A stretch of DNA of 64,000 nt from Octopus sinensis (lineage: Eukaryota). The notes beneath the pieces were generated by a model. The model saw nothing but the letters and a program-made list of their open reading frames with translations. It made no database searches and was not told where the DNA came from. The first letter of the stretch is position 1. Each line of letters begins with the position of its first letter. Position numbers and translations under genes: made by a program. The DNA lies in contig NC_043006.1 of assembly GCF_006345805.1 (NCBI RefSeq), positions 49,786,001 to 49,850,000 on the forward strand, given 5' to 3'. This document shows positions 1 through 64,000 of the stretch, piece by piece.

Positions 1-230
1 GGGAAACTAGACGAAAACTTAACGGACGGGAAATATAGGCAAAGACATGAAACATGAGTTTCGCGGCTGAGTTCTCCTCGTCAGTCAAAGACCCAAAATA
101 TGATAGTGGTTTCGCGCCATTACCATTGAGACCACTCAATCTTGGAGACGTGTGTGCTGTTATTAAGCTACTGGGCAAAAGCTAGCGAACTAAAACAGAT
201 ACAAACATCACACACACACACAAACACACA

Positions 231-311
<81 letters not shown>

Positions 312-472
312 GTAAAGTTTATTTGCCAACAGTAAGTGGCAGTCCTATAAAAGACTATGTTACTGTTGTTTAAGCCCCAAGAAAACATCTTTTCTTGCTA
401 GTTGTCGACACACAGTCTGTGTCCCTATAGTGTTTTTATGTATGTATGTGTGCATGTATGTATGTATCTATG

Positions 473-503
<31 letters not shown>

Positions 504-1070
504 TATTCATGGTTTTATAATTTAGGAATCTAGTTTTCGAGAGAGGACTCAATATATATGGAATGTAGAGTATATTTAATTCATTAAAAATATTATCTTA
601 CATGCTTAAGCTTCATTTTGTCTTCTTTACGTAGTTGAATGGAACTTTTTTTAAAATTCATTTAGTATGATTATAAGTATATTAAAAAAGAGAACATCGT
701 TAAAAAGAAACATGTAACAAAATAAAGTGTGGCGGGAGGAGAAGAGTAAATAAAAATAGAAAGAAAGATTTGATACGAAGCGTATATTTAGGATATGTAT
801 AACATGGATTCACATGGGAAGCCACAGCATATTTGAAATACGTAAGTTGAATGTTCCTTGGGAATCGACAGTGTTGCAGAAAAATATACGTTACAAGGCA
901 AGCTCTCTGACAGGAATGGTAAATGGAAAGAAAGAAAGATTGAAAGAGAGAAAGGAAGAACGAAAGAAAGAAAGAAAGAAGGCAGAGAGGAAACTGAAAG
1001 ACGTGAAAAAGAGAAACAATAAAAGGGAGAGAAAGAACAAGAGGAAGAATATGATTAAAAAGTGATGTAT

Positions 1071-1502
1071 TATTCTTTTACTTGTTTCAGTCATTTGACT
1101 GCGGCCATGATGGAGCACCACCTTTAGTCGAGCAAATCGAACCCGGGACTTATTCTTTGTAAGCCTAGTACTTATTCTATCGGTCTCTTTTGCCGAACCG
1201 CTAAGTGACGCGGACGTAACTTAGCGGTTCGGCAAAATTATAATTTAGGAATACTAGATTCTTAAATTATACGACCATGAACATTATATACATACATGCA
1301 TACACACATCCATCCATCCATCTATCCATACATACATACATACATAAAAACGTATTACTGCTATTGGTAAGATCAACATCGCTTGACAACATCAGCATCA
1401 GTTGTCAAGCGATGTTGGGGGACAAACACAGACACGCAAACATATATACACACACACATACATACATACATACATACATACATACATACATACATACATA
1501 CA

Positions 1503-1535
<33 letters not shown>

Positions 1536-1536
1536 G

Positions 1537-1569
<33 letters not shown>

Positions 1570-1692
1570 GTGAAATAGAAAGATGAATAATCTTGTAGTA
1601 GATTAATCAAAAGTTTAACCGATACCTTAGTAGCAAAAATCACAGCAGTAAAATTGGATTGCTCCATTTCTTCAATTCACCAATAATGTTTT

Positions 1693-1786
<94 letters not shown>

Positions 1787-1958
1787 CACATATATACGAT
1801 AGGCTTCTTTCAGTTTCCAACTACCAAATCCACTCACAAGGCTTTGGTCGACCCGAGGCTATAGTAGAAGACGCTTGCCCAGGTGCCACGCATTAGGACT
1901 GAATCCAGAACCATGCGGTTGGTAAGCAAGCTACTTACCTCACAGCCACTCCTGCGCC
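1071..1958 (-). mobile_element. tRNA-derived SINE family A, broken copy with insertions at ~1215-1390 and ~1570-1690
   Basis: Minus strand: head GGCGCAGGAGTGGCTGTGAGG (A box) with B-box-like GGATTCAGTCC, body GGGCAAGCGTCTTCTACTATAGCC, internal microsatellite, tail ATGGCCGCAGTCAAATGACTGAAACAAGTAAAAGA; matches many other copies in the window. Confidence 0.9.
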
Positions 1959-2911
1959 TATATTATTGATAAAAAAAAATACTATAGTAATCAATACAAA
2001 TGCTTCCTTCTAATTTCTGTCCTACCAAATGTTTGAGAAGTAAATATTTTCCTTGCTTAATTAGGATGCACTTTACAGTAGGAAACTTTCGGCTTCCCAT
2101 TTTTAACAGGGAAACAGGGGGATAATACACTTGCGTGAAGAACCAAATAAGACTCCAGGTAATTTCCGCAAAACTATTACATTGTTATCGAGTAATACAA
2201 ATTTTCCTTCATTCGAAAGTCTGTTTTTATTGACATGTGTATTAGACAAATCATTGTTTAACACACGCACACGCACATGTGCACAACTACGTATATTAAC
2301 AACTGACATTTTGTAAATTCGGTATCCTTGTTTAAGATTAGTGATTGTCTTTCGGTAAATATCATGATTTACATCTGTTAATGTCTGTTGGATGGAACCC
2401 AAATATATAATATATAATTCACCTGTCATTCCGTTTGTATGTTAAGATGTGCATTAAGCTCTGTCCGTTTGCCAGTGTCCTTGCTTGCATCAAGATAACA
2501 CGTGAGTTAGCAGTAAAGGCATATCAATCCAGAATATATTTAGAGCGATATTTAATGGCTATGAAATAAACTTTAAGGAAAATGTTATTCTGTAAGTTAC
2601 TGCGTTTGTGGATCGCTCATGCTTCCTAACTAACTCTTATACCGGTCGCTTCGCTACCAATATAAAATGGATTATCATGGTATATCACAATTTCTGGTTT
2701 TACCCTATATGTACTATATATTTCTGTACCATATTTACTTTACAACTTTTACTTTACAATTATGTGGAGTAGATGGACAGCCGACGAGTGATGAAGGGTC
2801 GTTCTTTATGTTACCTGTCTTGTTTTCCATTTAGTTCTCTCGTTGTTCGCAAAAGAAGTTTGTTTTCGTATTTCATTTTGCTTACGTTTTGTTACATCCT
2901 GTACCCATATA

Positions 2912-2973
<62 letters not shown>

Positions 2974-3032
2974 ATATGTCAGTATGTACATATATGTATG
3001 TATATATCATATATATTTTATTTATATTATAT

Positions 3033-3073
<41 letters not shown>

Positions 3074-3864
3074 TTGTGTGTGTGTATGTGTTACTATTAA
3101 ATTATTGCATTCATATTTAATAAACCAAATTAATTTTTGCTTTTCATTTAATTCACTCTGATCATAAACCGCCGGTAATGATAGAGATGAGATTTAAGCA
3201 CAAATTTATGTAACTTTAGTGAAACATCATGAACAATTTTTTGCGAAAAAAAAAATCACTACAAAAATTTATGTTGCGGTAATATACACACCAGAAAATG
3301 TTTTTTTTTTCATGTGTTGCTCCGCGTTGAAATAATGCTTCAGTACAGTCTATTTCGTAGCAACAGAAATTATTTTTTAAATATAAAATATATGAATGTT
3401 GTCGATGTTGACCTTCTCCGATAAATATCCAGGTGTGCAGCTAGTTTCCATTATTTTATTCTGTCTTCTTTTTCTCCCTCACATTTTTCTTTCCCTTTCG
3501 CCCACTATTTTATTAATAAATTGTTATATAAATCCTCTTTCAAACAATATACTACACTATAAAGTACAACGGATTTGCCCCTTTCCTTTTATAACGTCAC
3601 TAGCAAAATCTTTGAATTACACAATTGGTTTGGTGCCTGGAAATCTAGCGATATTTTCAACCTCTTCTTGCTTAAATTATTCTTGTCTTCTTTCATCTCT
3701 AATTTAATCCACCCATTTCTCATAATCCATTTCTTTTTATTCATATTGTTTCTACTTTTCTCCTTCTCTTACTCTGTTTCTGTTTCACGTGTTTACTTTT
3801 TTCCGTTTCCTCTCTTTTCTTTCCTTCTTCGTCTTACACGTTTACCATCTAACAATGTATAAAG

Positions 3865-4230
3865 CAACGATTTTTTCCAAAAACGTTATCTCTATCGATT
3901 CCCAATAACCAAACTCTTGCGAAATACCTATGGTTTTTGAAAGACAGAAGAGAGAACAACCCTACGATAAAATGGACAGTTTTCACGAAGGCAAAGACAT
4001 ACAACAGTCGCTGCAGTCGCTGCCATTAATGGGTAACTGAAAATCCCAAGATTTTTACTCTGCAAGGTTGCACATTCTCGTCAAGCCTTCATGCACATCC
4101 CTGTATCAAAGAATTTTCAACTAAAAAGCGGCTGAACCCACACACTACAGCCTCTTAACAGAGTGACACAAGAGCTGATGCGTGAAATCACAGCCCTAAT
4201 AATAAAAAAAACCGAAAACATGTTCTTATG
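3865..4230 (+). pseudogene. Penelope-like GIY-YIG endonuclease C-terminal remnant
   Basis: Translates to LAKYLWFLKDRRENNPTIKWTVFTKAKTYNSRCSRCH, resembling the LSKYIWxLK...IKW.I...Y....RC.LC block of Penelope endonucleases; stops and frameshifts. Confidence 0.55.
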
Positions 4231-4535
4231 GGTATTATAAAATATACTTTAACAAGGACCTTGAAAAAAACATTACCCTCAAGTCAATTTATTTTGAAAG
4301 CCATTATAACTATTATTAACGCTAACCATGTATTGGAGGACAGTGTAATTCTCTTTCATAAATTCTGGAGGAGAAGGGAAGGAAAAGTGGGGGTGAGTGA
4401 AATGTGTGATTTTTTTAAACAGCTTTCTTCCTTTACTTAGTCCGTCTGTAACGATTTCAGTTGAAAGAAAAGGCGAAGAGCGAGAAAGAAAGAGGTAAAG
4501 TGCTGTGTATTAAGCCTATAAAATTGTGCATATAG

Positions 4536-4972
4536 TATTCTTTTACTCTCTTTTACTTGTTTCAGTCATTTGACTGTGGCCATACTGGAGCACCGCCTTT
4601 AGTCGAGCAAATCGATCCCGGGACTTATTCTTTGTAAGCCTAGTACTTATTCTATCGGACTTCTTAGCCGAACCGCTAAGTTACGGGGACGTAAACACAC
4701 TAGCATCGGTTGTCAAGCAATGTTGGAAGCGATGTGGGGGGGGGGGGCAAATACAGACACACAATCATATATACACACACGTAGATATATATATATATAT
4801 ACACATATATACGACGGGCTTCTTTCAGTTTCCGTCTACCAAATCCGCTCACAAGGCTTTGGTCGACTCGAGGCTATAGTAGAAGACACTTGCCCAAAGT
4901 GCCACGCAGTGGGACTGAAACCGGAACCATGTGGTTGGTAATCAAGCTACTTACCACACAACTACTCCTGCG
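4536..4972 (-). mobile_element. SINE family A, near full-length
   Basis: Head, body, internal (TA)/(CA) tract and CAGTCAAATGACTG tail all present. Confidence 0.92.
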
Positions 4973-5715
4973 TATATACAGTTTATTGAAACTGAATGTT
5001 TATCTTGTAACTAAGTTGTTTTCCGCCACTACGGTTTTCATGTGAGAACTATAATAACTCAGATTGTTATACGTATATTCGTTGGTGTGTCTAAGTAGTG
5101 CTATAATTGAAACAAACCAGCTTTTTAGTGAATTGAACAAACGCAAATTTTAAATTAGTTTAACAAACACTTTCTAGAAGCCACACCAAAGTTATTCAAA
5201 CATGAATATACCGGATACTACCCACGGTAACAAAAACTGACGTGGATATGTTGTTAATTAGTTTTACAGTGAAATATACCCGTAAACAAAGCGTTAAAAT
5301 TCCCTAGTCTTGATCAAGGCAACGATAGTTACAAACACAATACAAGACACACTTTACTAAAAAGAAAACCAAGATAAACTTGATAATAATAAAAATAACA
5401 GCGTTTATCAGATTAACTGTAAAATCTAGAACGGAAAGAAAAGAATAAATTAAAACCACAACTCGAGTCAAGGACGAATAGACGAAATATATATATATAT
5501 ATATACCTACCTACAACAAATAAGGAATGACAAGGCAAAAAGTAAGTCAATCAACAAGCATAAACATAAACAATTGAACAGTTACAAGCAGGTGACCTAA
5601 CTGACATCAACGAACATAATATATCACCCAACTGAGTAGTAAAAGTTCTCGCACGAAGATCGCAGTGGCATAAAACGCGAGTCACGAGGTTAAAATTCAG
5701 TTTCATTTCTGCATA

Positions 5716-6879
5716 CTAGCAAATCTACCCATCTACGATGAAGGCATAAAACGAGGAAGGGGAGTCATAACAGCAGTATGTATTCAGAAATGTGTAAATG
5801 GACTTGATTGATTACTGGGTGATGCCTTAGAGAAATCACATTATTGTTGGTGATACAGCATTCTATTACAGCTATAAGACATGTATTTGCATATAAGTGA
5901 CGTGATGACGATTCACTTCCGAATTGAAATAGGCACCCAGCCTTTGTATCATGAATGGATATGTGGACCACTCCTAACGAAAGCCAGAGCTTCCTTCGAT
6001 CACTACATAAAAAGTATTAAGAAAAAAAATGTTATTTAGATATACTTTTATTTTAGTTGTTTACACTCTTTTACGTTTGTTTATATTCTTATACATTCAA
6101 AGTTCACAAATTTCCTTATTTAGATTATGAATCATATTTCTTTTGATAATATCAATATGATTACAAAACTTCTTTATAGGCGACATTTTCTGTTTGGTTG
6201 ACACTATTTTTCAAACTACTGTAATCCGATGCTCTACTCACAGCGATGTATAACTGGCTGTGTGTAAACATCGGAGTGGGTAAAAATTCACATATACGAT
6301 CTAAAGTCTGGACTTGTGCCTTTTTTGCTGTGAATGCGCGAGCGGTTTATTTAGGGTTGCAAAAAAATCAAACTGAGACTTACCTTTCACTGTTCTACGC
6401 GAATAATGTCTGGATGTTCTGGTACCATGAGTTATTTTGATTGACAAAACTGAGATGTAAATAACAGCCGCTTTGATTACCCGTTTCGAATTCTGCCTGA
6501 GACTGACACATTTCAATAACCACTAAATAATCATACACACTATATACTGACACACACTTTTCCCGTTTTATTTTGGCTATTAAACGTCCTCGCGACCCCT
6601 TCGTATCTACGATGGGGCACGAACTATACGTTGAAAATCCAGAGTTACGCGTGGTCGGTGAACTTTTAATAAAGATGCGAAAGTGGTCTATCAATTGAAA
6701 AATCAATATCTACGAAATAATAATCTGATTTTTTAATGCAAAAAACCTACCTGACGACCGTCTTTGTAATTCCGCTAAATATCGTAACCCTTGGTCCAGC
6801 TGTTTGACCGTGAGGAGCGAACAGATAGACAGACGGACAAACGGAGAGACAGACGGATATAACGCCCATTATAGTAAGA
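5716..6879 (-). mobile_element. Non-autonomous Helitron-like element
   Basis: Minus strand begins A|TCTTACTATAAT followed by a (GTCY)n tract and ends with an imperfect hairpin (CATC-GTA-GATG) then TTTGCTAG|T, i.e. TC...CTAG termini in an AT site. Confidence 0.6.
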
Positions 6880-6931
6880 TTATGTTATATTAAATTATAT
6901 ATATATTATATATACTTACATAAAAATATAG

Positions 6932-6988
<57 letters not shown>

Positions 6989-7206
6989 TATATATATATA
7001 TAGATAGATAGATAGATAGATGAGTGTATTTTTACCTTGTTAACAATTAACAAGGAAAAAATAAATAAATAGTCACATAATAACAACTGTCAAATATTAA
7101 GACATTTAATAATACTAACATTAATTTAGCTAATACCATCCAACCCTCTAGAAATATTAATAACAAGGTTATTGTATCTGAAGTCAATTCCAATAGAATT
7201 AAGTTT

Positions 7207-7598
7207 ATGTCAAGTAACTCTAAGATTAAAAATTCTATATACCAGTGTATAATCAGTACTCGTAATAAAGTACGATTTTACATGGGAAGCACATCGTTAG
7301 AGTTATCTAAAAGAATTTCTATCCATTACTCAACATTTAGGGATAGAAATAAACGTAATAGTACCGGTCTCAGCAAACTGATTTTGGGATTTAAAAGACC
7401 ACAATGAACAATTTCATTTAGAATGGTTGATTCTCTCAAGTTCGATACCTTATGACAAAGGCAAGGAATTCTGTCATCTCTGCAATTCTGAGCTATTTTT
7501 CATTATTTTTTTCTAAAAATACTCTAGTAAACACGATTATAGAGCGAGCATACAGATGTAAGCATTGGCAAAAACACACATTTAGTGCATATAAGTAG
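7207..7598 (+). pseudogene. Penelope-like GIY-YIG endonuclease remnant
   Basis: IYQCII...FYMGST...KRISIHYSTF...STGLSKLI, then after a frameshift PYDKGKEFCHLCNSE and RCKHWQKH: the Penelope endonuclease motif order. Confidence 0.8.
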
Positions 7599-7798
7599 TC
7601 TCTATCATTATATATAATTTAAACTTTAATTTTCTTTATATTTAACATTCACTATTGGTATCCCTACTCTATCTGTTAGCTACTTATGACGTTATATCAT
7701 ATAACGTTTTTAAAACAATATTAACAGCGTTCTGTCTATCGCTATACAAATCCATCATTTTTTGCTAAAATGTCTTATTGACGAGTTTCGCTTTTTTC

Positions 7799-7881
7799 AC
7801 TTTCTTGAGAAGATTGCATTGTTTATACCATTTATTCTTTTGAATAGTATCAGTGGAATTTTCGAAACATGTGTCGAAAGT
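7799..7881 (+). ncRNA. Degenerate type I hammerhead-like motif downstream of the Penelope endonuclease
   Basis: Stem I ACTTTC/GAAAGT, core TTGAGA (vs CUGANGA), CGAAA, short stem III CATGTG, GUC triplet. Confidence 0.45.
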
Positions 7882-7936
7882 AAAAATATTTGATTTACAC
7901 CTGCGTTAAACTCCATTTATTTTTTCATATTATATG

Positions 7937-7989
<53 letters not shown>

Positions 7990-8152
7990 ATATATATATA
8001 TATATATATGTATATATGTGTGTGTACATATATATGTGTATATATATATGTATATATATACTAATATAGGATGAAGCTTTTTTTACAGAAAAAAATTCAA
8101 CCAAAAAATGTGGCAGCATATTAAAATAACTATAATTTTAACCTTAAAATTA

Positions 8153-8216
<64 letters not shown>

Positions 8217-8656
8217 GAGAGAGAGAGAGATAGCTTATTTCTAGCATATACAGTTAGATATACATAATGGTGAAATGTACGTAGGGAACAAATGATATAA
8301 ACTGCATCTTATGTTTACCATATTCTTTCCTATACATGTATTTGTGTCTGTGTTTTTGTGTTTGTGTGTGCTTGTGTGTATATGTGTGGCTGGGTGGGTG
8401 TCTGTGTGCGCGCGTGTTATGTGTGTAAATAGGTAAAATAACAGAAACGGACTTAGGGGAATGAGAGACAGACAACTGGACAACGTGAAAGATTACAATA
8501 GGTAGAGAAAAAGTCCAAAGACGGTGGGCAAAATGTAAACACAAACGCAAAAATGAATTACCCTAAAAAGTTGTACACAATGAAATGTATGTCGAAACGG
8601 TAAAGGAAAAGAAGTATTCAGGAGGTTCTGGCTAAATTTGACTGTTTGTAACATAA

Positions 8657-9058
8657 CTCTTTTACTTTTTTATTTGTTTCAGTCATTTGACTGCGGTCAT
8701 GCGGGAGCATCACATTTAGTCGAGCAAATCGACCCCAGGACTTATCCTTTTTTAAGCCTAGTACTTATTCTATCGGTCTCTTTTGCCGAACCGCTAAGTT
8801 ACGGGGACGTAAACACGCCAGCATCTGTTGTTAAGCGATGTTGGAGGAACAAACACAGACACATAAGCATATACACACACATACATACATATATACAACG
8901 GACTTGTTTCAGTTTCCGTCTACCAAATCCACTCACAAGGCTTTGGTCGGCTCGAGGCTATAGTAGAAGGCACTTGCCCAAGGTGCCACGCAGTAGGATT
9001 GAACCGGAATCATGTTGTTGGTAAGCAAACAACTTACTACGCAGTCACTCCTGCGCCT
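8657..9058 (-). mobile_element. SINE family A
   Basis: Full head-to-tail match to the family. Confidence 0.92.
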
Positions 9059-9074
9059 AAGGAAAAGAGAACAC

Positions 9075-9878
9075 AATATGCCATCCTAAAATAAAAGTAT
9101 GTTGGAAATCAAAAAATATCAACAAGATTATGGTTGAGAAATGTCAGTTTAATCAAAGCAGTTGCTCTCGGTTTCCACCACGGCCTCAAGACGGCTCTGG
9201 AACTTGGCACATGCATTCCTTACTGTGTCCTTGGGAAGATCTTTGAACACAGTTGGTGTCTTTCTCAGTCGCAACACGCATATAGCAATCTCTGGAATTA
9301 AAATCGGAGGAATTTGGGCGTCAGAAATTGGGGCTGGTGAGGTCATAGTAATTCTCCGGCAAACACTTCTGACTTTCTAGGGGTATGGCAAGGAGCCGAA
9401 CCCTGTTACCACACGTGTGGCCTTCCGTCTCCTGTCATGCTTAGACCACACTATCCAGAAGCTTCACAGAGCCGTTTCAATTGAGCCTAAGGCTCTGTTC
9501 AAAGATGTGAACGGCATGGCATCATCTTCAATGGAGACACCCAAAGATCCTCACAATTTAAGGGAACTTAGTTTTTATGATGTATAGAACATGTCCATGT
9601 CACATCCTACAGATTTTACTCGTACAGTTTTCATAGGGCATTGATGAGCAGTCATGATGCCAGCATTTTGTTATCCGGCGTGAATCATCATGACAAAAGT
9701 AACTCTTTTCCAATACTCAGATGGAATTTAGCCTTCCATAACAGCTTACTTTTTCTCAACTACAACTTTAATTTGTATGCTTTCCAACGTCATTGACAGT
9801 TCAACAATGTAGCAAGTTGGTCCTAAAAAACAGACATTTATAATGGTCAAATTTAGCCCTCAAACCTCACACCCTGTA
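9075..9878 (-). mobile_element. Tc1/mariner-superfamily (maT/DD37D-like) transposon remnant
   Basis: Frameshifted DSAPCHT, PNSSDFN (cf. WPPNSPDLNP) and NACAKFQSRLEAVVE motifs; end CACCCTG|TA. Confidence 0.7.
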
Positions 9879-9913
9879 TGCATGTATGTGCGTGCGTATA
9901 TATATATATATTT

Positions 9914-10106
9914 AAGAAGGATGCCAGAAGTAGACCATAAGGGGTATACTTCTAGCATAATGTATGTCCAATTAGTGGTCATCCCTCTTTTTTGTATGCA
10001 ATGTAATTTTTCTGAATCTTCAGATTTTTCAATATGCTAGACCACTGGTTTGAAATTGATATTAATCAAATCAATATTCAGTTTTTCACCCTTATTTGAA
10101 ATTTAC
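9914..10106 (+). repeat. Structured repeat (P1-ACCACT-hairpin family), probable Penelope-type terminal repeat fragment
   Basis: Near-identical to 23533-23713; CTAGCATA (9952-9959) complements TATGCTAG (10033-10040), followed by ACCACTGG. Confidence 0.7.
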
Positions 10107-10110
10107 ATAT

Positions 10111-10287
10111 ATGTAGGAGTGGCTGTGTGGTAAGTAGCTTGCTTATGAGCCACATAGTTCCGGGTTCAGTCCCACTGCGCGGCACCTTGGGCAAGTGTCT
10201 TCTACTATAGCCTCGAGCCGACCAAAGCCTTGTGAGTGTATTTGGTAGGCGGAAACTGAAAGAAGCCCGTCGTATATATGTATGTGC

Positions 10288-10318
<31 letters not shown>

Positions 10319-10541
10319 TGTGTGTGCGTGTGTGTGTGTGTGTGTGAGTTTGTGTGTGTCTGTGTTTGTCCCCCCAACATCGCTTGACAACCGATGCTGG
10401 TGTGTTTACGTCACCGTAACTTAGCGGTTCGGTGAAAGAGACCGATAGCGTAAGTACTAGGCTTACAAAGAATATGTCCTGGGCTCGATTTGCTCGACTA
10501 AAGACTAAATGACTGAAACAAATAAAAGAGTAAAAGAGGAA
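10111..10541 (+). mobile_element. SINE family A
   Basis: Head AGGAGTGGCTGTGTGG...GGTTCAGTCCC through tail with a small deletion. Confidence 0.92.
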
Positions 10542-10639
10542 AAGAGTATATATATATATATATATATATAAATAGGTGAATGAATTATCCTATGTTTATC
10601 GTCAGCATGGACGTATATGTTTGTATGTATATATGTATG

Positions 10640-10673
<34 letters not shown>

Positions 10674-10884
10674 TGTATGCATGTATATATGTATGTATAT
10701 ATGTATGCATGTATGTATATATGTCTGTATGTATATATGTATGTACGTACGTATGTATGTACGTCCGTATGTATGTATGTATGTACGTACGTATGTATGT
10801 ATGTACCTATGTCGGGAGTAAGGGATTTTGTTAACATCTTCGTTCGACTCCATTCTTTCATTTATATATATATATATATATTAC

Positions 10885-10970
10885 AATATGTTACATTACT
10901 CGGTAGTCCAGATAAAACTCTGATTTCAGAAACTCAGAGTTTTATCTTGACTCCGATTATGTAACATATT
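10885..10970. repeat. ~86 bp imperfect palindrome centred on a hammerhead-like GAAA-CTCAGAG-TT segment
   Basis: AATATGTTACAT...AGATAAAACTCTGA pairs with TCAGAGTTTTATCT...ATGTAACATATT. Confidence 0.75.
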
Positions 10971-11045
10971 TTATAGATAAATTTCCTCTATTTACATAAT
11001 ATTGAGGTCTCTTTCTTTCTTTGTTATCTTAACCGTTTTATTATC

Positions 11046-11101
<56 letters not shown>

Positions 11102-11120
11102 GAGAGAGAGATAGAGAGAG

Positions 11121-11157
<37 letters not shown>

Positions 11158-11168
11158 TAGATATAGAT

Positions 11169-11213
<45 letters not shown>

Positions 11214-11485
11214 GAAATACATACAGTAGGTAGGTATGCAGGTGTGTATACATGTATGAGTGTATGGTTCTGCGTCTGTGCACAAATATGTAACCAATGC
11301 GCGAGTGGCGGCGTTTCCAAAAAAAATATTTGAGTTATTCGATAAGTAACGATCGTTAATATTACTGCTAACAAGCTGAAATATGTCCTGGATCGATTTG
11401 ATTGATTAAAACCTTTGTAGGGTGGAGTTCAAGATGGTCGTGATCTAATGACTAAGAGCAGTTAATGTATAAAAGGATATGTCTG

Positions 11486-12500
11486 TACATACATACATAC
11501 ATACATACATACATACATACATACATACATACATACATACATGCATGTATATATACATACGTACGTACATACATACATACGTTCGTACGCAGATGCATAT
11601 ATACATACATACGTTCGTACGCAGATGCATATATACATACATACGTACGAACGTATGTACGTACTTGCATACATACATACATACATACATACCTATATAC
11701 ATACATACATACATACGTACGTACATACATACGGACGTACATACATACGTACGTACATACATACATATATACATACATATATACATACATGCATACATAT
11801 ATACATACATATATACATGCATACATACATATATACATATATATACATACATATATACATACAAACATATACATATACATCCATACATCATAATACATAC
11901 ATACTACGACATACATAATATATACATACATATATACATACATATATACATACATATATACATAACATACATAATACATACTACATACATACATACATAA
12001 TACATACATACATACTACATACATACATACATACATACATACATACATACATGCATGTATATATACATACGTACGTACATACATACATACGTTCGTACGC
12101 AGATGCATATATACATACATACGTACGTACGTATGTACGTACTGCATACATACATACATACATACATACCTATATACATACATACATACATACGTACGTA
12201 CATACATACGGACGTACACATACATACGTACGTACATACATCACTCTAAACATACATATTAATACATACATGCATACATATATACATACATATATACATG
12301 CATACATACATACATATATACATATATACATACATATATACATACAAACATATACATATACATACATACATACATATATACATGCATACATATATACATA
12401 CATATATACATACATATATACATACATATATACATACATACATAAATACATACATACATACATACATAATACATACATACATACATATGCGTATGCATAA
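11486..12500. repeat. Complex (TACA)n-derived minisatellite with a ~510 bp higher-order duplication
   Basis: Variant strings GTTCGTACGCAGATGC, ACGGACGTAC and CAAACATATAC recur at ~11580-11870 and ~12090-12350. Confidence 0.85.
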
Positions 12501-13203
12501 AATACAGAAAGAAATATTAAAATATACATATATTCTATAAGAGAAAATATAAATGTATAATATTTATTTGAGTTTTTAATATGTAGATTTCGATGTGTGT
12601 GTGTGTGTGTGCCTATTTGTGTGTTCGTATGATTATGTGTGGATCAAGGTGGTGTATTGTATGTAAATGTATATACGCATAGACATAATGCATAGTCTGA
12701 GATATTCTAAATAAACTGCTTTGATCACAGATACGTAGCAGTTTAGTACCAAGAGGAAGGGCAGGGCAGTTACCAATTTTGCAATGGATTCCAAGACTGA
12801 CTGAAGAATGAAAAGGAAAACTATAACTATGGTTAATATGTAATCAGTCTGAACTCTTTCAACAGATTTCACTCTATAAAAGAACCTAGGAGTCACTTTG
12901 TCAAGTTAAACATGGCCAACACATTAAGCTTATTCCCCAGAATAAGAATCAGTTTCCCAAATGCTTCAGCAGTTTTCATCTACCCGTTTTTCCCTCGAAA
13001 TATTTGGGATAACACGAGAATACCGTAGAAAACAATGCCTGCCTAGTTGCCGCATAGAAGGGTCTAATGCGAATTATTTTACCTATGGGAACATTAAAAC
13101 TTTGTCTTCACCATAACGGATGTATAGTTAGTTCTTAAAATCATCATTTTGTGAAATATATATATATATATAATATATATATATATACATATAATACACA
13201 CAC

Positions 13204-13282
<79 letters not shown>

Positions 13283-13283
13283 A

Positions 13284-13672
13284 GGCGGCGAGCTGGCAGA
13301 ACCGTTTGTACGCCGGGTGAAATGCTTAGCGGTATTTTGTTTGCCGCTACAATCTGAGTTCAAATTCCGCCGAGGTCGACTTTGCCTTTCATCCTTTCGG
13401 GGTCGATTAAATAAGTACCAATTACCCACTGGGGTCGATATAATCGACTTAATCCGTTTGTCTGTCTTTGTTTGTCCTCTCTGTGTTTAGCCCCTTGTGG
13501 GTAGTAAAGAAATAGGCATTTTGTCTGCCGTTACGTTCTGAGTTAAAATTCCGCCGAGGTCGATTTTGTGATTTGTCCTTTCGGGGTCGATTATATAAGT
13601 ACCAGTTACACTCTGGGGTCGATGTAATCGACTTAATCCCTTTGTCTGTCCTTGTTTGTCCTCTCTATGTTT
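13284..13672 (+). mobile_element. SINE family B with a partial tandem duplicate
   Basis: GGCGGCGAGCTGGCAGAA head, GAGTTCAAATTCC B box, central GCCTTTCATCCTTTCGGGGTCGAT...AAGTACCA (resembles the MetaSINE central domain, from memory); second partial unit from ~13516. Confidence 0.85.
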
Positions 13673-13699
13673 GTGTGAGCGAGCGCGCATGTGTATATT

Positions 13700-14790
13700 C
13701 ATATATTGCTTGGTGTAGATGTGGAGGTAGGAAACGTAGCTCGTGGAACAATTTACTTTCAACATTAGCAAGATCGGTCCACCCCCAAGTCTACTCAGAG
13801 ACGGAATAATTTTACCTGCCAGGGTAACAGCTATAGGTTAATTAGCATATCACGGAAATAAACTTCTGGAAAGTTTTACAGATTTTTACAGTTCCAGTGA
13901 TTGACATGATCTGTAGTCTTCGAATTATCTTTCTCCTTTCTGCTTTTGAGAAGCCTAATTTTCTAAGATTGGCATTTAGGCAGTGAGTTACATATTCCAG
14001 GGCTCCAATAATTACAGGTATAAACTTGAACTTGTAATCTGGATACAGTAACTACAGATTTCTCAATAGTTCAGTGTAGGTATTCTCTTTTTCACTAATC
14101 TTCAGCCTCATGTTAACATCGGCTGGGCAGCTAATTTCCACGACTGTACACAGTTTCTCTTCTCTATCCCAAATCATTATATCAGGTCTGTCGTGCTTAC
14201 ATTTTATTGAGGTCTTCATTGGTACATTCCACCAGTATTCCTTTTTATTATGAGTAGCTATGGCTTCTACCATATTGTGGGTTCTTATTTCTTTGTCCTC
14301 GGGATTATCCTTCCGACGGATTTCATTATAGAGTGTCCCAGCTACAACGTCATGTTTCATTGATAGATATAACAGTGATAACATTTTCGGAGAACTGCTT
14401 ATGATGTGGGTGATATCTTCAGTGTGAAATCCACAAAGTCTGCATCGGTTGACACATTTTACGGATTTTTCTTCATCTCTATCCCTTTTATGTATCAGGT
14501 ACTTGGTTGATATTTCCTGTTCCTGGATTGCAAACGCATACCCTTTGAAGTGGGAGGTAGGAATCCGGCTATTGGTCCATGATAGACTGCTTTGATGATC
14601 AGTGTTACTATCATCTCGTAGCTTTCTACTAACATATCCATGCATAGTCTGCTGCTCATATATGTTCGTCCTTTCATCTGAAGATACTTTTGCAGTAGAG
14701 TCGTGTGACTTCTTTGAGCATGTATTTAGGGTTATCAGATAATGTTGCTCAAAGAGCTGCCTTCCTAGTCTTATGATGTTATCAGCTCCA
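13700..14790 (-). mobile_element. R4/Dong-like non-LTR retrotransposon 3' end (restriction-like endonuclease)
   Basis: ORF 14052-14645: MHG..., FAIQEQEI, zinc knuckle CRLC...E...HI, KHDVVA, RPDI...EI...K, then IPVIIGAL after a stop. Confidence 0.85.
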
Positions 14791-14977
14791 TGTATGTATG
14801 TATGTATGTACGTTATGTATGTATGTATGTATGTATGTATGTATGTATGTATGTATGTGTGTATGTATGCATGTAAATTGATAACAGAAGGGTAAAATTT
14901 ATCAATTAAATTAATTAATTAATTAAACAATTAATAAACAATTTTGCCAAGTAGATCGGTACGTTAAAATAACCTTT

Positions 14978-15077
14978 NNNNNNNNNNNNNNNNNNNNNNN
15001 NNNNNNNNNNNNNNNNNNNNNNNNNNNNNNNNNNNNNNNNNNNNNNNNNNNNNNNNNNNNNNNNNNNNNNNNNNNNN
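14978..15077. other. Assembly gap (100 N)
   Basis: Run of exactly 100 N, typical of an unsized scaffold join. Confidence 0.97.
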
Positions 15078-15088
15078 TGGGTGTGATA

Positions 15089-15241
15089 GGCACAGGAGTG
15101 ACTGTGAGGTAAGTAGCATGCTTACCAACCACATAGTTCCGGGTCACTGCGTGACACCATGGTCAAATGTCTTCTATTATAGTTTCGGGTCGACCAAAGC
15201 CTTGTGAGTGGATTCGGTAGAAAGAACCCCATCGAGTGTGT

Positions 15242-15280
<39 letters not shown>

Positions 15281-15477
15281 TGCGTCTGTGTTTGTACTCC
15301 CAACATCACCGCTTGACACCTGATGTTTGTGTGTTTACGTCCCCGTAACTTAGCGGTTCCGCAAAGGACACCGATAGAATAAGTACTAGGCTTACAAAGG
15401 ATAAGTGCTAGGGTCGATTTGTTCGACTAAATGCGGTGCTCCAGCATGGCCGCAGTCAAATGACTGAACAAAAGAAT
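15089..15477 (+). mobile_element. SINE family A
   Basis: Head to tail with small deletions. Confidence 0.88.
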
Positions 15478-15653
15478 ATAATAATAATATATATATGTTA
15501 TATAAAAGATATATATACTGTAAATAAATAAATATATATATATATATCGTAATGTTAGAGATGTAAATGATACTTAGAGGTATATACAAACAAAACATTA
15601 TCTGGGATAGAAGACAAATAATTGGGTCGAGTGGATAAATATGTCTATTATGT

Positions 15654-15773
15654 CAAAAGTTAATAGTCTACTAGAGTTTCGGCCCGTGCTTGGCTATTCA
15701 CAAGCAGTCAGTGCGCAGTAGTTGTGAACAGCTCAGCCCGAGGCGAATCTCAGAGCAGACTGTCAATATTTTG
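15654..15773 (-). ncRNA. Degenerate hammerhead-like motif with long stem II
   Basis: Minus: TTGACAGTC/GACTATTAA stem I, CTGAGA (no N7, offset by 4 nt), GCTGTTCACAA/TTGTGAATAGC hairpin, CGAAA-CTCTAG-TA. Confidence 0.4.
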
Positions 15774-15785
15774 TTATAGCAAACA

Positions 15786-15832
<47 letters not shown>

Positions 15833-16041
15833 GTGCGCGTAATTACATATATGTGTGTGTGCGTGTGTGTGTCTGTGTGTATGCATGTATATATATAGAG
15901 AGAGAGATACACACACACATATATATAATTACGTGTGTGTATGTGTATCTATATCTATTTATCTATATGCATGCGCGTATGTGAGAGAATGTGTGTGTAG
16001 ATTATACATACGCATACAAACATATATATATACATACATAC

Positions 16042-16095
<54 letters not shown>

Positions 16096-16097
<2 letters not shown>

Positions 16098-16396
16098 AGG
16101 CGCAATGGCCCAATGGTTAGGGCAGCGGACTCGCGGTCGGAGGATCGCGGTTTCGATTCCCAGACCGGGCGATGTGTGTGTTTATTGAGCGAAAACACCT
16201 AAAGCTCCACGAGGCTCCGGCAAGGGGTGGTGATCCCTGCTGTACTCTTTCACCACTCTTTCTCTCACTCTTTCTTTTGTTGGCCTGCTCGCTTAGCCAT
16301 CTGGGTGGCGTTATTCGAAGGCTAAAACAATGCGAACGCATTGTGACCAGCGATGTGTAACAACATCTGATGGTCTGGTCGGTCACGTGATCACGT

Positions 16397-16398
<2 letters not shown>
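16096..16398 (+). mobile_element. SINE family C (tRNA-Arg-like head; possibly an octopus OR-type SINE)
   Basis: GGCGCAATGGCCCAATGGTTAGGGCAGCGGACTCGCGG...GTTTCGATTCCC head; near-identical copy at 20542. Confidence 0.85.
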
Positions 16399-16466
<68 letters not shown>

Positions 16467-16663
16467 CAAACAGATGTGCGCGCGCACAACCATACACATC
16501 TGAGAAAAATACATTTCATGTATTGGCAACAATAACGTCAATACTAAAAAAAAATTACTAGTAAGAATAGCAGGAAGGAGAAAGAAGAGTTGGAGAAAGA
16601 ACAAGATAGAGACAGAAGCAAGAGACACTGATACAAACACCATGAAACACCATATGTTAAGCT

Positions 16664-16913
16664 ATACTCTTTTACTTGTTTCAGTCATTTGACTGTGGCC
16701 ATGCAAATCCACCCCAGGACTTATTCTTTGTAAGCCTATTACTTATTCTATCGGTCTCTTTTGCCGAACCGCTAATGTATGGGGACGTAAATACACCAGC
16801 ATCGGTTGTCAAGCACAGACACACAAACATATGCACACACATACACACACACATATATATATATACATATACACACACACAGATATATATATACACACAC
16901 ATACATACATACA

Positions 16914-16947
<34 letters not shown>

Positions 16948-16948
16948 C

Positions 16949-16997
<49 letters not shown>

Positions 16998-17160
16998 GAA
17001 GGACTTCTTTTTCTTTCAGCTTCTGTCTACCAAATCCACTCACAAGGCTTTAGTCGGCCCGAGGCTATAGTAGAAGACACTTGCCCAAGGTGCCACGCAG
17101 TGGGAATGAACCCGGAACCATGTGGTTGGTAAGCAAGCTACTTACCACACAGCCATTCTT
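16664..17160 (-). mobile_element. SINE family A
   Basis: Head to tail with expanded internal microsatellite. Confidence 0.88.
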
Positions 17161-17349
17161 TCATTATGTTGTAGCTATCTTAGGAGTTATATTTGTTGTT
17201 GTTGTCGTTTATTGTTGTTGTTGTCGTTGTTTCGCCCCACAACAGTTTTAATCATCCCTTAATTATCTTATGCTTTGTGGAGCGTTTTTTTTTTAATCAC
17301 AAGGGAGCCATGAATACTCTTATCCTTTGTAAAAACAGTAATGCATTAT

Positions 17350-17675
17350 AGGAAGAAAATTTGGCTTATATCTTACCGAATGGAGCAACCTCGTAGAGGG
17401 TCCTCCCTACTATCAGTTTGCGAGAAGATCAAGCAAAGACGGCTGCGACTATCTGGTCACTACGTTCGTTACCCTTACCTCGAAGCATCCAAGCTAGTCT
17501 TGTGGAACCCACTTCATTGTGACGTGAGGAGAGGAAAACGTCGTCACACATGAACTGCGGACACTGGCCTAGAATATATTCAGGACATCGAGGCAGTGAT
17601 AATGAACCGAGAAGTGTGGTGGATGGATTTGTTGCTGCGGCCGGGTTGGAACCCAGCCATAATGATAATAGATAT
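17350..17675 (+). mobile_element. RTE-group LINE 3' end remnant
   Basis: EKIKQRRLRLSGHYVR...ASKLVLWNPLH...RRGK...DTGL...MNREVW followed by a (TGA/TAA)-like tail. Confidence 0.7.
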
Positions 17676-18189
17676 GATTGGTAATGGCAACATGTTATGT
17701 TATTGATAATGATGATGGTGACGGTAAAGGTTTGGGAGGGGTATTTTCAAGTCTGTGGTCATAACAGTGATAATGGTGGTGAACTTGTTGGTGATAGTGG
17801 TTGATGGTTTTGCTTGTGGTAGCTTTTAGTGGGGTAACATCAGTTGGGGGTCTAATTGCTCATAGTGTTTGTGTTGGACGCCACCAGCTGCTGGTGGTTA
17901 CGTTGGTGGGTCTTAGTGCCTTTCCTTATGACAGATTTAGTTATTGTGGTATTGGCGGCGGCAGCGATGAGTCTTGGTGTTAGTGTAAATGGAGATAGCG
18001 TTAGTGTTCGTATTGTTGCTCTTGTTGTTGTGGAGTACCAACTCAGTTCTGCTCCATCATTTCTATGGTACACTACAAGTAGTCGACGAAACGATGAAGC
18101 TCCACCTTCATCTTCCTAGTTATACCATGTCATTCTAGCTGAGGAGCGTATTGCACACACTGATATTTTATTTATTTATTTATTTATAT

Positions 18190-18617
18190 ATTTATGCGCC
18201 CTTTTCAAGCCTAGCCAGACTCATGGGCCCGGTTTCCTGGTTTCTGTGGGTATGTGTTCCCCCCAACTGAACGGGACACCAGTCCATCGCAGCGTTACTC
18301 AAGAAACAGGAAGAGAGAGCGAGAGAAAGTTGTGACGAAAGAGTACAACAGGTCAGAGGATCGCAGTTTCGATTCCCAGACCGGGCGTTGTATGTTTATT
18401 GAGCGAAAACACCTAAAAACTCCTCGATGCTCCGGCAGGGGGTGGTGGCGACCCCTGTTGTACTCTTTCGTCACAACTTTCTCTCGCTCTCTCTTCCTGT
18501 TTCCTGAGTAACGCTGCGATGGACTGGCGTTCCGTCCAGCTGGGGGGAACACATACGCTACGGAAGTCGGGAAACCGGGCCCATGAGCCTGGCTAGGATT
18601 GAAAAGGGCGCATAAAT
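18190..18617. mobile_element. Head-to-head fusion of two family-C-related SINEs forming ~163 bp inverted arms
   Basis: 18190-18352 is the imperfect reverse complement of 18454-18617; the spacer is family C head and body; arms contain CTGCGATGGACTGG. Confidence 0.85.
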
Positions 18618-19164
18618 GAATAGATAAATACATTCCTTATGCTTGGCTGTGTAGAAGTGATAGTATTTTAAGGATACTGTAGAGGTCTTCCAGTGCCCTC
18701 TATGAATGCATAGGCGCTTGGAGGTGATTTGGGCGTTGGCAGTAGCTAGAACTATGGCAGTTAAAGTCTTTTATACAAGAGCAAACTGTCCCTCGGAGAT
18801 GGTGTCTCACACTATTTTTATTTTGTTATGTGGTTACTGTGTGTTGATAATCAAGAAGTATTCTAATAAGGCACAGAACAGTGATGTCTGAGGAAAAATT
18901 CCACTTGGTTTGGCGAGGTGTTTCTTGATGTAAATTGTTTGTGATGTAAAGGAAGTTTAGTGGTGAATATTGCCTCTTTTGTTAAATGTATTATTTGAAA
19001 TCCATGAAGTGTTGAACACTTTGATGTCATGTCTAGTATTATTGTTCGTGAGAGTTTTCAGTGATGTTGCACGAAGATATAATGAAACGCGACGGTTGAT
19101 GAGGTATGCATACATGTATGTATGTATGTATGTATGTATGTATGTATGTATGTATGTATGTATG

Positions 19165-19261
19165 TATTCTTTTATTCTTTTATTTGTTTCACTCATTTGA
19201 CTGCGGCCATGCTAGAGCACCGCCTTTAATCGAAGGAATCGAACCCAGGACTACTCTTTGT
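19165..19261 (-). mobile_element. SINE family A tail fragment
   Basis: TCATTTGACTGCGGCCATGCTAGAGCACCGCC. Confidence 0.8.
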
Positions 19262-19976
19262 CTGCATATCGGTGTATTACCGTTTCCTATAAGTTTACGA
19301 ACGTCATATCTGAAATGTAGGTATGACTTGCACACCACTTCTCATTTATGCTATAAGGCCCCTATCTCTGTTGTGAAAGGTCTTCTCTCGTCTAATCTGA
19401 ATGTAATTTGCAGTATTGGGTTTAGATGTTCCCTGTTGAGTTTGTAAGAATCTTTTATTAATCATTGTTACGTGGAAGTCATATATGATGACAACATCAT
19501 TTACTTATATAAAAGCATTTTTGATACCGTTAATAGAGCTTTGTGGTGTAAGTTTCAAGCTGTGTATTTTTAAATGTTTTCTGTACAGACCTCCGCACGC
19601 CTTCATCAGCGTCAAACCTTTTTCTTTATTCTTAATATCTTGCTGACAATTACTTTTTCCTTCCATCCCTACTTGTTTTTCTGGGCACCAATTCAGCACA
19701 TAAGTTTTTTCTCGCTCTTAACATTCTATCTCTGGATCTTGTTACTAACATCAACCATACAGTACATTCTCACGGCTCGTACAAATCTCACCCTTTGACG
19801 TCACTTTTCAGTCCATTCGTTTATTTCAATTCTTGTGTTCAAAATATTTTGCTAACTACATTTTTCAGACGCAGAAAATCGTTAGAAATACTCTGATTCA
19901 ATTGTTTCACTTAGCTTCCTTTCTTTACTTGTCTATTTCTGTTGGATCCAGCTACAAATGTGTACATTGTTGTATA

Positions 19977-20182
19977 ATGACTCTCAAGAGATCATCAAGT
20001 CGAAATGAAGGCAGTAGTATCAAAAGGAATCATAAAAGGAATATGTATGATGTTAAAATCGCTGTTTTACATAGGTTTGATGCAGAAGAAAGAGTTACGC
20101 ATATTGTAAAAGCATTAAAGTTCTCAGCGTCTAAAGTGGAAACGATACGTGGCAATAGAAACGCAATCAGGCCATCTCATTA
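19977..20182 (+). pseudogene. Tigger/pogo-like transposase N-terminal HTH remnant
   Basis: KRNMYDVKIAVLHRFDAEERVTHIVKALKFSASKVETI resembles the psq-type HTH of Tigger transposases. Confidence 0.6.
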
Positions 20183-20249
20183 AGCAGTTACTTCGTTAAA
20201 TGCTCAGACATTGCTTTTTCAACGATCTGATATATGTCAATGTTGAATG

Positions 20250-20473
20250 GCACAAACGTGGTTCTGTGGTTAAAGGTTTGTTTCTTAATCACACAATTTC
20301 GGGTTCAATCCGCAAGGCATCTGGGACAGGTGTCTGCCACTATAAACCTCGGTTCGACCAAAACTTTGTGAGTGGATTTGGTAGACAGAAACCGAGAGAA
20401 GCCTATTGTGTGTGTGCGTGTGTATATGTGTGTGTGCGCGCGTGTATGCGTATATACATATATACATACATAG

Positions 20474-20543
<70 letters not shown>

Positions 20544-20794
20544 AGGTGCAATGGCCCAGTGGTTAGGACAGCGGAGCGGACTCGCGGTCGTAGGATCACG
20601 ATTTCGATTCCCAGACCGGGCCTTGTGAGTGTTTATTGAGCGAAAACACCTAGAGCTCCACAACTTTCTCTCACCTTTTCTTCTGTTGGCGTGCTCGCTT
20701 AGCCAGCGAGGTGGCGTCATTTGAAGGCTAAAACAATGCGAAGCGCATTGTGACCAGCGATGTGTAGCAACATTTGATAGCCTGGTCGGTCACG

Positions 20795-20826
<32 letters not shown>

Positions 20827-21030
20827 CGTATAAGTATCTGTGACTTTGTGTTTGTCTCCCAACACCGATTGGCACCCGGTGTTTCTTGTTTACATCTTAG
20901 CGGTTTGACAAAATATTCAATGGAATATGTACCAGATTTTAAAAATGTAAAAACTACTGGGATCAATTTGCTCGACTAAGGCCCTTCATGGCGGTGCCCC
21001 AATCCAAAGTGAAAAAAGTAAAGGATAAAA
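20250..21030 (+). mobile_element. Diverged SINE family A copy split by a nested family C SINE
   Basis: Degenerate head and body 20250-20410, degenerate tail 20835-21030. Confidence 0.7.
20542..20798 (+). mobile_element. SINE family C inserted in (TA)n
   Basis: Matches 16096-16398; flanked by (TA)n on both sides. Confidence 0.85.
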
Positions 21031-21095
21031 GACATGCACCACACATGCACGCACATGTCTTTCTATCTATCTATATATCTATCTATCTATCTATT

Positions 21096-21205
<110 letters not shown>

Positions 21206-21362
21206 AAATTTCAAAGAATATCTGAAACTCGACTGTGGAAAGAAACCTTATTTTCTGTGTATCGTCTATCTGGCTGTTTTGTTATCCCTTTTTTGTGTCA
21301 CCTAATTGTCTGGATGTTTTGCGTCCTTGTACCATTTTGTATATATATATATATATATATAC

Positions 21363-21418
<56 letters not shown>

Positions 21419-21882
21419 TATAGTACATATATATATACACATATATATATATATGTACACACACACAATATATATACATATATACACACACGCATATTGT
21501 GTGTATTATATATATATATATATACATGTGTGTGTGTGTGTCTAATCGCATATGTATATAAGTGCTTGTCGGTGCATGAGTTTGTGTGTATGTGTCAGAG
21601 GATATACACCTATTTGTATGTATGTATGTATGTATGTATGTATGTATGTATGTATGTGTATGCTTTTACAAGGTAATGTTTGGTAGTGACTTAGAAGTTG
21701 CTGTGAGCCTTTTTCTTGTATAAGTTAATATGCACTCTTGCGAAAAATTATTGAGACATCCTACAGTTTAATGTCAAATTATTTCGTATAACATATAACT
21801 TCACATAAAAACAGATATATGTGTGCATGTGTTTGATTGTGCATGTGTGCGTGCGTCCGCGCGCGCGTGTACATATATATAT

Positions 21883-22111
21883 ATTTCTTTACTACCCACA
21901 AGGGGCTAAACACAGAGGGGACAAACAAGGACAGACAAACGGTTTAAGTCGATTACGTCGACCCCAGTGCGTAACTGGTACTTATTTATCGACCCCGAAA
22001 GGATGAAAGGCAAAGTCGATCTCGGCGGAATTTGAACTCGGAACGTAACGACAGACGAAATACGGCTACGCATTTCGCCCGGCGTGCTAACGTTTCTGCC
22101 AGCTCGCCGCC
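21883..22111 (-). mobile_element. SINE family B, full length
   Basis: Reverse complement of the 13284-13515 unit. Confidence 0.88.
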
Positions 22112-22803
22112 GTGTACATATATATATGCATACTTAATAATCATCTCGCACAAGCAACATACTTTATCATAGAAAGCAATTTCACAGAGAACCATATAAA
22201 CATGATATGAATTCTTGTTTACAGCTAGTGTATAACAAAATATAGTGATAGCTAAACGAAAGAAGGATGGAAAAGAAAATTGTGGTGCAAACATTATGGC
22301 ACATGTATGTATACAGATATTTAATATTTTTTTTATTAATTTGTAAATAAATCTTAAAATGGAAGTCAACATTTTTATTTTATTTTCTTGAATCATCTCG
22401 TTCGTTCATACACACACACATATATATATATATATAGTGAAAGAGAAAATAAAAAGGCTGTCATTCAAATAAACACAATTAGGCTTCACACACACGCACA
22501 CACACACACACGCACGCGCACGCAGGCGCGCGCACATATGCCTGCGCTTACACTCACGCGCACACGCACACACTCGTTAAATCACATCAGTCGCTAGAAA
22601 TAAGAGTTTAAAAAATCTTAAGGCAGTAAGAGATCTTTTACTCTTATTTGTAGCAATGTAGTTGCTTCGGCACCCTTAGTCACACTTAGCGACGATTAAA
22701 TATTTCCTTTACGGTATTACATTGCGCCTAGTTGTTTATATTATTTTTTAGTATATTTATACACACACACACACACACACACACACCACACTCACATACT
22801 ACA

Positions 22804-22890
<87 letters not shown>

Positions 22891-23109
22891 AGTAGGTTGC
22901 AATATCTCACCAAAACGGAGAATTGTAATTGTCACTAAATGTGACTAGGGTGTTAAGAAACGTCTACATTGCTAGAAATAAGAGCTAAAATGCACTAATG
23001 CTGTAGTTAATGCACATGAATCAAAGCGTATGCACTAACAGGGTCCCCGTTAATGTATATGTTTTCACTCATGTGCAGCAACTACAGCATTAGAGCATTT
23101 TAGGTCTTT

Positions 23110-23143
<34 letters not shown>

Positions 23144-23160
23144 ATATATATTATATATAT

Positions 23161-23200
<40 letters not shown>

Positions 23201-23212
<12 letters not shown>

Positions 23213-23709
23213 AGAGGGATGACCACTAAGTGGACATCCAGTATGTCAGAAGTAGATCCCCTCTAGTCTTACCAATAAGAAAGGATTGTTCTCAAGAAAA
23301 TTTAGCAAACACCAAAACGAAGACTTTTGAAAGGTAAACTGTATACATGTTCAATCTCATGCGGACGTTCTGCATATAGTTCTGCAAATTATATTTTGCT
23401 ATGACGATCACACTGATGAGTTGCGGACAATTACGTGATTAATCTTTATATTTCATATTTTTTCATTTGTCTTGCTCGCTTATGTTCTATCGTTTGCTAA
23501 ATTTTCTTGAGAACAATCCTTTCTTAGTGGTAAGACCATATGGGGTCTACTTCTAGCATAATGGATGTCCACTTAGTGGTCATCCCTCTTATATGTATGT
23601 AATATAATTTTCTGAATCTTCAGATTTTTCAATATGCTAGACCACTGGCTTTAAATTGATATCAATCAAATTAATATTCAATTTTTCATCCTTATTATTC
23701 TAAATTTAA

Positions 23710-23713
<4 letters not shown>
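23201..23713 (+). repeat. Fold-back element (arms ~23205-23310 / 23492-23597) ending in the P1-ACCACT-hairpin motif
   Basis: ~105 bp inverted arms, CTGATGAG in the spacer, flanked by (TA)n. Confidence 0.8.
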
Positions 23714-23751
<38 letters not shown>

Positions 23752-24929
23752 GATATCTATATATATATATATATATAATATCAACGCTCATACTTAGTGT
23801 ATGTGCCTTAATTATCCGCCGGTGGGTTGCCGTTTATAGTGGAGGTGATAACCCCCTCAAAGGCAGGGTGTTCAAACACTAGAAATTCATAGACTGGCGA
23901 GACAACTCGTTGAAAATCGCATTCAAGAGTGATAGATATCAATATTTCGCTGTTTTTGTGGCTTATCATTACCGATGGAAGAAGGAGGACTATGTTGACA
24001 AATAAACCTCATTTGGTTATATTCCATGAGAGTATCTTCGTTAGCCTATCGACTATTCAGTGTGTGACTGTCTTCTCTCAAACGGATGCTTCAAACATTT
24101 CTCTCTTCCTCTCCACTCATGTCTTTTTTGTTTGTCGTTTGTCGCTATCACGCTTCTCCGCTGCCACCACCAACTTTGAATTACTGTTTTAGAACTCAAC
24201 ATCTTGTTCTTCATTGAAGGCTTTACCACTTTACATGTTTAATCTCTCACAATCCTTTTACTGTCAGATACGCTTTCTCTTTTTGTTTTCTGTTTTATTG
24301 TCTCTCTGTCTTCCTCTCACTCACTTATACACACGAGTGTGCGTGCACACAGCTTTTCTACAACCAATTCCTTTAACTTCCTTTCTGCCTCTTTCTTATT
24401 CTCTTACTTTGTCTCATACTTTGTGTTTTCTTTTATCCCCCTCACGTTTTGCCTTCTCTCCAAGTCTGCTTCTCAATTCCTAACTTTTACTTTCCATCTT
24501 CTCCCTTCCATTTTCATATCGTTTCTTTCTTTTTAACCTCTTTTTCTCTCTCTATTCTTCTTTCACCACTCGTTCTTTATATTATCGCTCGAATAAGGCT
24601 CTTAGTTCTCGCATTTGTGCTATCATTTGCTGCGTCTCTCATTATATTTATAATCACATTTCTTCAAGTTTTCTTTAACAAGCAGTTTCATTTTAATTTA
24701 AATGAAGTGAATCACTCACAAAGGGGAAGATTACATTGTGTTGTGTAATATGAATTTGCGCCCATCAGATTTGACAACTTAAATTAATTGAAATCAGCTG
24801 ATGTGTCATTTTGTACCAGATAACGTGTCATGCCAGTGCAGTCGCCAGCAACGGTACGGAAGTCAAGTTCAAGTTTCAAATTCAGGTTCAAATTCTAGTC
24901 AGAAACATATGTAGTCTTCTCTCAGTGAT

Positions 24930-25200
24930 CCGACGGAAAAGATGTTCCAAACAAGATCGTCCGCTGCCAAACGCAAACATGCATTAAATGTAGCAGGAAT
25001 AGAAGATTAGCAATGATGTCAAAGATTGCAAGCTGCAAAGTATGCAACTTGCAGAGGTCTTGAGACGAAGAGTGAATGTAAAGCTCGCCGCAAAAAGAAA
25101 GCGTTCATTCACATAGATTTAAAATGTGCAAATTGAGTCTTCAGATGAAGGACAAGGTCAACTTCAGCAGAATACTGTTGCTAGATATGTTGCACATAAC
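24930..25200 (+). pseudogene. Degenerate STPR-like repeats, possibly a Helitron Rep N-terminal remnant
   Basis: AKYATCRGLETKSECKARRKKKA and QIESSDEGQGQLQQNTVARY resemble RxxETxExRxxRL repeats. Confidence 0.35.
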
Positions 25201-25359
25201 GCTCACACACACACCATGAAACTTCACGGCAAGATCAAGGTAGACAAAAGGTTTATAGAACAAGACAAGCACACCCACCCACCCACACACACACGCACAC
25301 ACACACACATATACACACACATATATATATATATACATATAATATACGATAGGATGCTG

Positions 25360-25510
25360 AAATGTTATTTGCTTTAAAGGTTTCGCCAAAGGCCTGGTTT
25401 GAGGCCCAACCTTCCGAATTCTTTTACGGAGCTTAGAAAAACGGAAGGACCGCTCTACAATGAAGGTGTGTATCTGAGAGGGGAAATATGTTGAACAAAA
25501 TTATAATCAA
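25360..25510 (+). pseudogene. mariner transposase C-terminal remnant
   Basis: AKAWFEAQPSEFF followed by frameshifted CVYLRGKYVE. Confidence 0.6.
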
Positions 25511-25539
25511 CTGATCCGCCTGCATTATCTTTAACCCTC

Positions 25540-25576
<37 letters not shown>

Positions 25577-25580
<4 letters not shown>

Positions 25581-25912
25581 CGCTATGGCTATAGCTTCGG
25601 GATGACCTCGAGAGCAGATTTTGTAGACGAAAACTGAAAGAAGCCCATCGCATACATATATATGTATATATATCTATGTGTGTGCCTCTGTGCCTGTATT
25701 TGTCCCCTCACCCCACCCCATTAACAGCTTGACTACTGACTTTGGTACATTTACGTTCCCGTAATCTAGCGGCTCGGCAAAACAGATCCATAGAATAAGT
25801 ACTAGGCTTAAGAAATAAGCCTTGGGGCGATTTGTTCGACTAAAACCCTTCAAGGTTGTGCTCCAGCATGGCCGTAGTCAAATGACTGAAACAAGAATAA
25901 AGGAAAAGAATA
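25577..25912 (+). mobile_element. SINE family A with deleted head
   Basis: Body and tail match. Confidence 0.8.
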
Positions 25913-25921
25913 CACACACAC

Positions 25922-26640
25922 ACATGACAGAAGTAAATAGACACCCTTATAATCATTACAATTTATTTAAATCCGAAATTATACATTAAAATTATTTATT
26001 AATTGTTAAAATGTAAATATTTAATATTTAGTAGACATGCCCCTTGCATTTTTCAGATGAATATTCTCTTGCGGAATTTCTTGCCACGTTTCTTGTAGCA
26101 ATCTCAAAACATACATCAAATTCTTGATCACAGAAACTCCAGAGCCAAACTCGACCACTGTCAGGAAATACAGCAGATTTGAACTCATCAGCGAAAATGA
26201 CTGTGTCCCAAAACACTAGTGGCCTCTCCACCATCTCACTGGGCCAATCTTTTCTCAGTTTGATGTTGGCTGGTCGAAGAAGTGGTTTCCTTCTTGCTGC
26301 TCTGCCATATTAACCAAGTTTGTGGAGATACCCGACAGCTGTTCTGAGACTGACATCAACTTGTTTTGCTATGTCAGAGGTCTTACAACCAGGATTATCC
26401 TCCACACTTCTCCTAAAGAGAAGATTCCTGTGAGAGGATCCTGATTGTTCTGGGCGAGGTGATGTTGACTCCTTCCCCTCTCTGGTGAATCGTGCAATCA
26501 CTCTATTAATTGTAGAAAGATCTTGCTGTTTTTTATTTCATTTTATTTTTCATCCCCTTTCGTACTATCTTTTCATCTGCCCGCTTTCCGTTTCCGTTTC
26601 CAGTCCTTCCGGACATTTTTCATTGCGTTACTTGTAAACA
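25922..26640 (-). mobile_element. Tc1-like transposon, internally deleted
   Basis: RSVEDNP...SDIAKQVDVSLRT...LHKLG*YGRAARRKPLL...FWDTVIFADEFK...DSGRVW: Tc1 HTH plus first catalytic Asp. Confidence 0.8.
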
Positions 26641-26904
26641 CATCTTGTTCTAACAGTGTCTCATAGCGCGTACCGCCTTTATTTCTCATATTAAAACACT
26701 TGCAATGCAACTACATCAACATATGAACATACATACATCATGGCCATCTGATATAACATCCTTGACGTTATATCAAGCAGACGCTTTAAATCTTTGATCT
26801 GTAAATTATTTATCACACTTCACTGAGATAAATAACTCCAACGAATAAAATGTTTATTAGAAATATTTTCTAGGCATTTTAAATTAATATATCCACTTGG
26901 ATAT

Positions 26905-26943
26905 GTGTATGTATGTATGTATGTATGTAAGTATGTATGTATG

Positions 26944-26974
<31 letters not shown>

Positions 26975-27720
26975 GTATGTATGTATGTATGTATGTATGT
27001 ATGTATGTATGTATGTATGTATGTGTATGTATGTATGTATGTATGTATGTATGTGTGCATGTGTGTGTGTGCGCGCGTACTTTCCTGTCTGTAAGGTTCA
27101 GTATGCGTGCTTATGTTTGTATGGTTATGTGCTTAATTGTGTGTTTGTGAGTCTGCTTGTGAGTGCGTGTATGTTTGTGTGTGCAAGTGTGATGTGTACT
27201 AATCGCGTGTATGAATATGTGCTTCCATTTTTGTGTTTTGCGTGCGCGCTCACGTGTGTGTATGTGTGTGTATGCGTGTGCTTGTCTTCGCGCACGCGAC
27301 AAAGTGTGTGTTCGTAACAGAATGATGTGTGTTTCGTTAAGGGCCTGCATTCATGTCTTGTATCTGTATGTATTCGTTACAGTGTAGAATGCGCATGTGT
27401 GTTTGTGTGTGTGTATGTGTGTGTGAGTGTGTGCGTGTATGAGTGTGTGAGTATGTGTGTGTGGGTGTACATTATGTCTGTAAGTGTGGGCGTGTATGTC
27501 TGTTTTTATAGGTGAGTGTGACATTGTGGTTGTATGTGCAAATGCTGTTGTACAGTGTGTGCATTTATGTATGTATGAGTGTGTATTAAGTGCGTCAAAA
27601 GAGGTGATCGTGACCTAGTGAGTGTTTGCGTGCGTGTATGTGTGAGGTTGTGGTTGCTTGTTTGTGTGTATGTGGCTTTGCAAGTGTCTGTTTAGGTGTT
27701 TGTTGTGTATTGTAGTGCGT
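26905..27720. repeat. (TATG)n grading into a long degenerate (TG)-rich tract
   Basis: Direct inspection. Confidence 0.85.
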
Positions 27721-27918
27721 GCCTAAACGGTGTCTGGAAACCAGTTCTAGTCATTTGATATTTTCATAAATGAGATATATTACCTCTTCAACCACTTATT
27801 CTCTAGCAACGTCTTTTTCTGTCTGTATGTCTGTCTGTCTATCTTCGTCTCGTTTACCATGTGTATATGTGTGCCCACACACACGCACACACACACACAC
27901 ACACACACAGACACACAG

Positions 27919-27957
<39 letters not shown>

Positions 27958-28087
27958 CATTCATATATACATCTACATATATATACATATACTTTTATAT
28001 ATACATCTACATGTGCGCGTGTTTCTATAGTATGATATATATATGCGCGCTGTGTGTGTGTGTTATAATTTAGAACAAACGGTAAAG

Positions 28088-28165
28088 GTTGTCATTATAG
28101 TACTCGGAGTTTCAAATGTCGGAGCAAAGAGCTACGATAACCTCTCGTCGGCTATTGATGGCAAC
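28088..28165 (-). ncRNA. Type I hammerhead-like motif (variant core)
   Basis: Minus: GTTGCCATCAATAG / CTATAATGACAAC stem I, CCGACGA core, hairpin stem II, GAAA, CTC-C-GAG stem III, GUA triplet. Confidence 0.55.
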
Positions 28166-28308
28166 AAACGCTATAGCCGACGAGAATGTATATGTACGAT
28201 ACATACATAGATACATACATACATACGTACATACATATATATTATATATATATATATATGTGTATATATATATATATGTGTGTATGTATATATATGTATA
28301 TATGTATA

Positions 28309-28781
28309 AAATACCGAGGTCTTTTAAAGATGTTTATTGACTTTACTGGTTTCACTTTTTTTTTAAAAAAGATTATCAAAAGTAAAATGTAAAGCTTTGT
28401 ATAAGCTTTGTTGTGTTAAAGTATTTAAAATACTTTAATATATTTCCTTGTATATATATGCTTCTTATACAACCATGACTTTTGATGAACTTAAAATAAT
28501 TATACATTTATTTTACTACCTATTTTGAACACTTTCATGTAAACTGTTTAAACAAAAAAACCCTCTTAACATTTTCTTATAATTCATTGTCAAAGATTCT
28601 ATTTTTTAACATTTTCTTATCATATTCAAAGACTGTATAACTGTATTCTAATACAATTATGATAACCATTTTTTAACACAACAAAGCTTATACAAAGCTT
28701 TACATTTTACTTTTGATAATCTTTTTTAAAAAAAAGTGAAACTGGTCAAGTCAATAAACATCTTTAAAAGACCTCGGCATT
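28309..28781. repeat. Fold-back or MITE-like element with ~110 bp inverted arms
   Basis: 28309-28420 is nearly the exact reverse complement of 28672-28781. Confidence 0.85.
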
Positions 28782-28901
28782 TTCAAACCCTCTTTCCTAT
28801 ATATTTTCACTCGTGCAGTACCTTGCATGTACCACGTACACGCGTTCTTGTTTTTTTCTTGTGTTTTCTCCTTCGGTTTTCGGGGATTATATATATATAT
28901 T

Positions 28902-29985
28902 ACAGCTGCATCCTAGTTACACGAGGAAAGCCATTGCCAAGAAGACTTGCTGAAATGATTCATGGTTGTTGACATGTTATGCCCTTATATGACTTTTAAG
29001 CCCGGCCAAGCTTTTACACATTTTATTACTTACTAGACAACTGTGCTGGCTGGCAGGAGAAACAGGTGCCATTATATGCACTCACTTAGCATGTCTTTTT
29101 AGACTTCCAACTGAGAAGCACACCCTTCCACATTTTATACATGTTCTTTTATAAATTTTAATAGCCACATCATTGTTTATCATGGTTAGATCTCTATGAA
29201 AATTTTGATGGCTCACCAGGCCTGCACGACTCAAACACCTCCGCCCACAAACCACACACATAAAAAGCAACACTCTTACTTTCCACAGGTTCCCCCCTTC
29301 TAAGCCCGCCCCTAATTCTCTCATACTTCACTCTCTCCCTCTCAAACTTTGAAGATCATGCACTATCTTCTTCCATCCATCACGATCTTGTGCCTCCCTC
29401 TCCCAATTACCAGCTGCAATTCCTGTCTGTATAAGAGCATTTTAAGGGTATCCTTAAACCTTAGTTTAGGGTTATGCGTTGGTCTCCTGCCATCTTCCAG
29501 CTCACCATACAATAGCTGCTTGGGCAGTCGCTCATCACTCATCCTTACTAAATGTACTCCCCCCCCCCATCTCAAACGTCTTTGCAAAATCATTGACTAT
29601 ATACTTCTACTGTCACTCCTCTCAAGCACCTCCACATTATTAATGGCCATTTTCCAATTTATTCCCCCAATTTTTCTCAGACAGTATTGATGAAATCATT
29701 CCAATTGCCTTACCTGCATACGGTAAACGACCCATGCCTCACTTCCCTATAGCAAAGATGGGAGGACGTATGTGTTATATACCTTAACTTTAATTTGTGA
29801 AGATATATTATATTTTGTTGTTTCCGCTGACGCCTATCAAACCTGCCAAAAGCACTACTAGCCCTGCTGATTCTGTATGAAATTTTATCATCAAGACCAG
29901 CAGTGCTCAAGGTACTTCCTAAATAAATAAATCTAGGTACAGTCTTCAAACTTTGGCTATTCACAGTTATAAAAGGTTCCACATA
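28902..29985 (-). mobile_element. RTE-clade LINE 3' portion with two C2H2-like fingers
   Basis: FIYLGS...ISYRISRASSAFGR; HLVRMSDERLPKQLLYGEL...RFKDTLK; CVVCGRRCLSRAGLVSH; CIKCGRVCFSVGSLKRH. Confidence 0.85.
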
Positions 29986-30305
29986 CATCTGTTACTGTTA
30001 CAAATGTGCGTAGAAATGGATTTGTGCGTCATGAATACAATGTTTCGACTAAAGAATAATTATAAAACGACATGGATGCACACTGGTTCTAAGAAATGGC
30101 ATCTTATAGGTTGCATCCTCACCAGGAAACGAGATACTAGGATCTTTGCTATCGTACGAGTGATGCGTGGTGCAGTGCTGGACTGATCATAGGCTTTTGC
30201 GTGTCAAGGTGAATTTTGTTGTCAAATCACCTAAACGGGTTGATGTGAATAAACTTAAGATTCCGTCAGTATGCAGTGAGTTAGTGAGTGAGATAAATAA
30301 TTTAT
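29986..30305 (+). mobile_element. RTE-clade APE endonuclease segment, inverted relative to the adjacent 3' portion
   Basis: LCVMNTMF...KTTWMHTGSKKWHLI...VRVMRGA, then CWTDHRLL after a frameshift. Confidence 0.85.
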
Positions 30306-30324
30306 ATACACACACATACACACA

Positions 30325-30379
<55 letters not shown>

Positions 30380-30568
30380 TTATATTTCCTGAGCGCCATA
30401 CTAATACAATTGTTTGTTTGTATTCCACCTGCCTTCGTCTTTTGTTTATTTCCGTAAACCTGCCTTCGTCTTTTGTCTATTTTCATAAAGCTTCCCGTTA
30501 TATATATATATTTATACATACATACATACATACATACATACATACATACATACATACATACATAATAT

Positions 30569-30601
<33 letters not shown>

Positions 30602-30759
30602 AATATGTATGCATGTATGTATTGTCCATATACATGCACCTGCATATATCCATATTTATATGCCTGCATATATAAATATATATATGTATATAAATGTATA
30701 TATGTATATATATAGTTTACATTTATATGTACATATATATTTATATATTGTATGTATAT

Positions 30760-30790
<31 letters not shown>

Positions 30791-30803
30791 TAATATATAT
30801 ATC

Positions 30804-30837
<34 letters not shown>

Positions 30838-31341
30838 AATATATATATATATATATAGATAGAATAATATATATATATATGTAGGTATGTATCTATATGT
30901 ATGTATAGACACACAAATATATGATTCATAATACACAGGTGGAGTTTGAGAAATTATTACAAGTGTGTAGTTGAAGAAAATGTTTTGTTGCAAGATAATT
31001 CACTTAACATTCGATTAACAATGTTGCAACATAAGTCTGAATACAAAACATTCATCACAAATAAACTTCAAAAACATCCAAGGCCATACAATTTAAATTA
31101 TTTGTATAAAATACATAGTTTGTTGGCCTGTATGATCCGTTGTTGATGGTTGTATAGGATACTAACCTACAGTGTGCTTTCGTAAAAAAAATTGTCCACT
31201 GACAGCAAGCTATCGTCTAATAAGATAAAGTGATTATGAAGTTATGAAGAAACTCAATTTTGGGTTTAGAAAAAACTTCCAAATGTACATATATTGTAGT
31301 TCGCTTGAAGGATTGTGTATTGTTTGTAAAGAATAAAATGT

Positions 31342-31570
31342 TTTGAATGGTACAACAATGCACTATAATACAGACAGTGGGCTATATACCTGTTGTAATT
31401 TAGTCATCCATAATAGTCTGTTATAATATTTCGGAATAATATTCCTTCTTCAGATATCTAAGAATACCTGAAGAAGGAATATTATTCGGAAATATATCAG
31501 ACTATGAATGGCTAAATCCAACAGGTCTATCGCCATTTTCTATTATAGTGCATAGTTGTATCCATTCAAA
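31342..31570. repeat. ~230 bp palindrome of two back-to-back hammerhead cores
   Basis: Right arm CTGAAGA-A-GGAAT-ATT-ATTCG-GAAA-TATA-TC (31468-31498); the left arm is its imperfect reverse complement. Confidence 0.75.
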
Positions 31571-31620
31571 CTTTTTATACTTTATATAATATATATAATA
31601 TATATATATATATTATAATA

Positions 31621-31659
<39 letters not shown>

Positions 31660-31678
31660 TATATATAATATATATATG

Positions 31679-31710
<32 letters not shown>

Positions 31711-31805
31711 ATATGTATATATTATATCTATTTATATATACATACATACATACTACATACATACATACATACATCAATACCTACATCATACATACATACA
31801 TACAT

Positions 31806-32335
31806 ACAGGATGATGTGAATATACTGTCGTATAAATTATGCAAAAATAAAAATAACACTGACATCTCATTTTAACAGATATATTTACTAAAACCACATG
31901 AAGATATCTTGAAATACTAAAGAGTAAATTTGTTCAGTAAAATCGCCATTGCCTTCAATCATGGCCCCCAAATGACTTCGGAATCTCCTGAAACTCTTCT
32001 GCACGGTCTCCTTGTTTAAGTTGGTGGATGCTGTCATAATCCTTGCCATTTAGTTCATCTTTGGTGTTACAAGGAGTTTTGTTGGTCTCTCGCTCAACTG
32101 CACCTTACACATAATAATCAAGGGCTTGCAGCCTGGGGATTTAGGTGACCAGATATTAGGGGTGATGTGGTCGCAGAAATCGTCTGACACCCATGACTAT
32201 GTACTCTTGCTTGTGTGGTATGGTGCAGAGTCCTGTTGCCAAGCATAGAGTCTTCCAGCAGCTACCTCTTGACTCAGAGCAGCACTACCTCCTCCAAGCA
32301 CATGATGTAGGCCACCGTGTTGAACATGAAGCCGT
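31806..32335 (-). mobile_element. Tc1/mariner (maT/DD37D-like) transposase 3' remnant
   Basis: AAGRLYAWQQDSAPYHTS...WSPKSPGCKPLDYYV...AVERETNK...FRSHLGAMIEGNG. Confidence 0.8.
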
Positions 32336-32529
32336 ATATATATATATATATATATACCGTTTTGGGATTTGGTTTGCAAGATTCATTATGTGAGCTCGTA
32401 TGTTGACGCATATTATGTTGTGTCTGGGGAGAACCATTCTTTTTTAGTGCCTTATAATTTAACACACTCACCGGTAAAAGTTCCACTCATTTACTTATTT
32501 ATTTTTCGAAAATTTTTCTATACTATACA

Positions 32530-33586
32530 GGTTACGCAAATACCACAAACCCTACATAAACCCTGTCATGGGGCCCTCAATCCCACCAGTTTGCGGAGCG
32601 AATATCTCCAGCAATTATAGACTGTCCTACTTTCTCTCACAAGTATTATGTCCTCTCATAGAAATGTCCCCAGATGTCTGTGTGAGCACGGAAGATCTCA
32701 ATAAAATCACTATTTGCAACCACTCCAACGACCTCAAAGGTTGTGTATTGTGTAGTATGGGCGTGATTTCACTCTGCCGATCTATAGACATAGATTTTGC
32801 TGTGGAGAAAGGCATTGAAATAATCAGTGCAAGTGAAGTAGAGTTTCGTGAAGTCAACACGAGGGAACTGGGCCTCCTCCTTAGACTAAGCTATGATAAT
32901 GACTATTTAAACGACCATAACCTCAGTAGATTCTGCCCCACCAGGTGACAGAGGGGAAGACCACCTACCATCACCTCAGCAGTGAAGAAAAGCACCACAG
33001 AGCGCTAGAGTGGTTAGACCGTACCCACGCAAAACCCTGAGAACAACAATCAGGTGAAAGTAATGATTGCACATGCAACAGGAACTAGCATAAAAACCAC
33101 CTTGAAGAACCACATAGTAAAGTTTAGCAAGAAAACTATACATGCAGGTTCAAGGTGCAGGTGTAGCTGGAGATGTGACTAGCCTCTTCATGACTTGGTG
33201 GGACAGAAAACTTAAGCAATCCTTAGCAAAACAGTCCACAGCTCTTCTACTTTACATTAGGCTTGTAGATGACATTAATATCATAGTTAAGACCAATTCT
33301 AGTAACGGTAGTATAGAAACTGAGAGGAATATAATGGAGAGCATCCAGCAAATAGCTAACTTCATCCACCAAAGTATCACGGTAACTATAGATTACCCAA
33401 CGAGGCACCCCGACAATATACTCCCCGTCCTTGATACAGAACTTTGGTTAGAGACTGTGAACAACGGAGTGCAGTTCCTCCACTCCTATTACATGAAACC
33501 CATTGTTTCGAAATATGTTGTTCACAAGAACTCAGCTTTGTTACACAACAGGAAAATAAACATACTGATGGCAGACTTAGTTAGGA
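32530..33586 (+). pseudogene. Penelope-like reverse transcriptase, degraded
   Basis: PVCGA, STEDL, SMGVISLCRSID (degenerate motif A), long insert with CPTR...RGRPPTIT, FMTWWDR, YIRLVDD (motif C), LPVLD, YYMKP. Confidence 0.8.
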
Positions 33587-34331
33587 CTAGCAGTATAACC
33601 CCGCCTTGCCCGGGATTAAGTTACGATTATTAAGCTAATCAAGTTCTTTATTTCAAACCAAACTAAGAAATATAGACGTCAAATTTAGGCGAAATCCGTT
33701 GAAATTAGTTATATTATATATATATAACAATATAATATATGTACATACTTACATCTACATATTATATACAAGCATATATATATATATATATACTAATATA
33801 TATATATATATATATATGAGTACAGGACACCACAAATAAACGTAGAACACAACGAGAAACGAAAACAAAATCAAACAAGGAAACGGCCTTTTTCTAACAA
33901 CGAAAAAACAGAGTACAGGACAAACAATACAAGGAAAATTCCCCTTCATCAGCTGTCCCTGGTTCGGCTCAATGCGTGTTTCGAAGGTAAGGACAGAACA
34001 CGGCCAGGCCGAAGCAGTCCTTCCTGCAAAAGGAATTAAATAAATTCTTTTGCAGAGGGGTAAAACAAGTGACAAGACCAGGACGTAAAAGCTACAAATG
34101 AAGAAAAGACAGTAGAAAAAACAGTACAAATAAGGAATACAGGGCAGGAAACCAACAAAAAGTGCTTTTTTTAGGCCTAGACGGTGGAAAAAATTAGTTA
34201 CAACGCATGTGAAAAAATCGGCTTGCGGAAGACAGGAAGTCGGTCTACATATTATACATATATATATATATATATAAATATATATATACTATATATATAT
34301 AGATATACATACATACATATATATATATATA

Positions 34332-34376
<45 letters not shown>

Positions 34377-35300
34377 TATATATTATATAATATAATATAA
34401 TATAAATATATATGGGCAACAGACACGAACACACATACGTACGTACACCTATTGTCTGTTTTTGTGCACACATACATGTTCATAAACAGAAATGAATGGA
34501 AAAAATGTTGTTAAATTTGTAGATTAGCACTCGCACAATTTTCACTAAGAAAAAAATTCGTTTTTTGCGTGGAATCAACTACTCTGGCCTCAAAACCCTT
34601 TTTGTGGTCCGTGAAACGGAGTGGGGTGTGGTGAAAGCCTCGCAAATTGTACCCATTTATAGTGTGTAATTCACTGACAAATTGTTGCTCACCTCTTTGT
34701 TTCTTTGTTGTTAAATAAATGGATTGTCAACAAAACACTTTTTTACTCGGCGTAAAATAAAAACAAAACTCTTTCGCACCCAAAATAATGAGTGTGAGAG
34801 AGAGAGGTGGGGGAGAAAGATAAACGATTTAAAATAAATAAATGATTTAAAATAAATATATTGTAATTGTTGTGTGAGAAAGTATATGTACTATGATTAT
34901 AAAGTATAGCGTCTTTCAAAAACAAAAAAACAAAACATTTTACATATTATTTTTTATGAACGTCATAACTTACTCTCTCTCTCTCCTTCTCTCACTTTGT
35001 CTTTCCCGTGAAACTCTCTGCCTCCTTCTTCCAATTTTCTTCATCTTATTTTTTTTGTTAGACGCCATCAAAAAGTAATCATATCTATAAAAGGGAGGAT
35101 GTGTGTGCGTGTGTGTGTGTGTGTGTACGTGATTGTAATTTATGCACGTCCGCAAATTAGCACGCATGTCGCTCAATTTGAAGGACATTTTTCAACACCC
35201 TATCTGGGTTTTGTCAACTTATTTTTTTCCCGAGGTACCCGCGGATAGGGTAAAAATCTATTTTCAACCAAAGAGCTTGTGATAAAACAAACGGTGAACA
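33587..35300 (-). mobile_element. Helitron-like insertion interrupting the Penelope ORF (far boundary uncertain)
   Basis: Minus strand ends CCCGGGCAAGGCGGGG-TTATACTG-CTAG|T (hairpin plus CTAG) exactly where RT homology stops. Confidence 0.55.
33722..34247 (-). repeat. Partial copy of the tandem non-coding element seen at 59.6-61.5 kb
   Basis: High identity to 59640-60057 including CCCCTTCATCAGCTGTCC...GCGTGTTTCGAAGG; embedded in (TA)n. Confidence 0.9.
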
Positions 35301-35620
35301 CGTTGTATAAAACCGACAAATATCAAAGAGTGATGTTTGTAAAGGCCACAGCCCATGGAGATCTAGCCCGTAGATTTAGGAAAACTCTGAAGGAGACCAA
35401 ACTCAACAATAAGGTTGTTGAAAAACCAGGAAATTCCATCAGATCACAACTATGTAGGACGTACCACTTTGAGAATACCATATGTACCAATGATAACTGC
35501 ATGGTATGTAGAATTAGCCCTGGCATTAACTGTAGAACTAGAAATGTAGTCTACAGCATAAGGTGCATAGAAGGTGCTTGTAAAGACACAAACATGACAT
35601 ACATGAAAGGAAAAGTCACA
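35300..35620 (+). pseudogene. Continuation of the Penelope ORF: linker, Cys cluster and start of GIY-YIG
   Basis: VMFVKATAHGDLA...VVEKPG...CTNDNCMVC...NCRTRNVVYSIRC. Confidence 0.75.
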
Positions 35621-35689
35621 AATGTGTAAATTGTATAATGGAAAACAAGAAATTTCCATTTCCATATTTGTTCATATTTTCGGGCTTAT

Positions 35690-38513
35690 TTGCAATAACA
35701 GACGAGGAAATACACATACCACAGTATGTTGTACTACGGACCGACGAAAAGAAGGAGTCATGGAGGGATTGCTATGCATCCGTGAGGACTCTCACACCCC
35801 AGGTCCTTTTGTCATACTCAATTCGGTGTGTAACACAACTAATTGTACATATAAGGCAACTTGGTGTAGTTATATGTGCTACATATCGCCCTCCAGATGC
35901 CCCAAGCCATGTAGGCAAGTTTGAAGACTGCCTTATAAAATAGAATTCTAGTCACATAGAACAACACATAAGTATACTTCTATGGGAGACTTCAATCTAC
36001 CCAATGTCAGATGGCCCGAGGGCTTTCTCTCCCAGGAATGACACGATGTGAACGAGACAGGTGAGGTCCCTCCTGAACCTCATCAACACTCTGTACATGG
36101 AACAAGTAATACTCCAACCAACCAGGGCAGGTACATAACTGGATCTCTGCTTCACAAATATATGGATCTCATCATATGTGAAAGTGACGCCGACACTACT
36201 CTCAGATCACAACATGGTAGAGCTGACCATGTACGGCCAAAGGAAAGCATGGACATGCAGCCTACAAGAAACTCTCAAATCTTTCAGCCTGAACTTCCAT
36301 AAGGCAAACTGGAAACAAATGCGAAAGAGATCTCAAACAAAACTGGCCTGAATGTCATCCTCGCCAGACATCGACGTGAAACTTCAACAATTCACGTCTG
36401 TCATGCAAGCCGTATGCTACAATGTGTCCAGAGAGAAAGGCCACTGTACACAATAGCAAAATCCCCAGAGAGAGGAAAATTCTAATGAGACGGCGTAACA
36501 AAAGTTTCAAATCGCCTAAACAAACAAATTGAAAGCAGTGAAAAGTCCCGCCTGAAAATAAAACTGTTGCAAATTGAAAAATGTCTGCAACTCTCCCATG
36601 AAAAGGAAAGAGCAGGCAAAGAAGCCTGGGCTATAGACAATATAAAATCTAACCCCAGAGTTTTCTACAGGTATGCCAAAGAAACAGCTACGGTGCACTG
36701 TAGGATAGGGCCACTCCTTGAAAAGGATGGCACACTCACAGGAAATCCAATGAGGATAAGTGAAATACTAAATGAGCAATTCAAGAGTATTTTCACTCCA
36801 CCCTTAGGCATTTTTCAAGTCAGCAATCCAACTGACTTCTTTACCACTGCAGATATAAAATCAGAGGCAGCGATGATGATTACATCAATATAATGAAATG
36901 AAAACAAACTCAGCTACTGGCCCTGATGGATTCCCAGCAATCCTTCTAAAAGAATGTAAGAGAGCCTAGCAAGACCACTGCAGTTCCTCTTTCAGAGCTT
37001 CCTTGCAACTGGCAAACTTCCAAGAAAACTGAAGGAAGGTAAAAATGCCCTATTCTTCCTAAAGGAGTAGCAGAGCGGAGGCCAGACTACAGACCTATCT
37101 CTATGACCTCACACATCAGCAAGGTCATGGAACGAATAGTCAGAAGGAAACTAATCACCTTCCTTGAAGAAAATGACTTGCTGCCTGACACCCAACATGG
37201 TTTCCGACCAGGAAGAAGCTGCTTAACTCACTCCTACACTGGGTGCTGAAACGACTGCCCAACCACTCAAATGTGGAAGTCATATATCTCGACTTTGCAA
37301 AGGCCTTTGATAAAGTCGATCATGGAATGATATGTCCAAACTGCGTGATCTTGGCATAGTTGGGAATTGGGAGAATGGCTTCATGACTTTCTGAAGTATA
37401 GAAGTCATAACAACGCAAATAGTGAGCGGTGTTCCTCAGGCACTGTTCTGGGACCACTACTGTTCATAATGGCCCTCTCAGGCATGCCCTCAGCCACGCA
37501 GAGAGCCACGATCACAAGTTATGCAGATGATACAAAAGTTCACAGGCATACAGAACCCTGAAGAACTAAGCACCTGCAATGTGAGCTGGACAAATATACA
37601 AGTGGGGTTGAAAAGAATAGCATGCAGTTCAATGCTGAAAAGTTTCAAGCTTTATGCTATCAGCATGCAAAACTAAATGCAATACCCAATAAAACACTGA
37701 CCTGGAGGGATTGCAATCCCAGAGGCACAATCAGTGCGAGACCTATTCATGCCATTTAGACCGGGTATTACTGGTGATGATGCAACCTTTCATGTGCATG
37801 TTGCTAAATTGGCAATGAAATGTAGGCGGGCTGGACCGGATGGATTCTTAGAACTTTAGAACAAGAGACCAGGAAACCATGATGGTCCTCTGGAGGAAAC
37901 TTGTCCTAAGCCACTTTGGACTATTGCTCTCAGCTATGGTCACCATCCAGTGTCAAGTTAATCACAGAACTTGAGGCGATCCAACGAAGCTACACGAAGA
38001 AGATAGCCTCTGTGTAGCGTATAAGCATTGGGAAAGACTCAAGAGATTAAGACTCTATTCCTTAGAGCGTAGGCGAGAAAGATATGCATAATAACATCTG
38101 GAAGATCCTAGAAGGACTTGTCCCAAACTTTGGCATCGAGAGTTACACAAATGCCAGAACTGGGCGCCACTACATAGTGCAAGGACTCCCAATTTGCCAT
38201 CAAGATGTAGAACAAGATACTGTGATAGCCTGGCTTCCGAGGCCCACATCTCTTCAATATTCTCCCGAAAACCTAAGAGACCTGCATGGGTGGATGCAGA
38301 TGTCTTTAAAATGAAACTGGATCCTCTTGTCAGGTGTCAATGAACCAACTTCACGGCAGGAGGTGCAGATGAGGGCAGCTGCATCGAACTCTCTCATGCA
38401 CCAGATGGCATTTGCTAAAAAGCATTCGTGAAGTAAAATCATGTAGCAACACGAAATGGCGGTGCCCCAGCACGGCCAATCTGTGAGCTGAAACTAAAAT
38501 AAATAAAAATAAA
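35690..38513 (+). mobile_element. CR1-group LINE (APE-RT), 5'-truncated, heavily frameshifted
   Basis: Colinear with 48001-50900; YRPPD, GPDG, YRPIS, QHGFR, YLDFAKAFD, YADD, YSLERRR motifs; 3' stem-loop and (TAAA) tail. Confidence 0.92.
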
Positions 38514-38636
38514 TGAGTGGAAATTTTACGGTGAAATCAAAGCACTAAAAGAGATTGAAATCTTAACCAGTCAGTATAATATTATATATATATATATATT
38601 ATATATAATATATATATATATATATATCTATATATA

Positions 38637-38682
<46 letters not shown>

Positions 38683-38688
38683 CAACAT

Positions 38689-38955
38689 AAAAGAGATACC
38701 CGAAGAATAGGATATCTGACTCGCTAGAAAGAGCAGTCAAAATTTCCAAGCCACCAATTGTTGTAATTCCGAAAGTGATTGGAAAATAAAAACGTTCTAG
38801 CGAGTCAGATATCCTATTCTTCGGGTATCTCTTTTGTGTTTGAATGTACACTGTATTATTCTCTGAATAATATATAGTCTATTGGCTAGTTTTTTCTCGC
38901 TAGACCACTGGTAACTAAGAATTTTTCGATAAATATTCTTGTTACCCTAAGTTTT
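38689..38955 (+). repeat. Fold-back element (41 bp arms) ending in the P1-ACCACT-hairpin motif
   Basis: 38689-38729 is the reverse complement of 38795-38835; CTAGCGAG/CTCGCTAG, ACCACT, then GGTAAC...GTTACC hairpin. Confidence 0.8.
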
Positions 38956-38962
38956 TATATAT

Positions 38963-39368
38963 ATACTCTCTCTTTACTCTTTTACTTGTTTCAGTCATTT
39001 GACTGCGGTCATGCTGGAGCACCGCCTTTAATCGAGCAACTCGATTCCGGGACTTATTCTTTTGTAAGCCCAGTACTTATTCTATCGGTCTCTTTTGCCG
39101 AACTGCTAAGTAACGGGGACATAAACACACCAGTATCGGTTGTCAGTATTCTAGGGGGACAAACACAGACACACAAACCACAGAGACGCATAATATATAA
39201 ACATATAAACGACGGGCTTCTTTCAGTTTCCGTCTACCAAATCCACTCACAAGGCTTTGGTCGGCCCGAGGCTATAGTAGAAGACACTTGCCCAAGGGCC
39301 ACGCAGTGGGACTGAACCCGGAATCATGTGGTTGGTAAACAAGCTACTTACCACACAGCCACTCCTGC

Positions 39369-39371
<3 letters not shown>
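38963..39371 (-). mobile_element. SINE family A
   Basis: Full-length match. Confidence 0.92.
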
Positions 39372-39410
<39 letters not shown>

Positions 39411-39623
39411 TATATATAATATAGATATATATAATACATATATATACAATATATAGATATACATATACTACAATAATACACACATTATTCAGGTCGTTTA
39501 CAGGGAACACTTTGAATGTGCATATAAATGCTGTTATTCTATTATGCCGACTATAGCCTAATGATACCAACTGGCGATAGCAGTTTTTGGGGTCGCACCG
39601 ACCTATGCTGATATAATGTAGGG

Positions 39624-39660
<37 letters not shown>

Positions 39661-40351
39661 GGATGTACACATATATACGTTCTTATTCCTTTCTTCCTTC
39701 CTTGGGTCCTCAGTGACTGATGGAATCGTAGAGACAACGTCTGGGGCATCATACATTTGGAAATCTAGCAAAAACGGACACTCTACAGGGCCGAACACAG
39801 CCATTTCCTTTCGGGCTGAGAGAGAAAGAAAAAGAAAAATAGAGACGAGCAAACGAAAACGGAAAACAGTTTGCTAAATATCAGGACAACAATTTTATCT
39901 AAATAACCATAAACGTTTCATCATCAGCTACTCTATTGGGAATCATTATAGTTTCGACATCGAGCATACTTTCAAAGTAATGGTGTCAACACCGTCAAAA
40001 AACATTTAATCGCTACAGACTTAACATACATGCACACGCACGCACACACAACCACATACACACACACACACCACTCACACACACATGCACACATAATTAT
40101 TAGCAGCTAAAATACATTACAATATATCATGAAGCAAACGTCAAACTGGTGCTTAATAAACGAAATTGAAAATTAGCAAGCAATAAACAAACTTTAAAGT
40201 GTTGTCTGTTAAACGTTTGGATGAATGATTTCTAAAACAGGGTTAAATACAATGAAAAAGATTATAACATTGGTGTTAATTATACAATAAATCAATTAAA
40301 ATTTCAATCAGTGTAAAAAATAAAGCACAAAATAAACATCCATAATTAATT

Positions 40352-40579
40352 AGGCTGTGTGGTAAGTTTCCCAACCAAAAGTTTCCGTGTTCAGGCACAC
40401 TGCGTGACACTTTGGGTATGTGTTTTGTGTCATAATCCTGGGCCGACCAAAACCATTTGAATGAACTCGGGTGGCGAAAACTGAAAGGAACCCGTCGTAT
40501 GTGTGTGTGTGTATTACGTACGTATATGTGTGTATGTATATTTATATATACATGTATATATGTGTTAGATATATATATA

Positions 40580-40628
<49 letters not shown>

Positions 40629-40890
40629 ATATATATATATATATAATAGGTATGATGTATGTATGTATGTATGTATGTATAAAAGTATGTATACATTTAT
40701 ATGCGTCTTGTGTTCCTGTTTGTCCCCACTAACTTTTGAAACCAGTGTTGGTCTGTTTACGTCTCTGTAACTTAGCGATTCAGCAAAAAAAAAGCGTTAG
40801 AATAAGTACCAGGCTTAGAAAAAGGACTGGGGCCGATTTGTTCAACTAAACCTTTCTAGGCAGTGCCTAAAACATGTAAAATATAAAAAC
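40352..40890 (+). mobile_element. Diverged SINE family A
   Basis: Degenerate head, body and tail around an expanded microsatellite. Confidence 0.75.
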
Positions 40891-42332
40891 AGAAATGGTC
40901 AAGCTAACACGCGTTGAATACAAGAAAACCAGCACAATAACTGACCGTTTTCATCACAGCTCAACTTCGAAAGAAACATTTTAGCCGTTCCACAAGAATA
41001 TGTGGTGATAGACTCAAGACAAGTTAAACACTTAATTATTGACTTACCGAACATCAAAAGACCGTTACAAACATATGTACGTCGAACAAACACAGTAAGA
41101 CGGTGGTTGTAATAAACATCAGAGATGCTTTGTTCCACGAAGAAACTTCACGAAGAAACTACTTAATGATAGTGCGAGCTCTTCTTATAGTGGTGACTAA
41201 AATCATCTCAATGCTGGAAATCCTTCCGTATCATTTGCAGGTATCTTATTACAATCGTTTCGCCGCTTGGCCTGTACGATTCACCTGACTGGGGCAGCTA
41301 GGAATGAATTAGAGTTCGCCTACGGAAAGGTTTCATCTGTGGTCTCTTGTCACCTACAACAACCTTGAACTGGTTTAAGCTACCATACTTGTTTCCATGG
41401 TGACTTTCTTTAGTTGTTCGGGTTCCGAACTAATTTTCTGTTGGATATGGAGCACCTATTCGACTGGAAAACCGAGGCGACCGGCTTCATTAGGATATGA
41501 GATTGTGTACCGTCTTTTAACAAGTACCACATCAACAAAATTCTGATGTTTGGCGTCTTTAGTTTGTAAAAAATCTCTAGACTGTTTACCTAGAACACAG
41601 ATAAAAGAATTAGTAAATACTACATGGAGGCTTAATATTAAATTGCAAACTTGAAATAACCTCATTTTAAAATAAATCATAATGATTGTCCAAGCAACAA
41701 TGAAAGTTTTTTTTTTACTTAATAATATATTGTAACCCTTGTTTCATCACTTATTTCACTGTCTATAAATAAACAGCGTTTATATTACGACCGTATCTCG
41801 TAATCTTTTGTTTAGACTGCATAAAAGATAAATGTCAGCCGGAAACAATTAAAGATAAATGTCAACTGGAAACACAAAGGTGAGCATTATAATAAAATAC
41901 ACATGATTAATAACGCTGGGAAAAGATGCATAAGGAAATTAATGAAATGAGCAGTTTGAGGATTATGTGTGAGAACAGAATTACAGGGGATGGTTAGGTC
42001 AGTCTGATAGAAAAATTCAAAGAATGAAAAGAAGATACATGTAGAAAGAACGCGTTTGTGAGAAAGAGGAAAAGAGTGGGACGATGTGTGTGTGTGGGGG
42101 GGAGCGTGTGGATAATAATGAGGCAATTATTAAGATTGATTTGTATCTATATACTATTGTTACACATTTTACATAATTTTATCTTCTCTTAATTCCTTCA
42201 TATTTGTCTATTTTTACAATTTCTCTAATAATTAATTCTAGTCTTTATGTATTTAGATATTTATAGCCAGTGTTGGGGTTGACACTCTACATTAAAAGTT
42301 AGAGACAATTCTGGATATAGTCATATGATATA

Positions 42333-42690
42333 TAACTTAGATAACTTAGATTGGTTTTGGCCATTATCGGCCCAGGCCATGACTAACTCGATAGCACCTC
42401 ATGGAAAAGTCTTTTAGTTAATTATTTCAGGACACCATGGACTATTCAAGCAGAAAGTTGTTGTTAGTTGAGACGTAGGTGGTTTATCCAGTATTTCCTG
42501 GAGGAATTTGTCCAGGTATCGTTTGAAAGTCGTGGGGGTCTTTTTCTCCTTTAATTTCTTTCGGGATAACATTGAAAAGATCAGGACCATTTGCAGTGAA
42601 GAAATTGTGCCGCAATGTTCTTATGTGATGTGATCTCGACCTTTGCAGGGGACGCATTGCACGGGGGCCTAGTCCTGGTTGAATTGTAGC
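42333..42690 (-). mobile_element. CR1-group LINE 3' end (different family)
   Basis: HNFFTANGPDLFNVIPKEIK...FKRYLDKFL, 3' GGCC-GATAAT-GGCC hairpin and (TCTAAGTTA)2 tail. Confidence 0.7.
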
Positions 42691-42691
42691 T

Positions 42692-42859
42692 AGGTGCAGG
42701 AGTGGCTGTGTGATAAGTAGCTTGCTTCCCAACCACATGGTTCCGGGTTCAGTCCCACTGCGTGGCACCTTGGGCAAGTGTTTACTACTATAGCCTCGGG
42801 CCGACCAAAGCCTTGTGAGTGGATTTGGTAGACGGAAACTGAAAGAAGCACGTCGTATA

Positions 42860-42905
<46 letters not shown>

Positions 42906-43124
42906 TATATATATATCTTCGTGTGTGTGTTTGTGTGTCTGTTTTTGTCCACCCACCAACCCAACATCGCTTGACAACCGATGCTGGTGTGTTTACGTCA
43001 CCGTAACTTAGCGGTTCGGCAAAAGCGACCGATAGCATAAGTACTAAGCTTACAAAGAACAAGTCCTGGGGTCGATTTGTTCGACTAAAGGCGGTGCTCG
43101 GGCATGGCCGCAGTCAAATGACTG
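42692..43124 (+). mobile_element. SINE family A (left member of a tail-to-tail fusion)
   Basis: Full head to CAGTCAAATGACTG. Confidence 0.92.
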
Positions 43125-43466
43125 GAGCACCGCCTTTAGTCGAGCAAATCGACCCCAGGAATTATTCTTTGCAAGTCTAGTACTTATGATATCGGTCTCT
43201 TTTGCCGAACCGCTAAGTTACGGTGATGTAAACACACCACCATCGGTTGTCAAGCGATGCTGGGGGACAAATATATACACACACATACATATATTTATAC
43301 TTATGTACGACAGGCTTCTTTCAGTTTCTGTGTACCAAATCCACTCACACGGCTTTGGTCGGCCCGAGGTTATAGTAGCAAACACTTGCCCAAGGTGCCA
43401 CGCAGTGGGAATGAACCCAGAACCATGTGGTTGGTAAGCTACTTACCACACAGTCACTCCTGCGCA
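43122..43466 (-). mobile_element. SINE family A (right member of a tail-to-tail fusion)
   Basis: Begins at CTGGAGCACCGCC, ends at CTCCTGCGC. Confidence 0.92.
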
Positions 43467-44224
43467 TCATGGCCAGTTCAAAATGCCCGCCGTTTAATTC
43501 CATGTGAGATTGGGTCAAAATATCGCCGCAGTAAATACAGTGACGAAATAAATTAAAATTTATATAAATATGGATAAGATCGATAATTTAAAAATAAAAT
43601 AACGATTTTATCAAGTGGTCAACATGGAAAAAAATAACCTTCAAAGGTAATAATTATTAAAATTATAAATTAGGGTATCTACGAGATACCACCATGCTGA
43701 AAATAGCAGCCATGATCTGACTCTAAAACCACCTTGATAGTCCATATATCAACACGGAGAGAAAACAGACACAAGATGAAACTAGTAAAAATTGCTGGAT
43801 AATTCTAGATCCCGGATTTCTGACTTTGCATTTAGTAATGCTTTGCCTCGTCAGTAGAATACACACAGAAGAGAAACATAAATACATATATATATAAGCA
43901 CAACATACGAATACTTACATATATGAACATATACCTACATATATATGCACGTATGCATCATGACCAGTTCAAAATGCCCGCCGTTTAATTCCATGTGAGA
44001 TATGGTCAAAATATCGCCGCAGTAAATACAATGACGAAATAAATTTAAATTTATATAAATAAGGATAAGATCCTTATGCATCGTTAATTTGAAAATATAA
44101 TAACGATTTTATCAAGTGGCCAGCATGGAAAAAATAACCTTCAAAAGTTAATAATTATTAAAATTATAATTAGGGTATCTACGAGATACCACCATGCTCA
44201 AAATAGCAGCCATGATCTGACTCT
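43466..44224 (-). repeat. Partial tandem repeat (~260 bp direct copies, period ~490 bp) with a hammerhead between copies; Penelope pLTR-like
   Basis: 43466-43724 matches 43957-44224. Confidence 0.85.
43802..43860 (-). ncRNA. Type I hammerhead ribozyme motif
   Basis: Minus: ATTCTA-CTGACGA-GGC AAA GCATT ACTA AATGC AAA GTC-A-GAAA-TCCGGGA-TC-TAGAAT; perfect 6 bp stem I, near-palindromic stem III, AUC triplet; one extra A before GAAA. Confidence 0.7.
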
Positions 44225-44251
44225 ATGTATGTATATATATGTATATTATAT

Positions 44252-44308
<57 letters not shown>

Positions 44309-44314
<6 letters not shown>

Positions 44315-45480
44315 AAACTGAGAATGTGTTTCTGTCTGTCTGTGTGAATCCCTAAAACTTGAGAACTACACAACCAATTTCATTCAAATTTTACACATGC
44401 CTTACTTAGGGTGAAGGTAGTGTCATGGGCAAAAGAAGTTTTAACTTCTTGCCTAGGGCAATATAATATCTTCTCTACTATTTCAATATTACGTGTCAAA
44501 AGTAAAAGAAAACATCTCTCTATTGTAATGTCAGATACTTACACTTCAATACTGAAACTATTACATAACAGGGATGAACTGTAAATGGATATCCATCCTC
44601 CTAGAAGAAGATCCGCTATAGTCTTATATGCTACACCACTGGTTTTAAATTCATACTAATCAAATTAATATCCAATTTTTCACCCTTGTTATTTTAAATT
44701 TAAATTTACATGTACATATATATATATATATATATATAATATATATATATATATTATATATATATATATATATATAGATGTATACAAATAGATGTATATA
44801 TATAGATGTATATATATATACATGTATATATATCGATGTATATATATATGCATATATATATATAAATGTATATGTATACATGTATGTGTAGATGTATATA
44901 TATATACATGTACATGTAATATGTACACATATATACATGCATACATATATACACCCATACACGCACCCCCCCCCCACACACACATACATAGGTGCAGGTA
45001 TGGCTATGTGGTAACACACTTGGTTCCAAAACACATAGTCCTCAGTTCAGTCCCACTGTGTGGTAACTTGGCATGTGTCTTCTGCTATAGCCTTAGACCA
45101 ACCAAAGCAGTGTCAGTGGATTTTGTAGACAGAAACTAAAAGAAATCAATTGTATATATATGTATGTATATATGTAAGTCTCTGTGTGTGTCTTTGTGTT
45201 TCTCCCTCATCACTGCTGCAAAACTGGTGTTCGTTTATTTACATCCCCATAACTTACTGGTTTCACAAGAAGAAACTGATACAATAAGTCCCAGGCTTAT
45301 CAAAATAAAAAAAAACACTAGGTAAAGTCTCATATTTCTGTTTGCCCATTCAGTTTTATCAATCAATTTATCTTTGTGTGTGTGTGTATACATATATATA
45401 TATATACATATATATATGTGGTGGGGTGGGGGCTTTCGTAGACAGGAACTGAAACAAATCAATCGTGTATATATATATAG

Positions 45481-45521
<41 letters not shown>

Positions 45522-45800
45522 ATATGTAAGCGTATGTGTGTGTCTTTGTCTCCGTGTTTCGCCCCCTCATCACCGCATCACAACTGCTGTTCATTTATTT
45601 ACATCCCCCATAACTTACTGGTTTCACAAGAACAAACTAATAAAATAAGTGCCAGGCTTATCAACATAAAAAAATCATTACGCTGTGTCTCATATTTTTG
45701 TTTGCTCACTCAGTTGTATCTATCAATTTAGCTTTGTATGTGTGTGTGTGTATCTATATCTATATCTATCTATCTATCTATCTCCCTATCTCTCTCTCTT

Positions 45801-45876
<76 letters not shown>

Positions 45877-47185
45877 TATATATAACACCCTAAAGGGGGG
45901 GCCTTACCTCCCAAATTTTAGTAATTTCTTTTATGATCCAAAATTAGGTCAAATGTACTGAAGGGAAATTTGGAAATTATATTCTATGCATAAGGGCCAT
46001 AACCCCCATGGCAATTCATATATTTTTGCTGTTGATGAAATTTTAACCACGGATATTAAACTCGAATGAAGTAATATTTATAAAATTTCATCTTCTTATA
46101 AGTTAGAAAGACCCCTCCATGAGGACTTAACACCCACAATTTTATCTAAGCAAAGACGAATACAGTTGTACTCTTGGAAGCTGTAGGGTTACCCGAGCAT
46201 AAACGATGAGCAATATTTGTATTTCAATGGTACCACAGTGTAAAACTTTGCTTTGACATACACTAACATTGTGATTTCTGCAATGTGGTGCATAAATTGT
46301 CAAGTAAATGAGAGGCATCTTTGCTTCCACTGATTCAGTTGCAAAATGTTGAGTAAAGTTATTTGATTGCAGACCTCCTTTCAGTCTTTTTATTATCACT
46401 GGGTCACACATAGTCCCCTTATGGTAACATTGATTTCAAGGCCTTCCCAGATGGGTTACTGGTTATTCAAAGACATTTATAGATTGTAAATTTATTCTGT
46501 CTAGTTACGTATCAGTATAGCGTTCATTTGCAAACTCCAGAAGTGACACTTTCATTTCTCCTTAGCCCTCACGTCACACAGTTGTTAATGTTTATTTCAT
46601 TTGGGTCACGCCCTTCCAATTGCTATAGATTCGTAGTGCATCTTACGGCTGTGCCTGTCACCTGGATGGTGAGAATCCTACATTGGGAGTGGTAGCAACT
46701 AGGGTAGAGTAGCTGACTGCTTATTGTGATCATTCGTCTTTTGGTTTCCTGTAGCTTTGCTCTCTTTTATAAACCCAGTGAACATATATTTTCTATTTCA
46801 AAGAAATTCAAACAATAGATATAAGACCTAAATTAAAAAGATTCTCAACAATTCAACTTCTCTGCTTGACGCTAAGACACCCACCCCCAACAAGGGCCTT
46901 AACTCTCACATTTTGGAGCTCCATGACCTTCATTTTTCAGGTGGAAAATTCTTTTAACAGGTTCAATAAGACTGGAATTTTGGAATATGCGTATAAAAAT
47001 CAGTAGTATGGACTACATGTAGCACGATTACAATTTTTTAGGCTGTGTAAAGAGGGAAATAACCCTCATCTGCAATTTTGATAAAATTCGAAATATAGAT
47101 ATTCCAGTTCATTAAAGAAAATATAACAGAAAAGTCTAATTATTCAATTGCATGTAACACGGGCAACGCCGGGTATCTCTGCTAG
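44309..47185 (+). mobile_element. Helitron-like element (termini recognised; interior mosaic with nested repeats)
   Basis: 5' TATAAAACTGAGAATGTGTTTCTGTCTGTCTG and 3' ACGGGCAACGCCGGGT-ATCTCTG-CTAG|T; that both ends belong to one element is an assumption. Confidence 0.5.
44990..45740 (+). mobile_element. Diverged SINE family A plus a local ~360 bp tandem duplication
   Basis: TTTATTTACATCCCCATAACTTACTGGTTTCACAAGAA and downstream flank occur at ~45234 and ~45594. Confidence 0.75.
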
Positions 47186-47251
<66 letters not shown>

Positions 47252-47344
47252 TATATATGTATATGCATGTATATATATATATACATATATATATGTGTGT
47301 GTGTGTGTATATATATATGTATATATAAATATATGTATAAATAA

Positions 47345-47398
<54 letters not shown>

Positions 47399-47399
47399 A

Positions 47400-47632
47400 C
47401 ATATATGTCTGTGTCTTTGTGTCTGTGTTTCATCACCATCACTTGGTAACCGATGTTGGTGTGTTTATGTCTCCGTAATATAGTAGTTCGACAAAAGAGA
47501 CTGATAGAATAAGTACTAGGCTTGCAAAGAATATACCCTATGGTCGATTTTTTTCAACTATGAAACCCTTTGAGGCGGTACCCTTGCATGGCGCAGTCAG
47601 ATGACTGAAACAAGTAAAAGAATAAAAGGATA
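47400..47632 (+). mobile_element. SINE family A tail half
   Basis: GATAGAATAAGTACTAGGCTT...GACTGAAACAAGTAAAAG. Confidence 0.8.
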
Positions 47633-48000
47633 TATATATATATAATATAATAATATTAGGGAGTAAATCCAAACTTACAGGGAAAAATTAGATTTAGGAT
47701 TAAATCTAATTTTACAGTATAAATAAATATATTAAATTAGAGATAAAACCACTATTAGGCAAATCAAACAGTGAAAAACATAAACCAAAACATAAAAATA
47801 AATTAATTAATATAATATACAAAATATATAAAATATAAAATTCAAAATTTAAATTATTTAAATTAAAAGTTAAAATTTTCAAATAATTTTAAATATTAAT
47901 TTATACTTATAAATTTTTATATAATATATATATATATATATTATTATTTCTATTTTTATTATAATGTTTTTTAGTTTTTAGTTTTTTAATTATATATATT

Positions 48001-51000
48001 GATTGATTTTTGATTTTGATTTTGATTTTTCCAGTTTCAGCTTATGAGCTGTGGCCATGCTGGGGCACCGCCATTTGGCGTTGCTACTTGGTTTCACTTC
48101 ATGAAGGCTTTCTAGCAGCTGCTATTTGGTGCATGAGAGAGTTCGATGCAGCTGCCCTCATCTGCCCCTCCTGCCGTGAAGTTGGTTCATCTGGGAATCC
48201 TGACAGGAAGAGATCCAGCTTCATTTTAAAGACATCTGTATCCACCCCATGCAGGTCTCTCAGGTTCTTCGGGAGGATATTGAAGAGCTGTGGGCCTCGG
48301 AAGCCCAGGCTATCACAGAATCTTGTCCTACATCTTGATGGCAAGTTTGGAGTCCTAGGCACCACGCAGTGGCGCCCAGTTCTGGCATTTGCGTAACTCT
48401 CGATGCCAAAGTTCAGGACACTTCCCTCCAGGATCTTCCAGATGTATATTATGGCATATCTTTCCCGCCTACGCTCCAGGAATATAATGTTAATTTCCTG
48501 AGTCTTTCCAGTAGCTTACATTCTGCATAGAGGCTATCTTCTCCGTGTAGCTACGTTGGATCGCCTCGAGCTCTGTGATCAACTTGACACTGGATGGTGA
48601 CCATAACTGAGAGCAGTAGTCAAAGTGGCTTAGGACAAGTGTCCTCCAGAGGACCATCATGGTTTCTTGTTCTCTTGTTCTAAAGGTTCTGAGGATCCAT
48701 CCGGCCAGTCGTCTACATTTCATTGCCAATTTAGCAACATGTACACGAAAGGTCGCGTCATCACTCATGTAAATACCTAGGTCACGCACTGATTGTGCCT
48801 CTGGGATTGCTATTCCTCCGGGTCCAGTGTATTCATTGGGTATTGCATTTAGTTTTGCATGCTGATAGTATAGAGCTTGAAACTTTTCAGCATTGAACTG
48901 CATGCTATTCTTTTCGGCCACTTGTATATTTTGTCTAGCTCACATTGCAGGTGTTTAGTGTCCTCAGGGTTCTGTATTGCCTGTGAGACTTTTGTATCAT
49001 CTGCATAACTTGTGATCGTGGCTCTCTGCGTGGCTGAGGGCATGTCTGAGAGGGCCATTATGAACAGTAGTGGTCCCAGAACAGTGCCCTGCGGAACACC
49101 GCTCACTATTTGCGTGTTAATGGAAGTGGCCACTACCACCTGACTTCTATCTTTCAGAAAGTCATGAAGCCATTCTCCCAGTTTTCCAACTATGTTGAGA
49201 TCACGCAGTTTGTGACATATCATTCCATGATCGACTTTATCAAAGGACTTTGCAAAGTCGAGATATATGACTTCCACATTTGAGTGGTTGAGCAGCCGTT
49301 TCAGCACCCAGTCATAGTGTTGTAGGAGCTGAGTTAAACAGCTTCTCCCTGGTCGGAAACCATGTTGGGTGTCGGGCAGCAAGTCATTTTCTTCAAGGAA
49401 GGTGATCAGCTTCCTTCTGACTATTCGTTCCATGACCTTGCTGGTGTGTGAGGTCAGAGAGATAGGTCTATAGTTCTTGGCTTCCGCTCTGCTACCTCCT
49501 TTATGAATGGGGCATATTTTACCTTCCTTCAGTTTTCTTGGAAGTTTGCCAGCTGCAAGGAAGCTCTGAAAGAGGAACTGCAGTGGTCTTGCTAGGACTC
49601 TCTTACATGCTTTTAGGAGGATTGCCGGGAATCCATCGGGGCCAGTAGCTGAGTCTGTTTTCATTTCATCTATAGCCTTGATTACATCGTCTTCCTTTAT
49701 ATCGATGTAATCTATCGTCGCCGCCTCTGATTTTATATCTGCAGTGGTAAAAAAGTCAGTTGGATTGGTGATTTGGAGATGCCCAAGGGGTGGAGTGAAA
49801 ACACTCTTGAATTGCTCATTCAGTATTTCACTTACCCTCATTGGTTTTCCTGTAAGTGTGCCATCCTTTTCGAGGAGTGGCCCTATTCTACAGTGCACCG
49901 TAGCCGTTTCTTTGGCATACCTGTAGAAAGCTTTGGGGTTAGATTTTATGTTGTCTATAGCCCAGGCTTCTTTGTCTGCTCTTTCCTTTTCATGGGAGAG
50001 TTTCAGACATTTTTCAATTTCCAACAGTTTTATTTTTAGGCGGGACTTTTCACTGCTTTCAATCTGTTTGTTTAGGCGATTTGAAAGTTTTGTACGCCGT
50101 CTCATTAGAATTTTCCTCTCTCTGGGGATTTTGTTCTTGTGTACAGTGGCCTTTCTCTCTGGGACATATTTGTAGCATATGGCTTGCATTACAGACATGA
50201 ATTGTTGAAGTTCACGTCGATGTCTGGCGAGGAGAGACATTTAGGCCAGTTTTGTTTGAGGATCTCTTCTCAATTTGTTTCCAGTTTGTCTTATGGTAGT
50301 TCAAGCTGGAAAGATTCTGGGGGTTTCTTGTAGGCTGCATGTCCGTGCTCTCTTTTGGCCCGTACATGGTCAGCTCTATCATGTTGTGATCCGAGAGTAG
50401 TGTCGGTGTCACTTTCACATTATGGATGAGATCCATGTCATTTGTGAAGCAGAGATCCAGTGTGTTACCTGCCCTGGTTGGTTGGAGTATTACCTGCTCC
50501 ATGTACAGGGTGTTGATGAGGTTCAGGAGGGACCTCGCCTGTCCTCGTTCACATCTTGTCATTCCTGGGAGAGAAAGGCCCTCGGGCCATCTGACATTTG
50601 GCAGATTGAAGTCTCCCATAAGAAGTACACTTATGTGTTGTTCTAATGTGGTTAGAACTTCTTCTATTTTTATAAGGCAGTCTTCAAACTTGCCCACATG
50701 GCTTGGGGCATCTGGAGAGCGGTATGTAGCACACACAACTACATCAAGTTGCCTAATATGTACAATTAGTGTGTCACACACCGAGTTTGAGTATGACAAG
50801 AGGACTTGGGGTGTGAGGTCCTCACGGATGTACATAGCAACACCTCCATGACTCCTTTCTTTCCTGTCGGTCCGTAGTACAACATACTGTGGTATGTGTA
50901 ACTCCGCATCTGCTATATCCGGTTTCAGGTGCGTTTCCGTTAGTGCTATGCATAAGGCTTGATTGCATGCAACAAAATCTCTCAGGAACGGGATTTTTGT

Positions 51001-51003
51001 CAT
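48001..51003 (-). mobile_element. CR1-group LINE ORF2 (APE endonuclease plus RT), 5'-truncated, few frameshifts
   Basis: ORFs 50212-51003 (ALTETHL, GGVAMYIR, MGDFNLP, TLDL, SDH), 48849-50240 (GPDG, NYRPISLTS, QHGFR, YLDFAK, SGVPQGTVLGP, YADD), 48490-48921, 48099-48365; tail (TCAAAA)n. Confidence 0.95.
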
Positions 51004-51044
51004 ATTTTTTTTTTTTAATTTAAAAAAAAATATATGTAACTATC

Positions 51045-51570
51045 ATCATAAAGTATCAAAAAGTGTAATATAAGATAAAAATTCCGTAATGATAAAATAT
51101 GCTTTAAAAAGGCAAGTATTTATGAAAATTGGAATATTCGTCGTAGGAAATGGTAAAAGTTCAAATATATATATTTGAATACACACATATATACATCACT
51201 TACATACATAAACACACACACGTACATACACCATCATATCATGCACCACACATACATATATATGACACGCCAAGCAGTTTGAGGTTTTAATTGTACCTTT
51301 GAGTAAATTTAAGTTTTTAGACGGTAATGTAATTGAAATAAATGTAATTAAAATAAATACGTCGTACAACTGTAAAAACTCTCTTTACAAGTGTCTGCAA
51401 CTCAGCGGTGTGTTTAATTAAATTTAATGAAATACAGTGCTTCGGCTAAAGATTTAGTTTCAATCTATGTTACTATATTAATTATAGCATATATATATAT
51501 ATGCTATAATTATAAGTATGTACGTATGGTCCTATATGTATATATGCATGTATGTATAGAATGTATTATG

Positions 51571-51646
<76 letters not shown>

Positions 51647-51799
51647 TTATATATATATATATATATATACATACATATACATACATATATATATATATAT
51701 ATATACATACACACGCATATATATACACATACATACATATACATATATATTTAGATGATGTGTATATATATATACATACACACACACATACATACACAC

Positions 51800-51841
<42 letters not shown>

Positions 51842-52960
51842 TTATAATTATACATGATTATGTGTTGTGTATGTGTGTTTGTATTTAAATGTATATATTT
51901 CTTCATTTGTATATGTATATCAATTTATTTATATACTGATAACTAAAAATACATTTGCTCTTTATTATTATTTTTTATTCATTTTGATAAAATTTTTTCC
52001 ATGTGTTATATAGAAATTTAATAGGATTTACGAACATTAAACTGGAGATAATTTTGACCTGTCAACATATAGACGAATTTCATTTGATAGCTTTCAACAT
52101 CGTAGTTTTCATATTGTTCTTTATATAGCGTAATTGATCTGTACATAAGTTTGCATGAATATCTAAGTATGTATAGATGTATATATATATATGCATGTTT
52201 TCTTTTTTTTTTAATTCAGAGTTAAATTTGACCGTTTACCTGCTTGTCAGCAAGGATATGAAGAGAAAGATAGTTTTGTTCATTATCTTTTAAATCTTAA
52301 GAAGCTGTTGCAGATATTTATTTCCCCAGATACCGTGATCATTTGTAGCGTATGAATTAAGGAATTTTATTGTATTCCAAGAATTCAAGTTCAGCTATAG
52401 CTTGATCCAGGCGAGTTGCTTCGTATCCTGTTGCACCAATAATAATAGGTAGGTATGAAACTGAAAGCGTATCTTCGGTACTAGGTTTCACAACACCTTA
52501 TCAATGGTCAACAGACGTTTTCATTTTTTTTTCTAACCACCTGATTTCCACAAGAAAGTATATTTTTCTCGTTGTCTCAATCAACAATATGTGGCCGGCA
52601 GTGTTTCAACTTAGGAGCTGTTCTACCAACATCATGTAAACCCATTCCTCTATGAAGTGGAGTTATTCTGTTGGCCCGTAAAGCAATCGACCAAACAACT
52701 TTTCCTTTCGAACTCGTGAAGCTTTTCTTATTTTATAAAAAACTTCTTCATCGTATCTAGTTTATGATATAATTTATTGCTTTGAAAGGCACTGAAATCT
52801 CAATGATGTATTATTGTTATGAAATTCATCGAACTTTTGAACTTTTACCATTTCCTAAGACAGTGAAATTCATTGAATATTCGAATATTCATAAATATTT
52901 GCCTTTTTTAAGCATATTTTATCGTTATGGAATTTTCTACCGTTCTTATACTTTCCTTTA
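51045..52960. repeat. Diverged ~120 bp inverted repeats (51045-51163 / 52836-52960)
   Basis: AGGAAATGGTAAAAGTTCAAA vs TTTGAACTTTTACCATTTCCT; GATAAAATATGCTT vs AAGCATATTTTATC. Confidence 0.75.
52290..52810 (-). mobile_element. Old R4/Dong-like RLE remnant
   Basis: Frameshifted KHCRPHIV, FSFIP..IIGATGY, ITVSGEINICNSFLRF, parallel to 13850-14200. Confidence 0.6.
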
Positions 52961-53734
52961 AACTTTTATCTTTTTTTTATTATTTACTATTAAAAAAAAA
53001 ATGCAGTTAGGAAATCGGTATACTATTTTAATAAATTTGCAAAAAATTTAAGAACTATAATTCGTTTTAAGATTTTATATGCACACACAACTTCAAAGCG
53101 AATTACCCTATATTCTTACTTCCATGAAAGTAAACCTGTATGAATGTAGTTATAAAAGATATGCAAAGCTCGTCCAGTTATTGGTTACCTGATGTCAGTA
53201 GCATACATTGGAAATACTCTTGAAACTAGCTATGCATCAGTATCCATAGAGATTACATATTAACATATCTGATATTATTAAAAGCCAATTACCAACAATT
53301 GAAATGACACATGATTTTGGAAATGCATTCTCACGCTGAGTGAAATGAAGATAGCAGCTAACGAAGAACTAATTTAAGCAAAAACCTGACGAATCACATT
53401 TTACACCTTGGATGTATGATAATGATTACACATCTCACCAATGTACTACAGGTGTAAAGATATGTCGTAACAATTTTTGTAAAATTGAGTAAAAGTTGTC
53501 GTTCTTTCCATTTTCTATCAGTTATTATGTCTGTTTATCTGTCTGTTTGTATGTATGTATGTATGTATGTATGTATGTATGTATGTATGTATGTATGTAT
53601 GTATGTATGTATGTATGTATGCATCCTTGCATGCATGTATGTATGTATGTATGTTTATATATATATGTATGTACATAGCACATCTATCTATCCAGCTATC
53701 AGTCAGTTTATATGAGTGTATGTGTGTGTGTGTT

Positions 53735-53943
53735 TGTATGTTTCTGTCTATGTTTGTCGCCAACCACCACCACCACCACTTGACAATAGTGTTAGTGTGT
53801 TTACGTCCCCGTAACCAAGCGGATAGAATAAATACCAGGGATTAGATAAAAGTTGGTACCGAAGTTGATTTATTCGACTAAAAATTCTTCAAAGCAGTGC
53901 CTCATCATGGCTGCAGTCTAATGATTGAAACAAGTAAAAGATA

Positions 53944-53950
<7 letters not shown>
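53735..53950 (+). mobile_element. Diverged SINE family A tail half
   Basis: GTGTGTTTACGTCCCCGTAAC...TGAAACAAGTAAAAG. Confidence 0.75.
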
Positions 53951-54025
<75 letters not shown>

Positions 54026-54967
54026 CATATATATATACATATACATATATATATACATTTAGACATATATATATACATGTGTGTGTGTGTGCATACATAC
54101 ATACATACATACATAAATATATGCATACATACATACGTATGTATGTATTTACATATGTATGGCATTGTATATTGTATTGCGACAACATAATGTATCGCAT
54201 AGGGAGGTAGTATATTGATGACATTTTGAGGCAGTTGCCAGTCACATGTGTGATGGCTTCCACAGAAATATGACATAATCTACATTTTGGGTTGCATCGT
54301 GCAACTCCAAGGACTTCACTGTCTCTTTTCTTTACTAGATATTTAGATATTTATTAGATATTTTGCAAATGTACCGCCATCGAAGTGCAATGTGATGTAG
54401 CGGTCACGCGTACAAGAGAGTTTCGTTTCATGTCAATGTTACTGTCTTCTTCAAGCCTTCAGAAAAAATACCCATGCATAGTCTCTTTTTAGTATGCTGA
54501 GCGCTTCACTTCCAGATTTTCTTTGAGGTATGACTTGGCGTTGTATGGGAGTTCGTGAGGAAGAGATTGCTTCCGAAGGAGCTTGGTTCCTACACGTAAC
54601 ATATTGTCTTCTTCACTTTACAACCCTAAGTTAATGTATTTATTTTTGCTGCTGTTGTTTAGCAAAAGCTGTCTGTAAGAGACTATGTGACATTCAAAGA
54701 TTGTTTGCACCGATCTCAAGCCTCTATCTCCTTTATTTCCTCTTAGATAGAGCCTGTCGATATCGCTATTTCTGTGGCGAAATTTGTTGAAATCTCTTTT
54801 CAGTAAGTCTAATTTTGATATTTCACAAATTGCTATTAAGAACTATTATAGGCCAATAACTGTTTATCTTTTGCGATGTATGTGTGATAAAGATGTCTAT
54901 CTTTTTGCGAACTTTAATCGCTAGGCATATCACTAATGCTATTCAGATTGAAAGATATAAATACGTA

Positions 54968-55182
54968 ATCTTTTATCTTTTGCTTGTTTCAGTCATATGA
55001 CTGCGGCCATGCTGAGGCACCGCCTTGAATGGCTTTAATCGAACGAATCAACCATAGTACTTATTTTTCTGATTGACCCGGGTCTATAGAAGACAGTTGT
55101 TTAAGGTGCCGTGTAATGGGACTGAAACCCGAAACCACGTGGTTTTTAAAACGAGTTTCTTAACCACACATCTATACCCGCA
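54968..55182 (-). mobile_element. SINE family A with internal deletion
   Basis: Tail joined directly to degenerate head. Confidence 0.7.
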
Positions 55183-56534
55183 CATGAAAAAAATTATAAA
55201 GACTAAACTATTGGATAAAAATGTTCTGTAATAAGCCATTTTGATGTCACAATGGAAGCCTACGAAGTCCGTATGGAATTATTCTTACTTAATCTATAAA
55301 ACAGGACTCCCCTATTTGAATGAGATGCTTCAATTGAAATGTCAGGAATTTAGTTTTTCAACTCGGTTTACTGATAGACTTAAACATTTATACCATTTTT
55401 TAGGCATCTTGAGTTTAATATTAATTCTTGTACTAGCTTTGCTATCGTTATACTTTCAGAGTAGTTCTGAATAATTCGGCGAACCTTAATGAAATGCTAA
55501 GTTACATTCACCCGCCTAATATCTGAATTATCTTATTAAAATATTTTACTTTTATTATCAACACTCACTGTTAAGAAGCATATTTTAATGAATCGTCTAA
55601 TTATTGTAATGAAGCTTTTATATATAATTATTGTAAAGAGATTTTTAAAAAAAATGAATATCAAAAATATCAGAACATCCCATCATATGACTAGAATACA
55701 TATCTCTTGGTTCAATATTCCGTTTAATTAAGAAGTTGCCTCCTCCATATCTAGTTTTTAAATCTTATACACCGAAACATTTTCATTAGAACATAAGTAT
55801 TACAATTTTTTTTCCTATAACCATCATCACGATTTCATACTAGACATAGTTAAACCTTGCTTCTTCAAACCTTCATCTATCTAATTTACTTAATAATTAT
55901 AATTATATAGCCTGTGTCTATATATGACTCTCTCTATATACATATAAGGGTATGAAGGTAAGAGATGTGGGTACATACAGTTGCATGAATATACCTTCTG
56001 TAGACGCTTTTACCTGATTTATTTACTATCATCCAGGCCTCTATTTTTTCTTATTAATCTAGCCTGTGTTTTTTATCACATTTGATGACTCTTTACATTC
56101 TTCATCCATAGGCTTTAAAGTGTGGTCGTCTCAGCCTAACCGACACTTTTCTCTTACGTACACTTCCACGTGAATACACACACATATATCGCAAATATGT
56201 CTGAAAATCATATAGATTGATTTATGGTAGAGTAAAAAAATCTCTGAATCTAATTAAGGAGGGCAGACACTAGTCACGATGACTTGATAAAACAAACTTC
56301 AAAAAGAAAATAATTACCATCATAAGATTCCTCACTAATTGCAAAAAATATATAAACACACAGAATTTAGAGACTTACATATAGGTATATACCAATGTAA
56401 ATGTACGTCTACTATATCCGTAGGCATGCGTATGCGTATATGCACACGCATACATATATACACATGTCTATATAAAGAAACGTTTACATTCAAATACATA
56501 CAGGGAAACACACACGCACACACACATCATGCGC

Positions 56535-56567
<33 letters not shown>

Positions 56568-56881
56568 TGTATGTATGTATGTATGTATGTTGTATGTATG
56601 TATGTATGTATGTATGTATGTATGTAGGTAGGTAGGCATATATGTAGGTATATATATATATATTTATATACATATATTTATGTATATATATATATATAAT
56701 ATATATATATATATGTATGTATATATATATATATATTTATATTCATATTCATATATAGCTAGCATACTCAGACCATGCCTATATTCAAATAGATATAAGC
56801 ATATAACATGCCAATTCCAACATGCATTATGTAAACATAATTACACACAGACGCACGCCCACACTCACACACACACACTCC

Positions 56882-56933
<52 letters not shown>

Positions 56934-57688
56934 CGTGCATACCATACATTCATACATACACATACTTTATAGATAGATAGGCACACACTTAAATACATAT
57001 GCATATAGACATACACACACGGCTAGTTATTACGTTTATCTATATGAAAAGATGTAGCTACATAAAGATCTCAACGAATTCATTTATACATATATGCATA
57101 TATCTTTTCCACCATTTCAAGGAGGAAATACAAATAAAGCATATTATTCATTAGATGAGTCTGTCATTAAATTTTACTTAGCTAAACATTAGATCTAAAG
57201 GAATAATCACGATGACAGAGTAATATTAAAGTATTTTTGAAAATGCAGTGTCCAATAAATTTTCGTCATATGTGTACAAGCCCAAGAATTTCGCGGGCGC
57301 TGAATTCCTAATATTCTGTTCATTCTAGTTTGAATTTGTTGGCTTTAGACTTTAGCTCATATAATAATGTAAAGTGCATTAATTTAGGGTTATAAAATAG
57401 TATCTTTTTTCCACCTATCTTTTAAAAAGAAATTTATTGTAAGACGTACAGGATACCTATTTCCATTACAGGTCAGGAGATTATAGCAAGAAATATATTT
57501 TCTAAGCAATTCATATTTAAAGGATGCTCGCTGACAATGCAGTTACAGATAATGTACTTCTTATTAGCTGGACTAGTAGAAGGCAATGTTATATAAGTTA
57601 GGGATGCAGTGGCATGATAATTTTGCGTATTCCCATGGCTCGTAGATTTGTTCTTTGTGTAGGTATAATTCTTATCATCACATTAATG

Positions 57689-58478
57689 GAGGCGGCGACG
57701 AACTGACTGGAAGGTTAGCACACCGGACAAAATACTTAGTGGCATTTCGTCCGTCTTTACGTTCTGAGTTCAAATTCGGCAGAGGTCGATTTTGTCTTTC
57801 ATCCTTTCAGGGTTGGTCGATAACATAAGTACCAGTTGAGCTCCGGGATCGATGTAAACGACTAGCCCCATCTTCCAAAATTTTAGGCCTTGTGTCCGTA
57901 GTAAAAAGAATCATTATTGCAATAATGGCGAGCCTACAAAATTGTTAGCACGCCGGATAAAATGCTTAATAGCATTTCGCTGGTCTTTACCGTGAGGTTG
58001 ATTTTACCCTTCATTTTTTCGGGGTCAATAAAGTAAATACATTCAAGTATAATCGACTAGCACCTTCCCACAAATTGCTAGCCTTGTGTCAAAATTAGAA
58101 ATAATTATTATTACAATAATAGAACTCTTGCTAGTGTACCTATTATCTAAATTATCCGCGATCCTTGGAACCTGACCAGTATACATAAAGGTCACTCAAG
58201 AAGGTCTCATTTGTTATGATTTGTTGGGTTGCTGTTAATATTATTTTTAAGGACAAAAGTGATGAACTGGCAGAATCGTTAGCATGCTGGACAAAATGCT
58301 TAGTGGCATTACGTCCGTCTTAACGTTCTGAGTTCAAATTCCGCCGATGCCGACATCCCTTTCATCCTTTCGGAATCGATAAAATAAGTACCAGTTGAGC
58401 ACTGGGGTCGATGTAATCGACTAGCCTCATCTCTCGCCCCAAAATAAGGCCCTGTGCCTGTAGCCGAACGGATTATTA
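57689..58478 (+). mobile_element. Three diverged same-orientation SINE family B copies (~57689-57915, 57926-58110, 58258-58478)
   Basis: GTTAGCA..CCGGA.AAAATGCTTAG, TTCATCCTTTC...GTCGATAA...AAGTACCAG, ATT-rich tails. Confidence 0.8.
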
Positions 58479-59141
58479 TTATTGCTGTTGTTGCCCCTCG
58501 TATGATTTCATTTTTATACTTCTATTATTAGTGGCATTACAAGTTGCGGTTTAAAATATATTTAGCATATATTGTAAGACTCAACAGTTACATTTTCCTT
58601 GAATACACTTCTTTGTATTCATCTAAATTAATACTAGAATGATCAGCCTATCTTCCTTTAGTAAATAGTTCAATCTTAGTACTCATATTTTCCTTTGAAA
58701 CCAATTTCATTGATAAACCTATTATTTACTTTTATATTTCTTTTGATTCTTTGACATTTCATTATTATTATTATTTTTTTTTTACCTTATTGTATTTATC
58801 TACTGGTTCTTTCTCTGAATCTGCATTGATCTATGGTCATTGCTCCCTTAAATCAAATCATAACTGATATATTCTGATTACATCTATCGCCTGCGGAGAT
58901 ATGCGTAGAATCAGCTTGTCCTTTGAAGAAGAGTTAATGCTTTGGTCTACCATGAATACTTCATAAGATTAATTTGTTAGTTTACTTTCAAGCATATTTG
59001 TATATATGGATGCATGCACGCATATATATTCATATGTAAATTTTGTATACACGCAAATGTTGATGTAATATTCATTATAAAAGAATAAGATTATAAAACA
59101 GCTGTAAGGGAATAAGTATCAATTCTTTCATCTCTGTTCTA

Positions 59142-59178
<37 letters not shown>

Positions 59179-59311
59179 CGTAAAAAGTAAAAGAGTCAAA
59201 AGGAAGAGTTAGGCATCTTTTTAATCACTACAAATGCTTGGGAATAGTGAACGAGCTCCATTTGTATTCTTATACGTTCTTAACAGAACACACCTCAACT
59301 ATATATATATA

Positions 59312-59539
59312 TCTTTACTCTTTTACTTGTTACAGTCATTTGGCTGCGGTCATGCTGGAGCACCGCCTTTAGTCGAGCAAATCGACCCCAGGATTTATTC
59401 TTTGTAAGCCTAGTACTTATTCTATCGGTCTCTTTTGCCGAACCGCTAATGTTCAGGGGACGTAAATACACCAGTATCGGTTGTCAAGTGGTGTTGGGGG
59501 GACAAGCACAGACACACAAACATATATATACACACACGC

Positions 59540-59600
<61 letters not shown>

Positions 59601-60837
59601 AATAACATATAATAATAAAAAAATATATGCATATATACATACTATATGTACATACTTACATCTACATGTATATATACAAGCATATATATATATGAGTACA
59701 GGACACCACAAATAAACGTAGAACGAGAAACGAAAACAAAATCAAACAAGGAAACGGACTTTTTTAACAACGAAAAAACAGATTACAGGATAAACAATAC
59801 AAGGAAAATTCCCCTTCATCAGCTGTTCCTGGTTCGGCTCAATGCGTGTTTCGAAGGTAAGGACAGAACACGGCCAGCCCGAAGAAGTCCTTCCTGCAAA
59901 AGGAATTAAATATAATTCTTTTGCAGAGGGGTAAAACGAGTGACAAGAACAGGACAATGAACAACCAAAAGGGCTTTTTTTAGGCCTAGACGGTGGAAAA
60001 ATTACTTAGAACGCATGTGAAAAATCGGCTTGCAGAGAGACAGGGAAGTCGGTCTATGCTTGTGGAAGGCACGGAGCTGAAAGAAAGTTTTTAGTAGTGC
60101 TCTGGTCAACGAACCAGAGAGGAGGAGAGAGAGAGAGAAAGAGGGGGGGAAAGAAACCAGAAAGGGTGAAAAATAAGAAGGAGAGAGGCAAGTAGAGAGG
60201 AAGACAGACAGGCAGGGAGGAAAGGTGAAGTAAAGAGCAAGAGTGCGCGTCATGATTATTCAAATAAAAACTTACTTGGAGGAGCGAAACGAAGAGAAAC
60301 GACGCGTGCGTTCGGTTATATAATAACAATATAATAAATAAATAAAATATATGCATATATACATACATATATGTACATACTTACATCTACATGTATATAT
60401 ACAAGCATATATATATATATATATATATATGAGTACAGGACACCACAAATAAACGTAGAACGAGAAATGAAAACAAAATCACACAAGGAAACGGACTTTT
60501 TTTAACAACGAAAAAACAGAGTACAGGACAAACAATACAAGGAAAATTCCCCTTCATCAGCTGTCCTCATATATATATATATGCTTGTATATATACATGT
60601 AGATGTAAGTATGTACATATATGTATGTATATATGCATATATTTTATTTATTTATTATATTGTTATTATATGACCGAACGCACGCGTCGTTTCTCTTCGT
60701 TTCGCTCCTCCAAGTAAGTTTTTATTTGAATAATCATGACGCGCACTCTTACTCTTTACTTCACCTTTCCTCCCTGCCTGTCTGTCTTCCTCTCTACTTG
60801 CCTCTCTCCTTCTTATTTTTCCCTTTCTGGTTTCTTT

Positions 60838-60874
<37 letters not shown>

Positions 60875-61707
60875 CTCCTCCTCTCTGGTTCGTTGACCAG
60901 AACGTGACCAAAAACTTTCTTTCAGCTCCATGCCTTCCACAAGCATAGACCAACTTCCCTGTCTCTCCGCAAGCCGATTTTTCACATGCGTTCTAAGTAA
61001 TTTTTCCACCGTCTAGGCCTAAAAAAAGCCCTTTTGTTTGTTCGTTGTCCTGTTATTCCTTATTTGTACTGTTTTTTCTACTGTCTTTTCTTCATTTGTA
61101 TTGCTTTTACGTCCTGTTCTTGTCACTCGTTTTACCCCTCTGCAAAAGCATTTTATTTAATTCCTTTTGCAGGAAGGACTTCTTCGGCCTGGCCGTGTTC
61201 TGTCCTTACCTTCGAAACACGCATTGAGCCGAACCAGGGACAGCTGATGAAGGGGAATTTTCCTTGTATTGTTTATCCTGTACACTGTTTTTTCGTTGTT
61301 AAAAAAAGTTCGTTTCCTTATTTGATTTTGTTTTCGTTTCTCGTTCTACGTTTATTTGTGGTGTCCTGTACTTATATATATATATATATATGTTTGTATA
61401 TATACATGTAGATGTAAGTATGTACATATATGTATGTATATATGCATATATTTTATTTATTTATTATATTGTTATTATATGACCGAACGCACGCGTCGTT
61501 TCTCTTCGTTTCGCTTCTCCAAGTAAGTTTATATATATATACATATATACGACGGGCTTCTTTCAGTTTCCGTCTACCAAATCCACCCACAAGGCTTTGA
61601 TCGGCCCGAGGCTATAGTAGAAGACACTTGCCCAATGTGCCACGCAGTGGGACTGAATCCAGATCCATGTGGTTGGTAAGCAAGCTACTTACCACATAGC
61701 CACGGCT
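59312..61707 (-). mobile_element. SINE family A split by a ~2 kb insertion in its internal (TA)n
   Basis: Tail half 59312-59540, head half 61549-61707. Confidence 0.88.
59600..61531. repeat. Tandem-then-inverted array of a ~0.75-0.8 kb non-coding element
   Basis: Minus-strand units 59600-60566 (GAGTACAGGACACC at ~59694 and ~60431); orientation flips at ~60567; plus-strand units 60568-61531 (TTGTATATATACATGTAGATG at ~60585 and ~61394). Confidence 0.9.
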
Positions 61708-62029
61708 GTCAACTCGTGAATGTGTATTACCATCACCGACAATTTACCTGGCAAATTATGTTAACTTAATTGTTAAAGAATAATACTGCCATCAATGCCC
61801 GTACTGAGACAAAACAGCTGTACGACACCTCTGAAACTGTCTCACCGACAAAGTCAGGGAGTCCAGAAACAAGCAAGAGTAAGATCTGCGACTTTGCAAT
61901 GAGGTTGCTATTATTTCGGAATTTCCATCTCGAAGAGAACACAGTGGGGGCATAATACAAAGTAGAGCTTTTCTTTTGGGGAAGAAGAAGAGAAAAAAAG
62001 TGGGTCGAATTTCGATTAAAAGGGATCAT

Positions 62030-63132
62030 GGAATAAAAGCCGATCAATAGGGATCGTGTATCACAGAAATGTCAATGTAAAAAGCGAAAATAGATTAGGT
62101 TTATCAGTGGAAAGAAAAGCCTACGTAAAAATGACCACGGTAACCTTGGGCAATAATGTCATGCAAAAAAAAACACATTACAGTAAGTGACTCTTTTTCT
62201 TTCTTTTTTTTGGTTCATAGGATTATGCTCAAGCTGGCTCCGTCATTCACACGTGCCATCCTTGCTATAGTCACCCATCTTTTTTTGAAACATTCACTAG
62301 ACGAAGCTTCCTTCTTTACTCTCACCTTCCTCTTCAAGTGATACTTGAAGAAGTTGATGAGAGATTGACCAGAGAGGAAAGTGTCTATCTCTAAACCTTT
62401 CAGACGCGTCCACCATACACATTCTTTCGCCATAGCCACAAGTACGATGAAAATGGCTCTTCCTTCCCGTTTCAAGAAAGGAGGCACGACAACATTCACG
62501 ATAGACTCAGTTGATAAACCAACTCGTTCCACACGTGATAGCAGTCGTTCGACATAGGCCCACAGGTCAGAAATGGTTGGACACTGTACAAGTGCGTGCA
62601 GGATGGTTTCATCTCTCAGACCGCATCTCGGGCAGGTCGGCCCCGTGTTTCTCGAGTCATAACTGTAGAGCTTATCCCGAACGGATAGTGCTTCTCGATA
62701 GCACTGCCAGGCCAGGGATCTCTGGAAGTTGTCCATAGGTCCCGGCTCGAAAATCATCTTGAACAGGTGAGTCAGGTATTCCTCGTCGACGCCCAGGTTC
62801 GACCCGAGATCGTCGTCGTACCTCCCCTCCGCGAATCCCCTATAGAATGCTTTGGTTGTGTTAAAGTCGCTCAAGGTTGACCCGGAACGGCACAGTTGCT
62901 TGAGAGCAACGCGATACTCGCGGTACCATTCGCCCTTCCTCGGCCTCTTTTTGATCCACGACTGCAGTTCGGTCATGGAGACGAGCTGCGGGAAAACGCG
63001 ATTCACAAATGGCAACGACACCTGTTCACCGTCTTCTACGTAGAGCCGGAGATGTCGCAGTCTCAGCGCGTGTCTGCGCATCATCAACCACGGCATGCCC
63101 AGTCCTCCTTTTAACGGGTGTTGGCAGCAAAT
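62030..63132 (-). mobile_element. Tx1/L1-clade LINE 3' end (zf-RVT-like region)
   Basis: ORF 62215-63150: KGGLGMP...SLAWQCYREALSVRDKL...CPRCGLRDETILHALVQCP...AKECVWWTR; N-terminal residues come from the flanking microsatellite. Confidence 0.85.
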
Positions 63133-63520
63133 GTACATATATATATACATACATACATATACATTCTCTGAAACAAAATATTACTGCTAGCACGGTTCCA
63201 CGTTTATACACACACTTATTTTGTAATATAAGGCTGCTTCCAGTGCGTTCAATAATTAAATTCTCCCCTGGCTAGCTTTTGTGTGAACCGGTATATGTTT
63301 TGTTTACAGCTTTCTATATTGGAACAAGCATTTTTGTGGCTTAACTCAGAACGTCCAGAGTATACGTCATTGAAAAAACCAAATCAGAACGAAATACCGT
63401 GCATAGCGAGCGATCCGACTTTTATACAAAAATCTCTGAGAAATTTCTCTTTAACAAAATATTGCATCTAATGAGGTTCCACGCATGCGTGCAAATATTT
63501 TGTGTATGCACACCAATACA

Positions 63521-63718
<198 letters not shown>

Positions 63719-64000
63719 CATATTGTTTTATACCAAATGCTATTTTATATGTGGTTCTCAAGTTAAATATTCTTTTAAGAGTTCTTTTCTCGGTCTGAGA
63801 ATGATGTACCGAAAATAAAATATCACAATGTTATATATAGTTCACAATATTACGTGGACCTAAAAGATGAATATTAACAAAAGCAGTATCATATACAAGT
63901 TTTTTAAGTGCCACCATCTGGACATTTTTGTGAATATCATAGACAAAACACTATCATAGACATAACAACAATGAAGAAGAACTATGACGGGTAAAAACTT

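Follow-up and report, generated by a model that had tools for sequence, protein, structure and literature searches.

The motif and its copies in the window

The window, that is the whole 64,000-nt stretch of Octopus sinensis contig NC_043006.1 that was analysed, holds several copies of a multi-helix RNA motif which a sequence-only reading had picked out of highly diverged repeats, and the four P1 helices proposed in that reading are all found in the window sequence where it had placed them. In family A the motif (23552..23694, forward strand) comprises the P1 helix (23552-23560 with 23633-23641), the P2 hairpin, two inner hairpins, a U-rich linker, a CCACU linker and a terminal hairpin, beyond which an AU-rich stretch (23695..23712, +) forms the outer end and adjoins (TA)n at 23713. 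The CUGAUGA core of a hammerhead lies on the same strand at 23413..23419, its GAAA half deleted here and kept at two further loci (L002 and L020), while an inverted partial copy (23204..23310, −) stops at the inner site, located 3' of P2, and there meets a (TA)n tract at 23110-23212. A second family A copy of the motif occupies 9950..10094 (+). Family B is represented by a motif with three inner hairpins after P2 (38795..38950, +) and by an inverted partial copy (38684..38794, −) whose inner-site end abuts (TA)n at 38575-38682. Family C forms a tandem on the reverse strand: the motif of its second unit (43569..43702, −) continues past the terminal hairpin, one complete non-coding monomer of about 501 nt spans 43560..44060 (−), and the motif of an upstream, 5'-truncated unit lies at 44060..44202 (−). 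The latter had been listed as a possible partial member (44070-44200, −) and is now recognised by a covariance model with an E-value of 2.6e-7 as the upstream unit of the ~501-nt tandem; a family A-like 3' half at 44627..44705 (+), consisting of the P1 3' strand, the linker and the terminal hairpin, is likewise matched, at 44558-44688. Two other suggested partial members look like 3' halves by eye, one (14880..14977, −) probably from a group 3 copy and next to an assembly gap, the other (8060..8152, −) possibly from a J-like copy and degenerate, but neither of the two covariance models matches them at E ≤ 1.

ACCACT, the hexamer that follows P1 in the window copies, occurs 41 times in the window, and four of these sites (10041, 23641 and 38904 on the forward strand, 43619 on the reverse) have an upstream helix paired at 8/8 positions, including at least seven Watson-Crick pairs; at site 5967 an 8/8 helix has just five. 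Folding of three window copies recovered the proposed architecture, with z-scores of −4.3, −6.2 and −5.1 that none of 200 shuffles equalled, and the order in all three is a P1 helix closing a multiloop with P2 and two to three more hairpins, then a U-rich linker, CCACU and the terminal hairpin. Some details of the initial description had to be revised: P1 holds three or four hairpins rather than two, the ACCACT linker is a property of the window copies but gives way to GCCGCT, ACTACT/TCTACT or CCATT across families, and (TA)n does not always follow the terminal hairpin, since the 43.6-kb copy continues into repeat-unit sequence and the 10-kb copy into a SINE-like repeat. Many families also share a conserved RRCUGYU-containing hairpin 5' of P1.

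The sequence-only reading recognised no described family in the motif, and the searches agree with it. Among the 150 of 257 Rfam 15 matches listed for the window at E ≤ 1, none falls at the motif coordinates, and a gathering-score scan of five loci with Rfam 15 returned one tRNA elsewhere and nothing at the motif; no description of it was found in the full-text literature searched, with the proviso that Repbase/Dfam and supplements may carry such families as consensus entries.

Folding and covariation across families

A hand-written helix descriptor was abandoned, as its 25 matches in 462 kb were mostly noise with 3 true ones among them, and covariance models were used instead. A model built from families A and B alone recovered family C and further families blind, and a second model added more. 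Folding z-scores range from −2.4 to −6.7 in all 15 copies folded, namely the three of the window and 12 further representatives; among the latter the full architecture is the minimum-energy fold or near it in 10 of 12, and the hammerhead strand folds with the better z-score than its antisense in 10 of 12, the antisense being better in the other two.

The covariation claimed for these repeats is borne out by 12 representatives of group 1 that were aligned with MAFFT without regard to structure (53% column identity): from this alignment RNAalifold predicts both P1 and the terminal stem, and 7 of 13 pairs vary at both positions. Alignment cells are paired in 83.9% of cases compared with 75.3% after shuffling (0/500) and 30-49% in slid controls, double changes occur in 9 of 15 pairs (2/500 shuffles), and extra pair types are no more numerous than in shuffles (294/500), all of these statistics ignoring the kinship of families that are related to each other. 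A model-fitted alignment of 40 distinct rows, which leans to the model and includes register slips and partial copies, is 88.4% paired against 66.8% when shuffled, and here pairing is poorer in P2 than in P1 (78.5% vs 94.3%). In groups 2 and 3 MAFFT misaligned the 5' strand, so that support for the structure there comes from single-sequence folds.

It might be asked whether the structure works at the level of single-stranded DNA, through a rolling circle (Helitron/HUH-type) or some other non-PLE mechanism. The antisense strand folds well too, and the terminal hairpin, CTAG letters, tandem arrays and AT-rich targets presumably resemble those of Helitron-like elements. Such a mechanism is nevertheless very improbable, because the hammerhead cores lie on the same strand as the motif, on which G-U pairs are frequent, and because 5' truncation, inverted partial copies and a tail, all present among the motif carriers, are signatures of Penelope-like elements (PLEs; Craig 2021, PMC8557442).

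Non-coding repeats with hammerheads as carriers

No fewer than a dozen diverged families of non-coding repeats, about 460-600 nt long, carry the motif. About 25 variants in three groups were told apart by eye, the family counts being drawn from about 1.5 Mb of genomic stretches, and first-look genomic candidates for families A, B, C and G number 1,081-3,413 (A 3,413; B 1,081; C 2,493). Copies of families A, B and C share sequence over only some 300-660 nt upstream, and past the terminal hairpin the read-through copies enter their own next unit (A, B, C, D2, D3, G, G2 and I), with head-to-tail unit lengths of ~498-501 nt in C, ~488 nt in D2, ~460 nt in D3 and ~598-601 nt in G. Two more motif families, at L341:6282-6941 and L312:2296-2426, were detected only with search filters off.

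In every long copy examined a type I hammerhead core, whose stem III is short and palindromic, lies 100-200 nt upstream of the motif. CUGANGA...GAAA cores with stem I and a palindromic stem III can be read from the sequence in families A, B, C, D, D2, D3, G, G2, J and others, and at the five loci scanned they score below the gathering threshold of the Rfam hammerhead models. The hammerhead that the earlier reading had connected with the 43.7-kb motif is indeed present on the same strand, ~110 nt upstream; the predicted type I ribozyme of family C (43802..43860, −) combines CUGACGA, a long stem II, GAAA, a short near-palindromic stem III and a 6-bp stem I.

Family G yielded 238 matches, with 97-100% identity among the 150 listed, and forms 600-nt head-to-tail arrays on many contigs, of up to at least 15 units. 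This family is very young. The longest ATG-initiated ORF of its units is 52 aa, and no ORF of at least 90 aa with RT or endonuclease character lies over the window copies. Family C sequence is present in DNA or unlabelled sequencing runs under four organism labels; no run recorded as RNA is among the runs that match it, and the three guessed to be RNA, which consist of contig pieces, were left out of account as a sign of expression. On metagenome contigs with the 14-nt core the motif model gave no match in the 100 of 119 loci scanned.

In their sequence features the carriers fit non-LTR retrozymes, that is non-autonomous PLEs. Like these, they are made up of non-coding units, each a few hundred nt long, low in GC and with one type I hammerhead, that stand in tandem or are dispersed as monomers and multimers through a genome that also has PLEs (Cervera and de la Pena 2020, PMC7229834; Li et al. 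2026, bioRxiv 10.64898/2026.07.22.740005). Compared with these published retrozyme descriptions, as far as they extend, the octopus retrozymes alone have a cross-family structure beyond the hammerhead, mapped two-site ends and inverted two-arm arrays, and cephalopods do not figure in the surveys' accounts (Cervera and de la Pena 2020; Li et al. 2026). In a 2026 repeat annotation of O. vulgaris (PMC13282606) a term search found no mention of hammerhead, ribozyme or retrozyme. The minimal type I hammerheads of PLEs share the short palindromic helix III, the enlarged helix II and a predicted dimeric action (Cervera and de la Pena 2014, PMC4209133), but differ in that the octopus motif is a separate element 100-200 nt downstream, with no Rfam-recognised ribozyme core. 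The kind of element, the retrozyme, is thus known; new is an undescribed covarying structure that spans both ends, for which we infer two-site initiation.

Two end points of inserted copies

Copy ends in families A, B and C cluster at two places, the inner one immediately 3' of P2 and the outer one 8-20 nt beyond the terminal hairpin, mostly against (TA)n, in a map whose main matches had been chosen for full length; family B has two inner clusters, not one. With an upstream-only query, 17 of 30 family A copies end at the inner site, 10 at the outer and 3 elsewhere (positions 120-144), with no read-through. The inner and outer sites delimit a tail of ~100-130 nt, and loose ends of family C contigs in the sequencing runs mentioned above also lie at the inner site, beside (TA)n. 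The two sites tend to be used together: ten of 15 inverted pairs of family A combine an inner with an outer end, two an inner with another end, and one each inner with read-through, inner with inner and outer with other, so that one-inner-one-outer pairing holds for 10/15 strictly and 13/15 loosely. Eight arrays of family G were examined, five of them with two opposed arms, and in each of these five one arm stops at the inner site and the other at the outer, at the same TA or no more than 5 nt from it; two further arrays have an inner end on the visible side.

Each end lies 10-20 nt 3' of a G-C-closed hairpin that CU(U/A) follows, one per P1 strand, and the letters after both hairpins are CCUAAAUUG in D, CCUCA in J and ACCCUU in G. 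As both ends follow a similar hairpin with CU(U/A), each P1 strand leads through a short linker to a hairpin and then to a start site, and the two hairpin-plus-start modules appear to be equivalent. A tRNA-like cloverleaf with a 3' CCA start site (P1 then ACCA) was rejected, given that the ends map elsewhere and the linker varies.

The ends coincide with TA-like letters in AU-rich stretches, and microhomology alone may therefore set part of their position. Carried to its conclusion, this would mean that the fold serves RNA stability, circularisation, hammerhead folding or as a promoter/terminator, and that the two ends exist only because (TA)n primers pair with AU-rich single strands beside hairpins. 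A high degree of self-pairing is the rule in retrozyme circles (Cervera and de la Pena 2020), the whole family G monomer folds with a z-score of −6.7 and the autonomous PLEs of this genome move without this fold, all of which would accord with such a role. We consider it unlikely, however, as other AU-rich stretches of the monomer go unused as ends (of 30 family A copies none reads through and no more than 3 end elsewhere), as microhomology alone leaves the pairing of inner with outer ends unexplained (5/5 in G, 13/15 in A), and as the motif is the part that is conserved across families.

Autonomous Penelope-like elements in the same genome

Eight ORF-bearing PLE families were sampled: two of a CxxC-linker type, which we take to be Neptune-like, five short-ORF families, presumably Hydra-like, and one of a 781-aa type. 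The model scan found the motif in the terminal repeats of none of the eight, and no motif match inspected was continuous with a PLE RT/GIY-YIG ORF; matches near PLEs (L093, L239, L248, L312, L339, L341-L343), considered as pointers to a partner PLE, are separate insertions. Several of the autonomous families have their own hammerhead and two ends. Four of their tails were folded and take up other architectures, with z-scores of −2.0, −1.6, 0.0 and +1.3, and two of the four end in a similar hairpin followed by CCCUA. The sequence-only reading had placed the motif at the 3' end of Penelope terminal repeats, an assignment that, taken strictly, does not hold given its absence from all eight autonomous families; its carriers are self-closing non-coding retrozyme monomers. 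The positional link survives with respect to the hammerhead but not to Penelope ORFs.

It could be argued that an unsampled autonomous PLE family has the motif as its pseudo-LTR and tail, and that the non-coding units derive from this family by deletion. Resemblance to known repeats has been described for 24 of 57 retrozyme families in Xenopus, where 21 of 22 such repeats are PLEs, at the pLTRs (Li et al. 2026), and the autonomous PLEs considered here were sampled from the top protein-search candidates among thousands. Every family with visible read-through (A, B, C, D2, D3, G, G2, I) runs on into a further unit of its own, though, and together with the lack of ORF continuity in the matches inspected and the eight motif-free autonomous families this makes such an origin rather unlikely; it would in any case be compatible with the role of the motif as a platform proposed below.

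At least seven young autonomous PLE families coexist in the genome (L093-L099, L240-L243, L247-L248, L249-L253, L254-L258 and L339-L343 are such loci), with ORFs of 780-1,100 aa and, in several, 3' UTRs of 1-3.5 kb. One PLE protein of this genome shares 98% identity with a protein of Octopus vulgaris. The window itself holds a young 3' fragment of a short-ORF PLE (7084-7930, +; GIY-YIG end and degenerate hammerhead) that ends at (TA)n, near-full 778-aa copies of which, with a tail of ~140 nt, are found at L160/L161, as well as older pieces of a CxxC-linker PLE ORF (32523-33585 and 35294-35605, +) that are 57-59% identical to the young L093 family. At L343:6470-7100 (−) a family F retrozyme, which has both an inner and an outer end, directly adjoins the 5' end of a copy of the PLE with the 781-aa ORF; a shared target or a template switch may have brought the two together, and they are not counted as a chimera, since L339 begins at the same place without family F. 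Different retrozyme families and PLEs are also grouped within the same (TA)n tracts at the L093 downstream flank, L050, L073 and L080, which fits a shared target.

A possible platform for a Penelope-type enzyme

The purified PLE PAc of Anolis cuts and extends both strands of AT-rich DNA, its RT begins at two internal sites that bound a tail, and a dimer is predicted (Frangieh 2024, PMC11167929); PLEs in general have inverted partners, tails and a preference for (TA)n (Craig 2021). The octopus retrozymes are similar to the pseudo-LTR/tail organisation of these elements in having two internal RT start sites that bound an optional tail, AT-rich or (TA)n targets, an inverted 5'-truncated partner and an upstream hammerhead, and differ in having no ORF and a tail of ~100-130 nt as opposed to 30-40 nt (Frangieh 2024; Craig 2021). 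Whereas the description of PAc gives one AC-rich stem-loop, the octopus motif is a multi-helix covarying fold over both sites (Frangieh 2024). With two arms, one site for each and many units, the octopus insertions look like the product of the PLE reaction on a non-coding and probably circular template, and that the motif works with a Penelope-type enzyme is our best inference.

The covarying fold, common to many retrozyme families with two fixed ends, is likely to be a binding and priming platform for a borrowed Penelope-type RT-endonuclease. Of the earlier proposal of a conserved cis-acting RNA tied to Penelope-type mobility or priming, the parts concerning covariation, the hammerhead link, the two (TA)n ends and the inverted partial copies have gained support. 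In the mechanism that we envisage, tandem transcripts would be cut by dimeric hammerheads and then circularised, and the PLE enzyme would cleave both strands of (TA)n. By TA microhomology one DNA end would prime 3' of the terminal hairpin and its counterpart 3' of P2; each cDNA may circle the template several times, and the two cDNAs would be joined head to head. P1 would hold two equivalent hairpins at opposite ends, a pseudo two-fold layout suited to an enzyme dimer, and the motif would be the enzyme's landing platform, setting both start sites. A more far-reaching and tentative idea, for which the odds seem to us somewhat less than even, is that the motif represents a cis-acting RNA of a new class. 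In such a scaffold, duplicated internally and pseudo two-fold in layout, a single helix would offer two equivalent hairpin modules to the two halves of a dimeric, telomerase-related RT, and one (circular) RNA would thereby serve for priming at both ends of the double-strand break.

The motif bears on how PLEs choose internal start sites, how the tail and the inverted arms come about, and how retrozymes recruit an RT. If true, the two-fold scaffold would explain in structural terms why Penelope insertions have a tail and inverted repeats, and family G would offer a circRNA substrate, active at present, for testing it. Dozens of naturally covarying variants, ends sharp to the nucleotide and the very young family G provide a ready alignment and substrate. 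The motif also accounts for a sizeable, so far unlabelled repeat fraction of the octopus genome, and the element could be a compact RNA handle for PLE-based gene insertion.

Other repeats in the window

A palindromic junction at 31427-31494, with CUGAAGA...GAAA hammerhead-like cores on both strands, is another inverted PLE-type end. The stretches at 59760-61541 and 33851-34051 belong to a large nested inverted repeat family, with arms 91-99% identical and one copy 27 kb away, which looks like a PLE-type terminal repeat without the motif. Two LINE copies with APE and RT (48849-51039, −; 36498-37450, +) are 92% alike over 380 nt, and further LINE fragments with zf-RVT lie at 62215-63180 and 14052-14918.
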